Below are positions 1 through 64,000 of a stretch of DNA of 64,000 bases, one piece after another. A model generated the notes under the pieces. That model was not told where the DNA came from and made no database searches. It saw only the letters and a program-made list of their open reading frames with translations. Within the stretch, counting starts at the first letter, position 1; each line of letters opens with the position of its first letter. Origin of the DNA: Thermoplasmata archaeon (GTDB lineage: Archaea; Thermoplasmatota; Thermoplasmata; Lutacidiplasmatales; UBA184); NCBI GenBank assembly GCA_030037875.1, contig JASHPV010000007.1, positions 10,041 through 74,040 of the forward strand, written 5' to 3'. A program made the translations under genes and the position numbers.

Positions 1-47
1 GAGCCCGATGTCACGGGCCCGGCGGGCGCTCGTCTTCGGCGGGGGGC

Positions 48-368
48 TCATCGAAACCTCCGGCGACCGCCCAGGGCGAGAAGCTTGGTCCGGTCTTCGG
101 GGCGGACGCGGAGCGCCTCGCCGAGGACCGGTACCTCGTCGCCGTCCTTGACGAGGACCGCACGCAGTCCGTTCTTCGGAACGCGACGCAGTCGGCTCGC
201 CCCGGGACGACGGATCAACAGCGTGTGAAGCGTCTCGTCCGCGATGACACCGTCCAGCGGCAGCGGCCGGATCCCCGGGGCGTGCGTGATGTGGACCGGG
301 AGTCCGATGATCTCCCCCAGGAGCGCGGGGGCGGCCGGGACCCGGGCCGTGCCGGCGTCGAGCGACAT
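48..368 (-). CDS. rnp1: RNase P protein component 1 (Rpp29/Pop4-like, Rnp1)
   Basis: ~106 aa. Motif GLPVHITHAPG...GVIADETLHTLLI...RRVPKNG is typical of archaeal Rpp29. Sits directly downstream of uL29, as in conserved archaeal r-protein clusters. Confidence 0.7.
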   Translation of the reverse strand: MSLDAGTARVPAAPALLGEIIGLPVHITHAPGIRPLPLDGVIADETLHTLLIRRPGASRLRRVPKNGLRAVLVKDGDEVPVLGEALRVRPEDRTKLLALGGRRRFR

Positions 369-389
369 CGATCCTCCTCTTCCTCCCCC

Positions 390-590
390 TTACCGCGACC
401 GTGCGGCATTGGCTCGTTCGGACAGCACGGTGAGCGCGCGGGCGACGTTGGTGCGGAGCGCCCGGAGGCGACCCGGGCTCGGCGGAGCGCCGCCCATGGC
501 GGCGGTCCCCCGCTCCCGGAGGAGGTCGTTCTCGATATCGCTGATCTTCTTCTGGAGGTCCTCGTCCGAGAGGGCGCGCAGGTCCTTCAT
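390..590 (-). CDS. rpl29: 50S ribosomal protein uL29
   Basis: 66-aa tail of ORF 390..1469: MKDLRALSDEDLQKKISDIENDLLRERG...RLRALRTNVARALTVLSE. ATG at 590..588. Conserved position after uS3. Confidence 0.8.
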   Translation of the reverse strand: MKDLRALSDEDLQKKISDIENDLLRERGTAAMGGAPPSPGRLRALRTNVARALTVLSERANAARSR

Positions 591-601
591 CCGAAGCAGC
601 G

Positions 602-1285
602 TCACGGCGCTCCCTCCACCGGCGGCATGTCCGGCAACGGGGGCACCTCGGCCGATGGCAGTTCCACGGGCGTCGTGCGGGGCCGCTCCTCGACGCCCTT
701 CACGTGGATCTCGTCCGGCAGCCGGGCGTTGGGCCCCATGATCCAGACCTTCACCCCGATGACGCCGGGTTTGAGGCGCGCCTGGGCGAATCCTTTGCCG
801 ATGAGCAGGATGGCGGCTTCCCCGCAGTACTTGATGGTCCCCGCCTTGAACCGCTCCGTCCGGTGACGCTCCCCGGTGAGTTTTCCCGATAGGATGACCT
901 GGCAGCCCCGGGCCCCGGCCTCCATGATCCGGCGCACGGTCGAGTGGCCGGCGCGCCGGAAGTGCCAGCCCCGTTCGAGCGTGCCGGCCAGTTTTTCCGC
1001 CATCAGCTGGGCGTTGAGCGCCGGCTGCCGTTCCTCCTGCACCTCGATCTGCGGATTGTCGAGCTTGAACCGGTTCTGGATGTCCTGGGTCAGCTGCTTG
1101 ATGAGCTCGCCGCGCCGGCCGATGATGATGCCGGGCCGCTCGGTGATGAGCGTGACGCGGGTGCCCATCGGCGTGCGCTGGATGTCGAGGCCCCCGAAGC
1201 CCGCGCGGGCGCTCTGCTGGATGAGAAAGTCCTTCAGCAGGACGCGGCGGGTGGCCTCTTCGACGACCTTCCGCTCGCTCGACAT
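602..1285 (-). CDS. rps3: 30S ribosomal protein uS3
   Basis: Internal start MSSERKVVEE... inside long ORF 602..2215 (N-terminal extension is spurious). KH-domain region GIIIGRRGELIKQL. ATG 1285..1283 shares a base with the uL22 stop (TAATG). Confidence 0.93.
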   Translation of the reverse strand: MSSERKVVEEATRRVLLKDFLIQQSARAGFGGLDIQRTPMGTRVTLITERPGIIIGRRGELIKQLTQDIQNRFKLDNPQIEVQEERQPALNAQLMAEKLAGTLERGWHFRRAGHSTVRRIMEAGARGCQVILSGKLTGERHRTERFKAGTIKYCGEAAILLIGKGFAQARLKPGVIGVKVWIMGPNARLPDEIHVKGVEERPRTTPVELPSAEVPPLPDMPPVEGAP

Positions 1286-1749
1286 TACGACGCCTCCTTC
1301 CGCTCGCCGAGCACGATCTCGACGTGGGTGGTCTGTTCGTTCCATGCCGTGGCGCGCCCCTGGGCGCGCGGCATGCTCGCCTTCTGGATGCGACCGCGAG
1401 AAGAGGCGGCGACCTTGACGAAGAGGCGGTCCGTGTCCAGCCCCTGGAACTCGGCGTTCGCCTCGGCATTCGCGAGGATTCCCATCAGCGCCTCGCAGAC
1501 CTTCTTGGGGTACCGGCCCGGGCCCACCCCGCGTTTGTGGGCCGTCTCCTGATTGTACCGACGGAACGGGATCGCGCGCTTGAGCGCGATCGCGTCCTCG
1601 AGCACCTTGCGAGCCTTCTCGAGGTCGAGGCCCCGGATCGCGTTCAGAACCTCGTAGGTCTTCTTCGGCGACATGGGGAGCTCCTGCCCCCGGGCCCGGG
1701 CGACCGACACGCCGGTCTCGGCGGTGTACGTGTATCCCCGGTTCGTCAT
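1285..1749 (-). CDS. rpl22: 50S ribosomal protein uL22
   Basis: 154-aa ORF with archaeal uL22 signature (KTYEVLNAIRGLDLEKARKVLEDAI...FVKVAASSRG). Sits between uS19 and uS3. Confidence 0.9.
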   Translation of the reverse strand: MTNRGYTYTAETGVSVARARGQELPMSPKKTYEVLNAIRGLDLEKARKVLEDAIALKRAIPFRRYNQETAHKRGVGPGRYPKKVCEALMGILANAEANAEFQGLDTDRLFVKVAASSRGRIQKASMPRAQGRATAWNEQTTHVEIVLGERKEAS

Positions 1750-1758
1750 CCCCCCTCC

Positions 1759-2184
1759 TCACTTGAGCGGCATGAACTTCGAGGACCGCGTGGCGCCGAC
1801 GCCGGGTCCCGAGTGCTTTTCGAACCGGCGGGTGAGCGAGAACTCGCCGTAGTAGTGACCGATCATCTCCGGCCGGACCTCGATCTCCTTGAACTCCTTC
1901 CCGTTGTGGACGGCGACGCGGCGGCCCACGTGCTGGGGGAGCACCAGGACGTCCCGACAGTGGGTCCGTACGGGCTTCCCACCGGACGCCTCGGCCAGTT
2001 TCTCGAGAAAGCGCCGCTGGTCCTCGTTGAACCCGCGGCGGATCGACCGGCGTTGCCGGGCCGGCAAGAGCTTGGAGAGCTCCTCCAGGCTGAGCTGCTG
2101 GAGCTCCGGAAGCGTCTTGCCACGCAGGGTGAACTCCCGTTTGCGCCGAACCTCGCCCTTCTTCGCCCGGCGCGCCTTCGGCAT
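1759..2184 (-). CDS. rps19: 30S ribosomal protein uS19
   Basis: 141 aa: MPKARRAKKGEVRRKREFTLRGKTL...HNGKEF..IEVRPEMIGHYYGEFSLTRRFEKHSGPG. Confidence 0.92.
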   Translation of the reverse strand: MPKARRAKKGEVRRKREFTLRGKTLPELQQLSLEELSKLLPARQRRSIRRGFNEDQRRFLEKLAEASGGKPVRTHCRDVLVLPQHVGRRVAVHNGKEFKEIEVRPEMIGHYYGEFSLTRRFEKHSGPGVGATRSSKFMPLK

Positions 2185-2186
2185 GT

Positions 2187-2909
2187 TCAGCTACCTCCGG
2201 CTCGGCGGCGGGCATGCTTCCGGCGCGGAGAGAACCGGCCCACTTTCTGACCCGGCCAGGCCCCCGACCCCACGGTGCTCGGTCGGCCCACGTGCTGGTG
2301 CGCGCCTCCGCCGTGCGGGTGGTTGACGGGATTCATCGCCACCCCCCGAACACGGAATGGCGGGCGAGCGATCGATCGGAAGGCGTTGACCTTCTTGCCG
2401 GCCTTGATGAACGGTCGCTCGAGTCGGCCTCCGCCCCCCACGGTGCCGACCTGGGCGCGGCAGGTCTCGAGGAACTGCTTGAATTTCCCGGACGGGAGCT
2501 GGACGGTCACCTCGCCCCCGGTGTGGGCCACCACCAGCGCGCTCGTCCCTGCGGCGCGGACCAGGCGGCCCCCATCGAACGGCTTGACTTCGAGGTTCGA
2601 GACAAGGACCCCGTCGGGGATGCTCTGGAGAGGAAGCAGGCTGCCGCGGACCACGGGTCCCGCGTTCAGCGAAACGGTATCGCCGGTGGAGATCCCCGCG
2701 GAGGCGAGCATCTGGATTTTCTCTCCCGCGGGGCCCCGTACCACCACGACAGCGGCCGAACGGCCCGGCGCCTGGTCGAGCGACTGTACCTTTCCCTCGC
2801 CCGACACGCTGGGCGGCGGATGATAGACCGCCCCGTGGTGCCGGTGGCTCGGAGAGACATACGGGCCGGTGCCGGCGCCCCGCCGACGGGACTTGATGCG
2901 CTTTCCCAT
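2187..2909 (-). CDS. rpl2: 50S ribosomal protein uL2
   Basis: Internal start MGKRIKSRRRGAGTG... in ORF 2187..3023. Conserved C-terminal GVAMNPVNHPHGGG. ATGA overlap with the uL23 stop at 2909. Confidence 0.95.
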   Translation of the reverse strand: MGKRIKSRRRGAGTGPYVSPSHRHHGAVYHPPPSVSGEGKVQSLDQAPGRSAAVVVVRGPAGEKIQMLASAGISTGDTVSLNAGPVVRGSLLPLQSIPDGVLVSNLEVKPFDGGRLVRAAGTSALVVAHTGGEVTVQLPSGKFKQFLETCRAQVGTVGGGGRLERPFIKAGKKVNAFRSIARPPFRVRGVAMNPVNHPHGGGAHQHVGRPSTVGSGAWPGQKVGRFSPRRKHARRRAGGS

Positions 2910-3172
2910 CAGAACACCCCGGCGCGGGCGCCGATATCTTCCGCGGAGAACTCCGGCTTGAAGCGCACCGTCGCGATCTTCCCCGTGCGAACGATCTTGA
3001 TCGTGATCTTCTCCACCTTGCACTGGTAGAGGTCTTCGACCGCGTGCTTCACCTGGGCTCGGCTGGCGCGGCGGTCGACGGCGAACTCGAGCTTGTTCAT
3101 TCGCTCCATCTCGTCCATCGCCTTTTCCGTGACGTACGGGTGGAGGATCACGCGATGACGAAGCTCTGTCAT
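2909..3172 (-). CDS. rpl23: 50S ribosomal protein uL23
   Basis: 87-aa tail of ORF 2909..3766 (MTELRHRVILHPYVTEKAMDEME...KVEKITIKIVRTGKIATV). ATGA overlap with the uL4 stop. Confidence 0.9.
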   Translation of the reverse strand: MTELRHRVILHPYVTEKAMDEMERMNKLEFAVDRRASRAQVKHAVEDLYQCKVEKITIKIVRTGKIATVRFKPEFSAEDIGARAGVF

Positions 3173-4002
3173 TCGACGCCTCCCTCGAGCCGCACCGTGA
3201 GCGCGGTCATCGCGGCGTGGGAGAAGATCGTGAGACGCCCGGGGTCTCCCCCGGGCGCCAGGTCCTCGGTCCCGAGCCGACCGATCGGAACGACGTCGAC
3301 GCCGGCGAGGTTGCGGAATCCGAGCGCCTTCCCCGGGGCGCTCGTCACCACGAGCAAGCTTGTCGGTTCGCGCCGGAGACGGCCCCGGCGCTTCCCACGA
3401 CCGGCGCGGATGTGCGTTCCCTCGCGCGCCCGGACGACGTCCTCCAGCAGTCCGAGGCGTTCCAGGAACTCGCTCGCTGTTTTCGAGGAATCGACCGTTT
3501 CGATGGGGTCCTCGACCACGACGGGGAGGTGGGTGGCCTCGTCCACCCGATGACCGCGAGCCCGGACGATCTTGAGGTCGCGGGTAGCGGCGAGGGCGGC
3601 GGCGAAGGCACCTTTCCGTTCCTTGACGTTGATCTTCTTCCCCACGAGACTCTCGACCCGCGGCGGATGCGCAGGGCGTCCCCCGACGGTGTTCGGCGCT
3701 TGGGCGCCTCGCATCGAGTCCATCAACCGGGGCGTCCGGGCAACGCCCTTGCCTTTCCCCGACCACTCGACGGAGTGGCGGAGTCCAGCCATCGGGGCGG
3801 TACCGTGAGGTTGGACCCGATGGGATTGGGCGGCCAGCACGGCTCGCCGGATCAGGTCGGGACGAACTGGAACGGAGAAGGCCAACGGGAGCGTCACCGT
3901 GGCTCCCGGAGAACCCTCGAGCGTGACCGCGCGGACGCGATGGGCGGCACCGGACGGTCCGGCCGGCGTCGGGGAGCCGGCCGTCGGCTTGGCCGCGCTC
4001 AT
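3169..4002 (-). CDS. rpl4: 50S ribosomal protein uL4
   Basis: 277-aa ORF with typical archaeal L4 features. Sits between uL3 and uL23. Start overlaps the uL3 stop. Confidence 0.9.
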   Translation of the reverse strand: MSAAKPTAGSPTPAGPSGAAHRVRAVTLEGSPGATVTLPLAFSVPVRPDLIRRAVLAAQSHRVQPHGTAPMAGLRHSVEWSGKGKGVARTPRLMDSMRGAQAPNTVGGRPAHPPRVESLVGKKINVKERKGAFAAALAATRDLKIVRARGHRVDEATHLPVVVEDPIETVDSSKTASEFLERLGLLEDVVRAREGTHIRAGRGKRRGRLRREPTSLLVVTSAPGKALGFRNLAGVDVVPIGRLGTEDLAPGGDPGRLTIFSHAAMTALTVRLEGGVE

Positions 4003-5000
4003 ACGCCCTGCTTCGACGCCGTGCTCAGGAAGCGGATGTCGACCTTCTCGACACTCGCGATGTGACTTCGGATCGGCGCCCGGAAGCGAAGGAGTCGCTT
4101 GGAGGGGCCCGGTACGGTGCCGTGGACGAGGACGCAGCTCGAGCGGACCGAGCCGTAGTGGAGGTACCCGCCCTTGGGAGTGATGACGTCAATCTTCGGG
4201 TCGTGCACGATCTTCAGCAGCCGGATGTTGTAGACCGTTCGCTTGTGGTAGCCCATCTGACCGGCCTGCGGAATACGGTACGTCACGAAGCTCGGGTTGT
4301 GGGGTCCCAGGGTCCCGATCATCCGGCGGTGTTTCGAGTTCTTGTGCGGCTGGAGGTGCACCCCCCACCGTTGGATGTGCCCTTGGAATCCCTTGCCCTT
4401 GGTGACGCCGATGAGGTCCCAGAATTCGCCCTCTTTGGCGATCTGGTCGATGGTAACTTCTTTGCCGAGCTGGCTGAGTGCGAACGACCGACGGTCCTCG
4501 ACGGCTTCGCCCGAAACCCGGACCTCGAAGATGTCGGGGGTCTTGGATCCGACGCCTGTCACCAACCACGGCTCGGTGTGGGCGATCAGACGAACGTCGT
4601 CGGCCGGGGCGCTCCGGAAAGCCTCGAGCTTCGAGGGCTCCGTGGCCGGGTGCCGCGGGATGACCCGGTCGACCTCATCGTGGGTTTCCTCGGCCCATGC
4701 CTCCCCTACGACACGGCTTCCGTACGGATCGTCCCGATAGAGTCGGGCGCCGACCACGTGGATGGGTGGGGTTTCGATCACGGTGACCGGTACCGACACT
4801 TCTTGCCCGGCCGTGGTGGAGCGCTTTCGGTAATCCACGATGAACGCGTGAGTCATGCCGACCTTGAAGCCGGCGAACCCCTCCAGGGACGGCTGTTTGG
4901 GGCCGGGAGGCCAGGTACGGACCCTAGGTACACTACGCGACGAGCGAGAACGGGGGGAGTAGCCGAGCGAGCCTCGGCGAGGTCGGTGTCGGCGGGCCAT
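3999..5000 (-). CDS. rpl3: 50S ribosomal protein uL3
   Basis: Internal start MARRHRPRRGSLGYSPR... (ATG 5000..4998) in ORF 3999..5063. Conserved FKVGMTH..., GKGFQG. First gene of the operon. Confidence 0.93.
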   Translation of the reverse strand: MARRHRPRRGSLGYSPRSRSSRSVPRVRTWPPGPKQPSLEGFAGFKVGMTHAFIVDYRKRSTTAGQEVSVPVTVIETPPIHVVGARLYRDDPYGSRVVGEAWAEETHDEVDRVIPRHPATEPSKLEAFRSAPADDVRLIAHTEPWLVTGVGSKTPDIFEVRVSGEAVEDRRSFALSQLGKEVTIDQIAKEGEFWDLIGVTKGKGFQGHIQRWGVHLQPHKNSKHRRMIGTLGPHNPSFVTYRIPQAGQMGYHKRTVYNIRLLKIVHDPKIDVITPKGGYLHYGSVRSSCVLVHGTVPGPSKRLLRFRAPIRSHIASVEKVDIRFLSTASKQGV

Positions 5001-5050
5001 CGATTTGGAGCGTCTTTCGCCTCCGGTGGGGGCGGGGGAGAAGGGTGCCC

Positions 5051-5058
5051 TATTTAAG
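5051..5058 (-). promoter_or_regulatory. Candidate TATA box (TTAAATA on minus strand) for the r-protein operon
   Basis: Plus strand reads ccctatttaagcgc, so minus strand reads gcgcTTAAATAggg. Lies ~50 nt upstream of the uL3 ATG, consistent with an archaeal TATA plus a short leader. Confidence 0.35.
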
Positions 5059-5230
5059 CGCAACCCAGAAGCCGATTGCGCATCTCTCCGGCACGCGATT
5101 CTCCCTCTGAGAATTCCTTGTGAACGCGCTCGTGCTCGGACGCGCGCGTAGAGAAAACCGGCCCCGCGACGCGGCGACCGGCAGGCCCGGCCCCCCGAAT
5201 GGTTAAGGCCCTGCGGGGGGAGCCGCCGTT

Positions 5231-6466
5231 GTGTCGGACCCGCTGGAAGTCCGCTTGGAGGATGTTGGCGCGGCGGCGCAGCGGATCCTGGGGGTAGTTC
5301 GTCGCACCCCGTTGATCGAAGCGCCTCCGATCCCTGGGCTTCCGGCGACGGGCGTTTACCTGAAGCTCGAAAATCTGCAACCCATCGGCGCCTTCAAGCT
5401 GCGCGGCGCCGCGAACAAGATTCTCTCGCTCTCTTCGGAAGAAGCCGCGCACGGCGTGATCGCCGCGTCGTCCGGAAATCACGCGCAAGGGGTGGCTTAC
5501 GCCGCCCGCTACCGGGGCATTTCCGCGACCATCGTGATGCCCCGCGGGGCGTCCCCTGCCAAGGTCAGCGCCACGCGGGCGCTCGGGGCGCGAGTAGTGT
5601 TCCATGGTGGGGATTTCGAGGAGGCCGACGAGGAGGCCCTCCGGCTTTCGAAAGCGGAGGGTCTGGTGTACGTCCACCCCTTCAATGATCCGGCGGTGAT
5701 CGCGGGCCAGGGGACCGTCGCACTGGAGATTCTCGAGGACCTGCCGAAGACCCGGCGGATCATCGCGGGAGTGGGTGGGGGCGGGCTCTTGGCAGGCATC
5801 ACGGTCGCCGCAAAGGAGATGGACCCGGCGGTGGAGATCGTCGGGGTTCAATCGGCGGGGGCCGACACTCTCCGGGCGTCGATGGAACAAGGCCGAGTGG
5901 TGGTCGGGGGAGGCCCGAAAACGTTCGCCGATGGTTTGGCGACCCGGAACATCGGAGACCTGCCATTCCGGATCTTCCAGCATTTCGGCATCAAGGCGTT
6001 CAGTGTGGACGACCGCTCCATCGCGAGGTCCGTGTTCTTGCTGCTCGAGAACGCGAAGTTGCTGGCGGAGGGAGCCGGGGCGGCGCCGTTGGCGGCCGCA
6101 CTCGCGCACCCCGAGATCCTCCAAGACGGCCCGACCGTCCTCGTGATCAGCGGTGGAAATCTCGACATGCTCCTCCTCGACCAGATCCTTCGGGTGGGTC
6201 TGTCCACCGAAGGACGGCTACTGCGAATCCGCGCGCCGTTACGGGACAAGCCGGGGCAACTGGCCGAGCTTCTCGGTGTCGCGGCCGGCCACTCCGCAAA
6301 TGTCCGGCAGATCCTCCACGACCGGGAATCCTCCGGCCGGTCACCCGGGGAGGTGACCGTGGAGGTCGAACTCGAGGTACGGGATGCCGCGCACGCCTCC
6401 GAGGTTCTCCAGGCGTATCGAGACAAGGGTTGGAACGTGGTCCGCGTGACGGTTGGCGATGTTTAG
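5231..6466 (+). CDS. ilvA: Threonine ammonia-lyase (threonine dehydratase), PLP-dependent with C-terminal ACT-like domain
   Basis: GTG start. PLP-lysine motif GAFKLRGA, SSGNHAQG, G-rich loop GVGGGGL. ~90-aa C-terminal regulatory domain. Confidence 0.85.
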   Translation: MSDPLEVRLEDVGAAAQRILGVVRRTPLIEAPPIPGLPATGVYLKLENLQPIGAFKLRGAANKILSLSSEEAAHGVIAASSGNHAQGVAYAARYRGISATIVMPRGASPAKVSATRALGARVVFHGGDFEEADEEALRLSKAEGLVYVHPFNDPAVIAGQGTVALEILEDLPKTRRIIAGVGGGGLLAGITVAAKEMDPAVEIVGVQSAGADTLRASMEQGRVVVGGGPKTFADGLATRNIGDLPFRIFQHFGIKAFSVDDRSIARSVFLLLENAKLLAEGAGAAPLAAALAHPEILQDGPTVLVISGGNLDMLLLDQILRVGLSTEGRLLRIRAPLRDKPGQLAELLGVAAGHSANVRQILHDRESSGRSPGEVTVEVELEVRDAAHASEVLQAYRDKGWNVVRVTVGDV

Positions 6467-6468
6467 AA

Positions 6469-6492
6469 GCGCGCCGCATAGCGACGGCGCGC
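6469..6492 (+). terminator. Perfect 8-bp stem hairpin (GCGCGCCG-catagcga-CGGCGCGC) just after the ilvA stop
   Basis: Inverted repeat read directly in the sequence 3 nt after the ilvA stop. No oligo-T tract follows, so a terminator role is uncertain. Confidence 0.3.
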
Positions 6493-6517
6493 CGGTTCGA
6501 GGCCCCTGACAAATTGG

Positions 6518-6523
6518 TATATA
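6518..6523 (+). promoter_or_regulatory. TATATA box for the 6546 gene (leaderless-type spacing)
   Basis: ggTATATAcgg lies 23-28 nt upstream of ATG 6546. Confidence 0.35.
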
Positions 6524-6545
6524 CGGAGCACTCCATCGAACCCGT

Positions 6546-7037
6546 GTGGAGACCGAGCGGGACGGCGTAGACCACGCGGCCACTGTGCCCCCGCGGCTCT
6601 GGACCGTGGAGGAAGCCAACGCGCGCCTCAACGAGCTTCGGGCGTTGCTGCCGCAACTGAAAGCTTGGGCCACCCGCCTCGGCGTTGTCCACGAAGAGCT
6701 TCAGCGGCTCGCCTCCTTCTGGGGAAAAGAGCTCGAATCCAACGACAATCCGGACTTCGCCCTCCGCCACCGCTTGGACGAGGAGTGGCAGAGCTTGAGC
6801 CGGCGACTCGAACAGGAGGTCCTGCGCCTCCACGAAGACGGCATCGAGGTCAAGGACCTCGAGGTCGGTCTCGCGGACTTCTACGGTCGCTTGGAGGGGG
6901 AGGTCGTTTTCCTGTGCTGGCGACGGGGCGAGGAAGAGGTCGGATTTTGGCACCCGCTCCAGGGAGGCTACCGCAACCGGCGGCCCCTTCCCAATTCCCG
7001 AAAGGCCGCGCCGCGACCCCGCGGCGGCTCCGCGTAG
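6546..7037 (+). CDS. DUF2203-family protein (conserved hypothetical)
   Basis: N-terminal LWTVEEANARLNELRALLPQL resembles the DUF2203 signature. Acidic helical protein. TATA box at -25. Confidence 0.5.
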   Translation: METERDGVDHAATVPPRLWTVEEANARLNELRALLPQLKAWATRLGVVHEELQRLASFWGKELESNDNPDFALRHRLDEEWQSLSRRLEQEVLRLHEDGIEVKDLEVGLADFYGRLEGEVVFLCWRRGEEEVGFWHPLQGGYRNRRPLPNSRKAAPRPRGGSA

Positions 7038-7070
7038 GATTGCCCCGGCGCCGGTCGCCCGCTCGAACCG

Positions 7071-7976
7071 CTAGATCGGCTCGACCGGTCCCTGGGCCCG
7101 GACAAAGTCGGGCATGGTAAGGATCAGGATCACGAGTCCGACCGGTACCGCGACCAACGCGGAGAGAGTCGTGGCCTGGCTGATCACGTCGATGCCGAGG
7201 ATGGGCAGCACGAACGGCGCCGCGACCGCGGAAACGCCTCCGACCACCACGAGGGGCAGACGATCCCGCCGCACGGCCGTGACGGCGAGCCCGGTGAGGA
7301 GCGCGGAGATCCACAGGATTCCCGTGCCGGACCAGACCGTCGCGACGAAGGTTTCCAGGTCCGGAAACGGCGCGCTTTCCACCACGGTCACGCCCGAGCT
7401 GTTGCCCGCGGTGAGGTCCAGTTGGATCGCTTCCGGGCTTCCGGTAATGCTGGAGTACACCGGCGAGTAGAAGAGGTCGAATTGAAGGATGCCAAACCCG
7501 CGGGCGCTGGCGGTCACCTCCACCCCGCCGTACGGGACGCCCGCGACGGAGAACGCTCCGGTCGGGACGGTCATGTTGACATCGAACCCGTTTTCCCCTT
7601 GGACATTCACCCAGGCCCCCGACAGCGGAGCGGGAGACAGTGTGCCTCCGACAGTCAGGGTTCCCGGCCGGAGGGCGTCCCCGCCCACCCACGCGAAGAC
7701 TCCCCCAAGTCCCACGAGGAGAACGGTCACCCCGATCAGCAGCGCGAGTACGGCCGGTCGACGCCAAGGGCTCGGCGGCCGAGGGATTGGGGTGGGGGGA
7801 TATAGGCCCGGATAGACTTCCCAGCTGTACAGGGGAGCCGGATCCCGGGGCCCAACGAACGGGAGGACGGAACCGCATTGCGGACAGCGCGTGTACGAGG
7901 TGATGAGCGGATACGGCGTGTACGCCGTCAACCGCGCCCCGCACTTCGGGCATCGAAGGTCGACCGGCGTCGCCAT
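7071..7976 (-). CDS. Membrane protein with N-terminal zinc ribbon, beta-rich extracytoplasmic domain and C-terminal TM helices
   Basis: N-terminal CPKCG...CPQCG, then TM (VLALLIGVTVLLVGL), a sequon-containing domain (NMT, NSS) and 2-3 C-terminal TMs. Non-repetitive composition, unlike the overlapping GC-artefact ORF 6850..7989. Confidence 0.55.
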   Translation of the reverse strand: MATPVDLRCPKCGARLTAYTPYPLITSYTRCPQCGSVLPFVGPRDPAPLYSWEVYPGLYPPTPIPRPPSPWRRPAVLALLIGVTVLLVGLGGVFAWVGGDALRPGTLTVGGTLSPAPLSGAWVNVQGENGFDVNMTVPTGAFSVAGVPYGGVEVTASARGFGILQFDLFYSPVYSSITGSPEAIQLDLTAGNSSGVTVVESAPFPDLETFVATVWSGTGILWISALLTGLAVTAVRRDRLPLVVVGGVSAVAAPFVLPILGIDVISQATTLSALVAVPVGLVILILTMPDFVRAQGPVEPI

Positions 7977-8603
7977 CCTGTTTCTTCACCCGTTCGGGGC
8001 ACTAAACAGTTCACCCGTGCCCTGGCCAAGCCTCACCTCCGGGTCATCGGGCTCGACGACGGCCCCTTCCTCCGGTCGGCCCGACGGGCCGCCCTGGTCG
8101 GCGTCGTCTTCTCGGCGCCCAACTATGTGGAAGGGATTCTCCGCACGTCCGTGGCGATCGACGGCACCGACGCCACGGATCGGATCCTCACGCTGCTCGG
8201 CCGTTCGCCATTCCTCGATGGGGTGCGAGCGGTACTTCTCGATGGCATTGCGGTGGGCGGGTTCAACTTGGTCGACCTCGACCGGCTGTACGAGAAGCTC
8301 CAGAGGCCCATCGTGACGGTCACCCGGCGGGCGCCCGATTTTTCCGCCATTCACGCGGCACTGCGGAAGTACTTTCCCCGAGACGCGCCGGCCCGGTGGC
8401 GCCTCGTCCGGGCTCATCCCCTCTTCCGCCTCGCGACCCCCGAAGGCAATCCGCTGCGCGTCAGCGCGGTGGGCTGCACACGGGCGGAGGCTTCCGTGAT
8501 GGTCCGGCGCACGACGGTCCGAGGGAATGTTCCGGAGCCGCTCCGTCTCGCCCGTCTCATCGCGCGCGCCCTCGTCCGGTCCGACACCGGCAAGCCGGCG
8601 TAG
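7878..8603 (+). CDS. DUF99/UPF0215-family protein (EndoV-like fold), N-terminal boundary unresolved
   Basis: Conserved RVIGLDDGPF motif near residue 55 of the ORF. DUF99 proteins normally begin ~8 aa before it, but no ATG/GTG/TTG lies in frame there. ORF start 7878 would overlap the divergent gene. Confidence 0.55.
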   Translation: MRTARVRGDERIRRVRRQPRPALRASKVDRRRHPVSSPVRGTKQFTRALAKPHLRVIGLDDGPFLRSARRAALVGVVFSAPNYVEGILRTSVAIDGTDATDRILTLLGRSPFLDGVRAVLLDGIAVGGFNLVDLDRLYEKLQRPIVTVTRRAPDFSAIHAALRKYFPRDAPARWRLVRAHPLFRLATPEGNPLRVSAVGCTRAEASVMVRRTTVRGNVPEPLRLARLIARALVRSDTGKPA

Positions 8604-8669
8604 TTCTCGGGCAGAGTCCCGGGCCCTTCGACTCCTTATTCTCCCGAGGTCCTAGCCCGAGCCTCGGCT

Positions 8670-8933
8670 ATGCGGTTCGGATGGGCGTATTGGCTCCTGG
8701 GAACGCTCCTTGCCATCACCGCGGTGATGCTGGTACCGTCGATACTGATCTCCGCATACAGCGCGGTCCCCCCGCTCCCGTGGACGTTCCTCGCCCTCTA
8801 CGGAACGGTCGCGTTCCTCTGCGCCCTCGGTGCGGCGCTCCTCCTCCGCAGAGGTCGGGTTCTTCTTCACGCGGATTCCATCATCGGTTTAAAGAGCGGG
8901 CACGACGATGAGAGCCGCGGGCCTGTAGCTTAG
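8670..8933 (+). CDS. Small two-TM membrane protein (hypothetical)
   Basis: 87 aa with two hydrophobic helices. Its 3' end overlaps the tRNA 5' end by 16 nt, which lowers confidence. Confidence 0.3.
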   Translation: MRFGWAYWLLGTLLAITAVMLVPSILISAYSAVPPLPWTFLALYGTVAFLCALGAALLLRRGRVLLHADSIIGLKSGHDDESRGPVA

Positions 8934-9027
8934 CTGGGACAAAGCACTGGCCTTCTAAGCCAGCGAACTCGGGTTCAAAGGCCGGCGGGAAGTGATCTTC
9001 CTTTCGGCGGAAACTCCCGACAGGCCC
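8918..9027 (+). tRNA. tRNA-Arg (anticodon TCT) interrupted by a ~35-nt intron in the T-loop (position 59/60 or 60/61)
   Basis: Hand-folded. Acceptor GGGCCTG/CAGGCCC is 7/7 WC. D-stem GCTT/AAGC. Anticodon stem CTGGC/GCCAG with loop CTTCTAA. T-stem TCGGG (8968-72) pairs CCCGA (9015-19) only after skipping 8979/80..9013/14. A14, G18G19, A21, U33, G53, C61 are present. Confidence 0.6.
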
Positions 9028-9036
9028 GCTCGCCCG

Positions 9037-10110
9037 TCACGTCGGCGCGCTGCCGCCCACGAGCGCCGTGCACTTTTCGCAGAGCAGGCCCCTCGGGCCG
9101 GGCGGAATCGAATCTCCGCAGAGCGGGCACGTCGCGCGCGCGTCGGCGGCGGCGAGCAGCTCCGCGACGCTCGTCCGTAGCAACGGGTTCGCGGGAACGC
9201 CGGCCGAGCTGGGAGGAGAGCGAAGCCGGTCGGCGGACGGAGCGACCGCCTCGAGTTGCGGACGGTACTGCCCCGTGGGGCGGTCGAGCAGGACCAATCC
9301 CTTGGCGCTGAGGGTCTCCAAGCTCGACGTGGCGCGCTCTCGTACACCGCCGAAGACCGGCGCGAGGTCGATGGCAGTGACGCCCCGGGTTTCGAAGACG
9401 ATCTCGAGCGCCCGCGCGTTGGGCAGCGAGACGTCGCCCCGCGCGAGGTACCGGTCGAGCGCATGCGACACTCGAGAGGAACGGCGAACGTAGGCGACTC
9501 CCCTCAAGCGACCGTGCCGCAGATCCGGGAGCAGCCCGTTGTCGATGAGGTCGAGCTCGTAGCGAAGACGTTCCTCGGAAAGGTAGAGGAGGACGGCGGT
9601 GGAGAACGGGACGATCCCCGTCTGTCGCACGAACTGCGCCCACTCCGGCGGCGTGAAGAGATCGCTTCGAGGCGTCTTGCTGGGAACGCCGCGGGTCGCC
9701 TCCCGGTCCTGGAGCGCCGACCGGGGGAGGTACGTGTCGCGGAGGAGCAATCGGGCCATCGCCCGCACAGGGGTCGGGTCCGGGCCCAGCGGGACCAGCG
9801 TCGCCGCTCCGTCTTCTTCGATCGAAAGGGACCGGATCGGTCGCAAGAATTCCCACGCCGGGTCGGTGTCCACCGCCTGGGGAAACTCCAGCGTCAGGTG
9901 GTCGAAGGGGGTCTCGGATAGCAGGCCGTGGAGGATGGAGGGATACTCGGTCCCGTCGACGCGGGGAACGTAGGGCGTGAGCTTCTCGCGGCGCCGGGCC
10001 CGGTACTCCTCGAACGCTCGGTCGAGGGCCCGCCCGGAGTACTTGTCGTGAAGCTCCGGGGCTCCTCGACTGGCGATGGCGTGCAGTTCATCCGGCGACG
10101 CGCCCGTCAT
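9037..10110 (-). CDS. Hypothetical protein with winged-helix-like region and C-terminal Cys4 zinc ribbon (putative regulator)
   Basis: Internal ATG (MTGASPDEL..., 10110..10108) of ORF 9037..10281. C-terminal CPLCGDSIPPGPRGLLCEKC. Overlaps the GT4 gene stop by 23 nt, which suggests cotranscription. Confidence 0.45.
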   Translation of the reverse strand: MTGASPDELHAIASRGAPELHDKYSGRALDRAFEEYRARRREKLTPYVPRVDGTEYPSILHGLLSETPFDHLTLEFPQAVDTDPAWEFLRPIRSLSIEEDGAATLVPLGPDPTPVRAMARLLLRDTYLPRSALQDREATRGVPSKTPRSDLFTPPEWAQFVRQTGIVPFSTAVLLYLSEERLRYELDLIDNGLLPDLRHGRLRGVAYVRRSSRVSHALDRYLARGDVSLPNARALEIVFETRGVTAIDLAPVFGGVRERATSSLETLSAKGLVLLDRPTGQYRPQLEAVAPSADRLRSPPSSAGVPANPLLRTSVAELLAAADARATCPLCGDSIPPGPRGLLCEKCTALVGGSAPT

Positions 10111-11293
10111 TCGGTCTCCGTTCGTCCAGTAACATTTCGTAGAGAGCCATAAATCGAGTGGCGGTCCGTTCGATCGACGCCTCCCGACGCACGTACTCGA
10201 TCGCCGCGCGGCCGAGCCGATCCCGCTCGGAGCCGCTCGCGAGCAGGCCGGCGATTGCCGCGGCCAGCGCCCCGCTGCCATCCGGCGGCACGAGCCTCCC
10301 CGTCACGCCGTCCTCGATGAGCTCCCCCGGGCCGCCCACGTCGAAGGCGAGACAGGCCGACCCGCAAGCCATCGCTTCCAGGAGCGCCATCGAGGAGGTG
10401 TCCGAGGTCGATGGGAGAACGAACAGTTCCGACTGGGCGAGCAGGGAAGCCTTCTCCTCCTCGGCGATCGGACCGACGTACCGGACCCTTCCCGAGAGCC
10501 GGGGGTCGGAGCGGATCCGCTCCCGGACCCGCGTCTCTTCGGGACCCGCGCCGGCGACCAAACCGGCGAAGTCCTCTCGGCCGCTCAGGTCCGCCAGTGC
10601 ATCCAGGAAACGATGGATGCCCTTGTCGATGGTGAGCCGGCCGAAGTACGTTACGAGGGGAGCGGACGGGAGACCACAGCGCTCCCGCCAGTCGGGCACC
10701 GAGATACCGGGGTGGAAGCGTTCCACCTCGATGCCGTTCGGCACCACTTCCACCGGTCGCCGGAACGGCTTCCGGCTGTGCGCGACCACCCAGTTCTTCG
10801 CCGGCTGACTGGGAACGGTCGTGACGTCGCATCGGTAGTAGGAACCGAGCGCGTACCAGGAGGCCACACGGAAGAAGAACCGGATGGGGAGGGTCCGCGG
10901 AAAGCTCCCGCGCATCTCCCAGACGTTCGTGTGGAACGTCCCGACGAGCGGTTTCCGTAGGTGCCGTGCGGCGAGAAACGCCGTGCTTCCCATGATGCCC
11001 GGCGTGTGGAGGTGCAAGAGGTCGAACCGTCGGAAGTTCCGACCCCGTAGCTGCGAGAACGGGAAGATTCCCCATCGGTACTGTCCGTAGAGGGGGACCG
11101 GCAGGGAGCGGCTGCGAACGATCGTTACTCCATCGGCGGAGGTCTCCTCCGGGGTCGGTCCCCCGACGGGGCTCGGGGCGAACACGGTCACCGGATGGCC
11201 GAGCTCCGTCAGCTCCCGGGCGAGCGCGCTCGTGACCGTCGCCACGCCGTCGCGCGTCGGCAGATAGCTGTCGGTGAAGAACGCGACCTCCAT
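10088..11293 (-). CDS. GT4-family (GT-B fold) glycosyltransferase
   Basis: 401 aa. C-terminal EAMACGSACLAFDVGG...GVTG motif (E-x7-E type) is typical of GT4 retaining glycosyltransferases. Confidence 0.85.
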   Translation of the reverse strand: MEVAFFTDSYLPTRDGVATVTSALARELTELGHPVTVFAPSPVGGPTPEETSADGVTIVRSRSLPVPLYGQYRWGIFPFSQLRGRNFRRFDLLHLHTPGIMGSTAFLAARHLRKPLVGTFHTNVWEMRGSFPRTLPIRFFFRVASWYALGSYYRCDVTTVPSQPAKNWVVAHSRKPFRRPVEVVPNGIEVERFHPGISVPDWRERCGLPSAPLVTYFGRLTIDKGIHRFLDALADLSGREDFAGLVAGAGPEETRVRERIRSDPRLSGRVRYVGPIAEEEKASLLAQSELFVLPSTSDTSSMALLEAMACGSACLAFDVGGPGELIEDGVTGRLVPPDGSGALAAAIAGLLASGSERDRLGRAAIEYVRREASIERTATRFMALYEMLLDERRPNDGRVAG

Positions 11294-11313
11294 TGAACCT
11301 ACCCGCGAACCCG

Positions 11314-12081
11314 TCAGCTCACGATATTAAACGACCGTTGGAGTCGGCGGAGGTCCCGGTCCTCGAGGGTGCCCGGGTCGACGGAGGCCACGAAGGCGGA
11401 CCCGGTCTTCGCCACTTGGGCTGTAACGAAATTCACGAACTTGAGCGTCGTGTCGAGCGAATACTCGGTGCTCATCACCTCCAGCGCGTCCAGGTACACG
11501 AGCGCCCCGCCGCTCTCCTCGGTCGCCTCCTTGATCCGGCCCCCCAATCCCCCGGGGTCGAGCTCACCCTCCGACACGCTGAGGCCCGGACTGGGAAGGG
11601 CCAACCGCAGGACCTCGACCCGGCTTCGGGGGACGCCCGTGAATTCGGGCGGACTCGTGGTGACGCAGAGTAAACGTCGGTAGTCTCCCCCGACGCGACT
11701 CACGAAGGTCAGCGCGTGCCGGGGCCGATCCTCTCGGAACAGGTAGCTGTGACCTCGAACGAGGGGCGGGACCGATTCCGGTTCGGGACGCGAAGCGGCC
11801 GGGGGCCGGAGGAGGGCGCCCCAAGCCGGCCGTCGGGGGGGACCGAGAATGTTCCGCCGCTTGGCCGACACGTCCTCGCGGAGCCGGGCGAGGCGACTCT
11901 CGACGAGAACGCGGATTTCTCCCACGGTGTGTCCCCGGCCCACGTGCGAAAGTACTTCCCGGAATGCTTCGCGGAGTCCCTCCCCGTAGCCCTCGGAGTA
12001 CGCGTCGGCGTACTCCTCGTCCGGTGGGCCCCGGTCGCTGGACGGAGCCGCGGATGCAGATTCGTGAGGAGCTTCCGTCAC
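11314..12081 (-). CDS. DUF835 domain protein
   Basis: C-terminal ~140 aa (HSYLFREDRP...ALTFVSRV...LLCVTTSPPEF...LVYLDALEVM...FV..VDP) matches the archaeal DUF835 pattern. Low-complexity acidic N-terminus. ATGA overlap with the DUF35 stop. Confidence 0.55.
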   Translation of the reverse strand: MTEAPHESASAAPSSDRGPPDEEYADAYSEGYGEGLREAFREVLSHVGRGHTVGEIRVLVESRLARLREDVSAKRRNILGPPRRPAWGALLRPPAASRPEPESVPPLVRGHSYLFREDRPRHALTFVSRVGGDYRRLLCVTTSPPEFTGVPRSRVEVLRLALPSPGLSVSEGELDPGGLGGRIKEATEESGGALVYLDALEVMSTEYSLDTTLKFVNFVTAQVAKTGSAFVASVDPGTLEDRDLRRLQRSFNIVS

Positions 12082-12572
12082 GCGCGGGCCCGCGACGGGT
12101 CGGGGGAGAGGGCGGGCGTCGGGGCCGGTTCGGCCTCCCGACCGGCTCGCGGTCCGGTCCCGGCCTCCTCTTTGGGCGCGAACTTGTATCCGTAATGGAT
12201 GACCCCGGCCGCGCCTTCCTCACGCAGCTTTCGGAAGGTCGCGTGGACCTTGAGCCCGATCTTGACCTCCTCCGGCACCACGTTCACGACCTGGCCGGTG
12301 AGGAGCGGGCCTTCCACGGCCTTCACGATCGCCAGGGCGTAGGGGACCTGCATCTCGAACCCTTCGGCCGGCTCATGGACGATCGAGAAAGTGACCACCT
12401 CGCCTTCGCCGGAGAGCTGGAACGGTTCCATCTTCCCGAGCGACTGACGGTGGGCGGTGCAGGTGGGGCAGACCGTACGCGGTGGGAAATAGACGGTCGT
12501 GCAGACGCTGCACCGGGAACCGCCGAGGTTGTATCGTCGCGGAGTCTCTCGCCAGAAACGTGCGATCGTCAT
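12078..12572 (-). CDS. DUF35 Zn-ribbon/OB-fold protein (thiolase/HMG-CoA synthase-associated scaffold)
   Basis: CSVCTTVYFPPRTVCPTC zinc ribbon plus OB-fold. Sits immediately downstream of the thiolase, as in the archaeal mevalonate-pathway complex. Confidence 0.85.
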   Translation of the reverse strand: MTIARFWRETPRRYNLGGSRCSVCTTVYFPPRTVCPTCTAHRQSLGKMEPFQLSGEGEVVTFSIVHEPAEGFEMQVPYALAIVKAVEGPLLTGQVVNVVPEEVKIGLKVHATFRKLREEGAAGVIHYGYKFAPKEEAGTGPRAGREAEPAPTPALSPDPSRARA

Positions 12573-12583
12573 GGTGCTCTCCT

Positions 12584-13753
12584 TCAGTTCATCCGCTCGA
12601 GAACGGTCACGACACTGGTCGCGCCGGTGCCGCCGACGTTGTGCGCGAGCCCCACCTGGGCGCCAGCGACTTGTCGCTCTTTCGCCTCGCCTCGCAATTG
12701 ACGCACCAGCTCGACGACTTGGGCCACTCCGACCGCCCCGAAGGGCCGCCCTTGGGCCTTGAGGCCCCCGGAGGTGTTGATCTGCGTGGGGCCCTTGCCG
12801 AAGAAGCGTCCGTCGCGCATCGCCACGCCGCCCTCCCCCTTCGCCACGAAGCCCAGGTCCTCGAGCGCGACCAGTCCCCCGATCGAGTAGGCATCGTCGA
12901 TCTCAGCGACCTGGACATCCGATGGCTTCCGGCGCGCTTGGCTGAAGGCGCGCTTCCCCGCGAACACCGTCGAATCCATCGTTGTGAGGTCGCGTCGGTG
13001 ATGCAGCGCCATCGTGTCGCAGGCGACCTGGCTCGCCGCGATCTTGACCGGCGTGTCCGTATATTTCCGTGCCCCCTCGAGTGGGCCCAGCAGCACCGCG
13101 GCGGCCCCGTCCGATAGCGGCGCGCAGTCGAGCAGGCCGAGCGGGTCCGCCACCATGCCGGAATTGACCACCTGGTCGAGGGTCACCTTGTTCCGAAAAT
13201 GCGCGAGCGGGTTCTTCGAGGCCATCTGGTGGTCATGCACCGGCAGCGCGGCCAGGTCTTCTCGTCGCGTCCCGTACTCGTGCATGTGTTTCCGAGCGAC
13301 CATGGCCCAGAGGGACGGCAGGGTGGCACCGAAGACGAGCTCCCACTCGGTATCCGCCGTCGCGTCGACGATCCGCGCCGCCTCGGTGTCGGAGACGTCG
13401 GTCATTTTCTCGGCGCCCCCCACAACGACGAAGTCGTAGGCGCCGGACGCGACGGCCAGATAGCCCTCGTGCAGCGCCATGGCGCCGGAGGCGCCACCGG
13501 CTTCGACCCGGATCGCGGGGAGATGATGGCCGGCCAGACCGGCGTAGTCGAGGATCAGGGGAGCGATGTGCTCCTGTTCGAGGAAGGCCCCGCTCGCCAT
13601 GTTGCCCAGGTAGAGTCCGCCCAGGTCGTGCGACCCCAGCTTTCCATCGACGAGCGCTTGGAAGCCGGCCTCGATACCGATCTCGCGGAACGAGTGGTCC
13701 CACAGCTCGCCGAACTTGGTCATTCCGATGCCCAGGATCGCCACGTCGCGCAC
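12584..13753 (-). CDS. Acetyl-CoA C-acetyltransferase (archaeal thiolase)
   Basis: GTG start giving MRDVAILGIGMTKFG... inside ORF 12584..14251. Thiolase motifs (NTSGG, GHNVGGTG). Upstream ORF portion is a GC artefact. Confidence 0.9.
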   Translation of the reverse strand: MRDVAILGIGMTKFGELWDHSFREIGIEAGFQALVDGKLGSHDLGGLYLGNMASGAFLEQEHIAPLILDYAGLAGHHLPAIRVEAGGASGAMALHEGYLAVASGAYDFVVVGGAEKMTDVSDTEAARIVDATADTEWELVFGATLPSLWAMVARKHMHEYGTRREDLAALPVHDHQMASKNPLAHFRNKVTLDQVVNSGMVADPLGLLDCAPLSDGAAAVLLGPLEGARKYTDTPVKIAASQVACDTMALHHRRDLTTMDSTVFAGKRAFSQARRKPSDVQVAEIDDAYSIGGLVALEDLGFVAKGEGGVAMRDGRFFGKGPTQINTSGGLKAQGRPFGAVGVAQVVELVRQLRGEAKERQVAGAQVGLAHNVGGTGATSVVTVLERMN

Positions 13754-13755
13754 GG

Positions 13756-14817
13756 TCAGGCCTCCCCCATGTCGATCTTGCCGCGGAACTTCGCGTACAC
13801 CGAGTAGGAGAGTTCGACGCCCCCGTCGAGGAAGAACTGGACCGGTAGCCCGATGGAGCGGTTGTAGCCTGCGAGGGCGTCGGTGACGGTCAGGTCGAAC
13901 GCGTCCGAGCCGGCACCGGACCCGTACCCCACCACAAGGATCCGTTCTCCGGGCTTCGCGTGATCGAGGACGTTGGCGAGGCCGATGAGCGCCGCGGCCG
14001 AGTAGGTGTTCCCGATGCGCGGGGTCACCATGCCGTACTTCATCTGATCGTCCGTGAAACCGAGCTGGGTCCCGATCCGGCGGGGGAACTTGCCATTGGG
14101 CTGATGGAACACGACGTGGGTGTAGTCCTTCGTCGTGGTGCCGGCGGCCTGGAACATCGATTTCGCGCACTCGCTGACGTGACGGAAGTAGGCGGGCTCT
14201 CCGGTAAATCGCCCCCCGTGACTCGGATAGCGCTGGCCCTCTCGCCGCCAAAAGTCCGGCGTGTCGGTGGTGTAGGACACGGTGTGGTTCACCGTGGCGA
14301 TCACATTCTCTCGTCCGATCACGAGCGCACCCCCGCCGGCGCTCGCGGAGTACTCGAGCGCGTCTCCCGGCGCCCCTTGGGACGTATCGGTACCGATCGC
14401 CACCCCGTACCGGATCATCTCCGAGCGAACGAGACCGAGACAGGTCTGAATGGCCGCGGTGCCGGCCTTGCAGGCGAACTCGTAGTCCGCGGCGGTGAGA
14501 TGCGGGGTCGCGCCGACGGCGTGGGCCACGATCGTCGCGGTGGGCTTCACGGCGTACGGGTGCGATTCGCTTCCCACGTAGAGCGCGCCGATCTCCTGAG
14601 GATCGATCTTCGCCCGGAGGAGCGCCACGCGCAGCGCTTCCGTGCTGATGGTGATCGTGTCCTCGTCCGGGGCGGGCACGCTCTTGCGCTCGATGTTCAG
14701 CCCTTGGCCCATCGCCGCTCCATCGACTCCCCAGACCTGACCGATCTCCGCGGGGGTAATCCGGTAGCGCGGGACGTACACTCCATAGCTCACGATGCCG
14801 GCGTTCATGTTCTGCAT
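13756..14817 (-). CDS. Hydroxymethylglutaryl-CoA synthase
   Basis: [20 protein letters not shown]... (alternative start 14808). Catalytic Cys region [12 protein letters not shown]. The HMGCS/thiolase/DUF35 trio is contiguous. Confidence 0.9.
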
Positions 14818-14824
14818 ATTTGGT

Positions 14825-15502
14825 TCACAACTCTTCCAAGCGACGAAGGACATCGGTGGGACCGAGCGATGTCGCGAGAAGGGGAATGTTCTCCACCTCG
14901 CTCAGGCGGACGGCGAGCGGGTCGATTCGACCCGGGTTCGCGAAGATCACGGCGGCGGGCTTCAGCGGATGCGCGCGGACCGCCACCATCGGAGAACGGC
15001 CGTACTTTACGTTGGAAAAAATCAGCGCACGCTGGGTCGTCCAACCGTACACCTCGACGAACCGGGAGGCGTCCATCGACAGGATGGCGCGCGGGGCATC
15101 CAAGAGCGTGTAGCCATGGATGTCTCGCATGAGGTCGACCGTGCTCACGGCCTTGGCGTCGAGGAGCTCGGCGACCGATTTGAGGGGAATCGCCACGGCG
15201 AACTCCCGCATCCCGAGGATCCCCTCCGTGTGGGGCCGGCTCCCCAGGCGTTGGGCGATTCGACGCCCATTCCGGGTGTCGATCTCGAGAAGCGCGTCCA
15301 CATAGTGCCGGATGAACGTCGCGCCCGGGCTGGCGCGTCGCTCGGCCTCGTAGTCGGAGATGACAGACGGCACCGTGTCGAGAGCCTTCGATAGTTCTCG
15401 CTGCGAGACCTGGAACCCCTCCCGCCATTTCCGGAGCGTTCGTCCGGGATGGGGAGAAAGGACCACCTCGCCCGCGATCTTTTCGCGCAGCTCGGCCGCC
15501 AC
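14825..15502 (-). CDS. Putative transcriptional regulator (N-terminal XRE-type HTH plus conserved C-terminal domain, COG1395-like)
   Basis: N-terminal [29 protein letters not shown] is an HTH_XRE pattern. ~150-aa C-terminal domain. TATA-like element upstream. Confidence 0.55.
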
Positions 15503-15522
15503 ACGCCGCCGACTTTCTGTGG

Positions 15523-15530
15523 CATATAAA
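15523..15530 (-). promoter_or_regulatory. TATA box (TTTATATG on minus strand) for the regulator gene
   Basis: Plus strand reads catataaa, 21-28 nt upstream of ATG 15502 (leaderless-type). Confidence 0.3.
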
Positions 15531-15818
15531 GACTTGGCCCTGGTTGTCGTCCGAAGGGTTCGACAGCCATCGAAGTCCTCGCCGAGAACTCAGGCTGGAT
15601 GGGAAGTGGACTGGGCGAGATTTCCCGGTGCCGGAGGAGACGCCTCCGGCCCCTTTGAACTCGCGACCTCTACCTTGCCAAGGTAGCGATCTTCCGCTGA
15701 TCTACCAGCCCACCGAGGCGGCGGAGTACGGCCGGACAATAAGCACTTCGCCGCAGGGGTGCCCGTTCGCTGCCGAAATGGAAGAGTTAATGGGGACGTG
15801 GCCCGTCCGCGCCCACCG

Positions 15819-16178
15819 ATGGCCGACGATAGCTCGCCCGGCGAGCCACTCGCGACCCTGCTCAAGGGTAGCCGAGACCTGCTCAATCCGGAAGAGATAG
15901 TCCGGGAAGCGATCCGGGACGTCGTCAAGGACGAGATTCGGCACCACCTGGAGAAGACCCTCAAGGACGACCCCAAGCTGGCGCACGACCTCCGTGAGGG
16001 CGTCCGCGGGCTGCTCGAAGCTCGAGCCATGGAATACGCCGCCTTGCTCCGGGTGGGGGCCCTTACGGCCCGTCTGGGACTGGCCGCGGTGCCGGAGGAG
16101 CTACGGAGCAAGCTCACCGCCGAGGTGGTCGAGCTCTTCAGCCGAGAACTAGGCCAGATCGTGGAAAAATCGCTCTGA
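15819..16178 (+). CDS. Hypothetical acidic alpha-helical protein
   Basis: Internal ATG (MADDSSPGEPLATLL...) of ORF 15759..16178. Charged helical composition. Ends 11 nt before the PAC2 gene, which suggests an operon. Confidence 0.4.
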   Translation: MADDSSPGEPLATLLKGSRDLLNPEEIVREAIRDVVKDEIRHHLEKTLKDDPKLAHDLREGVRGLLEARAMEYAALLRVGALTARLGLAAVPEELRSKLTAEVVELFSRELGQIVEKSL

Positions 16179-16188
16179 GCTCTCGCCC

Positions 16189-17001
16189 ATGTTATCCGAC
16201 GAGGTCCGCATCTACGAGATCAAACGGGTCGACGTGGAGGGCGCCATCGTCCTCGACGGATTTCCGTCGGTCGGCTTGGTGAGCTCGATCGTCGCCAATT
16301 ATCTCATCGACACGCTCGAGATGGAGCAGATTGGGATCGTCGAGTCTCCGTCGTTCCCGACGGTGTCTCTCGTGAGGGACGGCAAGCCGCAGCACCCGGT
16401 CCGCATCTACTCGGGCACCCCGCCGCAGGGACGGAACGGTCGGGGCGCGGACCGGATCGTGGCGTTCATCTCCGAGTTTCAGCCGCCGCCGAACGTGATC
16501 CATCCCCTCGCCACCGCCATCTTGAACTGGGTCCAGGAACAGCGATGCGGTCTACTCGTCTCGCCCGAAGGGCTGGTCGTGGAGCCCGCGCCGGGGACCA
16601 AGGAGCACCGGCGACCCACCAAGGTACCGGAAGTACGAGTCTACGGGATCGCGAGCACGCGACGAGCGCAGGAGCTGTACATCGAACCGAACGTGACCCC
16701 CTTCATGGAGGGCGTGATCACCGGGATCGCCGGGGTGTTGCTCAACGAGGGTCGACGTCGGGGGTTCGATGTCCTGACGTTCCTGGCCGAGGCCAACCCC
16801 GAGTACCCGGACGCCCGCGCAGCCGCCAAGATCATCGAGACGATAAACCACATTCTCCTCCGGTCGGCCCTCGACCCCGAGCCGCTGATCCACGAAGCGG
16901 AGCGGATCGAGCAGCAGCTCCTCACGATCCAGCGCTCGGCCCAGGAACACCCCCGACCCGAGCGACCGGCGACGCCGCAGTCCGCGCCGATGTACCGGTA
17001 G
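16189..17001 (+). CDS. PAC2/DUF75-family protein (proteasome-assembly-chaperone-like)
   Basis: N-terminal LDGFPSVGLVSSIVANYLIDTL...GIVES...PVRIY pattern matches archaeal PAC2-family proteins. Confidence 0.55.
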   Translation: MLSDEVRIYEIKRVDVEGAIVLDGFPSVGLVSSIVANYLIDTLEMEQIGIVESPSFPTVSLVRDGKPQHPVRIYSGTPPQGRNGRGADRIVAFISEFQPPPNVIHPLATAILNWVQEQRCGLLVSPEGLVVEPAPGTKEHRRPTKVPEVRVYGIASTRRAQELYIEPNVTPFMEGVITGIAGVLLNEGRRRGFDVLTFLAEANPEYPDARAAAKIIETINHILLRSALDPEPLIHEAERIEQQLLTIQRSAQEHPRPERPATPQSAPMYR

Positions 17002-17005
17002 CGGT

Positions 17006-18301
17006 CTACCCCGGGCGCTTCGGGCTGCGCGGGGCGGTTTTCCGTCGCGAGACCGCGGGAAGAGATTTCGCGTGGGTTGACGAAGCCGGGATCCGTTCGA
17101 CCAACTCTCGCACCCCGGTGACGAACGCGTCGATGTCCTTCGGGGAGGTGTAGAAGTAGAACGACGCCCGGATGCTCCCCGGGAGGCTCCGCTCACGGTA
17201 CCACGAGTGCACGCAGTGCATCCCCGACCGGACCATCACGCGATACCCCTCGTCCAGGAAGAGCGCCGCGTCGTTCGGGTCGACGCCGTCGAGCGTGAAC
17301 GAGTAAATGCTGGGCCGTCGGGCGGGATCCTCGGGACCGAGCAGGTGGACCCGGGGTTCGTCCGCTAGGGCCCGGGTGGCTCGCGCGTTGACCGACCGGT
17401 CATGGGCATCCACCGCCTCCAGCCCGACGTGTTCCAGGTACCCGAGCCCTGCCGCCGCGCCGAGCACTCCCGCGTAATTCTGGAGGCCGGCCTCAAACCG
17501 GTGCGGCGGCGGTCGTAGCTGATGCTCGGTCAGCGTGGTCCATTCCACCGTCTCTCCTCCCACGATGAGCGGGGAGAGTCGAGCCAGGCGTTCCGGGGCT
17601 CCTGCCAGGAGACCGGTGCCGCTCGGTCCGAGCATCTTGTGAAGCGACAGTGTGTAGAAATCGACGCCTAGCTCGGCCAGGTTCACGCGCTGATGCGGGG
17701 CCGCCTGGCAGCCGTCGATCAGCACCTCGGCCTTCTTCCGATGGGCCCGTTCCACGATTTCCCGCACCGGAAGGGATCGCCCATCGAGGTTTGACGTGTG
17801 AAAGAAGCTCACGAGGCGGACGCCCCGGTCGAGCTCCCGGTCCAGCGACTCCGCATCGAAGGTCCCGTCGGAAGGCAACCGGAGATGGGCGAGTTGAATG
17901 CCGCGCTCGGCGGCCAGTCGCTGCCATACGACGAGGTTCGAGTTGTGTTCCTGGTCCGTTACGAGGACGCGATCCCCCGGCTTCCAGTCCAGGCCCTGGG
18001 CGACGAGATTGATCCCCTCGGTGGCGTTTCGCAAAAAGACGATTCCGTTCGGCGATGGAGCGCCGAGGAACCGGGCGAACGCCTCTCGGGTCCCTTCGTA
18101 CCGGTGCCCCACCTCCTCGGCGAACCGGTGTAGGCTGCGACCCGCGCATCCCGGGTAGTCTGTGTAGTATTCTTCCACCGCGTCGAGCACCGCGCGAGGG
18201 ACCAGCGACATGCACGCGGAGTCCAGGTAGACCGGTGGTGGCATGTCCGGCGTGCCCGCGAGCGCCGGGAAATCCTTGCGCAAGTGTTCGAGATTCGTCA
18301 A
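17006..18301 (-). CDS. Cysteine desulfurase (class V aminotransferase, SufS/CsdA-like)
   Basis: PLP-lysine motif SLHKMLGPSGTG. Active-site region near SGMHCVHS. 431 aa. Confidence 0.85.
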   Translation of the reverse strand: MTNLEHLRKDFPALAGTPDMPPPVYLDSACMSLVPRAVLDAVEEYYTDYPGCAGRSLHRFAEEVGHRYEGTREAFARFLGAPSPNGIVFLRNATEGINLVAQGLDWKPGDRVLVTDQEHNSNLVVWQRLAAERGIQLAHLRLPSDGTFDAESLDRELDRGVRLVSFFHTSNLDGRSLPVREIVERAHRKKAEVLIDGCQAAPHQRVNLAELGVDFYTLSLHKMLGPSGTGLLAGAPERLARLSPLIVGGETVEWTTLTEHQLRPPPHRFEAGLQNYAGVLGAAAGLGYLEHVGLEAVDAHDRSVNARATRALADEPRVHLLGPEDPARRPSIYSFTLDGVDPNDAALFLDEGYRVMVRSGMHCVHSWYRERSLPGSIRASFYFYTSPKDIDAFVTGVRELVERIPASSTHAKSLPAVSRRKTAPRSPKRPG

Positions 18302-19500
18302 CCTCGCCCCTCCCCTTGGAGAGCGAGGGTGCCCGCCACCAGCGTCGCGGTCCCGATGACTAGCGCCGTTTCGGCGGGAAGGAATGTCGCACTGTGCGAG
18401 GAGGCCGTCATCGTGGGGGTCCTCACACCGAGACGGAGGAAAGTTCCCGGCACACGTTCGAGGTACCGGGCAAAGTCCTCGGCCCCCATCCCGGGGTGCT
18501 TGAGTTCCACGAGCCGGTCCTTCCCGAGCTCGACCCCCAGCGCGTCCACGACGCGTTGAGTGGCCGCTGGGTCATTGACCAGCACGGGATACCCATGTTT
18601 GTAACTGATGCTCGCCGAGGCTCCCATGCTGCTCGCGAGCAGCCGGACGCGCCGTCGGATCCACGCTTCGGTCCGCTGCTTGGTCTTCGGGTCCACGGTA
18701 CGAACCGTGCCCTCCAAGACGACCTCTTGCGGAATGATGTTGTGGCGCGTGCCTCCGTGGATCGTGCCGACGGTCACCACGACCGGGTCGACGGGGTTTC
18801 GGACCCGGCTCACCATCGCCTGAAGACCGGTGACGATCTCCGCCGCGGTGAGCACCGCGTCGGGGCCCTGGTGCGGCGTGGACGCATGACCGGGTGTTCC
18901 GTGGACCCGGATCACGAAGTGGTCCGGGGAGGCCATGAGGGCGCCTTTCTTCCAGCCCACTGAACCGAGGGGGACCTCCGACGCCACGTGCTGTCCGAGC
19001 ACGAAATTGACGCGAGGCTTCTCGAACACGCCCCGTTCGAGCAGCGGGAGCGCACCCCCTCGATTTCCCTCCTCCTCGGCCGGTTGGAAGATTAGCTTGA
19101 CCGAACCGCGCAGCCGGCCCCGGTTGTGCATCAGCACGTCGGCCGCCCCCAGAAGGCAGGCCATGTGCACGTCGTGGCCGCAGGCGTGCATCGTCCCGTC
19201 GAATCGGGAAGCGAAGGGGACGTGGGTCTCTTCGAGGATCGGGAGCGCGTCCATGTCGGCGCGGAGGGCCACCACGGGACCCGCGCGCTCCGACTCGATC
19301 AGGCCCACGACGCCGTTGAATTTGTTCCCGAAGGTCTGAGCCGGGATTCCGAGGCTCGCGAGGGCGCGAACCACCTTCTCCCGGGTTCGGGTCTCCCGGT
19401 TGGACAGCTCCGGTTCCCGGTGGAAATCCGCGCGCCACGCTCGGAGAGCGGGCAGCCGGCGCCGCGCCTCCCGGGTCCAATGGTTCGTTGCCCGGGCCAT
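18298..19500 (-). CDS. M20D-family amidohydrolase (N-acyl-amino acid amidohydrolase/hippurate hydrolase-like)
   Basis: Internal ATG (MARATNHW..., 19500) of ORF 18298..19590. M20 metal-binding motifs (HACGHD, EEEG). ATGA overlap with the SufS start. Confidence 0.85.
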   Translation of the reverse strand: MARATNHWTREARRRLPALRAWRADFHREPELSNRETRTREKVVRALASLGIPAQTFGNKFNGVVGLIESERAGPVVALRADMDALPILEETHVPFASRFDGTMHACGHDVHMACLLGAADVLMHNRGRLRGSVKLIFQPAEEEGNRGGALPLLERGVFEKPRVNFVLGQHVASEVPLGSVGWKKGALMASPDHFVIRVHGTPGHASTPHQGPDAVLTAAEIVTGLQAMVSRVRNPVDPVVVTVGTIHGGTRHNIIPQEVVLEGTVRTVDPKTKQRTEAWIRRRVRLLASSMGASASISYKHGYPVLVNDPAATQRVVDALGVELGKDRLVELKHPGMGAEDFARYLERVPGTFLRLGVRTPTMTASSHSATFLPAETALVIGTATLVAGTLALQGEGRG

Positions 19501-19651
19501 GACGTGGGGCTCGAGCGGTGCTGGTCTAATAACGGCCCCGTCGAGCCTTCGGCGGGACGCCAAGGCCCGTCGATGAAGGGGCGGCTCCAAGCCGAAAGCC
19601 TAAATTTCGTCCTAGTGAGCGGCGCCCGAGCGCCCCCGTTCCGGAGATTCT

Positions 19652-20221
19652 GTGCCGAATGGACTGGAGATTGCGGTAGCGGTCCAGGCGCTGCTCGCCA
19701 TCTGGATTGGCGTGCGCTCGTACGGCAGCTATCAGGGCCGGCTCTACTCCACCGGCCGGGTACTGATCTTTCCGGTCTTGATCCTCCTCGTGTACGCCGC
19801 GACGGAGCTCGAGACGATCGCTACGGTGCCGTGGGCGTTTCCGACCTGGACGTCGGTCGACCTGGTGGTCCTAGTCGCTGCGGCCCTCGCGACCCTGCCG
19901 ATAGCAAACCGCTTGGTTCGAGTCTCGCAACGCTCGGACGGGCAATGGTACTATCAGTACGGGATCGAATTGATCGGATTTTACCTCGCCCTATGGGTGG
20001 CCCGATTGGCCCTCGCCGCGTATTACGACCCGGCCTCGCTCGAGTTCGTTATATCGTCGACCGCCGCCCCCCTGTCCGCGGCCACCTCGGCCGTTCTCGT
20101 CCTCATCCAAGGCCTCTTCTCCGTCAGCTCCGGGCTGGTCATCGGTCGTGGCATCGGTACCTATCGGCTCCACCGACAGGCCGAGCGGCGCGCCGCCTCC
20201 GTGGTAGCTCAGGCCCGCTGA
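19652..20221 (+). CDS. Hypothetical polytopic membrane protein
   Basis: 189 aa with ~5 hydrophobic helices. Followed by a T-rich stretch (gagttttttcg, ~20322), a likely archaeal oligo-T terminator. Confidence 0.5.
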   Translation: MPNGLEIAVAVQALLAIWIGVRSYGSYQGRLYSTGRVLIFPVLILLVYAATELETIATVPWAFPTWTSVDLVVLVAAALATLPIANRLVRVSQRSDGQWYYQYGIELIGFYLALWVARLALAAYYDPASLEFVISSTAAPLSAATSAVLVLIQGLFSVSSGLVIGRGIGTYRLHRQAERRAASVVAQAR

Positions 20222-20222
20222 C

Positions 20223-20237
20223 TCCCCTCTCTCGGAA
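20223..20237 (+). repeat. 15-bp direct repeat CCCCTCTCTCGGAAC (copy 1), flanking a low-GC islet
   Basis: Exact 15-mer recurs at 21197..21211. The ~1 kb between the copies is visibly lower in G+C than its surroundings. Confidence 0.5.
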
Positions 20238-20354
20238 CCGGCTCGAATAGCGTTCGATCCTTGAGGAATGAGTGATCAACCGCAAGTTAGTCAATCGCGG
20301 TCGAGGTAAGAGTGAAAATAAACGGAGTTTTTTCGTTAACTTCACCGCAGGGTT

Positions 20355-21050
20355 ATGCCCGCCGAACTAGCCGGCCGCCGCCGTCGAGCCACCGTCGCAG
20401 TTATTCTTGTGGTGATTTTGGTTATCGCTTCTGTCGTGCTGTATGTTCAATTTGGGGTTCACTCATCTACAGTGGGCATAACGGCGTACGACGCGAACTC
20501 TACGGATATCGCGAACCTAACTTCGCTTCCGGGAACAGGCCATGTCAGGGTGCTCTACCTGAACTCCACGGCTTTCGCGAATGAGTCGGCGTACCCGAGT
20601 TCGACGTTGACCTTTTCGAGCATGATTGGGGCCTTCTATGTCGGCCACCCTTACAACTACTTCCAATTTTTCATTAACTTCAGCCTCACCGGACATTTCG
20701 CCCCCAACTTGCAGCCGGAGGAAATCACGATCTCGGCCAGCGACGTGGGGCCCTACAACAACTCTGCTGCGCTCTTCGGAATTGGGCAGCCCGGGTCCTT
20801 GGATAATCTCTCGACGCCCAACTCCATCCTTCAGTTCACCGGTAACAACTCAAGTGCCATTTCCTTTGACGTCGAAACTAGTTCCTCGGCAGGCTCAGAC
20901 TGGCATGGGTTCTCCCTGGAGAACTGGCGATACCAGTTCCTTCTCGGTTCGTACGCAGGCAACCACTTGCTTCGCCTTAACGCCTCGTTGCTCGGCCTAA
21001 GCCGCTCGGTCTGGATTCAACAAAGTGTCAAGATAATGGATGTTCAGTGA
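20355..21050 (+). CDS. Sequon-rich secreted/anchored protein with basic-then-hydrophobic N-terminus (possible class III/pilin-like signal)
   Basis: MPAELAGRRRRATVAVILVVILVIASVV... followed by >=10 N-x-S/T sequons (NST, NLT, NES, NFS, NNS, NLS, NAS). Encoded in the low-GC segment between the direct repeats. Confidence 0.5.
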   Translation: MPAELAGRRRRATVAVILVVILVIASVVLYVQFGVHSSTVGITAYDANSTDIANLTSLPGTGHVRVLYLNSTAFANESAYPSSTLTFSSMIGAFYVGHPYNYFQFFINFSLTGHFAPNLQPEEITISASDVGPYNNSAALFGIGQPGSLDNLSTPNSILQFTGNNSSAISFDVETSSSAGSDWHGFSLENWRYQFLLGSYAGNHLLRLNASLLGLSRSVWIQQSVKIMDVQ

Positions 21051-21196
21051 AGTAGAAAATGTACCGACCGGTCGTGTCAAGAAAGCGACGACCTACAGGA
21101 GCGGTGGCATGTGCGGTTCTCTTGGCCTCGGTTGGAATGATCGGGCTTTCGATTGGGAAGGAAACTGCCCGGGTATCTTCTCCCCTCGTCTCTCTG

Positions 21197-21211
21197 CCCC
21201 TCTCTCGGAAC
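21197..21211 (+). repeat. 15-bp direct repeat CCCCTCTCTCGGAAC (copy 2)
   Basis: Second exact copy, ~100 nt upstream of dnaK. See copy 1 at 20223. Confidence 0.5.
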
Positions 21212-21234
21212 TCACGGAATCTCCTTGAGTAGTC

Positions 21235-21242
21235 TTTTTATA
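21235..21242 (+). promoter_or_regulatory. TTTTTATA TATA-like box plus downstream inverted repeat GCGCCC-ttt-GGGCGC (21271..21285) in the dnaK 5' region
   Basis: AT-rich box ~70 nt upstream of the dnaK ATG. A 6-bp perfect inverted repeat lies in the putative leader. Confidence 0.3.
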
Positions 21243-21309
21243 GTAGTGAAAGCATTCTCCTGACGCTAAAGCGCCCTTTGGGCGCGACCTACAAAGAGGC
21301 ATCCCAGTT

Positions 21310-23211
21310 ATGGCGAAAATCATTGGAATCGACCTAGGAACGAGCAACTCGGCGGCGGCCGTCCTTGAGGGCGGGCGCCCCGTGATCATCCCGAGCGCGG
21401 AAGGCACGACCGTCGGTGGCGGAAAGGCCTTCCCGTCGTACGTGGCTTTCGCGAAGGATGGCCAGCTGATCGTCGGCGAACCGGCCCGGCGACAAGCGGT
21501 CTCCAACGCGCAGTACACGTTCACCGCGTTCAAGCGAAAGATGGGCACCGATTATCGGTACCGCGGACCGGACGGCAAGGAGTACACCCCCCAGCAGCTG
21601 TCCGCGTTCCTCCTCCAGAAGATCAAGCGTGATGCCGAGGCCTTCCTGGGCGAGAAGATCCAGAAGGCGGTCATCACCGTCCCTGCGTACTTCAACGACA
21701 ACCAGCGCCAGGCCACCAAGGACGCCGGCCAGATCGCGGGGCTCGAGGTCGTTCGGATCATTAACGAACCGACGGCCGCGTCGCTCGCGTACGGCCTCGA
21801 CAAGGCCGGGAAGTCGCAGAAGATCCTCGTCTTCGACCTGGGCGGTGGAACGCTCGATGTGACAATCATGGAGTTCGGCGAGGGCGTGTTCGAGGTCGTC
21901 TCGACCAGCGGAGACACCCAGCTGGGTGGGACCGACATGGACACGACGCTGGCCGACTACATCGCGGGAGAGTTCCGGAAGGAGTCGGGCATCGACATCC
22001 GGACCGACAAGATGGCGATGCAACGCGTCCGGGACGCCGCGGAGAAGGCGAAGATCGAGCTCTCCTCCACGCTGGAGACGCAGATCAATCTCCCCTTCCT
22101 CACCGCCACCAGCGAGGGCCCGAAGCACCTCGCCCTGACCCTTTCGCGAGCGAAGCTCGAAGAGCTCCTTCGGCCGCTCATCGACCGCTGTAAGGCCCCC
22201 GTCGAGCAGGCCATCTCCGATGGCAAGCTTTCGAAGGAGCAGATCGACCGGATCATTCTCGTCGGCGGCCCGACCCGGATGCCGATGGTACAGAAGTTCG
22301 TGGAACAGCTGATCGGTCGTCCGATCGAGCACGGCGTCGACCCGATGGAATGCGTCGCGATGGGCGCTTCGATCCAGGCCGGCGTGCTTGCCGGCGAGGT
22401 CAAGGACATCCTGTTACTGGATGTGACGCCCCTCTCGCTCGGCGTGGAGACGATGGGCGGCGTGTTCACGAAGCTCATCGAGCGCAACACGACGATTCCG
22501 ACGCGGAAGAGTCAGATCTTCACGACGGCGGCCGACAGCCAGAGCTCGGTCGAGATCAAGGTCTCCCAGGGCGAGCGGCCGATGGCTTCCGACAACGTGG
22601 CCCTAGGGAACTTCATGTTGACCGGCATCCCGCTCGCGCCGCGCGGTGTCCCCCAGATCGAGGTCTCGTTCGACATTGATGCGAACGGTATCCTCAACGT
22701 CTCCGCGAAGGACCTCGCGACCGGGAAGAAGCAGGGCATTACGATCACCGCCTCGACCAAGCTCTCGAAGGAGGAGATCGACCGGATGCTGAAGCAGGCC
22801 GAGCAGTTCGCCTCCGAGGACAAGAACCGGAAGGAGCAGGCCGAGACCCGCAACCGGGCGGAAGCCCTGACCTACGAGGCCGAGCGCATCCTGACCGACG
22901 CGAAGGACAAGATCCCGGAGGCCGACGCGCAGGCCGTGCGCGCCAAGGTCGAGGAGCTTCGGGCGGTCCTCGACTCCAAGGACCTCTCGGCCCTGAAGCA
23001 GAAGACCGACGAGCTGACGCGCGCGATCCACCAGGTCTCGCAGAAGCTCTACGAGTCGGCGCAGCAGGCGCCCCCTTCCTCGGGATCGCCCGAGGAGCCG
23101 TCGACGGGGCCGACCGAAAGCGGCGGTTCCTCGCCGCCGGGGAGCGGGCCGGTGGACGCCGACTTCAAGGTCGTGGACAAGCAGCCCGGCGACGAGAAGA
23201 CCGAAAGCTAG
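21310..23211 (+). CDS. dnaK: Chaperone DnaK (Hsp70)
   Basis: 633 aa. [26 protein letters not shown] and other Hsp70 signatures. No grpE or dnaJ adjacent. Confidence 0.97.
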
Positions 23212-23220
23212 GCCCGGTGC

Positions 23221-24327
23221 TCAGGCGCCGAGGTTCCCGGCCGGCCCGTCCCACGGCCGTGTCGGGGGCCCCACATAGCGCTCGGGGGGACGCACCACCC
23301 GGTTCTGGGCCACTTGCTCAAGTGCGTGAGCCGACCACCCGGCGGTTCGAGCGAGTGCGAAGGTCGCCGTGAAGAGCTCGCGGGGAAGGCCGGCACCCTC
23401 GAGCAGGACCGCGCCATAGAAGTCCACATTGGTGAGGAGCGGCTGGTCGGGCCGTCGCCGGGCCAACCGGTCGAGGGCTATCTCCTCGAATCGCCGGGCC
23501 AGTGCGTACCGAGCGGGCGCTGCGACTTCCTTGGCGTAGCGCCGCAGCAACGTCGCGCGCGGGTCCTCCACGCGGTACGTGGGGTGACCGAACCCAAAGA
23601 GCCGGCCCCGTTGGTCGAGCGTTCGGTCAACCCAATCCTCGACCCGGTCGATCGACCCGACGGCATCGAGCATCTCCAGCACCTCGGGGGGCGCGCCGCC
23701 GTGCAGCGGGCCCTTTAGCGTACCGAGAGCCGCGGACGCGGCCGATGCGAGGTCGGACCGAGTCGACAGGACGATCCGCAGCGCGAAGGTCGAGGCGGAG
23801 ATGCCATGGTCGGCGAGGAGAACGAAATATCGTTCGAGAGCCCGGATCCGTTCGGGGGCCACTCTGGGCCCCTGAAGCATCCACAGGTAGTTGGCCACAT
23901 GTCCAAGGTGGGGATCGGGATCCCGGGGCGCTGAACCGACGGCGCGCTGATGCAATCGGGCCACGAGCGTGGGGGACCGGGCAATGAGATCCAGCGCCTC
24001 GTTCACGGTGGGAGGATAGACGCGGGCGACGTCCCCCATCGCCGATACGGCGGTCCGGAACCCGTCGATCGGCGGCATGTCGGGAGGCAAGGCCTGGATC
24101 ACCCGCTCCAAATTTTCCGGCAATCCTCGTCGAGCCCGCAGTTCGGAACCAACCCCGGGCGCCCCGGGTTTTCCCGGAGGGGTCCCTCCCAGCAGGAGGC
24201 TCGCGGTCGCCTCGTAGCCCAGGTGCTCCGCCACATCCTCGATTCGATATCCTCGATAGGTGAGGATGCCGTGAGCCCCGTCGATGCCCGTGATCGACGT
24301 GTCCCCAAAACCGGATCGTTCCGTCAT
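23221..24327 (-). CDS. gltA: Citrate synthase (archaeal short form; 2-methylcitrate synthase not excluded)
   Basis: Internal ATG (MTERSGFGDTSITGIDGAHGILTYRGYRIEDV) of ORF 23221..24453. Catalytic GFGHPTYRVEDPRA and HGGA motifs. Confidence 0.9.
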   Translation of the reverse strand: MTERSGFGDTSITGIDGAHGILTYRGYRIEDVAEHLGYEATASLLLGGTPPGKPGAPGVGSELRARRGLPENLERVIQALPPDMPPIDGFRTAVSAMGDVARVYPPTVNEALDLIARSPTLVARLHQRAVGSAPRDPDPHLGHVANYLWMLQGPRVAPERIRALERYFVLLADHGISASTFALRIVLSTRSDLASAASAALGTLKGPLHGGAPPEVLEMLDAVGSIDRVEDWVDRTLDQRGRLFGFGHPTYRVEDPRATLLRRYAKEVAAPARYALARRFEEIALDRLARRRPDQPLLTNVDFYGAVLLEGAGLPRELFTATFALARTAGWSAHALEQVAQNRVVRPPERYVGPPTRPWDGPAGNLGA

Positions 24328-24451
24328 CGCGGTCCCGTGCCGTTCCCCCGATCGGGAGGCACCGGGGGGACACCCGGCTCTCGGTAAAGGAATCTCGGTC
24401 GTCGGAATGTCGGAAAGACTTATCCACGCTCCGTCGGTCCTTCGTCCCCTC

Positions 24452-24691
24452 ATGTCGACGCCTACCGGCTTGCTCGAGCGGGTCGTCGATCAACGGGTTT
24501 CCCTGCGACTCAAGGATTCCCGCGAACTGTCCGGGCGGCTCCTTGGGCTCGATGACCACATGAACCTGGTTCTTGACGAGGTGGAGGAGACCTCGAACGA
24601 GGGGTCCCGCCGCCTGGGGCGAGTGCTCGTACGCGGTTCGAACGTCATCAGCCTGACCGCCGCCTCCGGGTTGCTCCCGAAGCGGCACTGA
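24452..24691 (+). CDS. Sm-like archaeal protein (SmAP/LSm)
   Basis: Sm1/Sm2 pattern: VSLRLKDSRELSGRLLGLDDHMNLVLDEVEE...RRLGRVLVRGSNVISL. Alternative upstream ATG at 24407. Confidence 0.8.
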   Translation: MSTPTGLLERVVDQRVSLRLKDSRELSGRLLGLDDHMNLVLDEVEETSNEGSRRLGRVLVRGSNVISLTAASGLLPKRH

Positions 24692-24710
24692 TCCGCAGGG
24701 GGCCGTCGGC

Positions 24711-25397
24711 GTGACCGGCCGAGCGAGAGGCTTCCGTGCCAGGGTGGAGGAACTCCGGTTGCTCCGGTTCTTGGCGCACGGAGGCGCCGAACACAGTCCC
24801 GTCGAGATCACGTCTCGAGAGGTGGGCGAGTACCTCGACGTCAGCCAACAGGCCGCGGACCGGTACCTCGTCGAGCTCTCGAAGCAGGGATTGATTTCCC
24901 GGTCGCTCGGTGCCCGGAAGCAGCGACTGACGCTCACTCCGGCCGGGGTAGAAGTCCTGCGCAAGGAGTACCACGCGTACCGCCGGGTCTTCGAGGGGCC
25001 CGCTCGCTTGCGATTCTCCGGGCAAGTCACGTCCGGGCTCGGGGAAGGACGCTACTATCTGAGCCAGCCCGGATACATCGTCCAGTTCCAGGAGCGCCTC
25101 GGTTACACTCCCTATCCCGGGACGCTCAACATTCGAGTCGATCCCAAGGAGCTTCTCCGGATCGACGGGTTGCGCGATTGGGAAGGAATCCGGATCGATG
25201 GATTCCAAGCCAGCGGGCGAACCTTCGGCGGAGCCTCGTGCTACGGTGGCCGCATCAATGGCCGACCCTGCCATCTCATCCGACCCGACCGAAGTCATTA
25301 CCAGGACGTGGTGGAGCTCATCGCGCCCGAGTCCCTGCGCGAATCGCTCAGCGTCCACGACGGGGACACCGTATCGGTCGAGGTGGAGGAATCGTAG
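24711..25397 (+). CDS. ribK: HTH-fused CTP-dependent riboflavin kinase (RbkR-type regulator/kinase)
   Basis: GTG start. N-terminal wHTH. C-terminal archaeal RibK domain with YPGTLNIRV motif (MJ0056 family). Confidence 0.8.
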   Translation: MTGRARGFRARVEELRLLRFLAHGGAEHSPVEITSREVGEYLDVSQQAADRYLVELSKQGLISRSLGARKQRLTLTPAGVEVLRKEYHAYRRVFEGPARLRFSGQVTSGLGEGRYYLSQPGYIVQFQERLGYTPYPGTLNIRVDPKELLRIDGLRDWEGIRIDGFQASGRTFGGASCYGGRINGRPCHLIRPDRSHYQDVVELIAPESLRESLSVHDGDTVSVEVEES

Positions 25398-25398
25398 C

Positions 25399-26418
25399 AT
25401 GCCGGCGTCTGTCGCGCGGTCGATCGCTCAGGACCGCCGTCCTCCCCCGGCCGGCACGGCCTCTGCGAGCCAGTACGTGAACCAATGGACCGAGGCCGAG
25501 GCCCTCGGAACAGAACGGGTCCGGGCTTTCGTGCTGATTCTTCGAACCCGCGGTTGTTACTGGGCGGACGTGAAAGGTTGCTCGATGTGCGGGTACGCCA
25601 AAGATACGCTCGGACGTTCGGCTACTCCCGAAGAGCTCGGCCGACAGCTCGAGGCCGCGCTCCAGGTGTACCATGGCGAGCCGTACGTTAAGATCTACAC
25701 GTCGGGCAGTTTCCTCGATGACCGAGAGGTGGACCCGGACTCCCGCCAGCGTCTCGTCGAAGCCTTCAGTGGCCGTGCCCGCCGCCTGCTCTTCGAGACA
25801 CTGCCCGAGTTCGCGACGGCGGAGGCACTGAATCCCCTGCGGAAGGCCTTCTCCGGAGAGATCGAGGTGGCGCTGGGCCTCGAAAGCACCCAGCCAGAGG
25901 TGCTCCTCCGATACGTGAACAAAAATTCGCCGCCGGAGGCCTATCTCGACGCGGCCGACCGGGTCCACGGGCTCGGACTCCGGGCGAAGGGGTACCTCCT
26001 GTTGAAGCCCCCGTATCTGACCGAGCGAGAGTCGATCGACGATGTCGTGACGTCGGTTCGGGTGGCGGCCCCGCATTTCGATGCTCTATCGGTCAACCCG
26101 GTGCACATCCAGAACGGAACGGTGGTCGAGTGGCTCTTCCATCGGGGCCGTTATCGGCCTCCTTGGTTGTGGAGCCTCTCGGAGGCGATGCAACGCTCCG
26201 CGGCGCATCGCGGCACCACCCGTCTCGTGACGTTCCCGACGGCCGGGGGCCTCGCGCGCGGCCCGCACAACTGCGGAGTGTGCGACCGGGCCTTTCTCTC
26301 CGCATTGGAGGAGGCCTCTCTGTCACAGCGGTTTGAGGGCCTCGCCGCCTTGGCCTGCGCCTGCGGAAACGAGTGGCGAGCCGACGGCGCCCTGGAGCCG
26401 CTGGGGGTGGAGGCATGA
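25399..26418 (+). CDS. Radical SAM-like protein with non-canonical Cys cluster (TIGR01210/RaSEA-like family, tentative)
   Basis: Internal ATG 25399 (MPASVARS...) of ORF 25198..26418. Cys cluster RTRGCYWADVKGCSMCGY (C-x7-C-x2-C). TIM-barrel-like remainder. ATGA overlaps with both neighbours. Confidence 0.5.
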   Translation: MPASVARSIAQDRRPPPAGTASASQYVNQWTEAEALGTERVRAFVLILRTRGCYWADVKGCSMCGYAKDTLGRSATPEELGRQLEAALQVYHGEPYVKIYTSGSFLDDREVDPDSRQRLVEAFSGRARRLLFETLPEFATAEALNPLRKAFSGEIEVALGLESTQPEVLLRYVNKNSPPEAYLDAADRVHGLGLRAKGYLLLKPPYLTERESIDDVVTSVRVAAPHFDALSVNPVHIQNGTVVEWLFHRGRYRPPWLWSLSEAMQRSAAHRGTTRLVTFPTAGGLARGPHNCGVCDRAFLSALEEASLSQRFEGLAALACACGNEWRADGALEPLGVEA

Positions 26419-27221
26419 ATCTTGTCCCGAAGTTGTCTCCCCATACGGAAACGACGATCCATCAGTTCCTCCGGGCCCACCTCGCCCAAGCGGGAGCGGA
26501 GGGGCTCCTCGTCGGCCTGAGCGGGGGCATCGACTCCGCGCTGTGCGCCCGCCTGGCTCGGGACGCGGTGGGTCCCCAGCGGACCCAGTCGCTGCTCCTT
26601 CCGGACGCACCGTTTCCTGCGGCCCTGCGGGAAGAGGTGACGGAGTATGCCCACCATCTCGGGATTTCGTTCCGGATCGTCGACATCGAGGGCCCGGAAT
26701 CGGGATTCCGGGCCCTCTTCCCGGAGGTGACCGACCGCGTCAGTTTGGGCAATGTGAAGGCCCGGGTCCGGATGACCGTGCTGTACCTCTGGGCCCGGGA
26801 GCGTCATCTGCTGGTGGTCGGGACCGGCAACAAATCCGAGCTCCTGATGGGCTACTTCACGAAATGGGGAGATGGCGGGGTCGACCTTCTCCCGATTGGC
26901 GACCTCTACAAGACCCAGGTCCGGGAGCTCGCCGCGCAACTGGAGCTCCCCCGGTCGATGCAGCAGAGGCCTCCGACGGCCGGGCTCTGGGAGGGCCAGA
27001 CCGACGAGGAGGAGCTCGGGCTTCCTTACTCCGAGCTCGACCAGATCTTGTTCGGCCTGGAACAGCTCCGGACCCCGGAGGAGATCGCCGAGGCGACGCA
27101 CCTCCCGTTGGAACGCGTTCGAGCCGTTGAAGCGACCGTCGAACGTACGCGCCACAAGCGGCGCCCGCCTCCCATACCGAAGCTGGGGTTGCGAACGGTC
27201 GGGATCGACTGGCGCGAGTGA
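26415..27221 (+). CDS. nadE: NH3-dependent NAD+ synthetase
   Basis: Internal ATG 26415 (MNLVPKLSP...). PP-loop SGGIDS. Typical NadE length (268 aa). Confidence 0.9.
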   Translation: MNLVPKLSPHTETTIHQFLRAHLAQAGAEGLLVGLSGGIDSALCARLARDAVGPQRTQSLLLPDAPFPAALREEVTEYAHHLGISFRIVDIEGPESGFRALFPEVTDRVSLGNVKARVRMTVLYLWARERHLLVVGTGNKSELLMGYFTKWGDGGVDLLPIGDLYKTQVRELAAQLELPRSMQQRPPTAGLWEGQTDEEELGLPYSELDQILFGLEQLRTPEEIAEATHLPLERVRAVEATVERTRHKRRPPPIPKLGLRTVGIDWRE

Positions 27222-27308
27222 TGTTCCGGTACCGAAACGTTTTAGGAAGCGCGTCCTCCGGGAGCCATTCCGACCGGTTTTGATCGGACCTTACTGGAGT
27301 TTTCCCGG

Positions 27309-28193
27309 ATGGACCGAGAGACCTATCGCCGGTACTACGACCTTCTGCGGACTCCAGAGGACGTCGACCGCCTGGCGACCGCGGACCACGTCGACCGGGA
27401 GCTGCTCTTCATCATCCACACACAACGCGTTTCTCGCGACGCGACCCGGCGGTTCTACGTCGTGAAGCGCCAGATGCCCCGGCTGGTCGGCCAGTGGCGC
27501 CACGGAAAACGGATACTCGAGCTCGCCCGCGAGCTCGATTTCCCTCCCGTGCTGTTAGGGCAGATGGTCCTCCGCGAGCTCCAGCTTCCTCGGAAACAGG
27601 TCTGGGGTTGTTTTTTGGACCCCGCCTCCGCGCCCACCGTACGGCTTCAATCGGAAGTGCGCGAGCTCCTGGCGAACGACCTCGTCTACTCGCCCCAAGG
27701 CATGGAGCTGCAGCGCGAGCGGGGCCGGATCGGAGAGGCACGTCTCTACGGGTGGCTTGACAAGCACAGCATCCCGTACAAGACCGAGAAGGACCTGCGC
27801 GGCAAGTACCCGAAGACGCCGGACGCGCTTCTCGAGCAGCCTATCATATTCTACGGCCAGAAGCTCCAGTGGATCGAATCGAAGGCAAACTTCGGGGACG
27901 ACGTCGAGCTACGAAAGAATCTCCGGCGCCAGCTCGGTCCGTATACGGAACTCTTCGGCGAGGGCGCGGTGGTCTACTGGCACGGATTCGTCGACGGAGC
28001 CGAGAGTCCTCCCGGGATCCTCCTCTGGGATGCCACGACGATCGAGGGGCTCACGCCGGAGGTAGAACCTCGTCGGGTCGCAGCTCACGTTGCGCACCCG
28101 ACGTTAGGTCACGCTCGAGGACCACACCCCGAGCGGACTCCTGAGGTCCGACGATCAGCGCCCGGCGAGCCCGCCGGCGCGCGGCCTCCCTGA
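27309..28193 (+). CDS. TPD-domain protein (CDIN1/C15orf41-like: HTH plus PD-(D/E)XK nuclease fold)
   Basis: Literal KTPDALLEQPIIFYGQKLQWIESKANFG contains the TPD motif and an ExK element. 3' end (last ~45 aa, low complexity) overlaps convergent hisS and may be over-called. Confidence 0.5.
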   Translation: MDRETYRRYYDLLRTPEDVDRLATADHVDRELLFIIHTQRVSRDATRRFYVVKRQMPRLVGQWRHGKRILELARELDFPPVLLGQMVLRELQLPRKQVWGCFLDPASAPTVRLQSEVRELLANDLVYSPQGMELQRERGRIGEARLYGWLDKHSIPYKTEKDLRGKYPKTPDALLEQPIIFYGQKLQWIESKANFGDDVELRKNLRRQLGPYTELFGEGAVVYWHGFVDGAESPPGILLWDATTIEGLTPEVEPRRVAAHVAHPTLGHARGPHPERTPEVRRSAPGEPAGARPP

Positions 28194-29352
28194 GCTGCCG
28201 CGACATCGACCGCCCCATCAGGTCGGAGTCGGCACCGATGCCGGCGACCCGGAGGCGTTGGACCCACACTGCGGCTTCCGAAGCGAACTCCGGCGTCGCG
28301 GCGATCACGTACGTGTCGAGGGCCGGCTCGCCCTCGGGCCAGCGACCCGCGCTTCGCAGCAGCAACTCGAGCGTTTGGTCGCCGATTGCCAATCCGCAGG
28401 CCGGTGTGGGCGGCCCCCCGAACAGCTCGATCAGATGGTCGTAACGGCCGCCGCCGAACAGCGCGCGGGAGTCTCCTTTCTTCGCGTAGCACTCGAAGAC
28501 CGTCGACGTGTAGTAGGCCAAGCCCCGGACGACGGTGGGGTCGAAGATGACTCGGTCGCCCAGGCCGAGCTTCTCGATGCGTGTGAAAAGGGCGCGCAGC
28601 CTCGCCAGGCCGTCGGGACCCGGTGTCGGCAATGGCGGCTCGGTCCATCGCGAGAAGAAGGCCGTCGCATCGGCGGCCGGGACCCCGGAGCCCGCCGCTG
28701 AGAGGGTCTCGGAGAGCGCCGCTACCCCCTCGGGTCCGACCCCGGACCGCTGGAGGTCGGCGACAAACTCCCGCTCGGTCACCTTCGACCGCCGGTCGAG
28801 CGCATGGAAAAAGAGGAGAAGGTCACGGGCACCGGCCGCTAAACCAATCGCTTCCGCCAGTTGCCGGTCATTGACTCGGAAGGCGTACAAACCCTGGGCG
28901 CCCGCCTCATCGAGTGCCAAGGCCGAGGTCGCTAGGACCTCCACATCGGCTTCGATACCGGGCACCCCCAGGATGTCGAAATTCACCTGGGAGAACTCGC
29001 GGGTCCGGCCGGCTTGGGGTTCCTCGTATCGCCACAGCTTCGAGAACGTCACCCACTTGACCGGAAGGGGCTCTGACTTGGCTCGTTCCGCGAATACGCG
29101 GGCCAAGCCGGGCGTGGTCTCCGGGATGAGCGCGACCTCGCGCCCGCCCTTGTCATCAAAAGCCCAGACCTGCTCTTCGATGTCGCCGCCGCTCTTCACA
29201 CGGAACATGTCGAGGCTCTCGACGCTCGGGGTCTCGAGTTCCTGGAACCCACATCGGTGCGCGACCTGACGCATTCGGCGCCACAGCTCGGCGCGTGCCG
29301 CCGCGTCGGGCGGAGGGTAGTCCCGGAATCCTCTCAGAGTGGAGAAAGGCAC
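28051..29352 (-). CDS. hisS: Histidine--tRNA ligase
   Basis: Class II motifs RGFRDY and GGGRYD. Chosen start is GTG 29352, giving MPFSTLRGFRDY... with an ATAAATAT TATA box 22-29 nt upstream. ORF track start 29496 adds a spurious R-rich extension. Confidence 0.9.
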   Translation of the reverse strand: MPFSTLRGFRDYPPPDAAARAELWRRMRQVAHRCGFQELETPSVESLDMFRVKSGGDIEEQVWAFDDKGGREVALIPETTPGLARVFAERAKSEPLPVKWVTFSKLWRYEEPQAGRTREFSQVNFDILGVPGIEADVEVLATSALALDEAGAQGLYAFRVNDRQLAEAIGLAAGARDLLLFFHALDRRSKVTEREFVADLQRSGVGPEGVAALSETLSAAGSGVPAADATAFFSRWTEPPLPTPGPDGLARLRALFTRIEKLGLGDRVIFDPTVVRGLAYYTSTVFECYAKKGDSRALFGGGRYDHLIELFGGPPTPACGLAIGDQTLELLLRSAGRWPEGEPALDTYVIAATPEFASEAAVWVQRLRVAGIGADSDLMGRSMSRQLREAARRRARRALIVGPQESARGVVLERDLTSGAQRELRPDEVLPPA

Positions 29353-29373
29353 GCTCGATAGGAGCGGCCCCGT

Positions 29374-29381
29374 GATATTTA
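29374..29381 (-). promoter_or_regulatory. TATA box (ATAAATAT on minus strand) for hisS
   Basis: Plus strand reads atatttat. Lies 22-29 nt upstream of the proposed GTG start. Confidence 0.35.
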
Positions 29382-29422
29382 TGGCTCGGGGCGCCCGGCC
29401 CCGAGAACCTGCTCGGTCCCGT

Positions 29423-30490
29423 TTAGGCGCTGACCGTTGCCGAAAGCGCCGAGACCGCCGCGCGAAGTCGCCGATAGGAAGTGACCGCCGCGCCAAGGTT
29501 CCGGCGACGTATCAACGCCGCCAGTTGTCGCAGCTCCCGGACGACTGGCTCGATCTCGAGGTCCGTCGAGGGACGTCCGCGAAGTTGCGCGCGGATCGAT
29601 TGCAGGCTCGAATTCAGCTGAGGGACCAGGAGGCCCCACAGCGCTCGATTCGCTCCCGCCAGGACGTGTTCGGCCCGGTCCGCGTCGCCCCCGCGGGCGA
29701 GCCGGCGACCTTCGGCGAGGGGACCGAGGGCCGGCCCCGGGTCCTGGCCGAGCTCGCGCAAGGTTTGGATCATCAGGTCGGCTTCGGTGGTCAGGATCTG
29801 GCAGGTCGCCCAGCGATCTTCGAGGGCGGAGAGTCCATCGGACGCCTGACGGAGCCGGCGAACCGTGCCCGACAGGTCCCCCGTGCCGAACGCCACGCGC
29901 GCACTGTTGAGCTCGGCATCGATCGAGGCAGTGGGGACGAGCGCCGCCAGTTCATTGCGACGTCCCGATTGTATCTCCAGATCTTCCGCCACCGACGCAG
30001 CGACCTGAACGAACAGAGACCGCCGGAGCTCATCGAGCGCGGCCTGGTCTTCCGCTTTCAAGGCCTCGAGCATGCGCCGGTCCGAGTCCTTGAGGTCGAC
30101 TCCTTCCCGTCGTCCGACCTGGAGGAGTTCCTCGACTTGGCGCTGGGCGAGTGCCAGTCCCGACCCGGGAGCCAGTACGGGCAGACTCGGAAGCGCCGGG
30201 CTCGGTGTGGCGGGGGGCGTTAGCGCCCGAGCCGCAGAAAGAGCGGGAAACTGGGCCTGTACCGTCACCATGGCTTCCAGTCCGGTCTCGGAAGGTACCG
30301 GTTCGGATGGTTCCGGTTCGGGTCCCACGACGGCCAGGATCTCCGCGATCGCGCGTGCGTACTCCGAATTGTCCACCGTGGTGCCCGCGGCCTCTCGCAC
30401 CGGCTCGAACAAGCTGGTCGAGAGCTGACAGGATTTGCAGTTCGAGGCGTCGGGCGGGTTGTCTTCGCCGCAGACCGGGCACTGGACCAT
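29423..30490 (-). CDS. Hypothetical protein: N-terminal zinc ribbon plus long alpha-helical/coiled-coil body
   Basis: Internal ATG 30490 (MVQCPVCGEDNPPDASNCKSCQ) of ORF 29423..30814, then a Pro-rich linker and ~250 aa of helical heptad-like sequence. Confidence 0.45.
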   Translation of the reverse strand: MVQCPVCGEDNPPDASNCKSCQLSTSLFEPVREAAGTTVDNSEYARAIAEILAVVGPEPEPSEPVPSETGLEAMVTVQAQFPALSAARALTPPATPSPALPSLPVLAPGSGLALAQRQVEELLQVGRREGVDLKDSDRRMLEALKAEDQAALDELRRSLFVQVAASVAEDLEIQSGRRNELAALVPTASIDAELNSARVAFGTGDLSGTVRRLRQASDGLSALEDRWATCQILTTEADLMIQTLRELGQDPGPALGPLAEGRRLARGGDADRAEHVLAGANRALWGLLVPQLNSSLQSIRAQLRGRPSTDLEIEPVVRELRQLAALIRRRNLGAAVTSYRRLRAAVSALSATVSA

Positions 30491-30551
30491 CTTCCGCGCT
30501 TCCCCTTGGCCCGAGCGAGCGTTCCTAGCCCAGAAGGTCCCTCTCGGCCTC

Positions 30552-31910
30552 TTAACCCATCTGGCTTGATAGAAGGCCAGGTTCCGGACCGCGGGGAGCG
30601 AGGTGTCGACGGGCCGACGGCGTAGGGTGGTACCGGCCCAACGGGAACTCCGGGGGGACGCGACGAAGCCTCCGGATTTCCGGAGGGGCCCGGTGCCGGC
30701 ACCGGGAACAACGGAACCCCCGGCCCACGCCAAGGGACCCCATGCGATGCCCACACCCCGGGCAGCGAGGATTCTCCCGCGCGATGAAACGCGGCCGCAA
30801 CGAGAGGAGGTCAACCCCCTCGATCCGGAATACGGAGTCTTCTTGGGACCCGCCCCACAGCCGGACCCGATCGCCCGGGAGAAGGCTTCCGACGACCCGG
30901 GGAAGGGTCTTCGTCGGCTCGAAGACGGCGCACCGCACCCGAGGTCCAGAATCCAGCTGAAGCGGGAAGAACACGTGACCGCCCCGACGGGCCACGGGGC
31001 GCTCGGCCAACCGACCCGAGACGGTGCCGGCCGTGAACGGGACGGCGGGAACCGGCCAAGGTTGTCGCACGTGGTCCCCCGTCCCCTGGTTGGTTCGGAA
31101 CAGAAGCCAACGCTCGATCGGCTCAGAACGGATCTCCTGCACGGCTGCGATGGCGGCCGCCGGCTCCGTCGCCCGGACGCCGAACAGGATCGGGCAGGCG
31201 GTGTGGGGGGTAATGAGGAGGCGCCGGGTCCGCGGGTCGAGGCACAAGAACAGCTCCGGGTGGCGCCTTACTGTCACATCCACCGAGCCACGGTCTACAT
31301 TCCGGGCGGTTCCCCAGCGCATCGGATCTCGATAGGCGATGGCTTCCCACGTGGGGTGGCCGCCCGGCCAAGCGAGCGCCGCGGCCGCCCCGATCTGGCC
31401 GACGCCCGAAGGGGTCGAGCGAACGATGGGATCGGTCCCGACGAGCCATCGCTGGACCTCGTCCATCGTGACGATACGTCGGACCGCTTCCCAATAGAGT
31501 TCCGAGGGGGGTTTACGCCGGAGCACGAGGAGGGCGGGGTCCGTCCCGGGGTCTGAGCCCGCCGACGTCGACTGGACCGTGGTCCACAGTCGGTCCGCGA
31601 GTTCGAGCCGTTCGGGCTCCGTGAGGTCTCGCGCCGAGGGGTAACTGCGGGCCGGCCCGTTCGGAAGCGACCCCACGGCCGTGGGAGTTCCTCGACCATG
31701 GCCGAACCGCGCTACCAACGCCGCGTTGCCCCGAGTCTTGGTGGGAACGTTGGGGTTCAATCGGACGAGGCGAGGCTCCCCAATGAGGTCGAACCCGAGG
31801 GCGTTCGCCGCCCGGAGCACCTCCGTCAGAGTGTAGGTCGTGCAGCCTCGTTGGGGGCTATCCGTGTCGTCTACTCCGACCCAGACGACGGTCCCACCCC
31901 CGCCTCTCCC
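30552..31910 (-). CDS. tiaS: tRNA(Ile2) 2-agmatinylcytidine synthetase TiaS (start codon unresolved)
   Basis: GEPRLVRLNPNVPTKTRGNAA and C-terminal Zn ribbon CPGCGH...CSRC. The conserved N-terminal VWVGVDDTDSPQRGCTTY is encoded in frame upstream of the track's GTG (31820), back to a TAA at 31911..13. Confidence 0.8.
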   Translation of the reverse strand, partial: GRGGGGTVVWVGVDDTDSPQRGCTTYTLTEVLRAANALGFDLIGEPRLVRLNPNVPTKTRGNAALVARFGHGRGTPTAVGSLPNGPARSYPSARDLTEPERLELADRLWTTVQSTSAGSDPGTDPALLVLRRKPPSELYWEAVRRIVTMDEVQRWLVGTDPIVRSTPSGVGQIGAAAALAWPGGHPTWEAIAYRDPMRWGTARNVDRGSVDVTVRRHPELFLCLDPRTRRLLITPHTACPILFGVRATEPAAAIAAVQEIRSEPIERWLLFRTNQGTGDHVRQPWPVPAVPFTAGTVSGRLAERPVARRGGHVFFPLQLDSGPRVRCAVFEPTKTLPRVVGSLLPGDRVRLWGGSQEDSVFRIEGVDLLSLRPRFIARENPRCPGCGHRMGSLGVGRGFRCSRCRHRAPPEIRRLRRVPPEFPLGRYHPTPSARRHLAPRGPEPGLLSSQMG

Positions 31911-32839
31911 TTAGAGGAGCTCTCCGAGGGCGGAGTGGCGCTCTTCCGCCGTCGGCGCCGCCACCGGCGGACCACAAGGCCCACCCCGACGCCCGCGGCG
32001 ACCACAATCGCGCTTACGATCAGCGCGTCGCCGGTGGGGAACGAGGGGCCGAACTTGATCACGATGGTGTGCCCGGGGAGCGGGATGTACTGACCCGATG
32101 CAGAGGCTGATCCCCACCCGAACGGGTCGTTCGAGACCGACGTGGCGTTCAGGCCGGTGACCGATGTGATCGTGATAGCCGCCGGCGTCACGAATGAGAC
32201 GTTCACCGGGCTGACGGGCACGCTGAGGTTTCCCAGGATCGCGGGAAGGTTCCACGCGACCTGAAACGTATGGGCGTTCCCCACTCCGCTCCAACTGAAC
32301 ACGACCGCCAAGGTGGCCGTCACGCCGATCGGCGCCGACGAGTCGTCGGCGCCGAGGGCGTTGCTGAACGAGACACCCTGCAGCTGGTCCGAGACGGGGA
32401 CATTCCCGTCCATCGTGACGTTGAGCACTCCGGTGATCGTGCTCACGGGAATCAGCTTCGCCTCGCTGTCGATCAGAGCCACGAAGCGTTGAACGTCCAC
32501 GGTGTTCACCCGACCGTCGCGGTCGCCGAACAATCCGGCGAAGAGCGGATTGCTCTCGGTGGCGTTGATCTCGGCAAGAATGGCGGCCCTCGACGCGTTC
32601 GTCCCCGGGAACAACGCGACCAGCGGCCCGAAGTAGCCGTCCATGGCGTACCGTAGCGCCGAGCCGTTCGCGACAACGGTCTCGAGTCCGGCGGAGATCG
32701 TGCCGTCGCTGCTCAACGTGAGGTGGATGCCGGACGCTGGAGCGCTTCCGCTCGTCGCGGGCAGTCCCGCCCCGAGCCCAAGGGCGGCTACCGCGAGGAC
32801 CAGCAGCAGTCTCGATCCGTGTCGAGGACGTCCGAGCAT
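31871..32839 (-). CDS. Secreted surface protein: Sec signal peptide, sequon-rich domain, C-terminal TM anchor with Arg-rich tail
   Basis: Internal ATG 32839 (MLGRPRHGSRLLLVLAVAALGLGAGLPATSG). Sequons NGS, NAS, NAT, NVT, NLS, NVS. C-terminal IVSAIVVAAGVGVGLVVRRWRRRRRK. Confidence 0.55.
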   Translation of the reverse strand: MLGRPRHGSRLLLVLAVAALGLGAGLPATSGSAPASGIHLTLSSDGTISAGLETVVANGSALRYAMDGYFGPLVALFPGTNASRAAILAEINATESNPLFAGLFGDRDGRVNTVDVQRFVALIDSEAKLIPVSTITGVLNVTMDGNVPVSDQLQGVSFSNALGADDSSAPIGVTATLAVVFSWSGVGNAHTFQVAWNLPAILGNLSVPVSPVNVSFVTPAAITITSVTGLNATSVSNDPFGWGSASASGQYIPLPGHTIVIKFGPSFPTGDALIVSAIVVAAGVGVGLVVRRWRRRRRKSATPPSESSSKGEAGVGPSSGSE

Positions 32840-32864
32840 GGCTCGGCTCCAACCTAGGCGACCC

Positions 32865-33740
32865 CTACCCGGCGGTCGCGAGCAGCTTCTGGTAGGCCGG
32901 GAGGTTGTGCTCCAGAGCGATATCGGCCCGGGCCGGGCCGACCATGTCGGGGAGGAGCTTGAGCTCGAGCGGATTGCTCGCGGCATCGGACGGCTTGCCG
33001 GGTCGGTGCATGACCCCGACGGGGATCTTTCCCGCGTTCATCGTTTCGGTGCAGAGCCGGAACACGGCGGACCGGTCGGTCGGATCGTAGCCGGGCAACT
33101 TCTCGATGTTGACGATCTTCTCGCGCCACTCCTTGAACGTGTCGTTGTACGTGACGCAGGGAGAAAGATCCTCGACGAACGCGTAGCCCCGGTGGTCCCG
33201 GTTGAACTGGAGCGCCTCCGACAGGACCGCTGTCATCGTCTTTGGGTCTCCCGAGAAGGTCCGGGCGACGAAGGCGCCGGTGGGGATCGAAAGCGCGGTG
33301 AGGATGGCGTCGAACGGAACCTCGATGTTCCCTTCGAACCCGAGGCGGGACGTCGGCGAGGCTTGGCCCTTCGTGAGCCCATACGTCTCGTTGTTCATCA
33401 CGATGTACAGGATCGAGGCGTTCTTCTTGAACGCGTGCATGAAGTGGCCCATCCCGATCGCGTACCCGTCGCCATCGCCTCCGGCCGCGATCACGGTCAG
33501 CTGGGGGTTCGACAGCTTGAGGCCGATGGCTTGGGCCAGCAGGCGACCGTGGAGCGCGTGCACTCCGTTGACGTCGATGAAATTGTGGATCCCTCCCGAG
33601 CAGCCAATCCCGCCGACGAGCACGGCTTCGTGGGGGGGAATCTTCAGGTCGACGAGGGCTTTCTTGGCGGCCGCGAGGACGCCAAAGTCCCCGCAACCGG
33701 GACACCAGGTGTTGGCCGTCGGTTTAGCGCTTTGTACCAT
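32865..33740 (-). CDS. korB: 2-oxoacid:ferredoxin oxidoreductase beta subunit (TPP-binding)
   Basis: Internal ATG 33740 (MVQSAKPTANTWCPGCGDFG). TPP motif GDGDGYAIG. Overlaps the alpha-subunit stop. Confidence 0.9.
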   Translation of the reverse strand: MVQSAKPTANTWCPGCGDFGVLAAAKKALVDLKIPPHEAVLVGGIGCSGGIHNFIDVNGVHALHGRLLAQAIGLKLSNPQLTVIAAGGDGDGYAIGMGHFMHAFKKNASILYIVMNNETYGLTKGQASPTSRLGFEGNIEVPFDAILTALSIPTGAFVARTFSGDPKTMTAVLSEALQFNRDHRGYAFVEDLSPCVTYNDTFKEWREKIVNIEKLPGYDPTDRSAVFRLCTETMNAGKIPVGVMHRPGKPSDAASNPLELKLLPDMVGPARADIALEHNLPAYQKLLATAG

Positions 33741-35574
33741 GGACTGCCTCCCGAATGGGACCGGCGATGTCGGGCGCGCGGAATGAGAACCCGTCGTACT
33801 TGAGGATCGACCGCAACTTCGCGTGATACCGGGGCATCTCCTCCCGGAGAAGACGGGCGAGCTGCCCGGTGTAGTTGTGCTCCACGACAAAGGCCAGGTC
33901 GACGGAGTCGAAGAACGGCCCGAGGGATTCCTCCTGCACGGGGAAAAGGGTCCGGGCCTGGAGGTACTTCGTCACGATACCTTCGGCGTCGAGCACGTCC
34001 ATGGCCTCGAGGATAGGTCCGCTCGTGCTGCCGTAACCGATGAGCCCGATCCGGGCCTCCTTGTGTCCAAAGTAGCGCGGACGCGGGAGCTCATCGCGGG
34101 CCTGGATGAGCTTGCCCATGCGCTTCTCCATCATCTTGTTCCGATTCACCGGGTTCACCGAGACGTGCCCCCACTCGTCGTGCTCGTTTCCGGTGATCTG
34201 GGACGTCACCCCGGGGGTCCCGACAGGAGCGAACGGAGAAATGCCGGTGGGGCTGAATGCGTAGTACTTGTATTCCGCTTGCTTCGCGACCTGGTCGGCG
34301 GTCAAGAGGCTGGGACGTTCTACCTTGACCTTGGACAGGTCGAACGCCGGCACCGTCGATGCGTTCTGGCAGAGCGCCTGGTCGAGCAGCAGAAGGACCG
34401 GCAATCGCCATTTTTCGGCTAGGTTGAGCGCGTCGACGGTCATGTAGAAGCAATCCTCGGCGGAGCCGGGGGAGAGGATGAACTTCGGAAACTCGCCGTG
34501 ACCCAGGTGGGCCAGATGAGCGAGGTCCGATTGTTCGTGCCGGGTCGGTTGCCCGGTGGAGGGTCCGACGCGCTGGCAGTCCGCGACCAGAATGCCGAGC
34601 TCCGCCGTACCGGCGTGACCGATTCCCTCGGTCATGAGCGAGAGACCCGGTCCGCTCGTGGAGGTCATCGCCCGGGTCCCGGTCGTGGCCGCCCCGATCA
34701 CCATGTTGATGGAAGCGAGCTCATCCTCGCCCTGGCGCACGACTCCGTGATAGGCGGGCAGGTACCGCATCAGATACTCCATGATCTCCGTCGCGGGAGT
34801 GATCGGGTATCCGGCGAAGAACCGGCCACCTCCGACCACGAAACCGAGGGCCGTCGCCTGGTTTCCTGTGGTGAGGATCAGATCGTGCGCGTCGCCTTCC
34901 GCCAAGGACCACCGATTCACGGCGGCCGGTACCGCCAGTGCCGCCTGGCGTCCGAGCTCGAGTGCCTTGAGGTTCTTGTCGAGGGCTTCCGGCCCGCGCC
35001 GTTTGAACCGCTCCTCGATCACCTGACGGACGACGGCATCGTCGAACCCCATGAGAACGGCGATCGCCCCGTACGCGGCGGTGTTCTTGTAGATCGGTTG
35101 CCCGAGCTGCCCCCCGACCAGGGTGGCGAAGGGGAAGCCCAGCGAATTAGGGTAGTCGGCCTTGAAGGATGTTGAGTCGTACAGCACGAGCGCGCCCGGG
35201 TCGAGGTCCGCGCGGACCACGTCAATCGCTTCCTGGTCGAACGCGAGCAGCAGGTCGGCCTTCGCCTTGATCGCGGCCCGCGAATCACGGCATGCCCGCA
35301 CGGACGCGTCCGCGTGACCCCCTCGAATCCGAGATAGCGTGTTCCGGGAGGTGTACACGTAGAGCCCGCGCTTGCGGAAGTACCGGCCCAGCAGGTCCAC
35401 GACGGTGAGAGTTCCGTCCCCGCCTTGGCCCCCGACGATCACCGAGACGTCCGAGATTTCCTGGGGCGTCCGTCGCTGAGCCGGTACGGCCTCGACGGCT
35501 TGAGAAGGCGTCTGAGTGGCAGGAGTTGTCATCGTGAATTCCGGTTCGGTACTACTTTGGGCAACCGATGTCAA
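33724..35574 (-). CDS. korA: 2-oxoacid:ferredoxin oxidoreductase alpha subunit (fused gamma-alpha type)
   Basis: N-terminal gamma-like GGQGGDGTLT, then the alpha domain (616 aa). Matches the two-subunit OFOR architecture. Confidence 0.9.
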   Translation of the reverse strand: MTSVAQSSTEPEFTMTTPATQTPSQAVEAVPAQRRTPQEISDVSVIVGGQGGDGTLTVVDLLGRYFRKRGLYVYTSRNTLSRIRGGHADASVRACRDSRAAIKAKADLLLAFDQEAIDVVRADLDPGALVLYDSTSFKADYPNSLGFPFATLVGGQLGQPIYKNTAAYGAIAVLMGFDDAVVRQVIEERFKRRGPEALDKNLKALELGRQAALAVPAAVNRWSLAEGDAHDLILTTGNQATALGFVVGGGRFFAGYPITPATEIMEYLMRYLPAYHGVVRQGEDELASINMVIGAATTGTRAMTSTSGPGLSLMTEGIGHAGTAELGILVADCQRVGPSTGQPTRHEQSDLAHLAHLGHGEFPKFILSPGSAEDCFYMTVDALNLAEKWRLPVLLLLDQALCQNASTVPAFDLSKVKVERPSLLTADQVAKQAEYKYYAFSPTGISPFAPVGTPGVTSQITGNEHDEWGHVSVNPVNRNKMMEKRMGKLIQARDELPRPRYFGHKEARIGLIGYGSTSGPILEAMDVLDAEGIVTKYLQARTLFPVQEESLGPFFDSVDLAFVVEHNYTGQLARLLREEMPRYHAKLRSILKYDGFSFRAPDIAGPIREAVHGTKR

Positions 35575-35590
35575 TTCGAGGGAGCGCGCG

Positions 35591-35597
35591 TATTTAA
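35591..35597 (-). promoter_or_regulatory. TATA box (TTAAATA on minus strand) for korAB
   Basis: Plus strand reads tatttaa, ~17-23 nt upstream of the korA ATG. Confidence 0.3.
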
Positions 35598-35735
35598 CAA
35601 TGGTCTAACCGACGGGTCGCCGAGGGGAAATCGGGCCCCGGAACCGTCGTGAGAGCCCGCGAAAACGCTGTACGTTAGCGTACAAACATTCCCCGCCTGA
35701 AAGGTTATGTCGCATCGGCCGCTCGCTAGTTGCCG

Positions 35736-36968
35736 ATGGCGGACGAGGGCCTCGTCGAGAACTTCCACGAGCACACCGCCACCCGACGGCACTTCGCGGA
35801 GCCGATCGTCTTCTGGGACGAAACGCTCCGGGACGGGGAACAGACCCCGGGTGTCCACTTTTCTCCGGAGGAGAAACTCCGGATCGCGGAGGTACTCTCG
35901 GAGATGGGCATCTCCGTCATCAACGCCGGCATTCCGGTGGTTTCGGAAGAGGAGGCCGAGGCGGTCCGGCGCGTGGCGGCGGCCGGCCTAGCGGCCGATA
36001 TACTGGCCGCTGCTCGAACGGTTCCTGCCGACATCGATGCCGTCATCCGCTCGGGAGCGACTCACATCGCCATCTTCGTCGCGGCGAGCAACGTCCATCT
36101 CAAATTCAAACTCAAGATGTCGCAGGACCAGGTTCTCTCGGCGGCGACTCGCTCCGTGCGCCAGGCGAAGGACGCCGGGCTCCACGTTGCGTTCGTGACC
36201 GAAGATACCGTGCGCGCGCCGTTCGACTTCGTCGAGAAGCTCTATCTCGCGGTCAAAGCGGAAGGCGCCGACCGCCTCGTGGTCGCCGACACGGTCGGCA
36301 TCATGACTCCCCTCACGTTCGCGTGGTACCTCCGGGAGTTCCTGCGCCGGATCGGTCCGGCCGACTGGTCCGTGCACTGCCACAACGATTTCGGCATGGC
36401 GACCGCGAACACGTTGACCGCCCTCGAGCTCGGCGCGACGAGCCCCCACGTCTGCGTGAACGGACTCGGAGAGAGGGCCGGTAACACTCCGCTGGAGGAA
36501 CTCGCCTTGTCTCTGGAGAGACTCTACGGCGTACGGACGGGACTCGACCTGTCTCGGCTGTACGAGCTGTCCCGGTTGGTGGAGGAAATCTCTGGAGTAC
36601 CGGTGTCACCGACGAAGGCCGTCGTCGGTTACAACGCCTTTTCTCACGAGGCGGGTATTCACACCCACGGAATCCTCGCCCACACGCTCACGTACGAGCC
36701 GGTCCAACCCGAGATTGTGGGCCGCCAGCGCCGGATGATCCTCGGCAAACACACGGGGAAAGCGGCGCTCGTGGAAAAGCTCAAGGAAAGGGGGATGGAC
36801 CTCCCGGACCCCGTGCTCGTGGACCTCCTGCAGCGGCTCAAAGCGACCACCGAGCAACGGTCGAAGGAGGATCTCGAACTTTTCCTGGTGGAGTATCGTT
36901 CCTTGTTTGAGCAACCGGGAATGTCGGATAAGGAGTTCTGGAAGCTCGTGCGGGAGATGGGTCTGTGA
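35736..36968 (+). CDS. leuA: 2-isopropylmalate synthase / (R)-citramalate synthase family, short form lacking the C-terminal regulatory domain
   Basis: DRE-TIM motifs LRDGEQ and HCHNDFG. ~410 aa. ATG 35736; track start 35730 is TTG. Confidence 0.85.
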   Translation: MADEGLVENFHEHTATRRHFAEPIVFWDETLRDGEQTPGVHFSPEEKLRIAEVLSEMGISVINAGIPVVSEEEAEAVRRVAAAGLAADILAAARTVPADIDAVIRSGATHIAIFVAASNVHLKFKLKMSQDQVLSAATRSVRQAKDAGLHVAFVTEDTVRAPFDFVEKLYLAVKAEGADRLVVADTVGIMTPLTFAWYLREFLRRIGPADWSVHCHNDFGMATANTLTALELGATSPHVCVNGLGERAGNTPLEELALSLERLYGVRTGLDLSRLYELSRLVEEISGVPVSPTKAVVGYNAFSHEAGIHTHGILAHTLTYEPVQPEIVGRQRRMILGKHTGKAALVEKLKERGMDLPDPVLVDLLQRLKATTEQRSKEDLELFLVEYRSLFEQPGMSDKEFWKLVREMGL

Positions 36969-38266
36969 GCGCGCAAGGCCCGAACGCGATCCGAGCCGAC
37001 GGCGGGCAAACCCTGGCCGAAAAGATTCTCGCACGGGCGGGCGGCCTCGACCACGTCGTGCCGGGTCAGATCGTGGAAGGACGGGTGGACCTCGCGATGA
37101 TGCACGAACAGGGCGCCCAGACCGTCGCGCCGTTCCACGAGATGGGCGCCCCCCGGGTGTGGGATCCGGATCGGGTCGTGATCGCGATCGACCACTGGGT
37201 TCCGGCCTCGACAGAAGGGGCCGCGGTGCTCCATCGGATCCTTCGGCAGTTCGCCAAGGAGCAGGGCCTGACCCATTTCTACGACGTGGGGAACCATGGG
37301 ATCTGTCACCAGATACTGGCCGAGCACGGATGGGTCGTGCCCGGAGACCTCGCCGTCGGAACGGACTCGCATACGAACATGCTCGGGGCCGTGGGCGCGG
37401 TCGCGGCCGGTATCGGACCGACCGAAATGGCGGCCGTGCTCTCGTTGGGAAGGCTGTGGCTCCGGGTTCCCCCCACGCTCCACGTCCGGGTCCGGGGATC
37501 GTTCGGGAAGGGCGTCTACGCCAAGGACCTGATCCTCCGGATCTTGGGCGAGGTCAAGACGACGGGTGCGACCTACAAGGCCATCGAGTTTTCCGGTCCG
37601 ACCATCTCGGCGCTCACGATGTCCGAGCGCTTCACGATCTGCAACATGACCACCGAGATGGGCGCGAAGTGCGGCATGATCGCGCCGGATGCCACGACGT
37701 ACGCGTTCCTCGAGAAGATCGCGAAGCATCCGATGCACCCGGTCTCTCCCGACAAAGACGCGCACTACGAACGGATCATCGACATCGATATCGACGGGAT
37801 GGAGCCGATGGTCGCCTGCCCGTATTCCCCGGATAACGTTCGACCGCTGATGGACCTCGTGCCGAAGCACGTCAAGGTCGACCAAGTGTTCCTGGGCTCC
37901 TGCACGAACGCCCGGATCGACGATCTGCGCGAAGGGGCCCGGATCCTCAAGGGCCACAAGGTGGCGCCGGGGGTTCGATTCATCGTCTCTCCCGCGTCGA
38001 CCTCGATCTACAAACAAGCGCTGGACGAGGGACTCATCGAGACGTTCACCGAAGCGGGCGGCGTCTTCACGAACTCGAGCTGCTCGGCCTGTTTCGGAGG
38101 CAACATGGGCATCCTCGCCCCCGGGGAGGTCTGCGCCTCCTCCTCCAACCGGAACTTCCCGGGGCGGATGGGGGCCAAGGACGCCGAGATCTATCTGCTC
38201 TCTCCCGCCGCGACCGTCGCGGCGGCGATCCGGGGAGAGCTGGCTGACCCCCGAGAGTTCCTCTAG
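36965..38266 (+). CDS. leuC: 3-isopropylmalate dehydratase large subunit (aconitase-family)
   Basis: GTG start overlapping the leuA stop (GTGA). Aconitase-family Cys ligands (GSCTN, SCSAC). Confidence 0.9.
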   Translation: MSAQGPNAIRADGGQTLAEKILARAGGLDHVVPGQIVEGRVDLAMMHEQGAQTVAPFHEMGAPRVWDPDRVVIAIDHWVPASTEGAAVLHRILRQFAKEQGLTHFYDVGNHGICHQILAEHGWVVPGDLAVGTDSHTNMLGAVGAVAAGIGPTEMAAVLSLGRLWLRVPPTLHVRVRGSFGKGVYAKDLILRILGEVKTTGATYKAIEFSGPTISALTMSERFTICNMTTEMGAKCGMIAPDATTYAFLEKIAKHPMHPVSPDKDAHYERIIDIDIDGMEPMVACPYSPDNVRPLMDLVPKHVKVDQVFLGSCTNARIDDLREGARILKGHKVAPGVRFIVSPASTSIYKQALDEGLIETFTEAGGVFTNSSCSACFGGNMGILAPGEVCASSSNRNFPGRMGAKDAEIYLLSPAATVAAAIRGELADPREFL

Positions 38267-38275
38267 GAGGGCCGG

Positions 38276-38797
38276 GTGCGCGAGGTCATCGAGGGTCGGG
38301 TCTGGACCTTGCCCGACGACGTGGACACGGACCAGATCATCAGCGGAAAATATCTCACGGTCATCGACCCGAACGAGCTCAAGAAGCACGTTTTCGAGAT
38401 CGCCCTCCCGGAGTTCGCCGCGAACGCGCACCCGGGCGACATCGTGGTCGCCGGCGTCAACATGGGCAGCGGCTCGAGCCGTGAACATGCCCCCCAGGCC
38501 TTGAAGGCGATCGGGGTCGGCGCGATCGTCGCCGACAGTTTCGCCCGGATCTTCTTCCGCAACGCGATCAACGTGGGAATTCCCACGGTCGAGGCCCCGG
38601 GGGTGCGCAAGATCTTCGAGAAGGGGGATACGGCGCGCATCGAGATGCGCGGCGGCCGAGTCCAGAATCTCCGTACGGGTGACTCGGTCTCGTTCCCGCC
38701 TCTTCCCGCCCATTTGCTCGAGCTTCTCGAGGCCGGAGGGCTCGTCGAGAAGGTCAAGCGAGAATTGCACGCCGGCGCGACGGTGTCCCCTCGATGA
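38276..38797 (+). CDS. leuD: 3-isopropylmalate dehydratase small subunit
   Basis: 173 aa. LeuD swivel-domain pattern (DVDTDQIISGKYL..., NMGSGSSREHAPQAL). Confidence 0.9.
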   Translation: MREVIEGRVWTLPDDVDTDQIISGKYLTVIDPNELKKHVFEIALPEFAANAHPGDIVVAGVNMGSGSSREHAPQALKAIGVGAIVADSFARIFFRNAINVGIPTVEAPGVRKIFEKGDTARIEMRGGRVQNLRTGDSVSFPPLPAHLLELLEAGGLVEKVKRELHAGATVSPR

Positions 38798-39930
38798 AGG
38801 ACGCCGCCTGTCGCATCGCGCTCCTGCCCGGGGACGGGACCGGACCCGAGGTGATCCGCGCCGGCCGTCGCGTGCTCGAGGCGGCGGCGGAGGGGGCCGC
38901 CGCTCCCTGGACCCTCGAGGAATATCCGGCCGGGGCGCTCTACTACCGAGACCACGGTCAGGAGTGGGCGCCCGGGGCGGAACAAGCCGCTCGTTCCGCC
39001 GACGCGATCCTCTTGGGAGCCGTCGGGTGGCCGGGCGTTTCCCTTCCCAATGGAGATATCGCCGGCGCCGGGCTCATTTTCGGCCTCCGATTCGGGCTCG
39101 ACCTTTACGCCAACGTCCGGCCGTGTCGGCTCTATCCCGGGGTCCGCCACCGGATCAGCGGAAAGTGGAAGGAGGTATGGACCCCCGAAAACGTCGATTT
39201 CGTCATCGTCCGCGAAAACACCGAGGGGTTGTACACTCCGGTGCGCGGCGCGTTGACCCGGGGCGGCGCGACGGAAGTGGCCATCGATACGCGCGTGACC
39301 ACCCGGAAAGGAGCCGAGCGCGTCATCCGGTATGCCTTCGACCTCTCCCGTCGTCGAGCGCGGGGCGCGCCGGAGGATCACGTGCGTCGGGTCACGTGTG
39401 TGGACAAGGCGAACGTGCTGCGGGGCTGCCAATTCTTCCGGGAGGTGTTCGAGGAGGTGGGGGCCGAGTACGCGGACATCCAGCGTGAATACGCGTACGT
39501 CGACGCGTTCACGCAGTGGATGGTCCGGAACCCGGAGCATTACGATGTCGTCGTCACGACAAACATGTTCGGGGACATCGTGACCGACCTCGCGGCGGTC
39601 CTCCAAGGGGGGATGGGCTTCGCCGCCGGCGGGAACATCGGCGCGGCGCATGCGATGTTCGAACCGGTACATGGCTCGGCCCCGAAGCATGCGGGCAAGA
39701 ACGAAATCAATCCGTTCGCCACCTTCTTCGCCATCGAGATGATGCTCCGGTGGCTCGGGGATCGTCACGGAGACGGGCGGTTGACGAGGCAGGCGGACCG
39801 AGTCGAGTCGGCGATATCGAAGGTTCTGGCCTCGGGAACCGCGCGAACCTACGACCAGGGGGGGACCGTGAGCACCTCGGACGCGGGCGAGCGCGTGGCC
39901 GAGGCGGTCCGTTCGGAGGGACGCGCATGA
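38794..39930 (+). CDS. leuB: 3-isopropylmalate dehydrogenase (isocitrate/isopropylmalate DH family)
   Basis: NMFGDIVTDL motif. ATGA overlap with the leuD stop. Confidence 0.9.
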   Translation: MKDAACRIALLPGDGTGPEVIRAGRRVLEAAAEGAAAPWTLEEYPAGALYYRDHGQEWAPGAEQAARSADAILLGAVGWPGVSLPNGDIAGAGLIFGLRFGLDLYANVRPCRLYPGVRHRISGKWKEVWTPENVDFVIVRENTEGLYTPVRGALTRGGATEVAIDTRVTTRKGAERVIRYAFDLSRRRARGAPEDHVRRVTCVDKANVLRGCQFFREVFEEVGAEYADIQREYAYVDAFTQWMVRNPEHYDVVVTTNMFGDIVTDLAAVLQGGMGFAAGGNIGAAHAMFEPVHGSAPKHAGKNEINPFATFFAIEMMLRWLGDRHGDGRLTRQADRVESAISKVLASGTARTYDQGGTVSTSDAGERVAEAVRSEGRA

Positions 39931-41108
39931 GCGAGAACCGCGAGGTCGCGGTCGTCGGGGGCGGGTTGACCAAGTTCGGCGTCCGGCCCGTGACCTGGGC
40001 CGAACTTGCCCAGGAAGCCGGTGAGGTTCTGTTCCGCTCCGTTCCGGGCCTGGAAGCGTCGTCAGTGGACAGCCTGTTCGTGGGAGCCGCGGAGCCGGAG
40101 CGGTTCGCCTTCCAGTCCCACGTAGCCCCGCTCGTGGCGGAGCAGATGGGCCTCGCCCCGCATCGCATCGTTCAGCGCAACGAGCTCGCCTGCGCTTCCG
40201 GGCAGTCGGCGATCCGTAGCGCGTATGCGGCGATACGGGCCGGGCTCTCGGACATCGCCGTGGCCGTCGGCGTCGAAAAGATGAACCTCCCCTCGATGGC
40301 CGAAGCCAACTCCGCAATGGCGTGCGTCCTCGACCGTCCCTGGGACGCGGCGCACGGTCTGACGGCGCCTCCGTTCTTCGCCATGGTGGCCCAACGGCAC
40401 ATGCTGGAACACGGAACCACCGAGGAGCAGTTCGCCGCCGTCTCCCAAAAGAACCATCGCTTCGCGAACGCGAACCCGGTCGCCCAGTTCTATGACAAGA
40501 AGTTTGACCGGGAGAAACTGCTCCGGTTGCCGCTGGTCGCCCCACCGCTCCGCCTTGGCGATTGCTCGGCCATGACCGATGGGGCCGGTGCCGTGGTGTT
40601 GGCCGCCGCGGACCGGGTCCGGGAGTTCACCGACACTCCGGCCTGGATCCGAGGCACCGGACAGTACTCGGATTTCCACAACCTCGCCAACATGGAATCC
40701 CTGACGGACTGGACCGGATTGACCCGCGCCTCCCGGGAGGCGTTCCGGTCGGCGGGTATCCGACCGACGGACCTGGATTTCGCCGAACTGCACGACTGCT
40801 TCACGATCTCCGAACTAATCGAGTACGAGGCCATCGGGTTGTGCCCGAAGGGCGAGGGGGGAAAGTTTGCGGCCGATGGCCGGTCCGACCTCGGGGGAGA
40901 CCTCGTGGTGAATCCCCGGGGCGGTCTGCTGGGTTGCGGGCATCCGTTGGGCGCGACCGGCATTGCCCAGGCGGTCGAAGTTTCCCAACAGTTCGCCCAC
41001 ACGGTCGACCCTTCGCGGCAGGTGCCGGACCCCGAATGGGCGATGGTCCACAATCTGAGCGGGAGCGCGAACGTGCATTCCGTGATGATCTACCAGCGGG
41101 GAGGTTGA
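39927..41108 (+). CDS. Thiolase-like protein (archaeal acetyl-CoA acetyltransferase/SCP-x-type, second copy)
   Basis: Internal ATG 39927 (MSENREVAVVGGGLTKFG), ATGA overlap with the leuB stop. Thiolase fold with C-terminal GHPLGATG. Confidence 0.85.
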   Translation: MSENREVAVVGGGLTKFGVRPVTWAELAQEAGEVLFRSVPGLEASSVDSLFVGAAEPERFAFQSHVAPLVAEQMGLAPHRIVQRNELACASGQSAIRSAYAAIRAGLSDIAVAVGVEKMNLPSMAEANSAMACVLDRPWDAAHGLTAPPFFAMVAQRHMLEHGTTEEQFAAVSQKNHRFANANPVAQFYDKKFDREKLLRLPLVAPPLRLGDCSAMTDGAGAVVLAAADRVREFTDTPAWIRGTGQYSDFHNLANMESLTDWTGLTRASREAFRSAGIRPTDLDFAELHDCFTISELIEYEAIGLCPKGEGGKFAADGRSDLGGDLVVNPRGGLLGCGHPLGATGIAQAVEVSQQFAHTVDPSRQVPDPEWAMVHNLSGSANVHSVMIYQRGG

Positions 41109-41194
41109 GCGTTCTGAGCGCGCTGGCCGAAGTGAAAGAGCGCAAGGCGCCGAAGTCCCGGAAACGGCGGAGTGGCGCCACTGCCTCGCCCCCG

Positions 41195-41656
41195 ATGGCC
41201 GCTTCACCGGTCGGGTCGGGCCCTCCCGAACGTCTTCCGTATCTCCTCGACCTCTATCCGCTCGAGTCGGCGGCGCAGACTCGCCTGTCGCCATTCTTCG
41301 AGGCCTTGCACCAGGGGCGATTCACGACCACTCGTTGCCGCAAGGACGGTAAGCTCCTCTGGCCTCCGCGCGTCGTGTGTCCCGTCTGTCACACGACCGA
41401 GCTCGAGTGGGTGGACCTGCCCGCGACGGGCCGGATCTACGCCTTCAGCGCCCTGTTGGCCGGCGCGCCGATCGGTCAGGAGGCCGACCTCCCTCGTGTC
41501 GTGGGACTGGTCGAGCTCGACGGCGTGCCCCTTCGGCTCTTCGGGAGACTGCTCGGTGTCGATTGGCAGGCGTGCCGAATTGGCCTCCGGGTCCGCCTGG
41601 AGCCGCTCGCACTGCCGGATGGACGAGCCTACTACGCGTTCCGCGTAACACCGTAG
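41195..41656 (+). CDS. DUF35 Zn-ribbon/OB-fold protein (second copy, paired with the second thiolase)
   Basis: RCRKDGKLLWPPRVVCPVCH zinc ribbon plus OB-fold. Possible upstream TTG start at 41105. Confidence 0.75.
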   Translation: MAASPVGSGPPERLPYLLDLYPLESAAQTRLSPFFEALHQGRFTTTRCRKDGKLLWPPRVVCPVCHTTELEWVDLPATGRIYAFSALLAGAPIGQEADLPRVVGLVELDGVPLRLFGRLLGVDWQACRIGLRVRLEPLALPDGRAYYAFRVTP

Positions 41657-41705
41657 TCCGACGGGGATTTTCCGGGCGTCCCACCGGCGAGAAATTTGCC
41701 AAAGG

Positions 41706-41711
41706 ATTTAT
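41706..41711 (+). promoter_or_regulatory. TTTATA box upstream of aglB
   Basis: aaggaTTTATAcggg lies ~50 nt upstream of ATG 41760. Confidence 0.3.
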
Positions 41712-41759
41712 ACGGGCCCCGGACTGCGCGGCCCGCCGGTTCGGGAGATCCGGCCGAGG

Positions 41760-44700
41760 ATGGACTCTGAATCTGGCAGCTGGTGGAGCCGTTACGGCTG
41801 GACGACCACCATCTTGCTCGTTGCTTTCGCTGCGGCGTTCATCGTTCGGGTCATTTTCTCGCTCAGTGTCTTCGAGCAGTGGGGCTGGCTCTACGTCTAC
41901 GGGGGCGGTTCGGATTCGTTCTACCACTGGCGAGTGGCGGACTACATCCTCACCAATCACACGAACCTGATCCACGATTCGCTGCTCAAGTATCCCGTCG
42001 GCGCGACCAATCCACGCGAACCGCTGTTCGACTGGATGAACGCGATCTTGGGGATCATCTTCGCGCCGATCTTCGGCGGAAGCGCCGTCAATGCCGCGGC
42101 TTTCTTCCTCAACCTAGACCCGCCCCTCTGGTCGGCTCTCTCGGTCTTCCCGATCTACCTCATCGGGAAGGAGGTCAGCTCCAAGCGGATGGGCCTCGTC
42201 GCGGCCATCACCTACCCGTTCGTCGTCGGGAGCATTCAGGCCGCCACGTTGGGCTACGCGAACTATCTGCCCTTCTACACGTTCTTCATCCTGATCTACT
42301 TCTACGCCTACCTTCGCACAGCGAAGCTGGTCGGAACCAAAACCTACATCACGAGCTTCCGACACCCAAGTGAGGTCCTGGCCGGTTTGCGGCGGTTCCT
42401 CCGCGAGGACCGCCTCGCGGTGAAGTGGGCGGTCTTCGCCGGCGTCTCGCTGGGCGCGCTCGCACTCGCCTGGCAAGGGTATCCGCTCGCTGTCGCGATC
42501 GTCATCATCTCGCTCGCCGTCATTATGGTGGTCGAGCGGATCCGGCGGATCGATTCGGTCAACCTGTACCTCGCGACGTGGATCGCCGGGCTCGTCGGGT
42601 TCCCGATGGCCGTGCCCTACTACCTTGCCCAGCACCTGTTCGCCACCTGGTTCGACCTCCCGCTGCTGATCTATTTCGGCGGACTCGTACTGCTCTTGCC
42701 GTTCGTGCTCCTGCGCCAGTATCCGTGGGTCGTCACGGTGCCCTTGCTGGGGGGCGTCGTTCTGGCCGGTCTGGCGGGTTTCGCATTCATCGCCCCTGCG
42801 TCGTTCCAGACGCTGATCACGGGCCAGGGCTACTTCGCGAAGACGCTGATCTACTCGACGGTCGCCGAGGCTCAGGCCCCCTCGTTCGATGCGCTTGTGC
42901 TGTCGTACGGGGTCCTGACGTTCTTCCTCGCGTTCGTGGGTCTCGGGCTGTTCGCGATTCACCTGATCCGGCAACGGTTCCGCCGGGAGCACGCCCTCTT
43001 TGTCGTGTTCGCCGTCGTGAGTATCTACCTCCCGGTGTCGGCGGCCAAATTCTTCTACCTCGGTTCGCCGGCCTTCGCGCTGCTTCCCGCGGAGGCACTG
43101 CTCCTCATCCTGGACGTCGCCGGCTACCCGCAACTCCGTCGAACGGCGGCCTCCCTCTCCGGTACCCGGGGTCAGTTCACCGCGTTCCGGCGCGCGTTCA
43201 AGGCCCGCCACGTGCTGGTTCTCCTGCTCATCGTCGTTATCCTGGTGCCGAACGTGTGGTATGCCGTCGACGCGGGAATACCCTACAACACCAAGGCCAC
43301 CTACAGCACCCAGGTCTACGACACGCTGCCCCCGGCGCTCCGTACGACCCCGGCCAACGCGTCGAGCTTCTACCTCGGCGCCTCGGGCACGGAACTCGAT
43401 ACGCCCAATCAGTACGACGAGGCCGGGTACAACTGGCTCGCAACGCAAGATACGAATCTCGCCCCGGCGGCCCGGCCCGCGTTCATCAGTTGGTGGGATT
43501 ACGGATTCCAAGCGATCGCCGAAGGGCAGCATCCCTCGGTCGCCGACAACTTCCAGAACGGTATCCCGGCCGCCGGGAACTTCCTCCTGGCCCAGAACGA
43601 ATCCCTCGCCATCGGCGTGCTCGCCACCACGCTTCTCCAGGCGGAGGAAGAAACGAGCGGATACGCCTACCTTCCTCCGGCGCTCAACGCGATCCTAGCC
43701 TCCGATGGCGTGAACGTCGCCGAGTTGCACACGCTGCTGGCGAACACGTCCGCCGACCTCCCGCTCGTGATCGACCATCCGGAGCGCTACCTCCCGGTCA
43801 ACCCGAAAACGATCACCGCGACCAACGCGATGTTCGACGCGGTAAGCTGGTTCCTCGCCAACACGCTTCCCGAGAACGGAGTGGCGCAGGTGTACGACGA
43901 TATCCAGACCTACACGGGCTGGACGATCCGGTACGCGATGGTCGATGACCGGCTGTTCCCCTTCTCGGGGACGAACACCGGCATCTTCTACGCGCCGGCC
44001 GACCTCACGGGCCGCGTCATCGGGCTGGACGGCGCCCCGACGTCGTACTACACCATCGAGGCGGTCGGCTCGGACGGGAACGTGTACCCGATCAACGCGG
44101 TGCCCTCCGGGGTATCGGTGGTGAACTACGTGCTGAACCAGCTCGCGCCGTTCTACAACTCGATGATCTACCGCATTTACATGGGCTATAACGGGACCGA
44201 CATCGGGCTCAGCGCCGGAATCCCCAGCCTCGAGGGCTCTCTCACGAGTTACACTCCGGAGCCCGGGTGGATGCTCCAGCATTTCGAGGTCGCGTACCGG
44301 ACCGCCTTCTACTCGCCGACGCCCACGACCTCGAGCAGCGCCTGCGACATCGCCACGAACCTCCCGGAGGCGGCCCTCCTCGCAGCGAAGACGAACGGCA
44401 CCGCCAACGTCGGTCCCGACTGCTATTTCTCCAGCGGCGAATCGATCCTGGAGTACTATCCCGGAGAGATCCTCTCGGGCACGGTGACCCTCCCCGATGG
44501 AACCCCCGTCCCGGGCGCCCGTTTGACGGTCTACGACGGCTGGCACATCCCCCATCAGACGGTCCTGACCTCCGCCGACGGAGGGTTCTCCGTGATCCTG
44601 CCGCCCGGGAACGACACCCTGAACCTCACGAGCGGGCCGTTGCAGGGGCTGGCCCAGAACGGCACCGAGCTCCTGGACTCGATTCCCCTGGTCGTGGACC

Positions 44701-47700
44701 CGGCCCTCGGGTTCAGCCTGGAGGCGCCCCCGATCGCCCAGAACTTCGTTCTTCAGCCGGGCTCCGTCAACGGCTTCGTTTACTGGAACGCGACCGGAAA
44801 TTCGACCTACGACTCGTCCGTGGACCCCGTGGCCGTGGGGGCCAACGTTACGCTGGGCGGCCCCGGTCTGCGTACCTACAACGCGACCACGGACACGGAC
44901 GGTAGTTTCCGTCTGACCGATGTCGCTCCCGGGGTCTACAACTTCACGGTGCGAGCCGGAGGCGCAACATTCTCCCAGGGCCAGCTGGCGGTCCGGCCCG
45001 GCGCCGCCGCGAACGCGACGGCCGGGCTCGTCCCGTCGAAGGTCACGGGAACGGTGAAGCTGGAGGACGGAACTCCGGCGGTCGGCGCCACGGTCACGAT
45101 CTCGGACCCGGCCGGGCTGTTGGAGGCCGCGGCGACGAACGGTTCGGGGAGCTACACCTTCGCCAATCTGGTCCCGGGGAACTACTCGGTGAAGGCCGAG
45201 TCGGGCGTCAACCTGGCCGCCAACGCGACGGCCGTGGCGCTCAACCAGACCGTGAAGACCGTGACCCAGAACTTGACGCTCATCCCCGTAGTCCCCGTGG
45301 ACTTCGAGGTCGAGGCCGGAGGGGCCCCCGTGCCGGGCTTCGTGGTCCGGATGACGCCCATCCGGGAGACGTCCGGCCTTCCGGGCGCGCAGGCCCCCCG
45401 GCCGACGGACGCGCTCGTCTTCACCAGCGACGCCACCGGGTACGTCCACGCGAACCTGCCGGCCGGCAATTACTCCATCTATGGATACGGACCGGTCGGG
45501 TCGACCTTCCTCGCCGGTTTCGAGAGCGCCTATCTGCCCACCGTCGGGGCCCGCATCGCCGTTGCCCCGCTCCAGCTGTCGCCCGCGGCCTCCCTTTCGG
45601 GCCGATCACCGCTTCCCGCGGAGGTCCCCACCGTCGACCTAAGCGCGACCCAGGTGGCGCTCTATGACAGCGCGGGCAACGAGCTCACCTTCTTCGCGAA
45701 CTCGACCGGCAGCTGGTCGGTCATGGCCCCCGTGGGGAATTACAGCGTCCAAGCCTTGGCCGTGGGCATCGCCGCCGGGGCGCTGAACTACTCTGCCGTC
45801 GGTTACGTGGACCTGTCCCGGGCGACCTCTGTCTCGTTGCCGCTGACTCCGGCCTTCCGATACTCTACCCAGGTGGGAACGCTGGTACCTCCGGACGCCA
45901 CGTTCTACCCCGCCTCCGCTTCCGAGGTGCACCTTACGGTGAACCCCGCGGGTGCGACGATCAGCACGCTCACCGATTACAACGGTTCGACGAGCTTCCT
46001 GCTCCCGACGGCCGAACCGGATACGACGTACTGTCTCGCGGTCCAGAGCAACGGGTACGGAAGCTACTCCGCCTGCAGCCTCTCCGTCGGCGAGCTGACG
46101 GCGATTTCACGGGTCATTCTTCCATTGTTCAACGACACATTGAGCGTGACCGTGACCGGATTACCGTCCGGAGCTATGTTACGGCTCAACGCCACGTCGC
46201 TCGGCCCGCCGGCCCAAACCCTATCGGTGGCCGGCGGCGCATCCTTTGATGTCTCGTTGGCGCCGGGGACGTACCAAATCACGGCGTGGGCCCCACCCGC
46301 GTCCGGCGCGGGGGTCTATCTCCCCGCTCAATCCGTCAACGTCACCCTCCCGTTGGGAGGGATCACCGTGAGTTTGGGGGTCCAGCTGTACTTCCAGTTG
46401 GCCGCCAAAGGGGTTCTGAGCCTCCCGACCGGGGTGACGGCCTCCGCGGTCCAACTGAAAGTGTACGCGCCCCCGTTCAACTTCTCGGTGTCGGGGACGG
46501 TCTTCGAGAAAGGATTTGACATCGCTCCGGGAGTCTACTCGGTCTACGCCTCCGCCCTGGTCTCCGGGGTGAGCTATGCTTCGTTGAGTCAGGTCACGGT
46601 GAGCTCGAGCGGCGTCGCCACGCCGACCGTGAGCCTCGCGAGCGGCGTGTCCTTGACCGCGACGCTCGTCGGCCCGGGAGGTGCGCCCCTCAATCTGACC
46701 GCGCCCGTGTACTGGAGCGGGCCCGACGATTCCCAGCTCTACTCCGTGGCCGTGGACGGCACCGTGACGCTCTCGCTCCCCGGCAGCGCGATATACACGC
46801 CCCAGCTGAACGTCACCCTCACCACGAGCGTGAACGGCATCCTCCGGTACGTGACCTACGCGGTGGTGCCCGGGACCAGCTGCTCTGTCGGAACGACGGC
46901 CTCCGAGTGCTCGATCCCGCTCTCCGCGACGTACCTCGCCGCCGGCATCGCAGGTCAGTTCGACTGGAACGGCGCCCCGCTCACGATCCCGGGTACCGTG
47001 CAGCTGATGGGGCCGTTTCCGTCGACCAACATCTCGGTGGTCACGACGACGAACGGCCTGTTCACAGCCGCTGTGTTGCCAGGAGTCTACACCCTGTACG
47101 CCACCGCCGGGTCGGGCGCGGGGGTCGTCGCGAGCCTGGTGCAGGTCACGGTTCCGTTCCCTTCGACGAACATCACGGTCGACCTCGCTCCCGCCTGGAC
47201 CGACACGCTCACCCTGCTCGCGCCGAGCGGAGTCTCGTCCTCTCCCACCGGGAATGTGACTTGGACGAACGCGGCGGGGGTCTCCTGGACCGTGTCGGGT
47301 GTGCCGCTCGGTGTCGTGGAGGGCTGGGTCCTTCCGCAGGGCGTCTGGACGGTGTCGGCCAACGGCACGATGGCACCTTACGGACGCCCGGTGTCGGCAC
47401 TCGCGACCGGCACCGTGTCGTTGGTGACAGGAAACCAGGCCACCAACCTCGTGCTGATCCCTCAGTTCACCCCGGCCGTGACGATCGCGACCCGGCTTCC
47501 CGACACCGCCACGGTGCCGGCCGGCGGCCTCGCGACCTTCTCGTTCACCGTGCAGAACACGGGGAACGAGCCGGTGACCATCCGCTTCTACGGCGACCCG
47601 GCGGCCTGGAATTTCACGTTCACGCCGGCCACGATGACGCTCGGGGTGGGCTCCGGGAACTCGACCGGGGGAGGTACGGTGTTGGTCCGAATCCCGTTGG

Positions 47701-48320
47701 GCACGGACACGAACCACCCGCCCGTCGTCCTCGGCGCCGTGCTCGTGTCGAATCGCGCGCAAACCGTGGGCACTTCGGTTCCCTCCCCCACGGTCTCCAT
47801 CATCCCGGTACCCGCGATTACCGTGGGCCCCGGCTTGAGCCCCACGGTGACGCTGAAGACCGCGACGGTGAGCTTTGTCGTCCAGAACACGGGGAACTCT
47901 CCTTACTCGGCCGCGGTGAGCGTCGTCAACCAGGCGGAACTGGAACAGCTCGGCTGGTCGGTCGCGTTGATGAAGGGCCTCGGCGCGGTGACCGCGCCGT
48001 ACGACTTCGCGCCGGGTCAATCGATCACGTTCTCGGTCGTGCTCTCCACAACTTCCTTCGCCCAGGCGCCGGGTACCGTGGTGGTTCAGGCCGTCGACCT
48101 GAATTCGTCGGGCAACGTCGTCGCGTCCGCGGAGCTCCCGGTGCCCATCGCCTCCATCGCGGCCCCGAGCGGTATCTCCGTCAGCGGCCCGAACGTCGGC
48201 TCCCCGCCCATCATACCAGACTGGGGGTGGACCGTGATCGCCATTCTCCCCGCGGTGGCCTTCCTCGGGATCGTGCTAACGGTCCGATGGTGGCGTACCC
48301 GCCGGTGGACCCGGAGGTGA
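41760..48320 (+). CDS. aglB: Oligosaccharyltransferase AglB (STT3 family) with a very long C-terminal extracytoplasmic extension and C-terminal TM anchor
   Basis: 2186 aa. N-terminal ~13-TM STT3 core with WWDYG motif (FISWWDYGFQA). ~1300 aa of repeated beta-sandwich-like segments (GTVTLPDGTPVPGARLTVYDG, GTVKLEDGTPAVGATVTISD). Ends ...ILPAVAFLGIVLTVRWWRTRRWTRR. Confidence 0.85.
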   Translation: MDSESGSWWSRYGWTTTILLVAFAAAFIVRVIFSLSVFEQWGWLYVYGGGSDSFYHWRVADYILTNHTNLIHDSLLKYPVGATNPREPLFDWMNAILGIIFAPIFGGSAVNAAAFFLNLDPPLWSALSVFPIYLIGKEVSSKRMGLVAAITYPFVVGSIQAATLGYANYLPFYTFFILIYFYAYLRTAKLVGTKTYITSFRHPSEVLAGLRRFLREDRLAVKWAVFAGVSLGALALAWQGYPLAVAIVIISLAVIMVVERIRRIDSVNLYLATWIAGLVGFPMAVPYYLAQHLFATWFDLPLLIYFGGLVLLLPFVLLRQYPWVVTVPLLGGVVLAGLAGFAFIAPASFQTLITGQGYFAKTLIYSTVAEAQAPSFDALVLSYGVLTFFLAFVGLGLFAIHLIRQRFRREHALFVVFAVVSIYLPVSAAKFFYLGSPAFALLPAEALLLILDVAGYPQLRRTAASLSGTRGQFTAFRRAFKARHVLVLLLIVVILVPNVWYAVDAGIPYNTKATYSTQVYDTLPPALRTTPANASSFYLGASGTELDTPNQYDEAGYNWLATQDTNLAPAARPAFISWWDYGFQAIAEGQHPSVADNFQNGIPAAGNFLLAQNESLAIGVLATTLLQAEEETSGYAYLPPALNAILASDGVNVAELHTLLANTSADLPLVIDHPERYLPVNPKTITATNAMFDAVSWFLANTLPENGVAQVYDDIQTYTGWTIRYAMVDDRLFPFSGTNTGIFYAPADLTGRVIGLDGAPTSYYTIEAVGSDGNVYPINAVPSGVSVVNYVLNQLAPFYNSMIYRIYMGYNGTDIGLSAGIPSLEGSLTSYTPEPGWMLQHFEVAYRTAFYSPTPTTSSSACDIATNLPEAALLAAKTNGTANVGPDCYFSSGESILEYYPGEILSGTVTLPDGTPVPGARLTVYDGWHIPHQTVLTSADGGFSVILPPGNDTLNLTSGPLQGLAQNGTELLDSIPLVVDPALGFSLEAPPIAQNFVLQPGSVNGFVYWNATGNSTYDSSVDPVAVGANVTLGGPGLRTYNATTDTDGSFRLTDVAPGVYNFTVRAGGATFSQGQLAVRPGAAANATAGLVPSKVTGTVKLEDGTPAVGATVTISDPAGLLEAAATNGSGSYTFANLVPGNYSVKAESGVNLAANATAVALNQTVKTVTQNLTLIPVVPVDFEVEAGGAPVPGFVVRMTPIRETSGLPGAQAPRPTDALVFTSDATGYVHANLPAGNYSIYGYGPVGSTFLAGFESAYLPTVGARIAVAPLQLSPAASLSGRSPLPAEVPTVDLSATQVALYDSAGNELTFFANSTGSWSVMAPVGNYSVQALAVGIAAGALNYSAVGYVDLSRATSVSLPLTPAFRYSTQVGTLVPPDATFYPASASEVHLTVNPAGATISTLTDYNGSTSFLLPTAEPDTTYCLAVQSNGYGSYSACSLSVGELTAISRVILPLFNDTLSVTVTGLPSGAMLRLNATSLGPPAQTLSVAGGASFDVSLAPGTYQITAWAPPASGAGVYLPAQSVNVTLPLGGITVSLGVQLYFQLAAKGVLSLPTGVTASAVQLKVYAPPFNFSVSGTVFEKGFDIAPGVYSVYASALVSGVSYASLSQVTVSSSGVATPTVSLASGVSLTATLVGPGGAPLNLTAPVYWSGPDDSQLYSVAVDGTVTLSLPGSAIYTPQLNVTLTTSVNGILRYVTYAVVPGTSCSVGTTASECSIPLSATYLAAGIAGQFDWNGAPLTIPGTVQLMGPFPSTNISVVTTTNGLFTAAVLPGVYTLYATAGSGAGVVASLVQVTVPFPSTNITVDLAPAWTDTLTLLAPSGVSSSPTGNVTWTNAAGVSWTVSGVPLGVVEGWVLPQGVWTVSANGTMAPYGRPVSALATGTVSLVTGNQATNLVLIPQFTPAVTIATRLPDTATVPAGGLATFSFTVQNTGNEPVTIRFYGDPAAWNFTFTPATMTLGVGSGNSTGGGTVLVRIPLGTDTNHPPVVLGAVLVSNRAQTVGTSVPSPTVSIIPVPAITVGPGLSPTVTLKTATVSFVVQNTGNSPYSAAVSVVNQAELEQLGWSVALMKGLGAVTAPYDFAPGQSITFSVVLSTTSFAQAPGTVVVQAVDLNSSGNVVASAELPVPIASIAAPSGISVSGPNVGSPPIIPDWGWTVIAILPAVAFLGIVLTVRWWRTRRWTRR

Positions 48321-48410
48321 GCGGATCTGTCCACGTGGTCTGACCGGCGCGCCCTCCGTCTCCTGGCCTGTGTAGGGCTCCTGGCAATCCTGGCCTTCAC
48401 CCTCCTGGGT

Positions 48411-49151
48411 TTGCCGGCCCCGGCTCACGCCTCGACAACCTATCCGAAGATCATGGAGACGACGACCGGTCCCTCGGTGGTGGGCCGGACGCTCCAGGTG
48501 CAGTACGTGGTCACCGGCTCCGGCGGACCGGCGGAGGCGCCGAACGGGACCACCGTCGGCAACATCACGTACAACGCAACGCTCAGCGGGAACAACGTCA
48601 CCTCCGCGCTGATCGCGCCGCCCACGGGCGTCCTCGTGAACGGGAGCGTGATCCTCCGATTCACCGCCCCCAACGTGACGGAGCTCGTCAAGCTCCGCAT
48701 CGAGCTGACCTCGAGCTACGACAACCACAACGAATCGATGAACTTCACCAATTCGATCCAGGTCGTGCCGCCGTACGTCCTCGCCGGACTCCTGGTCGCC
48801 GGCCCGACCACGGTCACCGGGTTTAACATGACCGTCACGCTCGACGGCGTACCGGTCGGCCAGGTGGTCGTGCCCACGATCTCGGCGAACGGGTCGTACC
48901 GGTTCACCTACGACTACGTACCGGTGAGCCTGAGCCCCGGTTGGCATACGATCGCCGTCTCGCTCACGCCCGAGCACGGCCTGGTGACGTTCCAAGGCGG
49001 CGTGGAGCAGCTGAGCGCGCAATTTTTCATCACCAGTGCGCCGCCCGACTACGCGCTCGATGTGGGGATCGGCGTCGCCGCCTTCGCCGTGGCCGTCTTT
49101 ATATGGGGCTCGGTGGTGGGCGCGCGCCGCCGGGGCCGGCGGCCTCGCTAG
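48411..49151 (+). CDS. Sequon-rich surface protein with C-terminal TM anchor plus Arg-rich tail. True N-terminus (signal peptide) lies in frame upstream, directly after the aglB stop
   Basis: Track start is TTG 48411. In-frame upstream codons 48321..48410 encode ...DRRALRLLACVGLLAILAFTLLGLPAPAHA|ST, a classic signal peptide, with no ATG/GTG/TTG. Sequons NGT, NIT, NAT, NVT, NGS. C-terminal ...FAVAVFIWGSVVGARRRGRRPR. Confidence 0.5.
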   Translation: MPAPAHASTTYPKIMETTTGPSVVGRTLQVQYVVTGSGGPAEAPNGTTVGNITYNATLSGNNVTSALIAPPTGVLVNGSVILRFTAPNVTELVKLRIELTSSYDNHNESMNFTNSIQVVPPYVLAGLLVAGPTTVTGFNMTVTLDGVPVGQVVVPTISANGSYRFTYDYVPVSLSPGWHTIAVSLTPEHGLVTFQGGVEQLSAQFFITSAPPDYALDVGIGVAAFAVAVFIWGSVVGARRRGRRPR

Positions 49152-49167
49152 GCCCCGGCATGAACCG

Positions 49168-49341
49168 ATGATCGCGCGCGCGGACCTCCGGTGCACCTCG
49201 TGTGGCCGGGGCTTGACCGCTCCCGGAGCGACGGCGTTTCTCTGTCCGTCCTGCGGCATCGAGACCATCGGACGCGATGCCCGGTGCCGGGACCAGAGCG
49301 TGCCGTACAAGTGCACGAACTGCGGCTTCGTGGGTCCCTGA
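49168..49341 (+). CDS. Small zinc-ribbon protein (conserved partner upstream of aEF-1beta)
   Basis: 57 aa: MIARADLRCTSCGRGL...FLCPSCGIE...CRDQSVPYKCTNCGF. Confidence 0.6.
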   Translation: MIARADLRCTSCGRGLTAPGATAFLCPSCGIETIGRDARCRDQSVPYKCTNCGFVGP

Positions 49342-49356
49342 CCGGTGAGGCGCACG

Positions 49357-49622
49357 TGGGCGAAGTCGTGGTACTGTTCCGCCTGATGCCTCACGGCGTC
49401 GAGACGGACATGAACGCCCTGGCCGCCGGGGTCCAGCGCGCCGTGCCGGAGGGCGTCAAGATTCGAGGGATGCAGATCAAGGACGTGGCGTACGGGCTCA
49501 AGTCGTTGCTCGTCGCGGCGGCGATGCCCGACGCGGGCGGGGTCCTCGACCGGTTCGAGGAGGCTCTCGCCAAGGTATCCGGGGTCGAGTCCGTCGAGGT
49601 CATGGAAGAAAGCCTGGTGTAG
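49357..49622 (+). CDS. Translation elongation factor aEF-1 beta
   Basis: GTG start giving MGEVVVLFRLMPHGVETDMNALAAGVQ...GVESVEVMEESLV (~88 aa), the typical aEF-1beta pattern. Confidence 0.85.
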
Positions 49623-49955
49623 TCGCCCTCGGGGACGCGTGCTCGCGGTCCCGTACGGGCAGTTTCTCGAGGCGTATCTCCTCGCTTACGGGACCGTGGG
49701 GTACGGGCCTTGACACCTGGCCGCCGGAATCCGGGTCTCCCTCGCTCCCAACGGAACGGCGTGCACGAAGTCGTCGTAGCTCAATCCCAGCACCTGGACA
49801 GAGGGGTTCGCGGAGAGGCTCGTGCCGGCCTCGGCGCGGCGCTCGGAACACCTCGCAAACCCTTTTCTCCCGAGTTACTCTGGTTCGCGCGCGGCCGGGA
49901 TGGGGTAGTCTGGCCTATCCTGGGGGACTGTGGATCCCTCGACCCGGGTTCAAAT

Positions 49956-49980
49956 GGGGACGGGGACACCCCCCGTCCCC
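49956..49980. other. Perfect 10-bp stem hairpin GGGGACGGGG-acacc-CCCCGTCCCC in the intergenic region between convergent genes
   Basis: Read directly in the sequence. Lies ~20 nt beyond the stop of the minus-strand HAD gene and inside the tRNA-like region 49890..50000. Confidence 0.3.
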
Positions 49981-50000
49981 GGAGAGTCTCGGTCCCGGCC

Positions 50001-50831
50001 CTACTTCTTTCCTCGGCCCGGCCGCGGGGTCCGGCGAGTGGATTTCCGTTCGATCTTTTCGAGAGCCTCGGGGAGGTGGGACAGCGATGGGTCGGCCCAG
50101 GCAGCGCCCCATTGCTCGAGGTCCTTGGGCGTGAGCGCCCAACCCGGTAGGCTCGAGGCCCGACCGAGGGCCGTTACGCCCGGAACGGAGGAGGCGGCCT
50201 CCATATCGAATCGCGAATCCCCGACCAGGAAAATCGGAACGCCCGGGAACCGGCGCCGATATTCGGCGAGATGCTCCCGCTTCGTCCCTTGGCCCGCGCC
50301 GAGAACCGCCTCGAACCAGTATCGGATGCCTTCCCGCTCGAGGAGCAGGTCCGCGATCTCTTTCTCGGCCCCGGTGGACACGACGAGCGTCCACTTGTCC
50401 TGGGACAGCCGCTTCAGCACCCGAGGAATCTCGGGGAATGGATGTGCTGTGCCGTACGCCTCCTTCGCCTTCCGCTGGTGGAATATTCGGGCGACCTTGT
50501 GCCGCTCGACGGCGGGCACATCCGGGTAGAGCTGGGCGAGTTGCGCTTCGAAGGGCAGTCCCGTGGTCGCCAGGTAATGGATCCGTGCCTCGTCGGCCGG
50601 CGTCCCGAACGCCTTCGTCATCACATCCGCGGCCACTTCGCTGATGTGGTTCAGGTCGTCCAGGATGGTGCCGTCCAGGTCGAACACGACCACGCCCCGG
50701 GCGACCTTTCGCGGCTCCGGCAAAGGTTCCTCCGGGAGGGGAGAGGGTTCCGGCGTGTCGAGGGATTTGTTCGCTAGAACCGGCAACGGGATGACCGGTT
50801 CGTTCTCCATCGGAGAAGGCTCCGGGGCCAT
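50001..50831 (-). CDS. HAD-superfamily hydrolase with Pro/Glu-rich N-terminal extension
   Basis: Motif I VVFDLDGTILDD, motif IV LVGDSRFD. Internal ATG 50831 (MAPEPSPMENEP...) of ORF 50001..51050. Confidence 0.75.
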   Translation of the reverse strand: MAPEPSPMENEPVIPLPVLANKSLDTPEPSPLPEEPLPEPRKVARGVVVFDLDGTILDDLNHISEVAADVMTKAFGTPADEARIHYLATTGLPFEAQLAQLYPDVPAVERHKVARIFHQRKAKEAYGTAHPFPEIPRVLKRLSQDKWTLVVSTGAEKEIADLLLEREGIRYWFEAVLGAGQGTKREHLAEYRRRFPGVPIFLVGDSRFDMEAASSVPGVTALGRASSLPGWALTPKDLEQWGAAWADPSLSHLPEALEKIERKSTRRTPRPGRGKK

Positions 50832-51011
50832 CTCACCCACATGCGGAGGGGTCTCCTCTCGCCGGGAGGGGGTCACAGCGCCTTCGAACCGACAGGGCAG
50901 ATAAAGCACGCCGCGTCCGTCCGGCTGGCGCCGCGATATAAGTCCCCCCTCGTTGCCCCCGGAACGCGGGCCGTCGGTCCCAGGCCGGGACATCCCAGCC
51001 CACGGCAATCC

Positions 51012-52298
51012 ATGCATCCGAGCGACGCCATCCGCGGACGGCGTTCCCAATTGCTATCCGGTCGTCGGATCGTCCTGGGAGTATCCGGCTCGATCGCCGC
51101 CGTCGAGGTCCCCCGAATCATTCGGGAGCTGATCCGACACGGCGCGGATGTCCAGGTCGTCATGTCCGCCGAAGCGGCGCGACTCGTCACACCGGAAAGT
51201 CTCCGCTTCGCGAGCGGACACCCCCCGATCCTGGAGCTCACCGGAGACGTAGAGCACGTGACCTGGCTCGGTCCTGGTGAGAAGCGGGCCGACCTCCTCC
51301 TTATCGCTCCCGCGACGGCCAACACCATTTCGAAGATCGCGCAGGGGATCGACGACACCCCCGTCACGACGTTTGCCTCCGTGGCCCTGGGAGGCCACGT
51401 ACCGATCCTCCTCGCCCCCGCGATGCATGCATCGATGGGAGAGAATCCGGCGGTGAGGACCAATCTCGACCGGCTCCGGACCTGGGGTGTCGAGGTCATC
51501 CAGCCCCGAGTGGAAGAGAGCGAGGAGAAGGTCGCATCCCCCGAGGAGATCGCCGCGGCGGTGCTCCATCGCTTGGCGCGCGGTCCGTGGGCCGGACGCC
51601 AGGTGATCGTGATCGGAGGCGCTTCCCACGAACCGATCGACGACGTCCGATCGATTACGAACGAGAGCAGCGGCGAGACGGCCGTGGCACTTGCCGTCCA
51701 GGCGCACTACCGCGGGGCTCGGGTCTCGCTCTGGATGGGAGCGGCGAGCGTCCCGGTGCCTTCTTTCGTCACCGAGATCCGGTGGTCGTCGGTGGAGAAC
51801 CTTCGGCGGTTGGTGATTCGAGAAACGAAGGCGCTCGCCACCGCGGACGCCGTCTGGATTCCAGCCGCCCTGGCCGACTACACCGTGAAGGCGCGGCCGG
51901 AGAAGATCGACTCTCGCAGGACGCCCCGCCTGACGCTCTCGCTCGGTCCCACCCCGAAGATCCTCCCCGAGATTCGGCGCCATGTGACGGCGCCGGGCAT
52001 TGTCGTGGGATTCAAACTAGTGAGCCGGCAGACGCCCGAGGCGCTCCGCGAACAAGCACAGAAGCTCCTCGAGGAGGTCGGTCTCGATGCGGTGGTCGGC
52101 AACGACCGCTCCGTCATGGGAGCCGCTCAGGCGGAGGTGCTGCTGTTGCGGAAGGACGGCCGGAGCCATTGGATCCGAGGGCCGAAGGCTGAGGTGGCGG
52201 GTCGACTGCTCGACGAGCTGGGACGGGACTTAGTGTATCGGACGGAGACGCGAACCGCTACGGGATCGAGAGCCCGAACGCGCCGACCACGCCGTTGA
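51012..52298 (+). CDS. coaBC: Bifunctional phosphopantothenoylcysteine decarboxylase / phosphopantothenate--cysteine ligase (CoaBC/Dfp)
   Basis: Internal ATG 51012. N-terminal flavoprotein domain (IVLGVSGSIAA...PATANTISKIAQGIDDTPV) plus C-terminal DFP/CoaB domain. Confidence 0.9.
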   Translation: MHPSDAIRGRRSQLLSGRRIVLGVSGSIAAVEVPRIIRELIRHGADVQVVMSAEAARLVTPESLRFASGHPPILELTGDVEHVTWLGPGEKRADLLLIAPATANTISKIAQGIDDTPVTTFASVALGGHVPILLAPAMHASMGENPAVRTNLDRLRTWGVEVIQPRVEESEEKVASPEEIAAAVLHRLARGPWAGRQVIVIGGASHEPIDDVRSITNESSGETAVALAVQAHYRGARVSLWMGAASVPVPSFVTEIRWSSVENLRRLVIRETKALATADAVWIPAALADYTVKARPEKIDSRRTPRLTLSLGPTPKILPEIRRHVTAPGIVVGFKLVSRQTPEALREQAQKLLEEVGLDAVVGNDRSVMGAAQAEVLLLRKDGRSHWIRGPKAEVAGRLLDELGRDLVYRTETRTATGSRARTRRPRR

Positions 52299-52902
52299 TC
52301 ACGAACTGTACGGCGATCGCCGCCAAGAGTAAGCCCATGACCCGACTGATCGCGATCACCCCTACGCGGCCCACCCGTTCGAGGATCTGGACCCCAAGGC
52401 GCAGCACGACGTAGCTCAGGATCATCACCAGTACGACCGCCGCGTAGAGGGTCACGCTCGCCTCAATACTTCCCGACGCGCTTTGCGCGAAGATGACCAC
52501 TGAGGAGATGGCCCCCGGGCCCGCGAGGAGCGGCATCCCCAAGGGAACAATCCCCACCTCCTCGCGCCGCGAGAGAAGCTCCGTTTGGTCCATGGGGGTG
52601 AGCTTTCCCCCCGGTACCTCCCCGAAGAGCATGTTGAAGGCGATCGCGAACAGAAGGATCCCGCCGGCGATCTCGAAGGAGTAGATCGTGAAGTGCAGCA
52701 GGAAGAAGATGTATCGTCCCAGGATCGCGAACGCGAGCAGGAGCGCGGTAGCGAAGAGGGTGGATCGCCCGATGACGTACTCCCGGTCGGCCGCGCTGAA
52801 CCCTTGGGTGAGCGAGATGAAAAACGGAAGCATCCCCACCGGGTCTACGATGACAAACAGGGTGACAAAGGCCAGTAACCCGATAGTCAGACCCGACTCC
52901 AA
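52258..52902 (-). CDS. marC: MarC-family (UPF0056) integral membrane protein
   Basis: 214 aa, 6 TM helices. Typical MarC N-terminus (LAFVTLFVIVDPVGMLPFF). Confidence 0.85.
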   Translation of the reverse strand: MESGLTIGLLAFVTLFVIVDPVGMLPFFISLTQGFSAADREYVIGRSTLFATALLLAFAILGRYIFFLLHFTIYSFEIAGGILLFAIAFNMLFGEVPGGKLTPMDQTELLSRREEVGIVPLGMPLLAGPGAISSVVIFAQSASGSIEASVTLYAAVVLVMILSYVVLRLGVQILERVGRVGVIAISRVMGLLLAAIAVQFVINGVVGAFGLSIP

Positions 52903-52975
52903 AGTGGCCGCCGGAGTCGGGGACCCCCGGTGGGATTAATAAGGCGCCCGGCTCGGGCGCGCCCGAGGGGACCTC

Positions 52976-54127
52976 GTGGTCAAACTCGCCGAGTGGCGCG
53001 GCAAGGAAATCTTCCGCCGCTACGGCATCCCGGTCCCCAAGGGTCGCGTGGTCCGGAGCGCGGCCGAGGCCGACGAGCTGCTCCGGTCCGGCGCACTCTC
53101 CCTTCCGTTAGTGGTCAAGGCTCAGGTCCTGGCCGGAGGTCGTGGCAAAGGCGGTGCGGTGAAGTTCGCCTCCACGCCCGAAGAGCTCCGGGCCGTAGTC
53201 TCCGGGATGCTTGGCATGCGATTCAAGGACGAGACCGTGAAGGAGCTCCTGCTCGAGCCGAAGGTCGCGGTCGGCCGGGAATTGTACCTCTCGATCGCGC
53301 TCGACCGGAGCGCTCGAGAACCGCTGCTCATCGCGAGCGCGCAGGGGGGAGTCGACATCGAGTCGATGGCCGATGACCAGCTCCTCCGGATCGAAGTGCA
53401 TCCCTTTGCGGGGCTGGCCTCCTACGAGAAGCGCCAGGTGGCCACGTCATTCGGACTCGAGCCCCCCGCGTCCAAAGAGCTCGGGAACGTGCTGGAAGCC
53501 GTCTGGAAAGCGTTCCAGCTGGAGGACGCGGAGCTCGTGGAAATCAACCCGTTGGCGGTCGTGGACGGGCATCTCCTCGCACTGGACGCGAAGGTTGTCA
53601 TCGAGGACGACGCGGGGTTCCGGCACCCGGAGTACGCGGAGATCCTGGACGACCGGACCCCCCTGGAGGAGATCGCCCGTGAGAAGGAGATCGCCTTCGT
53701 GCAGCTCGACGGCGACATCGGAGTCATCGCGAATGGGGCAGGGCTGACCATGGCGACCCTGGACGTGTTGGCCCAGTTCGGCGGACGGCCCGGCGTTTTC
53801 CTCGACCTGGGCGGCACCGACGACCCGAACAAGGTGACCGAAGCGTTCCTGCTGATGGCCAAGGCCCACCCCTCGGTGGTCTTTCTGAACATTTTCGGCG
53901 GAGTGACTCGCTGCGACACCGTGGCCAAGGGGCTGGTTGCCGCGATGAAACTGGTGCCGGAGGAGGATCGGTTCCCGCTCGTTGCTCGGATCCGGGGTAA
54001 CAACGAGGATCTCGGGCGGCAGATCCTTCAGGCCGCGGGTATCACGGCCCTTTCCGACCTCAAGGCCTCCGCCCAGGCCGTGGTCGCCGCCGAACGTCCT
54101 CGGGTCGCTGGGAAGGCGCCGACGTGA
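52976..54127 (+). CDS. sucC: Succinyl-CoA synthetase beta subunit (ATP-grasp)
   Basis: GTG start. ATP-grasp motifs. 16-bp palindrome CTCGGGCGCGCCCGAG (52952..52967) and ATTAATAA box in the divergent upstream region. Confidence 0.9.
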   Translation: MVKLAEWRGKEIFRRYGIPVPKGRVVRSAAEADELLRSGALSLPLVVKAQVLAGGRGKGGAVKFASTPEELRAVVSGMLGMRFKDETVKELLLEPKVAVGRELYLSIALDRSAREPLLIASAQGGVDIESMADDQLLRIEVHPFAGLASYEKRQVATSFGLEPPASKELGNVLEAVWKAFQLEDAELVEINPLAVVDGHLLALDAKVVIEDDAGFRHPEYAEILDDRTPLEEIAREKEIAFVQLDGDIGVIANGAGLTMATLDVLAQFGGRPGVFLDLGGTDDPNKVTEAFLLMAKAHPSVVFLNIFGGVTRCDTVAKGLVAAMKLVPEEDRFPLVARIRGNNEDLGRQILQAAGITALSDLKASAQAVVAAERPRVAGKAPT

Positions 54128-55008
54128 CCGTCCTCGTCGACTCCGGCACCCGCGTGGTGGTTCAGGGAATCACGGGACACCAGGGCACCGTCCACACGGT
54201 GCAGATGAAACTGTTCGGGACTCAGGTCGTCGCCGGGGTCACCCCTGGGAAGGGGGGCTCGCAGGTCGAGGGCGTCCCCGTGTTCGATTCCGTGGCGGAG
54301 GCCGTCGCGAAGACGGGGGCCAACGTTTCGGTGATCTTCGTGCCGGCCCCGTTCGCGAAAGACGCTTTCTTCGAGGCCGCCGACGCTGGAATCCCGCTGG
54401 TCGTCATTGTCACGGAGCACATTCCGTTCCACGACATGCTGACGATGTACTACTACGGGCGGCTCCGGGGAACCCGAATCATCGGGCCCAACTGTCCGGG
54501 CATCGCGGCTCCGGGAAAGGCCAAAGCGGGGATCATCCCGAACGTAGTGTTCCGTCCGGGCCGGGTGGGCGTCATCTCGCGCAGCGGGACCCTGACCTAC
54601 GAGATCGTGAACGGGATCAAGGAAGTGGGACTCGGCCAGAGCACGTGCATCGGTCTCGGGGGAGACCCGGTCATCGGGACGACGTTTGTGGACGCGCTGC
54701 CCCTTTTCGACCGGGACCCGGACACCGACTTGCTCGTGCTGGTGGGCGAGATCGGCGGGACGGCGGAAGAAGAGGCCGCGGAGTACATTCGGCACCACTT
54801 CTCGAAGCCCGTGGTCGCCTACATCGCCGGCCGGTCGGCGCCTCCGGGGAAGCGGATGGGCCACGCGGGCGCCATCATCGCCCGAGGTCGCGGGACGGCC
54901 GCGAGCAAGCTCAGCGCGCTCCAGGCCGCGGGAGCGACCGTGGCCGACTTCCCGTACGACGTACCGACCCTCGTGGCCCAGCGCCTCAAGGAGCTGGGAA
55001 GTCGATGA
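54124..55008 (+). CDS. sucD: Succinyl-CoA synthetase alpha subunit
   Basis: GTGA overlap with the sucC stop. CoA-binding GITGHQG. Catalytic-His region SRSGTLTYE...MGHAGAI. Confidence 0.95.
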
Positions 55009-55220
55009 GCCCTCACGCATCGGGCCCGGACGAGGCGACGCCGTGCGCGATTCCGGGCTGCGGCGGGGCGTCCGTTCGCTCGCTCGCGCGGTCGGAGGTC
55101 AGGAAAGCCTTTCCCAATCTCTCCGAGGAGGGGCGCCGGGCTCCCCTCTGTAAGGACCATTACAAGCAGTGGAAGAAGGCCACGAAAGAAGAGCGTACGC
55201 TCGAACGCCTCGCCTGGTGA
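55005..55220 (+). CDS. Small Cys/His zinc-finger-like protein, translationally coupled to sucD
   Basis: 71 aa: CAIPGCGG...[13 protein letters not shown] overlap with the sucD stop. Confidence 0.4.
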
Positions 55221-55272
55221 ATCCCGGCCGGGACGCGGGGAGCGAAGGGTACCGCCCCCCCCGGCGCCCTCG

Positions 55273-55380
55273 TTACTGCTTTCGCATCTTCTGGGCGCGC
55301 TTCCGTCGGCGCATCCGCTTCTTGCGCCACTTCCAGCGCATGTGGCCGCGCTTCTTCCAGACCCGGGAACTCCGTTTCAT
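55273..55380 (-). CDS. rpl41e: Ribosomal protein eL41 (35 aa), absent from the ORF track
   Basis: Manual minus-strand translation gives [35 protein letters not shown]. Core [14 protein letters not shown]...MR closely matches eukaryotic/archaeal eL41 ([25 protein letters not shown]). Confidence 0.65.
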
Positions 55381-55520
55381 CCAGTTCGCGCTCGAGGACG
55401 AGGCGGGGTATTCCCCTCCGTTTATAACCGCTCCGCCGATGAAGCACCGTCAGACGGCGTCCCCATTCATCTCCCCGTCGCCGGGCCCCGGATTAAGTAC
55501 GGACCACCCGTGCGGCCTAC

Positions 55521-55940
55521 GTGGTCGACGACGAGATCCTGTCCCTGAGCGTTTTGCAGTTCGCGGGGAAAAGCTTCGACTACGAGTCGACCGTGAGCGT
55601 CGGCGGCACGGAGTACGCCGTCTTTGCCCGCACCGAAACCGAGACCGAGGCGAAGCTCCGGCCCGAGCTCGTCCGGATGCGGGTGGTGGTTCCTCGCGAC
55701 TGGGTGGAATACGAGGAGGCCTCGGACACGCTCCAGCTCGTGGCGCCGGGGGGAACGGCCGGGCCGTCCCGACGGCGTGCGGCGGGCGCGACGATGCTCG
55801 AGCCCGAGGAGTTCCGGGACCAGGGCATTGAGTGGCACCGCCTGACCCTCGCGGAGAAGCACCGCCTCTACGTGCCGAAGCGAGAGGAGGCCCGGCTCCT
55901 GTCGACCGAGGGCCGAACCGCCCTCGGCATTCCCTCCTGA
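55521..55940 (+). CDS. Hypothetical acidic protein
   Basis: GTG-start 139-aa ORF with non-repetitive composition (VVDDEILSLSVLQFAGKSFDYESTVSVGGTEYAVFAR...). No recognisable domain. Confidence 0.35.
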   Translation: MVDDEILSLSVLQFAGKSFDYESTVSVGGTEYAVFARTETETEAKLRPELVRMRVVVPRDWVEYEEASDTLQLVAPGGTAGPSRRRAAGATMLEPEEFRDQGIEWHRLTLAEKHRLYVPKREEARLLSTEGRTALGIPS

Positions 55941-55952
55941 CCCCGCGCGTTC

Positions 55953-57086
55953 CTACAGCACGTTCATCTCGCCGAGCTTCTCGGGCAGGTACGTCTCGGT
56001 GACGTAGTTGAGGCCGTACTTTGCCAGGGACTGCTGTTCGGCCTTCTTTCCGTTCTTGAGCATCAGGTCGATCTCGCTCCGCCAATCGGCGGTCCCGAAC
56101 CGAGGGTCCGACTGCATCGCGTGGAGCGCCTTCGTGTCCTGCTCGGTGAGCGTGTCCGAGGGAAGCTCGTAGTTCTCGATGTCGGAGGCCGTCACGCCCA
56201 GGAATTCGGCGCCCGGGGTGGCCAGGTAGTGAGAAATGTGGGCGGTCTTGATGGCGCCGTAGGCGACCGAGGCGAAGATCCGGAACGACCAGGGGTCGCC
56301 GTCCGTGAAGACGACGACGGGAAGCTGGAGCTCCTCGTTGAGCCGCTTGAGGAAGCGGCGTGTCGACCGGGCGGGCTGGCCCTTGAGATGGACGAGGAGC
56401 GCGTCCTGGTCCTCGTCGAAGCCGTTCTCCGCCAGGCGGTCGACCATGCCGCCGCATTCGATGGCCAGGACGAACTTGGCGCCGCACGCGTTGAACTTGA
56501 TCTTCTCCTTCTCGACGTTGAACGGGAGCGCGTACCCGCCGTCCCCTACGTCGTCGCGGCAGTTGATCTTCTTGACCACGCCCTTGCGATTGGTCTCCTG
56601 GATGGTGAGGTCGCCGATCACCGAAGCGCCGTTCTCCTCGGGATGGAGCCGGAAGTCCTCCCTAAGGCGCGTGCAGAGCACCTCCAAGTCCTCGATCAAG
56701 AGGTTCGATTCGTCCTCGCTGTGGAACTTCGCGTCCTTCCACTGTTCCGAGATGTAGTACAGCTCCCGGAGCGTCGAGGTCTTTCGGTCCCGGGCCATCT
56801 CATGGATGAAATCGACCAGGTAGAAGGTGCGGAGCAGCATGAGCGCGCCATCGAGCTTGCGGGCCGACCGGGTGCCCGTACTGCGGCCGAGACGCCAGAC
56901 CCCCTCCTTGAGCTGGAACTGGATGTTCTGCTTGGTGCGGAGAGGCAGGCGCATCCGGGGGACCTCGCCCTTGGTCAGCTGGGCGTAGATCTGAGCGGCG
57001 AGCTCGAAGGTCGGCGCAAGAGCATCGAGGCGGGCCTCGGGCTCGTCAGTCGTCTTCTTCGAGCTCGGCGGCCTTTTCGGCGCCAT
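55953..57086 (-). CDS. top6A: DNA topoisomerase VI subunit A (Spo11-like)
   Basis: Internal ATG 57086 (MAPKRPPSS...). Winged-helix plus Toprim, with catalytic-Tyr region [10 protein letters not shown]...LRELYYIS and DxD Toprim. Confidence 0.9.
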
Positions 57087-59073
57087 CGTAGTCCACCTCC
57101 GGTTCCTCCGTCGTACCCGGCGCGACCACCCCGACGAGCTCCGCCGCCTCGGCGGCCTCGACGACCTGACGGGGCAAGCGAACGTCCCAGTCCCCCGGCA
57201 ACGCGTCCGCACCGAGAAGGTGGGACTCGTCCACCCCGGCGATGTACCAATCGAAATCGGAGGCGTCGCCGTCGTGGCCCTTCGGCCAGCGGAGTCGAAG
57301 CTCGGTCTTTCCGTTGGGAGAGAGCTTTGGAAGGGTCCACCACATCCGGCCGAGCCCGACATCTACGCCGTCGGGAGGTGGGACCGGAGCGAGCTGGCCG
57401 GCCAGTTCGCTCGGCATTTCCGCGAAGACCTCGAGGACTCGTGCGCGCGGCGTGTAGTTGGTGATGGTCACGTCCAGTCCGGTGTCCTTCTCGGGGGAGG
57501 CGGTCTCCAGGGTGACCACGTTCATGATCTCGGTGATCACGGGTGTGAGGTCGGGCACCGGCTTGCCCACAAGGTGGCTGGATTTTTCGGCGATCTGGGG
57601 AAGGATCCGACGGATGATCGTGAACTTCTCCGACGCGTACTCCCGCCGGATCTGACGGGAGATATGCGACTTCAGGTGGCGCGCCACCGCCTGGAGCGCC
57701 AGCTGGAGCTCCTTGAGGATCTCAGGGTCCTCGGCGACCGCCTCTTTTGACTCGCTCGTGAACGGGATGCGGGTCGAGGCGATGTGGACTAGCAGGATGC
57801 AGGGTCCCGCCGGCAGTCCTTGGCCGCCCCGCTGGTCGAGCCCGTAGCGGCGCCAATCGACCGACTCGACCGCCGCGGTGATCGCGCAGGCTCCCTGCTG
57901 GAAGAGCAGCGGGACCCGGTTCGCAAAGCGGAGGAGTTGCACGGGCTGGTCGGGCGGCAGCGATCCTCCGTAGACGAGGCCCACCTCGACGAGGAACGGC
58001 GAACCGCCCCGGATCTTCGGGGGCCGGCTGACGGGCGGGGCATAGAAGTCCGGCCGAAGTTCGCCGAGGACGTTGCGCAGTCCGCGCTTGATGAGGACCG
58101 AACCGATCGGGGAGAGCGATTCCGCGGAGGGAGGGAGCAGCGTGACCGAATGAAGCGCAGAGAGGAGCGACTCCAGCTCGGGCCCGTGGACCGTCCCCGG
58201 GTCCTCCTTTCCCGTCAGCCCGGCCTTTGCGAGGATCTCCTTCAGCGCCCGTGGGGTCACCCCGGCGAGCCGTCGGGGGAGCGCCTCGGAGAGCTGCTTC
58301 TCCTTGGCCTGCTTCAGGATCGCGTTGAGCTCCCCCAGTTCGAGGCCGTACGGATGCGGGAGCACTTCCTTGGAGACCGGAGGCACCTCCGACGAGGCGC
58401 GTTCGAAGGTGATGCGCGTACCATCGGGTTCGACCAGAACCAGCCGGGCGTGGGGATTCACGATCGCGGTCCCCCGGAGGTATTCGAGGGGAGACTGACG
58501 TCCTCGGACGTACTTCGCTTTCAGGACGAGGTCGACCCGGGTACCGTGCGGGCGATCCCAGAGCTCGAGGGCCTCGCTCACGACCTTCGGGAGGTTCCGC
58601 TGAGTATCGACCAGGATCTCGAGGACGTGCGCGGCTTCTTCTTCTTCGACCCTCGAGGTCACCTTGACGGGACGGGCGGTCGTGAGCCCCGCGTACAGGA
58701 CCGCGGCGGAGATGCCGATGCCCTGCTGGCCGCGGGATTGGCGATGCGCGTGGAAACGGGACCCGTACAGGAGCCGGCCGAAGACGTTCGGAAGTTCGCG
58801 CTTGAGAATGCCCGGACCATTGTCGGAGACGACGATACGGTACCGGTCGGGGCCCGATTCGTCCTTGGAGATTTCGACCGATACGTCGGGAAGGACGCCG
58901 GCCTCTTCGCAGGCATCGAGCGCGTTGTCGACGGACTCCTTCACCGCGGTGAGAAGGGCCCGCTGCGGATTGTCGAAACCGAGGATCTGGCGGTTCCGTT
59001 CGAAGAATTCCGCGACGGAGATTTCTCGCTGTTTCGAGGCGAGTTGCTCGGCGAGCGTGGCGGTCCGACCCAT
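57046..59073 (-). CDS. top6B: DNA topoisomerase VI subunit B (GHKL ATPase)
   Basis: Bergerat fold motifs ([16 protein letters not shown]). 675 aa. 3' end overlaps the top6A start by 41 nt. Confidence 0.9.
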
Positions 59074-59162
59074 CGGCCGGCGTCGGTCCTCGCCGGGCTA
59101 TAAGCGCTGAGTTGGAGTCGCGGGGGTGAACGATGCGGGCCGTCCGGCGATGAACTGGGGCG

Positions 59163-59954
59163 CTAGGCGCTCACGTCCCGGAGGACGGGCCGGAACGGTC
59201 GCCACCGGGGTACCTCGTCGAGGTCGATCACGACCAGTTCGAGACGCTCTTCGGGCGCTCCGCCAGCGAGCCGGAGCGATTGGGTCGCCAGGGGTTCTCC
59301 CCGGGAATCCCATGCGCCAGAGCCGCCGCCGAACACCAGTCCGTCTTCCACGCCGACTCGGTTCACGTAGACCAGCGGACAGGCGTTCTCGACGGCGCGC
59401 GCGGGGAGCACTTTCTCGAAAAGATTCTTCGAAGTGATGGGGGCCGCCGAGAGGACGACCAGCATGACCGCGGACCGGAGCGCCAGGTCTCGGGACACCT
59501 CGGGGAAAAAGGCATCGTAGCAGATCTCCACTCCGAGCCGATGCTTCCCCAAGGTCAGAGGAACGCTCGCGTCCGTCGGAGTGTAGATGCTGGCCTCCTC
59601 GAACGGTCCGAAGTTGGGCAGGTATCGCTTGACCTGGACCTGGATCGGGCCCTCGGGGCTGGCCAGAAGGGCCGCATTATGCACTTCGCCCGGTCGATCG
59701 CTCGACCGCCACGGGGCCCCGACGAGAATCCCGGCGTGGCGTTCCCGGGCCAGTGCCTCGATCCCCTCGATCGAGTGATCGCCGGCCACGAGCGCCATGC
59801 GGTGGACTCGGTCGCCGGGGGCGTAGCCGAAGAGGTACAGCTCCGGAAAGACGTAGAGGTCGGCGGGATGGGCGCGAACGACCTCGGCGAGCCGGCCGAG
59901 ATTCGCCTCGAGGTCGCCTCGGCGGGGCGCGAGCTGGGCGAGCAGTACGTGCAT
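59163..59954 (-). CDS. Carbon-nitrogen hydrolase (nitrilase superfamily)
   Basis: Internal ATG 59954 (MHVLLAQLAP...). E-K-C triad context (VFPELYLFGY, KRYLPNFG, VEICYDAFFPE). Confidence 0.85.
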   Translation of the reverse strand: MHVLLAQLAPRRGDLEANLGRLAEVVRAHPADLYVFPELYLFGYAPGDRVHRMALVAGDHSIEGIEALARERHAGILVGAPWRSSDRPGEVHNAALLASPEGPIQVQVKRYLPNFGPFEEASIYTPTDASVPLTLGKHRLGVEICYDAFFPEVSRDLALRSAVMLVVLSAAPITSKNLFEKVLPARAVENACPLVYVNRVGVEDGLVFGGGSGAWDSRGEPLATQSLRLAGGAPEERLELVVIDLDEVPRWRPFRPVLRDVSA

Positions 59955-60424
59955 CAATAGAAGTGATGACGCACCGCGATGAGATAGATGAAGACGACGA
60001 GGACGATCACGAAGAGATACGTGATGGAATCCGTGAAGAACAGGTAGGCGAGGCCCAGGAACAGGAAGCCGACCATCAGATAGAACGCCCAGACCTCCTG
60101 ATGCCACAGGGCCGACGAGAGCAGGGCAATCACCGTTCCCAGAATGACGAGGACGGTCGCCCCGATGGGGTCTCCCACGTGGAAGATCACGAGCGATGAC
60201 GGAACGAGCAGGCTCCCGTAGTACGCGAGGACGAAGAGGATCCCCGAGACGATCAGCAGCACCCCGAGAGCGGCGGTCACGAACGCGAGGATGGCGACCC
60301 CGATCGGAAGGCTCGGCGGAGGCAGCTGTCGTTCCCAGATCGGCGGAAGGTGCTGCACGGTCGGCGGCCCATCGTCATCGTCCGGATCGGCGGCCGCGGC
60401 CGGTCGCGCCATTTGACGAGCCAC
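59954..60424 (-). CDS. Hypothetical membrane protein (4 TM), lower-GC codon usage
   Basis: Asp-rich N-terminus, then hydrophobic helices. ATGA overlap with the nitrilase start. Confidence 0.5.
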   Translation of the reverse strand: MARQMARPAAAADPDDDDGPPTVQHLPPIWERQLPPPSLPIGVAILAFVTAALGVLLIVSGILFVLAYYGSLLVPSSLVIFHVGDPIGATVLVILGTVIALLSSALWHQEVWAFYLMVGFLFLGLAYLFFTDSITYLFVIVLVVFIYLIAVRHHFY

Positions 60425-60497
60425 GAGGTCCTCGCACCGAGGTGCGAGGGCAAAACGGTCGGGGACCTATCAAGTAGGTTTCGCTCGAGTGGCGTGC

Positions 60498-61556
60498 TCA
60501 GTAGCGGCGCGAAGCGGCCGCGCGTGCGAGGCGCTCGAGGAGCGAGCGATAGGGTCCCACTGGCAGGGGCGCGAGGGCGCGGATCGCGGTGGCGGCCCAA
60601 TGGTGTCCCTCGGCCTCGACGAGCGCGGGGGCGGGCGTTTGGTCGGTCAACGTGCGCAGCTTGAGGAGCTCCCGGGGCCGCTTTTCCCGCCGGGCGAACA
60701 GGCGCTCGTACTCGAGCTTCGCGCGACCCTCGAGGTGTTGATACGCCTCGATCGACAGCAGGGTGGGGTTCCCCTCGCGGAAGTCGGCGTAGAGCGGCTT
60801 TCCGAGCAGGTCCGGTTCCCCGTATGCGTCCAGCAGGTCGTCGCGCAGCTGGAACGCGATGCCGACGGCCCTCCCGTAGGCCGCCAGCGCCTCCACGACG
60901 GGCGCCGGCGAGCCCGCAATGTCTCCCACGCTCGCCAGCGCCGCCGACACGATGGTGGCGGTCTTCCGCGTGACGATGCGGAGGTACTGGTCCCGGCCAA
61001 CGGTCAGGTCAAAGCGTCCCGATTCCTGGAGCACCTCGCCCTCCGCCAGGTTCGCGCAGGCTTCCCCGCATCGGAGGATGATCGATTGGGGATATTCCGA
61101 CGCGAGCTCGAAGGCCCGTACGTACAGGTAATCCCCGGCGACGATCGCCGACGGCAGTCCAAAGGCCCGCAGGACGGACGGCCGCCCGCGGCGCTGGTCG
61201 GCGTGGTCGATCACGTCGTCGTGGATCAGCGAGGCGGTGTGGATCAACTGGAATGCCGCGGCGAGGGCATGCACGGGTTTCGTCGAGGTGGCGCCGAGGG
61301 CCCGGTGGGCGGCCGCCATGAGCAAGGGCCGAAGCCGCTTGCCCCCGGTGGTGCACGCGTACAGCACCGCCTCGGTGAGCGGGGGATAGTCCGAGGGGAG
61401 GACGCTCCGGAGCCGTTCCTCGATCCCGCTGAGGTCCTCGGCGAGCTCAGGCAGCAGGCCGCCTAGCTCGAAAAACGCCTCGGCGCCGAACGCCCGGCTG
61501 ACCAGGACCTCCAGCGGCACCTCGGGGGCCAGCGTCGCGTCGGCGGGGCTCGTCAC
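60498..61556 (-). CDS. idsA: Polyprenyl (geranylgeranyl) diphosphate synthase
   Basis: FARM IHDDVID and [13 protein letters not shown]. Proposed GTG start 61556 (GTGA overlap with the GGR stop); track start 61586 is also GTG. Confidence 0.85.
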
Positions 61557-62656
61557 GAGCTCACCCACCCCAGGCGCGGGGGCCACCGTAGGCGCATCAT
61601 GGCATCGAGACCCGGCCCCCCAATATATCTCATTCCCGCGGCGACGAGCACGTCGTGCTCGATGAAACGGTCCATAAATCGCTTAATACGGTACGCCCGC
61701 GCCAGCGGCTCGGCAAGGTGAGCCCGCCAGAGCCGGTCATACTCCGCCAGCGGAACCCCGTCGCCGACATGCCGGGCGGCCGCCACGCCGGCATCCCGTC
61801 CGGACAGTACGGCGGTCGGGATCCCTCCGCCATTGGTCGCCATGACGAGATTGGCGGCGTCGCCAGCAAAGATCGCGCGTCCGCTCACGGCGCTGGTCGG
61901 GGGCGGGCCGAGCGGGACCCACCATCGGGTCCGGTCGGAGACGGCGCCCCACTCCTCTCGGCCGACGAACTGGTTGAGCAGGCCGTCGAGTCCGCGGCCG
62001 TTCGGGATGCGAGAAACCCCTAGGCCCACGTTCGCGTCGTGAGCACGTGGGAACCTCCAGGCGTAACCCCCGGGCGCGAGCCGACCGAAGAAGAGCTCGA
62101 TATCCGGGGAAGGGTCACTGGCAACGGTCGCGGTGATCATCCGGAACATTTCGCGGTACGGGGAGAATCCGACGCTGCGACCGACGGTCGAGAGCGGGCC
62201 GTCGGCTCCCACGATCACGCGCGCCTGCACTCGTTCCCCGCCCGCGAACTCGACCACGTCGTCCTGCACCCGGGTGACGCCACGGGGAAAGCGGAGCTCC
62301 GCGCCTTCCCCTTCCGCGTCCAGCGCGAGTCGTTTGTCGTAGGCTCTCCGGGACACCACGTACCCGGCGAGCGGGGAACGGAACCGGTGTCCATATGGTG
62401 AAACGCACACGAGCGTACGTGTCTCTTGCAAGATCGTCTCCGAGGGAACCTCGTACGCCTCCCGGATGATCTCGGGGCAGGGGAACAGATCGGCGAGCTC
62501 GTTCGGGGCGGGCAGGAACTCCCCGCATTGGACGGGCTGACCGAGCTCGGGCCGCTGGTCGACCAGAAGCGTACGGGCCCCGCCCCGGGCGGCGAACCGG
62601 GCGGCGGTGGAGCCGGCCGGCCCGCTTCCGACCACCACGACGTCGAAGCGCTCCAC
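61553..62656 (-). CDS. Geranylgeranyl reductase family (digeranylgeranylglycerophospholipid reductase-like), FAD-dependent
   Basis: N-terminal [14 protein letters not shown] Rossmann. ~367 aa. Tandem with GGPP synthase. Confidence 0.9.
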
Positions 62657-62677
62657 GTCCCGCCACGCCGCCGGAGC

Positions 62678-64000
62678 TTAAAGGACCTGAAGCAGGTGGT
62701 TGACGGCCATCTGGAAGCTCGCGAGGACCGGTTGCGGGTACACCCCGAAGGCGAAGATGATCGCCACGGCCACGCCGATCGCGGCGGCGCGTCCGTAGCC
62801 GATGCCCCCGACACCGAGCAGGGGTGGGTCGGACCCGCCGGCCACCGCGCCGGCGGGGATGGGCACCACCACCGCCTCACCCTTCTCCATGTACATGACC
62901 CGTAGGACCCGGGCGTAGTAGAACACCGAGAGCGCGCTGTTGAGCAGCCCCGCGACCGCGAGCCAGACGAACCAGCCCTGCGCCTGAACGGCCGCGGAAA
63001 AGAGCACGAACTTCGCCACGAACCCGACCGTCAAGGGGATGCCGGCGAGCGACAGGAGCATCACGGCGAAGGAGGCGCCTAGGAAGGGGAAGCGGAGGCC
63101 CACTCCCTTCCAGTCCGTGATCCGGCTGCCGACGCCGAGCCCCGCGACGGCCCCCACGACGATGAACGCGCCGGCCTTCATGAAGATGTGAGCGAAGATC
63201 AGGAGCACGGCGCCCGCGACGGCCGGGGACGTGGCCACGGCGAGGCCGATGAGCATGTAGCCGGCCTGGGAGATGCTCGAGTAGGCGAGCATCCGCTTCA
63301 TCTCCGTTTGCTGGAGCGCGAGGACGTTCCCGACCGTCATCGTCACGACGGCCATCACCCCAAACACGACCTGCAGGGGAAGGCCGAAGTGGACGATCAG
63401 GACATGGAACCCCACGGGAATAGGGGGGAGGCCGGGGGGTGCGCGCCCTGAGAGGAGGATGGGCACGAGGAAGACCAAGAAGTAGCCGAAAAGGCCCACT
63501 TTTTTGCTGCCGCCGGCGAGAAACGCCGAGACATCGGAGGGGGCTCCGTCGTAGACGTCCACCGCCCACGCATGGAACGGAACGACCGTGACCTTGAACC
63601 CGATGCCGACGACGAGGAAGCCGTACCCCAACAGCGCGATCGAGGTCGCGCCGAGAAGCGGGGGCGGAAAATGGGTGTTGTAGAGTATCGGTCCGCCGAG
63701 GGTCGCGAGGCTCGTGGTCCCGTAGACTGAAAAGAGCAGCGAGGCGCCAAAGAACGAGAGCGCCGCCGAAAGGGCGCCGATGATGTACATCTTCATCGCC
63801 GCCTCGAGGCCGCGCGGGTCCCGTCGAGTGTAACCCACGAGCAGGTACGTCGAGATGCCGGTGATCTCGATCGACAAGAGGAGAAAGATCAGGTCCGCCG
63901 AGAAGGCGGCCAGGGTCATCCCCAGCGTCGCGATCAGGAGGAGGCCGAAGAAGATCGCGGCACCCTTTTGGTCGGAAGGATGCGACAGGGACGCCAGAGA
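62678..64000 (-). CDS. nuoN: Complex I subunit N / Mrp-antiporter-like membrane subunit (NuoN family), 5' end beyond window
   Basis: Polytopic protein with NuoN/ND2 motifs (AFSADLIFLLLSIEITGISTYLLVGY, HAWAVDVYDGAP). Reading frame continues in frame past 63919 to the window edge. Confidence 0.85.
   Translation of the reverse strand, partial: SLASLSHPSDQKGAAIFFGLLLIATLGMTLAAFSADLIFLLLSIEITGISTYLLVGYTRRDPRGLEAAMKMYIIGALSAALSFFGASLLFSVYGTTSLATLGGPILYNTHFPPPLLGATSIALLGYGFLVVGIGFKVTVVPFHAWAVDVYDGAPSDVSAFLAGGSKKVGLFGYFLVFLVPILLSGRAPPGLPPIPVGFHVLIVHFGLPLQVVFGVMAVVTMTVGNVLALQQTEMKRMLAYSSISQAGYMLIGLAVATSPAVAGAVLLIFAHIFMKAGAFIVVGAVAGLGVGSRITDWKGVGLRFPFLGASFAVMLLSLAGIPLTVGFVAKFVLFSAAVQAQGWFVWLAVAGLLNSALSVFYYARVLRVMYMEKGEAVVVPIPAGAVAGGSDPPLLGVGGIGYGRAAAIGVAVAIIFAFGVYPQPVLASFQMAVNHLLQVL

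Follow-up and report, generated by a model that had tools for sequence, protein, structure and literature searches.

The window, a 64,000-nt stretch of a contig from a Thermoplasmata archaeon, harbors on its plus strand a complete gene for a giant homologue of the oligosaccharyltransferase (OST) AglB/STT3 (41760..48320), which starts with ATG, ends with a TGA stop and encodes 2186 aa. It is followed by a conserved co-oriented gene for a CARDB membrane protein (48321..49151), recognised from homologues and synteny. To our knowledge, AglB is the only universal enzyme of N-glycosylation in archaea, and the characterised AglBs all comprise about 600-1000 aa and possess one membrane domain. The protein described here has about 2.5 times the length of AglB-L from Archaeoglobus fulgidus (AfAglB-L, 868-875 aa), in agreement with a first-pass annotation of this DNA, which had put it at two to three times the usual size. 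All features given below are encoded on the plus strand.

Residues 1-892 constitute a complete long-type AglB with 13 TM helices and a WWDYG-bearing globular domain, the catalytic face being extracellular. The membrane domain (aa 1-505, 41760..43274) shows 13 predicted TM helices in the GT-C/STT3 fold according to Pfam STT3, the AF2 helices and Foldseek. The adjoining extracellular AglB domain, which includes WWDYG and ADNFQ (aa 506-892, 43275..44435), was assigned by Foldseek, a weak AglB_core-like match and a partial match to TIGR04154. Hydrophobic segments occur in aa 1-503 and once more at aa 2157-2175, and nowhere else. The N-terminal STT3/AglB core with WWDYG, already proposed in the first pass, was borne out by profile, sequence and fold comparisons: Pfam STT3 (PF02516) matches aa 20-486 (E 7.8e-9, 36 bits, cutoff 24.5), phmmer against AfAglB-L (3WAJ) covers aa 6-619 (E 8e-8), and the top Foldseek matches of the core are the AfAglB-L structures 7E9S and 3WAK (E 5e-19, TM 0.57-0.59), followed by human and yeast STT3 and by PglB. 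The NCBIfam model TIGR04154 for the archaeosortase-A-associated AglB subfamily scores 228 bits over aa 17-808, under its cutoff of 450 bits. In the AF2 model of the core, the catalytic loops are predicted with low confidence. Both by sequence and by fold, aa 1 to ~890 are best matched by AfAglB-L (3WAJ/3WAK/5GMY/7E9S), with which they share the 13-TM GT-C core followed by an extracellular WWDYG domain. AfAglB-L ends at ~868 aa; the window protein continues through 13 beta-sandwich domains to a 14th TM helix and a basic tail.

The unusual length, and nothing else, could suggest that an AglB gene and a surface-protein gene were fused by a frameshift or in a chimeric contig. We rejected this reading as extremely improbable. 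The frame 41760..48320 is one unbroken 2186-aa ORF without internal stop codons, its GC3 is uniform (0.81-0.91 across all 600-nt blocks), and DNA tandem repeats were not found in 41700-49200. One homologue likewise comprises 2186 aa and is 99% identical, and more than 119 further clusters of full-length homologues come from independent assemblies in NCBI, JGI, ENA and Logan, several of them on contigs of 0.4-2.2 Mb. Moreover, an equal architecture recurs at 31-43% identity, and synteny is kept among relatives. The assembly error or frameshift against which the first-pass annotation had cautioned is thus excluded by full-length homologues of the same size, and the three peptides it had cited (GTVTLPDGTPVPGARLTVYDG, GTVKLEDGTPAVGATVTISD and VRWWRTRRWTRR) were each located in the translated ORF.

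The C-terminal extension begins with eleven transthyretin/CarboxypepD_reg-like beta-sandwich domains (D1-D11, aa 893-1888, 44436..47423), in which four stretches match CarboxypepD_reg (PF13620, E 6e-32) above the gathering score and in accordance with the fold. Two CARDB/DUF11-like Ig domains follow (D12 and D13, aa 1891-2128, 47430..48143). Their profile matches (DUF11 repeat, choice-of-anchor T/D) all lie under cutoff; hhalign relates D12 to D13 at 88%, both being unrelated to D1-D11, and in distant giant AglBs CARDB occupies this position. A Pro-rich linker, evident from the sequence and of low confidence in the AF2 model (aa 2129-2155, 48144..48224), leads to a 14th TM helix as second membrane anchor (aa 2156-2180, 48225..48299), which is indicated by hydrophobicity, AF2 model and conservation. 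The chain ends in the Arg/Trp tail RWWRTRRWTRR (aa 2176-2186, 48285..48317), which is predicted to be cytoplasmic and hardly varies within the clade. AF2 modelled aa 987-2186 as all-beta with a mean pLDDT of 83.8 and a single C-terminal helix (aa 2156-2180), and no coiled coil is predicted in the protein. Structural matches of the extension comprised only non-enzymatic beta-sandwich modules. Sorting signals such as PGF-CTERM were not found in the last 100 aa (NCBIfam, E <= 5); the C-terminal sequence reads PDWGW...RWWRTRRWTRR, without PGF.

The core is the most conserved part of the protein, with 61-63% identity to distant members versus 30-44% for D2-D13. Conservation of D1 equals that of the catalytic core, and Cys pairs are invariant in D6 and D9; D2-D13 diverge fast, and any transthyretin/Ig module matches them equally well. 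The whole protein contains 38 NxS/T sequons, 32 of which fall into aa 891-2140, compared with 10.3 +/- 2.8 in composition-preserving shuffles (z = 7.6, about threefold enrichment). The family median is 37 versus 13 expected, and many of the positions are conserved. In these respects the first impression of a repetitive beta-sandwich region of about 1300 aa, rich in sequons and closed by a hydrophobic helix with basic tail, proved accurate, and the profile searches it had proposed returned STT3 and CarboxypepD_reg above cutoff and the CARDB/DUF11-like matches of D12-D13 below.

Within a large uncultured group of archaea the giant design is the norm, and the family is conserved across several Thermoplasmatota orders. 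At least 120 clusters of proteins from Thermoplasmata MAGs (Lutacidiplasmatales and relatives) have 2117-2231 aa at ~100% coverage. Among the 150 best representatives at 50% identity, 89 comprise 2000-2780 aa, including proteins of DHVE2 and Methanomassiliicoccales, and a C-terminal hydrophobic helix is present in 87 of these 89 representatives of at least 2000 aa. Forms of 1100-1290 aa mostly lack the C-terminal anchor, and the three examined each show one Pfam-detected CarboxypepD_reg domain. The size, called unusual in the first pass, is so in comparison with characterised AglBs but not within its own lineage: close relatives routinely carry an AglB this large, a finding that the first-pass annotation had itself named as speaking against its claim. 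The other giant or intermediate AglBs of Thermoplasmatota, such as QLH74806.1 of Methanomassiliicoccales and those of DHVE2-group MAGs, are uncharacterised database entries with the same series of STT3, AglB core, CarboxypepD_reg array, CARDB and TM anchor. No description of giant AglBs was found by full-text literature searches, nor in the Lutacidiplasmatales paper and its supplements.

Several motifs of the catalytic site are strictly kept. WWDYG (aa 578-582, 43491-43505) is invariant in 121 of 121 members and is the sole WWDxG in the six-frame translation of the 64-kb window. D52 in GGSDSF (41913..41915) aligns with the catalytic D47 of AfAglB-L and is retained in all 120 family members that have a residue at this position, and T367-V-A-E370 (42858..42869) aligns with the TIXE motif of external loop 5, E370 corresponding to E360 of AfAglB. 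Across 120-121 members with identities of 44-99%, D52, TVAE and WWDYG do not vary, and neither does ADNFQ over 121 sequences. In contrast, the second DXD metal-binding motif (D154 and D156 in PglB) and its neighbouring Arg, both expected of an STT3/AglB OST, are absent from the window protein. Where AfAglB has D161-H-H163, the clade carries G165-Y-A-N-Y-L170 (42252..42269), which contains no acidic residue and is invariant in 121 of 121 sequences; N168 and L170 thereby replace D161 and H163. The position of AfAglB R154 is taken by A161, or by S/A across the clade. At the lipid-phosphate Arg position, which is Arg in AfAglB (NRF) and distant relatives (SAxRF), the conserved Arg for the phosphate of the lipid-linked oligosaccharide (PglB R375, yeast R404) is absent, and K430 in SAAKFF (43047..43049) represents a conservative change. 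D47 and E360 of AfAglB are the catalytic Asp and the TIXE Glu, and the second DXD motif, the neighbouring Arg and the conserved Arg serve in metal coordination or lipid-linked-oligosaccharide phosphate binding in solved OSTs (PMC7226087). Other Thermoplasmatota giant AglBs, of up to 2780 aa, differ from the window's clade in keeping DHD at the second DXD position and the neighbouring Arg (in ERS), and further clades vary the motif as well (GRMH, GLFD, GGYD, ARHY). E87 (NPREP) was considered as a compensating acidic ligand and rejected, since it does not strictly follow the NYL motif: NPRAP co-occurs with NYL, and NPREP or NLREP with DHD.

The three substitutions and their invariance in a clade whose more distant relatives retain DHD and Arg, the variation in further clades and the weak STT3 and TIGR04154 scores would be in keeping with a pseudo-enzyme. 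The core would then bind sequons or peptides, or act as a scaffold, without catalysis, another AglB would glycosylate, and the protein would be mainly a structural surface glycoprotein. We consider this unlikely in view of the invariance of D52, E370, WWDYG and ADNFQ over 121 sequences and of the slower evolution of the core compared with the extension, a pattern that relaxed selection on a dead active site would not produce. In general, Asn can ligate a divalent cation and Lys can bind phosphate, so that both replacements could still serve these functions. Two weak tests agree: a second WWDxG was not found in the 64-kb window, nor a second locus of the same assembly among the 80 best GTDB loci. 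The enzyme of the clade is taken to be still active, with changed handling of metal or lipid phosphate. Its metal site is remodelled by exchanges of D to N, H/D to L and R to S/A at the second DXD subsite and of R to K at the lipid-phosphate position.

The downstream partner, whose gene always follows that of the giant AglB, consists of ~275 aa with a signal-like segment, a sequon-rich ectodomain of ~190 aa, a C-terminal TM helix and the tail GARRRGRRPR; CARDB, above cutoff, was detected in its homologues. In the relatives examined, at most 7 nt separate the partner's start from the AglB stop, or there is a 4-nt overlap with it. In the window copy, no canonical start codon precedes the signal-like segment; the first one lies ~90 nt downstream of the AglB stop. 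Partner homologues form 104 clusters, and for at least 19 the contigs match AglB contigs in length. A downstream CARDB partner of ~265 aa is common to the other Thermoplasmatota giant AglBs, and the partners of Lutacidiplasmatales-type and Methanomassiliicoccales loci are homologous. An origin of the partner as a duplicate of D12-D13 plus anchor was rejected, as the similarity is not significant. Neither the partner gene nor the altered NYL site had been mentioned in the first pass. The remaining neighbours are housekeeping genes (PFOR, homocitrate/IPM synthase-like, aconitase subunits, IPMDH, thiolase/DUF35, aEF-1beta, CoaBC, succinyl-CoA synthetase), without genes for glycosylation or the S-layer, so that a local glycosylation gene cluster was rejected. 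The sole glycosyltransferase found is a GT4 enzyme ~30 kb away.

Taken together, the protein is probably a lineage-typical AglB, an STT3-family OST, of an archaeon from the Lutacidiplasmatales group of Thermoplasmata, which combines in one chain the enzyme, a glycosylated extracellular arch and two membrane anchors. Judging from the topology, the stretch of ~1650 residues that separates TM13 from TM14 would be extracellular, and TM14 would bring the chain back and place the Arg/Trp tail in the cytoplasm. Since both ends are in the same membrane, the chain of domains would have to loop or arch over the enzyme. With ~4 nm for each domain, it may reach ~20-25 nm and bear ~30 N-glycans, attached by the enzyme itself or its neighbours. 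The core would move lipid-linked glycan onto the sequon Asn, like other AglBs, and the extension, together with the presumably co-transcribed CARDB type-I membrane protein, may act as a glycosylated envelope scaffold or spacer that tethers the transferase to the surface coat. We infer the function of the extension and the catalytic competence of the core, as well as the shape (an arch or a compact bundle), glycosylation and envelope role of the extension. The substitutions in the active site, the low model confidence of the catalytic loops, the location among housekeeping genes and the subfamily score of 228 bits count against this arrangement. A coupling of N-glycosylation to cell-surface architecture, as suggested in the first pass, is plausible, given the predicted extracellular arch with its glycans and the conservation of both the second anchor and the CARDB partner.

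Alternatively, the chain of beta-sandwich domains might, with TM14 and the CARDB partner, form not an envelope element but a substrate-handling or translocon-docking module packed around the core, analogous to the ribophorins and OST48 of eukaryotic OST (luminal beta-sandwich plus single TM) or to NOMO at the ER translocon. This seems rather doubtful to us: D2-D13 evolve rapidly and resemble any transthyretin/Ig module equally well, OST accessory subunits were not found among the best 50-60 structural matches per search, and thirteen domains far exceed the needs of docking. NOMO domain models gave no significant match along the chain. Ribophorin I/II, OST48/Wbp1 and NOMO of the ER BOS complex are separate polypeptides, and the likeness is one of design, not of membership. 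SlaB of Sulfolobus (PDB 8QOX chain B), an archaeal S-layer anchoring protein, differs from the window protein in that it lacks an enzyme domain, has an anchor at just one end and possesses a coiled coil.

The Thermoplasmatota orders with this family include lineages from soil, gut and vents, and an S-layer is known to be absent from some members of the phylum. Doubly anchored AglBs of 2000-2800 aa with a fixed partner gene would physically link the glycosylation machine to the cell surface and would represent a natural single-chain analogue of the multi-subunit eukaryotic OST. Loss of the second DXD motif throughout the clade would offer a natural test of how indispensable that metal subsite is. 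As a bolder and improbable extension of the glycosylated arch, the OST in much of Thermoplasmatota might be a self-contained "enzyme plus scaffold" with the arch as principal envelope building block and a remodelled site in Lutacidiplasmatales. If true, an accessory module of the beta-sandwich/single-TM kind, provided in trans in eukaryotic OST and the NOMO complex, would be present in cis and via the co-transcribed CARDB partner, and the Lutacidiplasmatales enzyme would work without the second DXD motif, possibly with another metal dependence.

At NCBI, giant AglBs are named "carboxypeptidase regulatory-like domain-containing protein", "glycosyltransferase family 39 protein" or "hypothetical protein", and surveys relying on such names could therefore score the genomes concerned as lacking AglB.

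The giant AglB is encoded at window 41760-48320 on the + strand by one ORF of 2186 codons, which begins with ATG and is not interrupted by a stop. Its third-position GC is 0.81-0.91 across all 600-nt blocks and no tandem DNA repeats were found in the region, so that a collapsed or chimeric assembly is not suggested. A word-indexed search revealed 321 homologues. The best 120 of them (clusters) are all 2117-2231 aa long at 46-99% identity, with a query coverage of 95-100% (nearly all 99-100%), and come from assemblies of NCBI, JGI, ENA and Logan, where several of them sit on contigs of 0.4-2.2 Mb. An exhaustive HMMER search with aa 1-880 against 1.84 billion representatives at 50% identity gave 275 matches below 1e-30; among the best 150 of these, 89 measure 2000-2780 aa, and 87 of the 89 carry a C-terminal hydrophobic helix, mostly followed by Arg/Lys. 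From the homologue length distribution in both searches, a chimera is therefore excluded, full-length homologues being present across all four assembly sources, and the size is typical of the lineage. The first-pass annotation had regarded the giant, doubly anchored OST as unusual, which does not hold within the lineage, where relatives routinely carry an AglB of this size. The giant AglB gene is thus genuine and, within the large family to which it belongs, nothing out of the ordinary.

Judged by names and GTDB loci, the window's clade falls among Thermoplasmata MAGs, mostly from acid soils, including Candidatus Lutacidiplasma silvani. Among the GTDB loci listed, JOPF056 is closest (83%), and relatives at 35-38% are carried by DHVE2-group and Methanomassiliicoccales genomes. 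Two short contigs with AglB-core relatives at 35-36% identity, DATEYD010000233.1 (L071, 'Candidatus Paceibacterota bacterium') and CAZATH010000135.1 (L079, 'uncultured bacterium'), are probably archaeal and mis-binned. A common layout of STT3, CarboxypepD_reg array, CARDB and TM helix is seen in the largest forms; in mid-length forms of 1100-1290 aa, Pfam detected one CarboxypepD_reg domain each in all three examined, and the anchor is mostly absent. The family is clearly an architectural variant of AglB. No description of giant AglBs turned up in full-text literature searches or in the Lutacidiplasmatales paper and its supplements; at NCBI they go under the names 'carboxypeptidase regulatory-like domain-containing protein', 'glycosyltransferase family 39 protein' or 'hypothetical protein'. 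The surprise attaches to the whole family and not to the window locus.

In the N-terminal part, Pfam matched STT3 at aa 20-486, and the archaeal AglB subfamily model TIGR04154 (NCBIfam) aligned to aa 17-808 with 228 bits, below its cutoff of 450 bits. By phmmer against PDB sequences, aa 6-619 aligned to the structurally characterised AglB-L of Archaeoglobus fulgidus (AfAglB-L, 3WAJ; E 8e-8). When aa 1-1000 were modelled with AlphaFold2 (36-sequence alignment, mean pLDDT 72.8), Foldseek ranked AfAglB-L first (7E9S, E 5e-19; 3WAK, TM 0.59), ahead of STT3 from human and yeast and PglB from bacteria. Based on the phmmer alignment and these model-based matches, aa 1 to ~890 make up a complete long-type AglB with 13 TM helices and an extracellular globular domain. 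AfAglB residues D47 and E360 (the TIXE Glu) align with D52 and E370 (TVAE), and the WWDYG motifs align with each other. The STT3/AglB core with WWDYG read earlier from the sequence is thus confirmed. D52, E370 and WWDYG are invariant across the 120-121 family members having a residue at those positions, and the core is the slowest-evolving part of the protein; from these two features, the giant AglB is most likely the working AglB of its lineage.

The second DXD metal-binding motif differs. In a gapless alignment, GFNDHH of AfAglB (D161, H163) corresponds to G165-Y-A-N-Y-L170. D161 and H163 are, together with R154, part of the AfAglB metal site (PMC7226087). R154 aligns to A161, a Ser in most of the window's clade (NYL clade, after its GYANYL-type motif), and the conserved Arg of NRF/SAxRF is replaced by K430. 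The motif and Arg substitutions are invariant in the clade, including members of ~40% identity reading TFSNYL or TFGNYL; xDHD and the Arg are kept in more distant giant and mid-length relatives. Complete or nearly complete genomes with a giant AglB include OY970259.1, CAWEHV010000002.1 and JBAIIC010000001.1 in the NYL clade and, with the DHD type, the Methanomassiliicoccales genome CP058896.1. On the aligned residues, the metal site of the NYL clade is to be regarded as remodelled. The canonical second DXD motif is missing from other giant or long AglB clades as well, which show the variants xGRMH, GLFD, GGYD and ARHY (P0136, P0156, P0188, P0193, P0197-P0199, P0202, P0205-P0211, P0258, P0262); changes at this subsite therefore seem to have occurred on several occasions within Thermoplasmatota. 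The main rival to a working enzyme is that the NYL clade represents a pseudo-enzyme and that a canonical AglB is encoded elsewhere in the genome; the remodelled metal site has to be set here beside the invariant D52, E370 and WWDYG. Among 20 other ORFs scanned in the window, the only further glycosylation-related gene is a GT4-family glycosyltransferase at 10088-11290 (-), ~30 kb from AglB.

For aa 987-2186, AlphaFold2 predicts beta structure throughout (mean pLDDT 83.8) apart from a single terminal helix at aa 2156-2180. Thirteen domains were delimited from the arrangement of the strands and from an (L)PxGxY motif that recurs along the chain, D1-D11 (aa 893-1888) and D12-D13 (aa 1891-2128). 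In profile-profile comparison of family sub-alignments, D1-D11 form one homologous set, each linked to one or more of the other domains at 90-98% probability (78% for D6), and D12 was linked to D13 (88%), not to D1-D11. Pfam found four CarboxypepD_reg stretches, with D1-D3 above gathering score and D4-D6 weak; D12-D13 gave sub-threshold matches only (DUF11, CARDB-like, choice-of-anchor). Between aa 891 and 2140, 32 NxS/T sequons occur where 10.3 +/- 2.8 are expected (z = 7.6). Across the family the median is 37 sequons versus 13, with many positions conserved. Charged residues are few, and D6 and D9 each contain an invariant Cys pair.

Apart from one hydrophobic helix at aa 2157-2175 (TM14), all such helices fall within aa 1-503. 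We infer that the chain exits outward after the 13 core helices and that TM14 brings it back, which would place the Arg/Trp tail in the cytoplasm. Such a path follows the topology established for AglB and fits the positive-inside rule. Known C-terminal sorting signals gave no match in the last 100 aa. The extension would form an extracellular loop that is N-glycosylated and tethered to the membrane at its two ends. The features first proposed from sequence, namely the ORF with its quoted peptides (WWDYG at aa 578-582, VRWWRTRRWTRR at the end), a repetitive, sequon-rich beta-sandwich region and a membrane anchor with basic tail, were all recovered. D1 is conserved to the same degree as the core, on which it probably packs; D2-D13 evolve fast, like a spacer, and conservation is high again in TM14 and the tail. 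The main rival to a spacer role is that the chain may act as an accessory module in cis, by analogy with eukaryotic OST subunits or NOMO.

The giant AglB is surrounded by housekeeping genes in a conserved order: PFOR, homocitrate/IPM-synthase-like, aconitase large and small subunits, IPMDH, thiolase, DUF35, AglB itself, an unnamed partner and aEF-1beta. The partner gene starts 1-7 nt past the AglB stop in Lutacidiplasmatales-type genomes and overlaps AglB by 4 nt in one Methanomassiliicoccales chromosome. Its product of ~265-275 aa begins with a signal-like segment, continues with a sequon-rich ectodomain in which a CARDB domain scores 27 bits (cutoff 22.7), and ends in a TM helix and an RRRGRR or KRKKRKKK tail. 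The proteins of both groups are homologous, with 26% identity along 216 aa (pairwise E 1e-7). A database search gave 104 partner clusters, at least 19 of which agree exactly with a giant AglB cluster in the length of the longest contig. AglB and its partner are a conserved two-gene module. The extension and the CARDB partner may together serve as an envelope scaffold or spacer, as in the earlier suggestion that N-glycosylation is coupled to cell-surface architecture.

In the window, the partner gene continues in AglB's frame immediately past its TGA (48321-48455) and encodes the signal-like segment RRALRLLACVGLLAILAFTLLGLPAPAHA. No ATG, GTG or TTG precedes this segment, CTG 48327 being the only codon near the position of the homologues' Met, and a 100%-identical database protein is called from an internal Met (232 aa). 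The gene may use a non-canonical start codon, translation may reinitiate past the AglB stop, or the signal peptide may have been lost in this genome; CTG 48327 and ATG 48453 are the candidate starts.

Elsewhere in the window, ARAGORN called a 91-nt tRNA-His at 49894-49984, long enough for an intron. Short Rfam tRNA matches without an ARAGORN call lie at 8919-8977 (59 nt, 35.5 bits) and 15656-15711 (56 nt, 29.1 bits); these could be archaeal tRNAs that carry introns or are atypical. GC falls to 0.59 at 20001-22000, compared with 0.64-0.69 elsewhere, directly upstream of and reaching into a DnaK/HSP70 gene (21310-23211).

Follow-up and report, generated by a model that had tools for sequence, protein, structure and literature searches.

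Translation table 11 lists CUG as well as AUU, AUC and AUA as initiators, and to our knowledge ACG is not a table-11 initiator. The archaeal start rule is taken as AUG, GUG and UUG, the start codons that reviews give alone (PMC7531240, PMC4705826), and it is enforced by gene callers. In E. coli, initiation at CUG reaches 1-2% of that at AUG (10.1101/063800), and in ribosome profiling of Haloferax volcanii ~30% of the putative alternative initiation sites were near-cognate (PMC7261190); a literature search gave no direct record of archaeal genes that start with CUG or ACG. Distances between genes of -8 to +10 nt are taken as predictive of termination-reinitiation (PMC10666635), a process that Shine-Dalgarno (SD) motifs usually enhance (PMC6728339).

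Here we analysed a 64,000-nt stretch of DNA from a Thermoplasmata archaeon (GCA_030037875.1, contig JASHPV010000007.1, positions 10,041 to 74,040, forward strand), referred to below as the window, in which the gene directly downstream of aglB, here named X, has no ATG, GTG or TTG in frame between the aglB TGA and its hydrophobic core. We consider it reasonably probable, judging from the arrangement of the junction and its counterparts in relatives, that X starts at CUG 48327, guided by a Shine-Dalgarno motif and probably coupled to the termination of aglB. In this strain the ancestral start codon of X has become CTG (48327-29), and the initiator tRNA would read the near-cognate CUG with the aid of an 8-nt Shine-Dalgarno, GGAGGTGA, at the usual 6-nt spacing. 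Ribosomes ending aglB would stop on the UGA within this same motif, 6 nt upstream of the start, leading to termination-reinitiation. Both the use of CUG as a start and the coupling of initiation to aglB translation are what we infer from the findings set out below.

The giant aglB and the membrane protein encoded behind it

The upstream gene is a giant aglB of 2186 aa (41760..48320, + strand), delimited by its ORF and translation and ending with TGA at 48318-20. Its product is laid out as an STT3-type oligosaccharyltransferase that continues into a long C-terminal extension built of beta-sandwich repeats, and its C-terminus consists of a TM helix with the tail RWWRTRRWTRR. The Pfam profile STT3 (PF02516) matched above its cut-off (E 7.8e-9) in the STT3 N-terminal region and CarboxypepD_reg was also matched, while the NCBIfam model archaeo_STT3 (TIGR04154) gave an E of 1.9e-67, under the curated cut-off. 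A multi-span N-terminal STT3 domain and the catalytic motif WWDYG at residue 578, as read from the translation, argue for the assignment of this gene to AglB/STT3.

The ORF list and the translation confirm the preliminary description in placing X in the frame of aglB right after the TGA, where the reading frame resumes as ADLSTWSDRRALRLLACVGLLAILAFTLLGLPAPAHA followed by STTYPK and ends at TAG 49149-51. X is a genuine and intact gene, whose product, a type I membrane protein of 274-276 aa, carries a signal peptide followed by two Ig-like domains, a TM helix and a tail rich in Arg. The coding signal of X is clear (GC3 0.89), and ~110 homologues, all from Thermoplasmata, 270-290 aa long and mostly with a canonical start, align over the full length including the signal peptide. 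The latter spans residues 1-35 (48327..48431, + strand), with an n-region STWSDRRALR, the core LLACVGLLAILAFTLLGL and a c-region PAPAHA, then S. Cleavable peptides of the Sec type have a positive n-region, 15-20 hydrophobic residues in the core and an AxA pattern with small residues at positions -3 and -1, and the succession of DRRALR, LLACVGLLAILAFTLLGL and PAPAHA before S, read by eye, fits this type, with a probable cut after AHA; the twin Arg of the n-region may also point to a Tat signal. The LPAPAHA motif is kept in X orthologues and residues 4-27 form a helix in the AlphaFold model.

In an AlphaFold2 model of X (mean pLDDT 84), a helix at the N-terminus precedes two beta-sandwich domains, and a TM helix stands at the C-terminus. 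The first Ig-like beta-sandwich domain, sequon-rich and modelled as a block with pLDDT about 90, covers residues 43-147 (48453..48767, + strand), and the second, defined by the model, Foldseek and Pfam, covers residues 150-235 (48774..49031, + strand). The C-terminal TM helix, the tail ARRRGRRPR and the TAG stop (49050..49151, + strand), evident in both translation and model, are nearly invariant among homologues. On domain 2 the Pfam family CARDB (PF07705) gave a weak match (E 0.01, 16.5 bits) below its gathering cut-off of 22.7, an NCBIfam search with X matched no family, and Foldseek against the PDB returned generic Ig, macroglobulin and Fab-like matches with low TM-scores; the model thus supports the fold class of an Ig-like beta-sandwich alone, and not membership in CARDB. 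Ten N-X-S/T sequons are present. Sequon-rich Ig-like domains that precede a TM helix and a basic tail at the C-terminus would need export, and the product of X is probably secreted and glycosylated. The translation, the sequons and the model support the earlier portrait of a protein that is secreted, anchored in the membrane and rich in sequons. Its likeness to the protein at 31871 was likewise borne out, for a signal peptide, sequons and a TM helix are found together with the tail RRWRRRRRK in the ORF 31871..32986 on the minus strand.

Behind X follow, on the same strand, a zinc-ribbon protein of the HVO_2753 family (57 aa, 49168..49341; NCBIfam PRK14890.1, E 1.7e-20), also called in the related L053, and aEF-1beta (88 aa, 49356..49622), whose GTG start lies 7 nt past GGTGA and whose counterpart is called as EF1_GNE in L001-L005 and L045-52.

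The probable start position and its Shine-Dalgarno motif

The earlier statements that X lacks an in-frame ATG, GTG or TTG ahead of the hydrophobic core, that ATG is absent from 48321..48410 (zero in all frames) and that a start at TTG 48411 would remove the signal peptide all hold. This TTG (48411..48413, + strand) is the first canonical start codon in frame and lies within the hydrophobic core, such that its use removes the n-region and most of the core, and the ATG at 48453..48455 (+ strand), from which the public annotation derives a 232-aa product (P0001), lies past the cleavage site and loses the entire signal peptide. These two are the sole canonical in-frame codons on offer and gene callers picked the second, from which one could argue that X is made from either of them as a protein without a functional signal peptide. 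However, neither TTG 48411 nor ATG 48453 is preceded by a properly spaced SD-like motif, and the stretch that would be skipped has a coding-type composition and is kept as a signal peptide throughout the homologues, making such a downstream start very unlikely. The public annotation of X is truncated, and at least nine public members of the X family that were examined are annotated with a shortened N-terminus or with no signal peptide.

The putative Shine-Dalgarno GGAGGTGA (48313..48320, + strand) is formed by the last two Arg codons of aglB (CGG AGG) and its TGA stop. It is predicted to be a perfect 8-nt motif, the 16S anti-SD of the organism lying outside the window, and further genes of the window show SD-like motifs 4-9 nt ahead of their starts. 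AGG is used once among the 72 Arg codons of aglB and X, and that one is inside GGAGGTGA, which suggests that the motif has been selected at the nucleotide level. A spacer of 6 nt (48321..48326, + strand) separates it from the CTG at 48327..48329 (+ strand), which aligns with the starts of nearly all orthologues. The preliminary description had overlooked that this CTG lies 6 nt past the perfect GGAGGTGA.

Other candidates for the start were rejected. A start upstream of CTG 48327 is impossible owing to the in-frame TGA two codons upstream, the GTGs at 48335 and elsewhere are in the wrong frame, and ACG 48333, 12 nt from the Shine-Dalgarno, is unaligned with orthologous starts, so CTG is preferred. 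A bacterial-type promoter scan for a leaderless transcript of X, a scan type unsuited to archaea, gave nothing, and inspection by eye of the last 100 nt of aglB showed nothing like an AT-rich TATA box. When the window was crudely searched for a Shine-Dalgarno followed by a near-cognate codon and a long coding-like ORF, no second convincing case was found.

The junction is base-for-base the same in five assemblies, namely the window, three Logan assemblies from separate runs and NCBI GCA_030050175.1, one of which differs elsewhere by 8 nt in 4.3 kb. At two neighbouring bases the window and the closest strain disagree (GT versus TC), as would be expected if a sequencing or assembly error had occurred at 48326-48327; yet the difference at the start is a substitution (TTG to CTG), with no indel and no homopolymer context, and given its presence in all five assemblies we find an error there scarcely credible. 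Among the three options that the preliminary description had offered, an assembly indel is therefore set aside, and non-canonical initiation with tight coupling is the best supported.

Junctions of relatives and the fate of the start codon

X is adjacent to aglB in 39/39 species-level loci and in 88 distinct junctions, that is, at every locus with readable upstream sequence. The separation ranges from -4 to +22 nt, with ATGA or GTGA overlaps in the majority and a 4-nt ATGA overlap in distant relatives. In the clade of the window, [CA]GGAGGTGA is invariant in 18/18 junction types, a conservation partly confounded with the coding sequence of aglB, and the 6-nt spacer has the same length in 17 of them. 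Comparison with orthologues, proposed earlier as a way to find a conserved start, aligns CTG 48327 with ATG, GTG and TTG starts: the position is TTG in L045-52 (98.4% nt identity over 6.8 kb), ATG in L005, L008 and L010 (the 82% orthologue has ATG) and GTG in L006, L057 and L060. In this alignment CTG 48327-29 is positionally orthologous to the canonical X starts of relatives. Across the 18 junction types the codon at +6 is ATG in 3, GTG in 3, TTG in 3, CTG in 1, ACG in 7 and CCG in 1. Six lineages, scattered over the tree, lack a canonical start before the hydrophobic core (the window, L053, L054, L110, L055 and L056), and the Shine-Dalgarno is kept in each near-cognate lineage. CTGA overlaps in L084/85 and L091 were considered as frame-independent proof of CUG; these loci retain an in-frame GTG at -16 and are not decisive.

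The near-cognate lineages have zero indels in 230 mature codons, and their ratio of amino-acid to 4-fold-site divergence is 0.43-0.59 versus 0.37-0.67 for canonical pairs; by these measures their X is not decaying and purifying selection persists. Across the ACG subclade the string TGA-GGTCGA-ACG-CGC never varies, while divergence is 23-46% in the n-region and 19-38% at 4-fold sites. These data bear on the idea that the change from TTG to CTG was a recent loss of the start that left a hypomorphic or null allele and largely silenced X, which would look intact for want of time. Between the window and the TTG strain ~1.6% of nucleotides differ overall, and the changes in X are few, at 6 synonymous sites and 3 nonsynonymous codons; the CTG allele is thus young, and selection would have had little time to remove it if harmful. 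Moreover, measured initiation at CUG is poor (10.1101/063800), and the ancestral TTG is itself a weak start codon. On the other hand, none of the 39 species and 88 junctions has aglB without X, the loss of which is therefore likely to be costly, and all five assemblies, the slightly divergent one among them, have CTG as their consensus and come from at least three sequencing runs. The ACG relatives, furthermore, keep X under normal purifying selection over the above 4-fold-site divergence, which makes a near-cognate codon at this site compatible with long-term function. A dead or dying allele is accordingly unlikely in our judgement, although we give it some weight.

It can also be proposed that the aglB UGA, within GGAGGUGA, is leaky in this clade, and that X comes wholly or partly from an AglB-X polyprotein cut by signal peptidase, a scenario we regard as improbable. 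Read-through would give a low level of AglB-X fusion, the internal signal peptide would re-insert and be cut after AHA, and the start codon, being dispensable, would decay. Such leakiness would explain why, in six or more lineages that all keep X in frame, its start has decayed to ACG or CUG; X lies in the aglB frame behind UGA in the window, L053, L054, L110, L055, L056 and L114, all without a canonical start, and the rarity of ATG at +6 (3/18) fits a relaxed constraint on the start codon. The topology would be workable as well, given the aglB TM helix, its cytoplasmic Arg-rich tail, an N-in/C-out hydrophobic segment and the AxA site. However, the in-frame arrangement is simply inherited along with the 6-nt spacer, and it is confined to the clade with GGAGGTGA at +6. 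Elsewhere X overlaps aglB or is out of frame, most of the family having X in another frame through NTGA overlaps or offsets of -1, +4, +7, +8 and +14; the aglB stop is TAG or TAA in some relatives, and the L058/59 lineage has tolerated a 1-nt spacer deletion by which the frame with aglB is lost. Read-through, another of the options first offered, is hence conceivable for the clade of the window and untenable as a feature of the family.

The initiation signals themselves also speak against read-through. The Shine-Dalgarno with its near-unused AGG codon and the exact 6-nt spacing are kept in all near-cognate lineages, where the motif would be unneeded were read-through the sole source of X. Only where there is a new canonical start just downstream does the +6 codon stand more than one mismatch from ATG, and Thr at +6 is encoded by ACG in 7/7 cases, though ACC makes up 37% of the Thr codons in those genes; since any one-base change of ATG yields a near-cognate codon, the identity of the codon is weak evidence by itself. 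The junction showed no significant RNA structure (z = -0.51), and an Rfam scan of the window at gathering thresholds gave two tRNA matches alone and no recoding element at the junction, on which ground selenocysteine or another recoding element was rejected.

Initiation at CUG 48327 being the reading that we favour, the aglB-X pair offers a natural series of ATG, GTG, TTG, CTG and ACG at one fixed, Shine-Dalgarno-spaced site. If CUG and ACG do initiate here, near-cognate initiation or re-initiation can sustain an archaeal gene over evolutionary time, a class of systematic mis-annotations would be explained, and the junction would provide a defined construct for studying the trade-off between Shine-Dalgarno, stop distance and codon identity. 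Should re-initiation at near-cognate ACG or CUG be the normal and long-lived route of X expression, ACG would count as a working archaeal start codon. X itself is an uncharacterised Ig-like membrane protein, and as the obligate genomic partner of the giant AglB it is a candidate for an accessory subunit of this N-glycosylation enzyme or for a substrate dedicated to it.

Comparison with known systems

X resembles the near-cognate starts known from prokaryotes in that its codon, one mismatch from AUG, stands where relatives start and at a canonical spacing from a Shine-Dalgarno. With no canonical start upstream, an orthologous position and a putative ribosome-binding site at functional spacing, CTG 48327 would belong among such starts. 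It differs from them in its archaeal host, in sister lineages that mostly carry ACG, in its site 6 nt past an upstream stop and in being known here from sequence.

The resemblance to termination-reinitiation pairs (Huber et al. 2019, PMC6728339; 2023, PMC10666635) is equally close. aglB and X are co-directional at +6 nt, within the range of -8 to +10, relatives of the pair show the classic 4-nt ATGA or GTGA overlap, and the 3′ end of aglB contains the Shine-Dalgarno of X; the described pairs are moreover enriched for subunits of one complex. By its distance and orientation aglB-X would thus be a candidate pair of this kind, with the differences that its restart codon is non-canonical and that the stop codon is part of the Shine-Dalgarno. 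The same motif could equally drive de novo internal initiation of X.

With programmed stop-codon read-through the locus shares an intact ORF in frame right behind a UGA and without a canonical start. Programmed UGA read-through is recognised by a conserved frame and a stimulatory context without an initiation signal of its own, whereas X appears to have a conserved ribosome-binding site, its orthologues mostly overlap aglB or lie out of frame, no stimulatory structure accompanies the stop, and X opens with a signal peptide of its own instead of an extension domain. As for the product, X is similar to archaeal surface proteins of the Ig-like or CARDB type in its signal peptide, tandem beta-sandwiches, many sequons, TM helix and basic tail; it differs from them in having neither a curated family match nor a sorting motif of the PGF-CTERM type, and in being defined by its strict adjacency to a giant aglB within one group of Thermoplasmata.

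The giant AglB and its downstream neighbour

The gene aglB (41760..48320, forward strand) is an ORF encoding 2186 aa that ends at TGA 48318-20. Profile and motif searches place an STT3 domain at the N-terminus of its product, with WWDYG at residue 578, followed by an extended series of CarboxypepD_reg/Ig-like repeats, a transmembrane (TM) helix near the C-terminus and the tail RWWRTRRWTRR. In this giant AglB (~2200 aa) the repeats make up a C-terminal extension of ~1300 aa, and a second membrane anchor is added to it; the C-terminal part is kept in every locus with readable upstream sequence (the window and related loci L005-L114), and for several of the latter a complete ~2200-aa product has been recorded. 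G+C of the window is 64-69%, with a local fall to 0.588 at 20001..22000 (0.64-0.69 elsewhere). Rfam gave two tRNA matches, at 8919..8977 (forward strand) and 15656..15711 (reverse strand), which cover 56-59 nt where the complete model has 71 positions and score close to the threshold (35.5 and 29.1 bits); these may be truncated or unusual tRNAs.

The frame past the aglB TGA reads ADLSTWSDRRALRLLACVGLLAILAFTLLGLPAPAHA, then STTYPK, and runs to TAG 49149-51. A protein search recovered 109 homologues of this product, X, all from Thermoplasmata MAGs or metagenomes and most of them 265-290 aa long with a canonical start; their shared features are an n-region at the N-terminus, a hydrophobic core and the motif (L)PAPAHA, and profile searches of Pfam and NCBIfam found no matching curated family. 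Judged by sequence comparison, the ORF downstream of aglB is a real gene. In the AlphaFold2 model (alignment of 28 sequences, mean pLDDT 84) residues 4-27 form a helix, 43-147 and 150-235 fold as beta-sandwich domains, and 242-269 form a TM helix; for this model Foldseek returned generic Ig/macroglobulin-like folds in the PDB and nothing more specific. As modelled, X is a type I membrane protein; it carries 10 N-X-S/T sequons and is presumably N-glycosylated.

A second protein with signal peptide, sequons, TM helix and the tail RRWRRRRRK is encoded at 31871..32986 (reverse strand), the longest form of this ORF having a 50-residue Ser/Arg-rich N-terminal extension ahead of the likely true start (MLGRPRHGSRLLLVL...). 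Downstream of X (49168..49622), as part of a conserved trio, lie a zinc-ribbon protein of the HVO_2753 family (57 aa), called among related contigs in L053 only, and then aEF-1beta (88 aa), which has a GTG start 7 nt past GGTGA and is present in every related contig reaching far enough.

The start of X in the window and its relatives

The first canonical in-frame start of X is TTG 48411, within the hydrophobic core, and the next is ATG 48453. Re-reading bore out all that the preliminary description had said of the sequence, namely the ORFs, TGA 48318-20, TTG 48411 and the lack of an ATG in any frame in 48321-48410; as explanations it had offered TGA read-through, non-canonical initiation with tight coupling, or an assembly indel. 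A public product identical to the window's sequence (P0001) is only 232 aa long, being called from ATG 48453. It is carried by contigs of three Logan assemblies, each from a separate run, and of NCBI GCA_030050175.1, whose contig departs from the window by 8 positions plus one gap within 4.3 kb; all of them have the junction exactly as in the window. P0110, the sole other member of its 90%-identity cluster, has 274 aa, begins MSTWSDRRAVRLL... and was found on 8 contigs from a different project, which match the window at 98.3-98.5% identity along as much as 6.8 kb. The junction is cggaggTGAgcggagTTGtcc in these contigs versus cggaggTGAgcggatCTGtcc in the window, so that a TTG start has been substituted by CTG with no indel; given the same junction in the other assemblies, the indel option is ruled out. 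Initiation at TTG 48411 or at ATG 48453 is very improbable, as an obviously extracytoplasmic protein would lose its export signal.

In the clade of 61-100% identity, aglB always ends in CGG AGG TGA, save for AGG AGG TGA in L060 and the more distant L114, and the start codon usually lies 6 nt past this end, being ATG in L005, L008 and L010, GTG in L006, L057 and L060, and TTG in L045-52, L111/112 and L113. At this +6 position the window has CTG (48327-29), which, judged from these orthologous loci, stands where X ancestrally started. GGAGGTGA agrees with the canonical Shine-Dalgarno, the motif that pairs with the conserved 3′ terminus of 16S rRNA. Together aglB and X have 72 Arg codons, of which a single one is AGG, the one that forms GGAGGTGA; this speaks for selection acting on the RNA sequence and not on the protein alone. 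Other window genes have GGAGG or GGTGA 4-9 nt ahead of their starts.

Members with N-terminally short called proteins were examined, and +6 codons were counted over the 18 distinct junctions of the GGAGGTGA+6 clade. ATG, GTG and TTG occur in 3 junction types each, CTG in 1 (the window), CCG in 1 (L009, with GTG at +12) and ACG in 7 (L053 and L054, both 332-400; L110, 208-276; L055, 251-400; L056, 335-400; L114, 317-400; L007, ~2992-3010). ACG is, to our knowledge, not a table-11 initiator, and public calls of ACG-type proteins are N-terminally truncated (P0020, P0030, P0031, P0060, P0068, P0091). In L007 a new ATG stands at +15, and the sole canonical codon of L114 is a GTG located at the hydrophobic core itself; in the window, L053, L054, L110, L055 and L056 a canonical start ahead of the core is absent, yet their n-regions, Arg residues included, can still be read in frame. 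Lineages without a canonical start are scattered among canonical ones in a neighbour-joining tree, so that the loss either occurred several times independently or has persisted for long. Within the subclade with ACG (L055, L056, L114) the 12 nt past the stop, GGTCGA ACG CGC, are invariant despite divergence of 19-38% at 4-fold sites and 23-46% in the signal-peptide region. The ratio of amino-acid to 4-fold-site divergence in ACG lineages (0.43-0.59) is within the range of canonical pairs (0.37-0.67), and these lineages have no indels across 230 mature codons, so that a near-cognate +6 codon is compatible with long-term gene maintenance.

The CTG of the window itself is very young, and it is conceivable, if unlikely, that it marks a hypomorphic or dead allele. 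Relative to the TTG strain, 6 changes in X are synonymous and 3 codons are nonsynonymous, and the compared aglB portion has 36 synonymous and 11 nonsynonymous changes; polarisation by L005 suggests, from few sites, that at least two of the three amino-acid changes in X arose in the TTG strain.

Junction architecture and possible stop-codon read-through

Junctions from 39 GTDB species-level loci, 53 metagenome loci and contig look-ups gave 88 distinct sequences, and in 39/39 of the species-level loci the giant-aglB C-terminus is directly upstream of X. The distant clade (34-45% identity) has a 4-nt overlap (ATGA in 38 distinct junctions, GTGA in about 10, TTGA in 1, CTGA in 2), and the remaining lineages have offsets of -1, 0, +3, +4, +7, +8, +12, +14 or +22 nt, some with TAG or TAA stops; X is thus mostly out of frame with aglB. 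In the CTGA junctions (L084/L085 and L091; ~690-700 of each locus) CTG stands at the overlapping start, replacing ATGA/GTGA, and these cases are ambiguous because its role could be taken by a GTG that lies in frame at -16, 12 nt further upstream within GGAGGTGG.

UGA read-through, yielding an AglB-X fusion instead of separate initiation of X, would accord with X being in frame behind UGA in all lineages without a canonical start, and membrane topology would permit such a fusion. However, inheritance of the spacer brings the in-frame state with it, all near-cognate lineages keep the Shine-Dalgarno at its spacing, and the +6 codon is never more than one mismatch away from ATG unless a new canonical start is close by. 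Moreover, L058/L059 (~690-715) tolerated a 1-nt spacer deletion before the downstream ATG (+14 vs +15 in L007), which puts X out of frame with aglB and makes the spacer non-coding in that lineage. A fold test found no significant RNA structure at the aglB-X junction, which also counts against read-through, and we regard it as quite unlikely.

Putative initiation at CUG

The evidence best supports CTG 48327 as the putative start codon of X, and non-canonical initiation with tight coupling is accordingly the option we favour among those first proposed, the CTG lying at the orthologous +6 start with the Shine-Dalgarno kept. The initiator tRNA would read CUG with a first-position mismatch, aided by the 8-nt Shine-Dalgarno at optimal spacing, and ribosomes terminating at the UGA within it, 6 nt upstream, would probably help too. 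Gene distances of -8 to +10 nt are taken to predict termination-reinitiation coupling, and subunits of one complex are overrepresented among pairs in this range (PMC10666635); re-initiation is usually enhanced by Shine-Dalgarno motifs within the upstream gene (PMC6728339). The AglB-adjacent X may act as an accessory subunit of AglB or be its dedicated substrate.

As far as sequence can tell, the startless-looking gene behind aglB is a real finding. The wider interest lies in the family-wide pattern, in which ACG repeatedly and CUG once occupy the restart site behind aglB, at a fixed spacing from the Shine-Dalgarno, a pattern that marks X as an obligate genomic partner of the giant AglB. Reviews give AUG, GUG and UUG as the only archaeal start codons (PMC7531240, PMC4705826). 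CUG initiation in E. coli amounts to 1-2% of that at AUG (10.1101/063800), and in ribosome profiling of Haloferax volcanii ~30% of the putative alternative initiation sites were near-cognate, which the authors set aside (PMC7261190).

Follow-up and report, generated by a model that had tools for sequence, protein, structure and literature searches.

Introns with a BHB splice motif at position 59/60 of the T-loop have been documented in ARMAN-2 (PMC3239211), which stands with Methanopyrus kandleri and Hadesarchaea among the recognised euryarchaeal exceptions, all tied to special features of EndA (PMC5829648). Reviews otherwise describe euryarchaeal tRNA genes as carrying introns at the canonical position (37/38) only (PMC4090602). 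The strict form of the motif, hBHBh', consists of two 3-nt bulges with a 4-bp helix between them, and BHB motifs in T-loops have been noted (PMC6379350). Non-canonical introns are modelled by tRNAscan-SE 2.0 (PMC8450103); with this program, tRNAs for "all 20" amino acids were reported from Lutacidiplasmatales MAGs, introns not being commented on (PMC9287336). No description of T-loop introns in Thermoplasmata was found in the searchable literature. Here, we describe a tRNA gene from a Thermoplasmata archaeon that carries an intron at exactly this position. It lies in a window of 64,000 nt, the whole stretch of DNA analysed, with a G+C content of 59-69% (66% for the full 64 kb). Between aEF-1β (Pfam EF1_GNE, 49356-49622, stop codon 49620-22) and a convergent HAD gene, whose stop codon occupies 50001-03, neither an ORF scan nor a reading of the interval found a credible ORF, in agreement with an earlier sequence-only reading of the same DNA. 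The tRNA-like motifs listed in that reading were all recovered when we read 49200-50500: the D-arm motif GGGGTAGTCTGG (49902-49913), an anticodon-like arm, GGCCGGG (49893-99), CCGGG-TTCAAAT (49944-49955), CCCGGCC (49994-50000) and the hairpin GGGGACGGGG-acacc-CCCCGTCCCC (49956-49980). We conclude that 49893-50000 (+) is a functional tRNA-His(GUG) gene with a single 32-nt intron at 59/60 (table 1), and put the probability of this at roughly 0.93.

Table 1. Features of the tRNA-His gene, its predicted splice motif and the upstream spacer (window positions)
Feature	Position	Strand	Remark
G-1	49893	+	Genome-encoded, opposite C73
Acceptor stem GCCGGGA / UCCCGGC	49894-49900 with 49993-49999	+	
U8	49901	+	In exon 1
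D arm	49903-49921	+	In exon 1
Anticodon arm GGGGA-CTGTGGA-TCCCT	49923-49939	+	GTG (GUG) at 49930-32; 7-nt loop, 5-bp stem
Variable loop, 4 nt	49940-43	+	
T stem CCGGG / CUCGG	49944-48 with 49988-92	+	One G·U pair, G52·U62
T loop UUCAAA (U54-A59), plus U60	49949-54, plus 49987	+	
Discriminator C73	50000	+	Pairs with G-1
Exon 1	49893..49954	+	Manual parse; ARAGORN His(gtg) cloverleaf once spliced in silico
Intron, 32 nt	49955..49986	+	tRNA position 59/60
Exon 2	49987..50000	+	U60, CUCGG, UCCCGGC, C73
BHB helix h (exon-exon), the T stem	49944-48/49988-92	+	5 bp, constant in relatives
BHB central helix H, 5' strand U54 U55 C56 A57	49949..49952	+	
BHB central helix H, 3' strand GGAG	49981..49984	+	
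5' bulge AAU (A58-A59-U)	49953..49955	+	Predicted cut after A59, 49954/49955
3' bulge AGU (A-G-U60)	49985..49987	+	Predicted cut before U60, 49986/49987
Helix h', 10 bp with 5-nt loop	49956..49980	+	Pairs 49956-65 with 49971-80
YdjM-family membrane protein gene relic	49629..49842	+	N- and C-terminal pieces joined; in-frame stop in N-terminal piece
Putative BRE/TATA-like box AAACCCTTTTCT	49857..49868	+	-36 to -25 from G-1

For 49893-50003, RNAfold predicts a cloverleaf whose T arm is extended (-66.2 kcal/mol, z = -2.4), and once 49955-49986 is deleted in silico ARAGORN returns a regular tRNA-His cloverleaf with the T-loop UUCAAAU and the pair G-1:C73. The sequence-only reading had held that the pieces would not assemble into a single cloverleaf, a fold that it missed probably because the 3' half of the T stem reads CTCGG and not CCCGG. 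Its suggestion of a tRNA-His(GTG) with a non-canonical intron, like the T-loop intron of tRNA-Arg, proved right, while the multi-intron, split or degenerate gene that it also considered becomes superfluous: one 32-nt intron at 59/60 suffices when CTCGG, with G52·U62, is accepted. The exons are colinear and 32 nt apart, unlike those of a split or permuted gene. The two identity elements for histidine, G-1:C73 and the GUG anticodon, are present, G-1 and C73 being unchanged in 85/85 aligned sequences (among the matches listed). As encoded, exon 2 lacks a 3' CCA. The HAD stop codon (CTA on the + strand) directly adjoins C73, so the 3' UTR of HAD must be antisense to the tRNA. Most relatives likewise have CTA after C73, and eight have CCA (among the matches listed), which may be an encoded CCA end.

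The relatives came from two sources. A protein search with aEF-1β gave 80 loci, nearly all from MAGs named "Thermoplasmata archaeon", two of them titled "Ca. Lutacidiplasmatales"/"Ca. Lutacidiplasma silvani"; isolate and sample names suggest that these MAGs are of soil origin. In 13 of the 80 loci a tRNA-His gene lies 86-2521 nt downstream of aEF-1β, 12 copies being complete and one (locus L050) cut by the contig end. A 33-nt exon-1 pattern matched at least 120 metagenome contigs from soil or peat, of which 4 of 120 are incomplete at contig ends. Among the matches listed, an insert of 29-32 nt sits at 59/60 in 116/116 complete metagenome copies, and not one intron-less tRNA-His occurs among the complete copies (12 MAG loci and 116 contigs). 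For comparison we used 108 distinct pre-tRNAs, taken from 12 Thermoplasmata MAGs and more than 100 metagenome contigs among the matches listed. They comprise 11 near-identical exon variants as against about 100 intron sequences (among the matches listed). Exon changes among these listed matches are confined to D-loop positions 16, 17 and 20a/b, position 9 and the compensated pair 7:66, where A-U has become G-C by change of both sides in loci L059 and L185; G18, G19, A14, A21, the anticodon loop and the T-loop are constant in all 108. The same exons recur nearly unchanged while the introns vary yet conserve their structure, an ensemble that lies far beyond chance.

This pattern bears directly on where the 3' half of the T arm is placed. 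One could read the gene with two introns, the first at 49956-49977, followed by a micro-exon CCCGG (49978-82) and a second intron of ~10 nt (49983-49992). The attraction is that the micro-exon would pair perfectly, by Watson-Crick pairs only, with CCGGG, the 5' half of the T stem, and that ARAGORN likewise takes this region as the 3' end. In relatives, however, 49978-82 is unconserved (GCTGT, CCCTG, TTCCA and others) and behaves as intron, whereas CTCGG at 49988-92 is identical in 108/108 (among the matches listed); moreover, a BHB is impossible for a 10-nt intron, and one intron already yields the full cloverleaf. We regard the two-intron gene as highly improbable. What ARAGORN itself reports on the raw sequence is a tRNA-His(gtg) at 49894-49984, right in identity but wrong in fold: an uninterrupted 91-nt tRNA with a long variable arm and with the G/C hairpin as T arm. 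This output is what recommends the model, which turns the real T arm, CCGGG-TTCAAAT, into a "variable arm", takes as "T loop" an ACACC that lacks the T-loop consensus and varies freely in relatives, opens its acceptor stem with a G·A pair, and excludes the constant segment 49987-50000 even though this is perfectly paired with 49893-49900, the compensatory change at 7:66 included. Such a tRNA has next to no likelihood. Our own scan also offered a 56-nt intron that would lead to a 3' exon at 50011-50023; this alternative was rejected as it is absent from relatives and falls within the HAD coding tail.

The splice motif of the single-intron gene has the architecture expected of a BHB, with one departure. 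Two 3-nt bulges lie on opposite strands, 4 positions apart (49949-52, 49981-84), between flanking helices h and h'; joining 49954 to 49987 restores a canonical tRNA; and exons are conserved while the intron varies except in its pairing (108 distinct pre-tRNAs, among the matches listed). Helix H pairs as U·G, U-A and C-G, then ends in an A·G mismatch beside the 5' bulge, such that a strict 4-bp H is absent from the window (3 bp plus mismatch) but found in 65/85 relatives. Because its fourth H pair is this mismatch, the window copy is best described as a mildly relaxed BHB and not a strict hBHBh'. According to reviews, relaxed motifs are poor substrates for α4 and α'2 endonucleases, which are the types to be expected in Euryarchaeota (PMC6379350, PMC5829648), and this counts against our reading insofar as the motif of the window is slightly relaxed. 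Pair counts were made on alignment A2, which holds 85 sequences with 32-nt introns, and a smaller set agrees. In the proposed structure 96.7% of cells are paired, versus 28-68% after the partners have been shifted by 1-3 columns, and 0/500 shuffles reached the observed value on any of five measures (85 sequences). Helix h' shows changes on both sides in 7/10 of its pairs and is paired in 90.9% of cells, and the partners in helix H change only in ways that keep pairing: U54 faces G or A, U55 faces A or G, and C56 always faces G. Opposite A57 there is a U in 65/85 sequences and a mismatch (A·G or A·A) in the other 20/85, the window among them. Thus, the majority form among relatives is the strict hBHBh', with the clade of the window carrying a mildly relaxed one.

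Energetically, the BHB register is disfavoured, at -27.4 versus -32.8 kcal/mol for the MFE (T arm plus intron, nearest-neighbour); as is usual for a motif recognised by a protein, it is comparative evidence that argues for it. The MFE register of RNAfold pairs U54-U55-C56 with 49984-86, and was discarded given that 49986 varies among relatives (G/C/A/T). Among the matches listed, the 108 relatives have G (75), T (17), A (10) or C (6) as first intron nucleotide, ACU (72), AGU (24) or others (12) as 3' bulge, and chiefly UGAG (59), GGAG (23) or GGAA (11) as 3' strand of H. Since the first intron nucleotide and the middle nucleotide of the 3' bulge vary while U60 is constant, the register and the cut sites appear fixed, and U60 (49987) was assigned to exon 2 on the same contrast. 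By the established rule, EndA cuts after the second nucleotide of each BHB bulge; the pattern of conserved nucleotides agrees with a cut after the second nucleotide of the 5' bulge.

The 10-bp hairpin had been singled out as perfect and terminator-like, possibly the mark of another structured ncRNA. It is indeed perfect; yet by itself it is unremarkable because inverted repeats of 10 nt or more with a short loop occur 27 times in the 64-kb window, and what counts is its position and conservation. Read apart from the tRNA, the hairpin or the whole interval might serve as an aEF-1β/HAD terminator or as a separate structured ncRNA, a notion prompted by a perfect G/C hairpin that sits between convergent genes. 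Archaeal termination relies on oligo-T tracts and not on hairpins. Right after the hairpin, the + strand lacks a T-run (GGAGAGTCTCGG, GGAGAG) and the - strand offers only ATTT (ATTTGAACCC). The hairpin lies inside the tRNA transcription unit, 334 nt past the aEF-1β stop, and its pairing is conserved while its sequence is not, as befits helix h' of a BHB. Against a distinct ncRNA, no Rfam family gives a credible match at this locus, either in a scan of the window at the gathering threshold or in one of 49500-50150 at E<=10, where the weak matches at E 1-8 are chance and none reaches E<1. We give a separate element scarcely any credence, and regard the hairpin as the intron's own h' helix. The Rfam tRNA model (RF00005, gathering threshold 29 bits) does not match the tRNA-His gene either, even at E<=10. 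The sequence-only reading would have counted silence of the covariance models against a tRNA; silent the tRNA model is, but that yardstick would have misled, since the miss of the unspliced gene is explained by the 32-nt insert in its T-loop.

The remainder of the 378-nt interval is of another nature: the suspected RNA gene holds for 49893-50000, whereas 49623-49892 consists of a protein-gene relic and a putative promoter. In many relatives, a gene for a YdjM-family protein (PF04307) of ~328 aa stands between aEF-1β and tRNA-His (4289-5275 in locus L041, 4287-5277 in locus L007). Blastn aligns the window colinearly with L007 in three pieces, 49664-49727 with 4306-4369, 49721-49792 with 5183-5253 and 49858-49892 with 5319-5353, and the translation of 49666-49761, LEAYLLAYGTVGYGP*HLAAG, is identical to residues 8-39 of the L041 protein at 15/32 positions with an in-frame stop. 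Colinear pieces and broken translation together imply that about 810 nt have been deleted from within the YdjM gene of the window. The gene is also missing from loci L003, L004 and L006, with spacers of 240, 86 and 87 nt, respectively; it is intact in L041 and seems frameshifted in L007, where two ORFs (4287-~4730 and 4732-5277) are seen. Two spacer ORFs, of 83 aa (- strand, 49600-49851) and 146 aa (+ strand, 49710-50150), were rejected as genes because the spacers of L004 and L006 measure only 86-87 nt and the sole homology in the spacer is to the frame-broken YdjM relic. Several public assemblies of apparently the same species, among them the contigs L201 and L202 with identical aEF-1β, break within ~140-320 nt after aEF-1β, in the YdjM relic/tRNA region, a pattern that may come from differences between strains in whether they carry the YdjM gene. 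Immediately upstream of aEF-1β, a small HVO_2753-like zinc-finger protein (PF07754; 49165-49338, +) overlaps the long-ORF frame of aEF-1β. On the other side of the tRNA, a near-copy of its 3' end (C-CTCGG-CCCGGCC) is found 10 nt downstream, at 50011-50023, in the C-terminal codons of HAD; as it is absent from relatives, it is probably due to chance. Closer to the tRNA, when the 50 nt upstream of the gene are compared across 105 distinct relatives (among the matches listed), strong conservation is confined to the box at 49857-49868, with the consensus AAacCTTTTct. Its position and composition are those of a putative archaeal BRE/TATA promoter, and would suggest a very short 5' leader for the tRNA.

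The decayed DNA of the spacer invites the thought that the tRNA is itself dead: a pseudogene of a disrupted tRNA-His, or a tRNA-like end left at a former integration site, with a working tRNA-His elsewhere. The near-copy of the 3' end and the mismatch in helix H in the clade of the window could be taken in the same sense. Nonetheless, 108 distinct sequences (among the matches listed) show strong purifying selection on the exons, turnover of the intron is compensated, the putative promoter box is conserved and the identity elements are all intact, while the near-copy belongs to the HAD codons and has no counterpart in relatives. A dead gene is thus very unlikely, and we retain a functional tRNA-His interrupted by one intron.

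Maturation of this gene can be sketched as follows. Transcription from the BRE/TATA-like box, about 30 nt upstream, would give a 108-nt precursor in which the T stem, CCGGG/CUCGG, forms helix h; U54-A57 would pair with the intron tail GGAG as helix H, A58-A59-U and A-G-U60 would be the bulges, and the 10-bp G/C hairpin the inner helix h'. Cleavage by EndA would be expected at the sites predicted in table 1, two nucleotides into each bulge, and the exons would then be joined by the RtcB ligase, restoring UUCAAAU at the predicted junction ...GGGUUCAAA|UCUCGG.... The product would be a standard 73-nt cloverleaf plus the encoded G-1 paired to C73, with CCA added post-transcriptionally. A tblastn search with an approximate M. 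jannaschii EndA query found no EndA gene in the window or in the fetched loci. The T-arm BHB probably copies the geometry of the 37/38 intron in the anticodon arm, since both introns follow the sixth nucleotide of a 7-nt loop on a 5-bp stem.

The tRNA-His gene is not alone in the window. tRNA-Arg(UCU), at 8919-9028 (+), has a 35-nt intron (8980-9014) at 59/60 of the T-loop, with an H helix UUCA:GGAA (3 bp plus A·G), a 3' bulge ACU and an h' helix starting GCCG/CGGC. tRNA-Ala(GGC), at 15711-15607 (-), carries the identity pair G3·U70 and a 33-nt intron (15653-15621) at 59/60, with H UUCA:GGGA and a 3' bulge AAU. A T-loop intron at 59/60 is accordingly seen in 3/3 tRNA genes of the 64-kb window, none being uninterrupted. 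RF00005 scores tRNA-Arg at 35.5 and tRNA-Ala at 29.1 bits solely because the T arm is dropped in a false alignment; in tRNA-Arg, CGGGUUCA is mis-assigned as the 3' strand of the acceptor. A probably essential gene, that of tRNA-His, escapes the Rfam tRNA model, and ARAGORN misplaces its 3' end and draws a "long variable arm" that does not exist. In MAGs of this group, tRNAs could hence seem to be missing unless a BHB-aware tool is used. Across 1.41 Mb of fetched loci, the real 59/60-intron tRNAs are copies of tRNA-His only; further calls (L013, L058, L152, L108 and others) fell in coding sequence or had implausible stems and were dismissed.

It is tempting to generalise from the three tRNA genes of the window and the 116/116 listed copies of tRNA-His, all with an intron at 59/60. 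T-loop introns may be the rule in a soil group of Thermoplasmata that includes "Ca. Lutacidiplasmatales", served by an EndA that is tolerant or has been independently broadened; we hold this only tentatively, and think it rather less probable than not. If true, a lineage of euryarchaeal grade would systematically place its tRNA introns in the T-loop. Pairing with the universally conserved U54-U55-C56-R57, such introns would in principle be movable between tRNAs. The EndA of the lineage would either tolerate the relaxed A·G or have acquired a broader specificity on its own, separately from the (αβ)2, ε2 and loop-bearing α4 enzymes. The natural intron variants, more than 100 among the matches listed, provide in any case a covariation map of the BHB features that are retained: C56-G is always kept, the fourth H pair can be dispensed with, and the 3' bulge is free at its middle nucleotide.

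How, then, does this gene compare with described systems? It shares with ARMAN-2 the insertion point 59/60, short introns and a BHB-type motif that uses the T arm (PMC3239211), and both hosts are placed in or near Euryarchaeota. The hosts are nevertheless unrelated (here, soil Thermoplasmata with 66% G+C), the tRNA is another one (here, His), the intron sequences are unrelated, and ARMAN-2 has a special ε2 endonuclease of broad specificity. With the canonical 37/38 intron (Marck & Grosjean 2003, as summarised in PMC6379350 and PMC4090602) it has in common a 5-bp stem h, a 4-position H between the first four loop nucleotides and the 3' tail of the intron, 3-nt bulges and a hairpin h', and the same enzymes, EndA and RtcB, are expected for both; the canonical motif, on the other hand, sits on the anticodon arm, whereas that of tRNA-His sits on the T arm and has an A·G mismatch as fourth H pair. 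Methanopyrus kandleri and Hadesarchaea are likewise lineages of euryarchaeal grade with non-canonical tRNA introns (Kaneta et al. 2018, PMC5829648). M. kandleri differs in position, with an HBh' intron in the D-loop of tRNA-Glu, and no link to Thermoplasmata is reported there (PMC5829648). In Thermoproteales (Sugahara 2008 and Chan 2011, cited in PMC8450103 and PMC4090602), several tRNA genes likewise have BHB introns at sites other than the anticodon loop, and standard tRNA finders miss or misfold such genes; these often hold two to three introns at many positions and are served by an (αβ)2 endonuclease. The lineage described here differs in having one intron per gene, always at 59/60, in 3/3 genes seen, and in being of euryarchaeal grade. 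It adds an exception to the canonical-only 37/38 introns of Euryarchaeota (PMC4090602). The tRNA-His locus is neither a new class of RNA nor a split gene; it is a known kind of archaeal gene interruption, here in a soil Thermoplasmata lineage where the review-level literature would not lead one to expect it.
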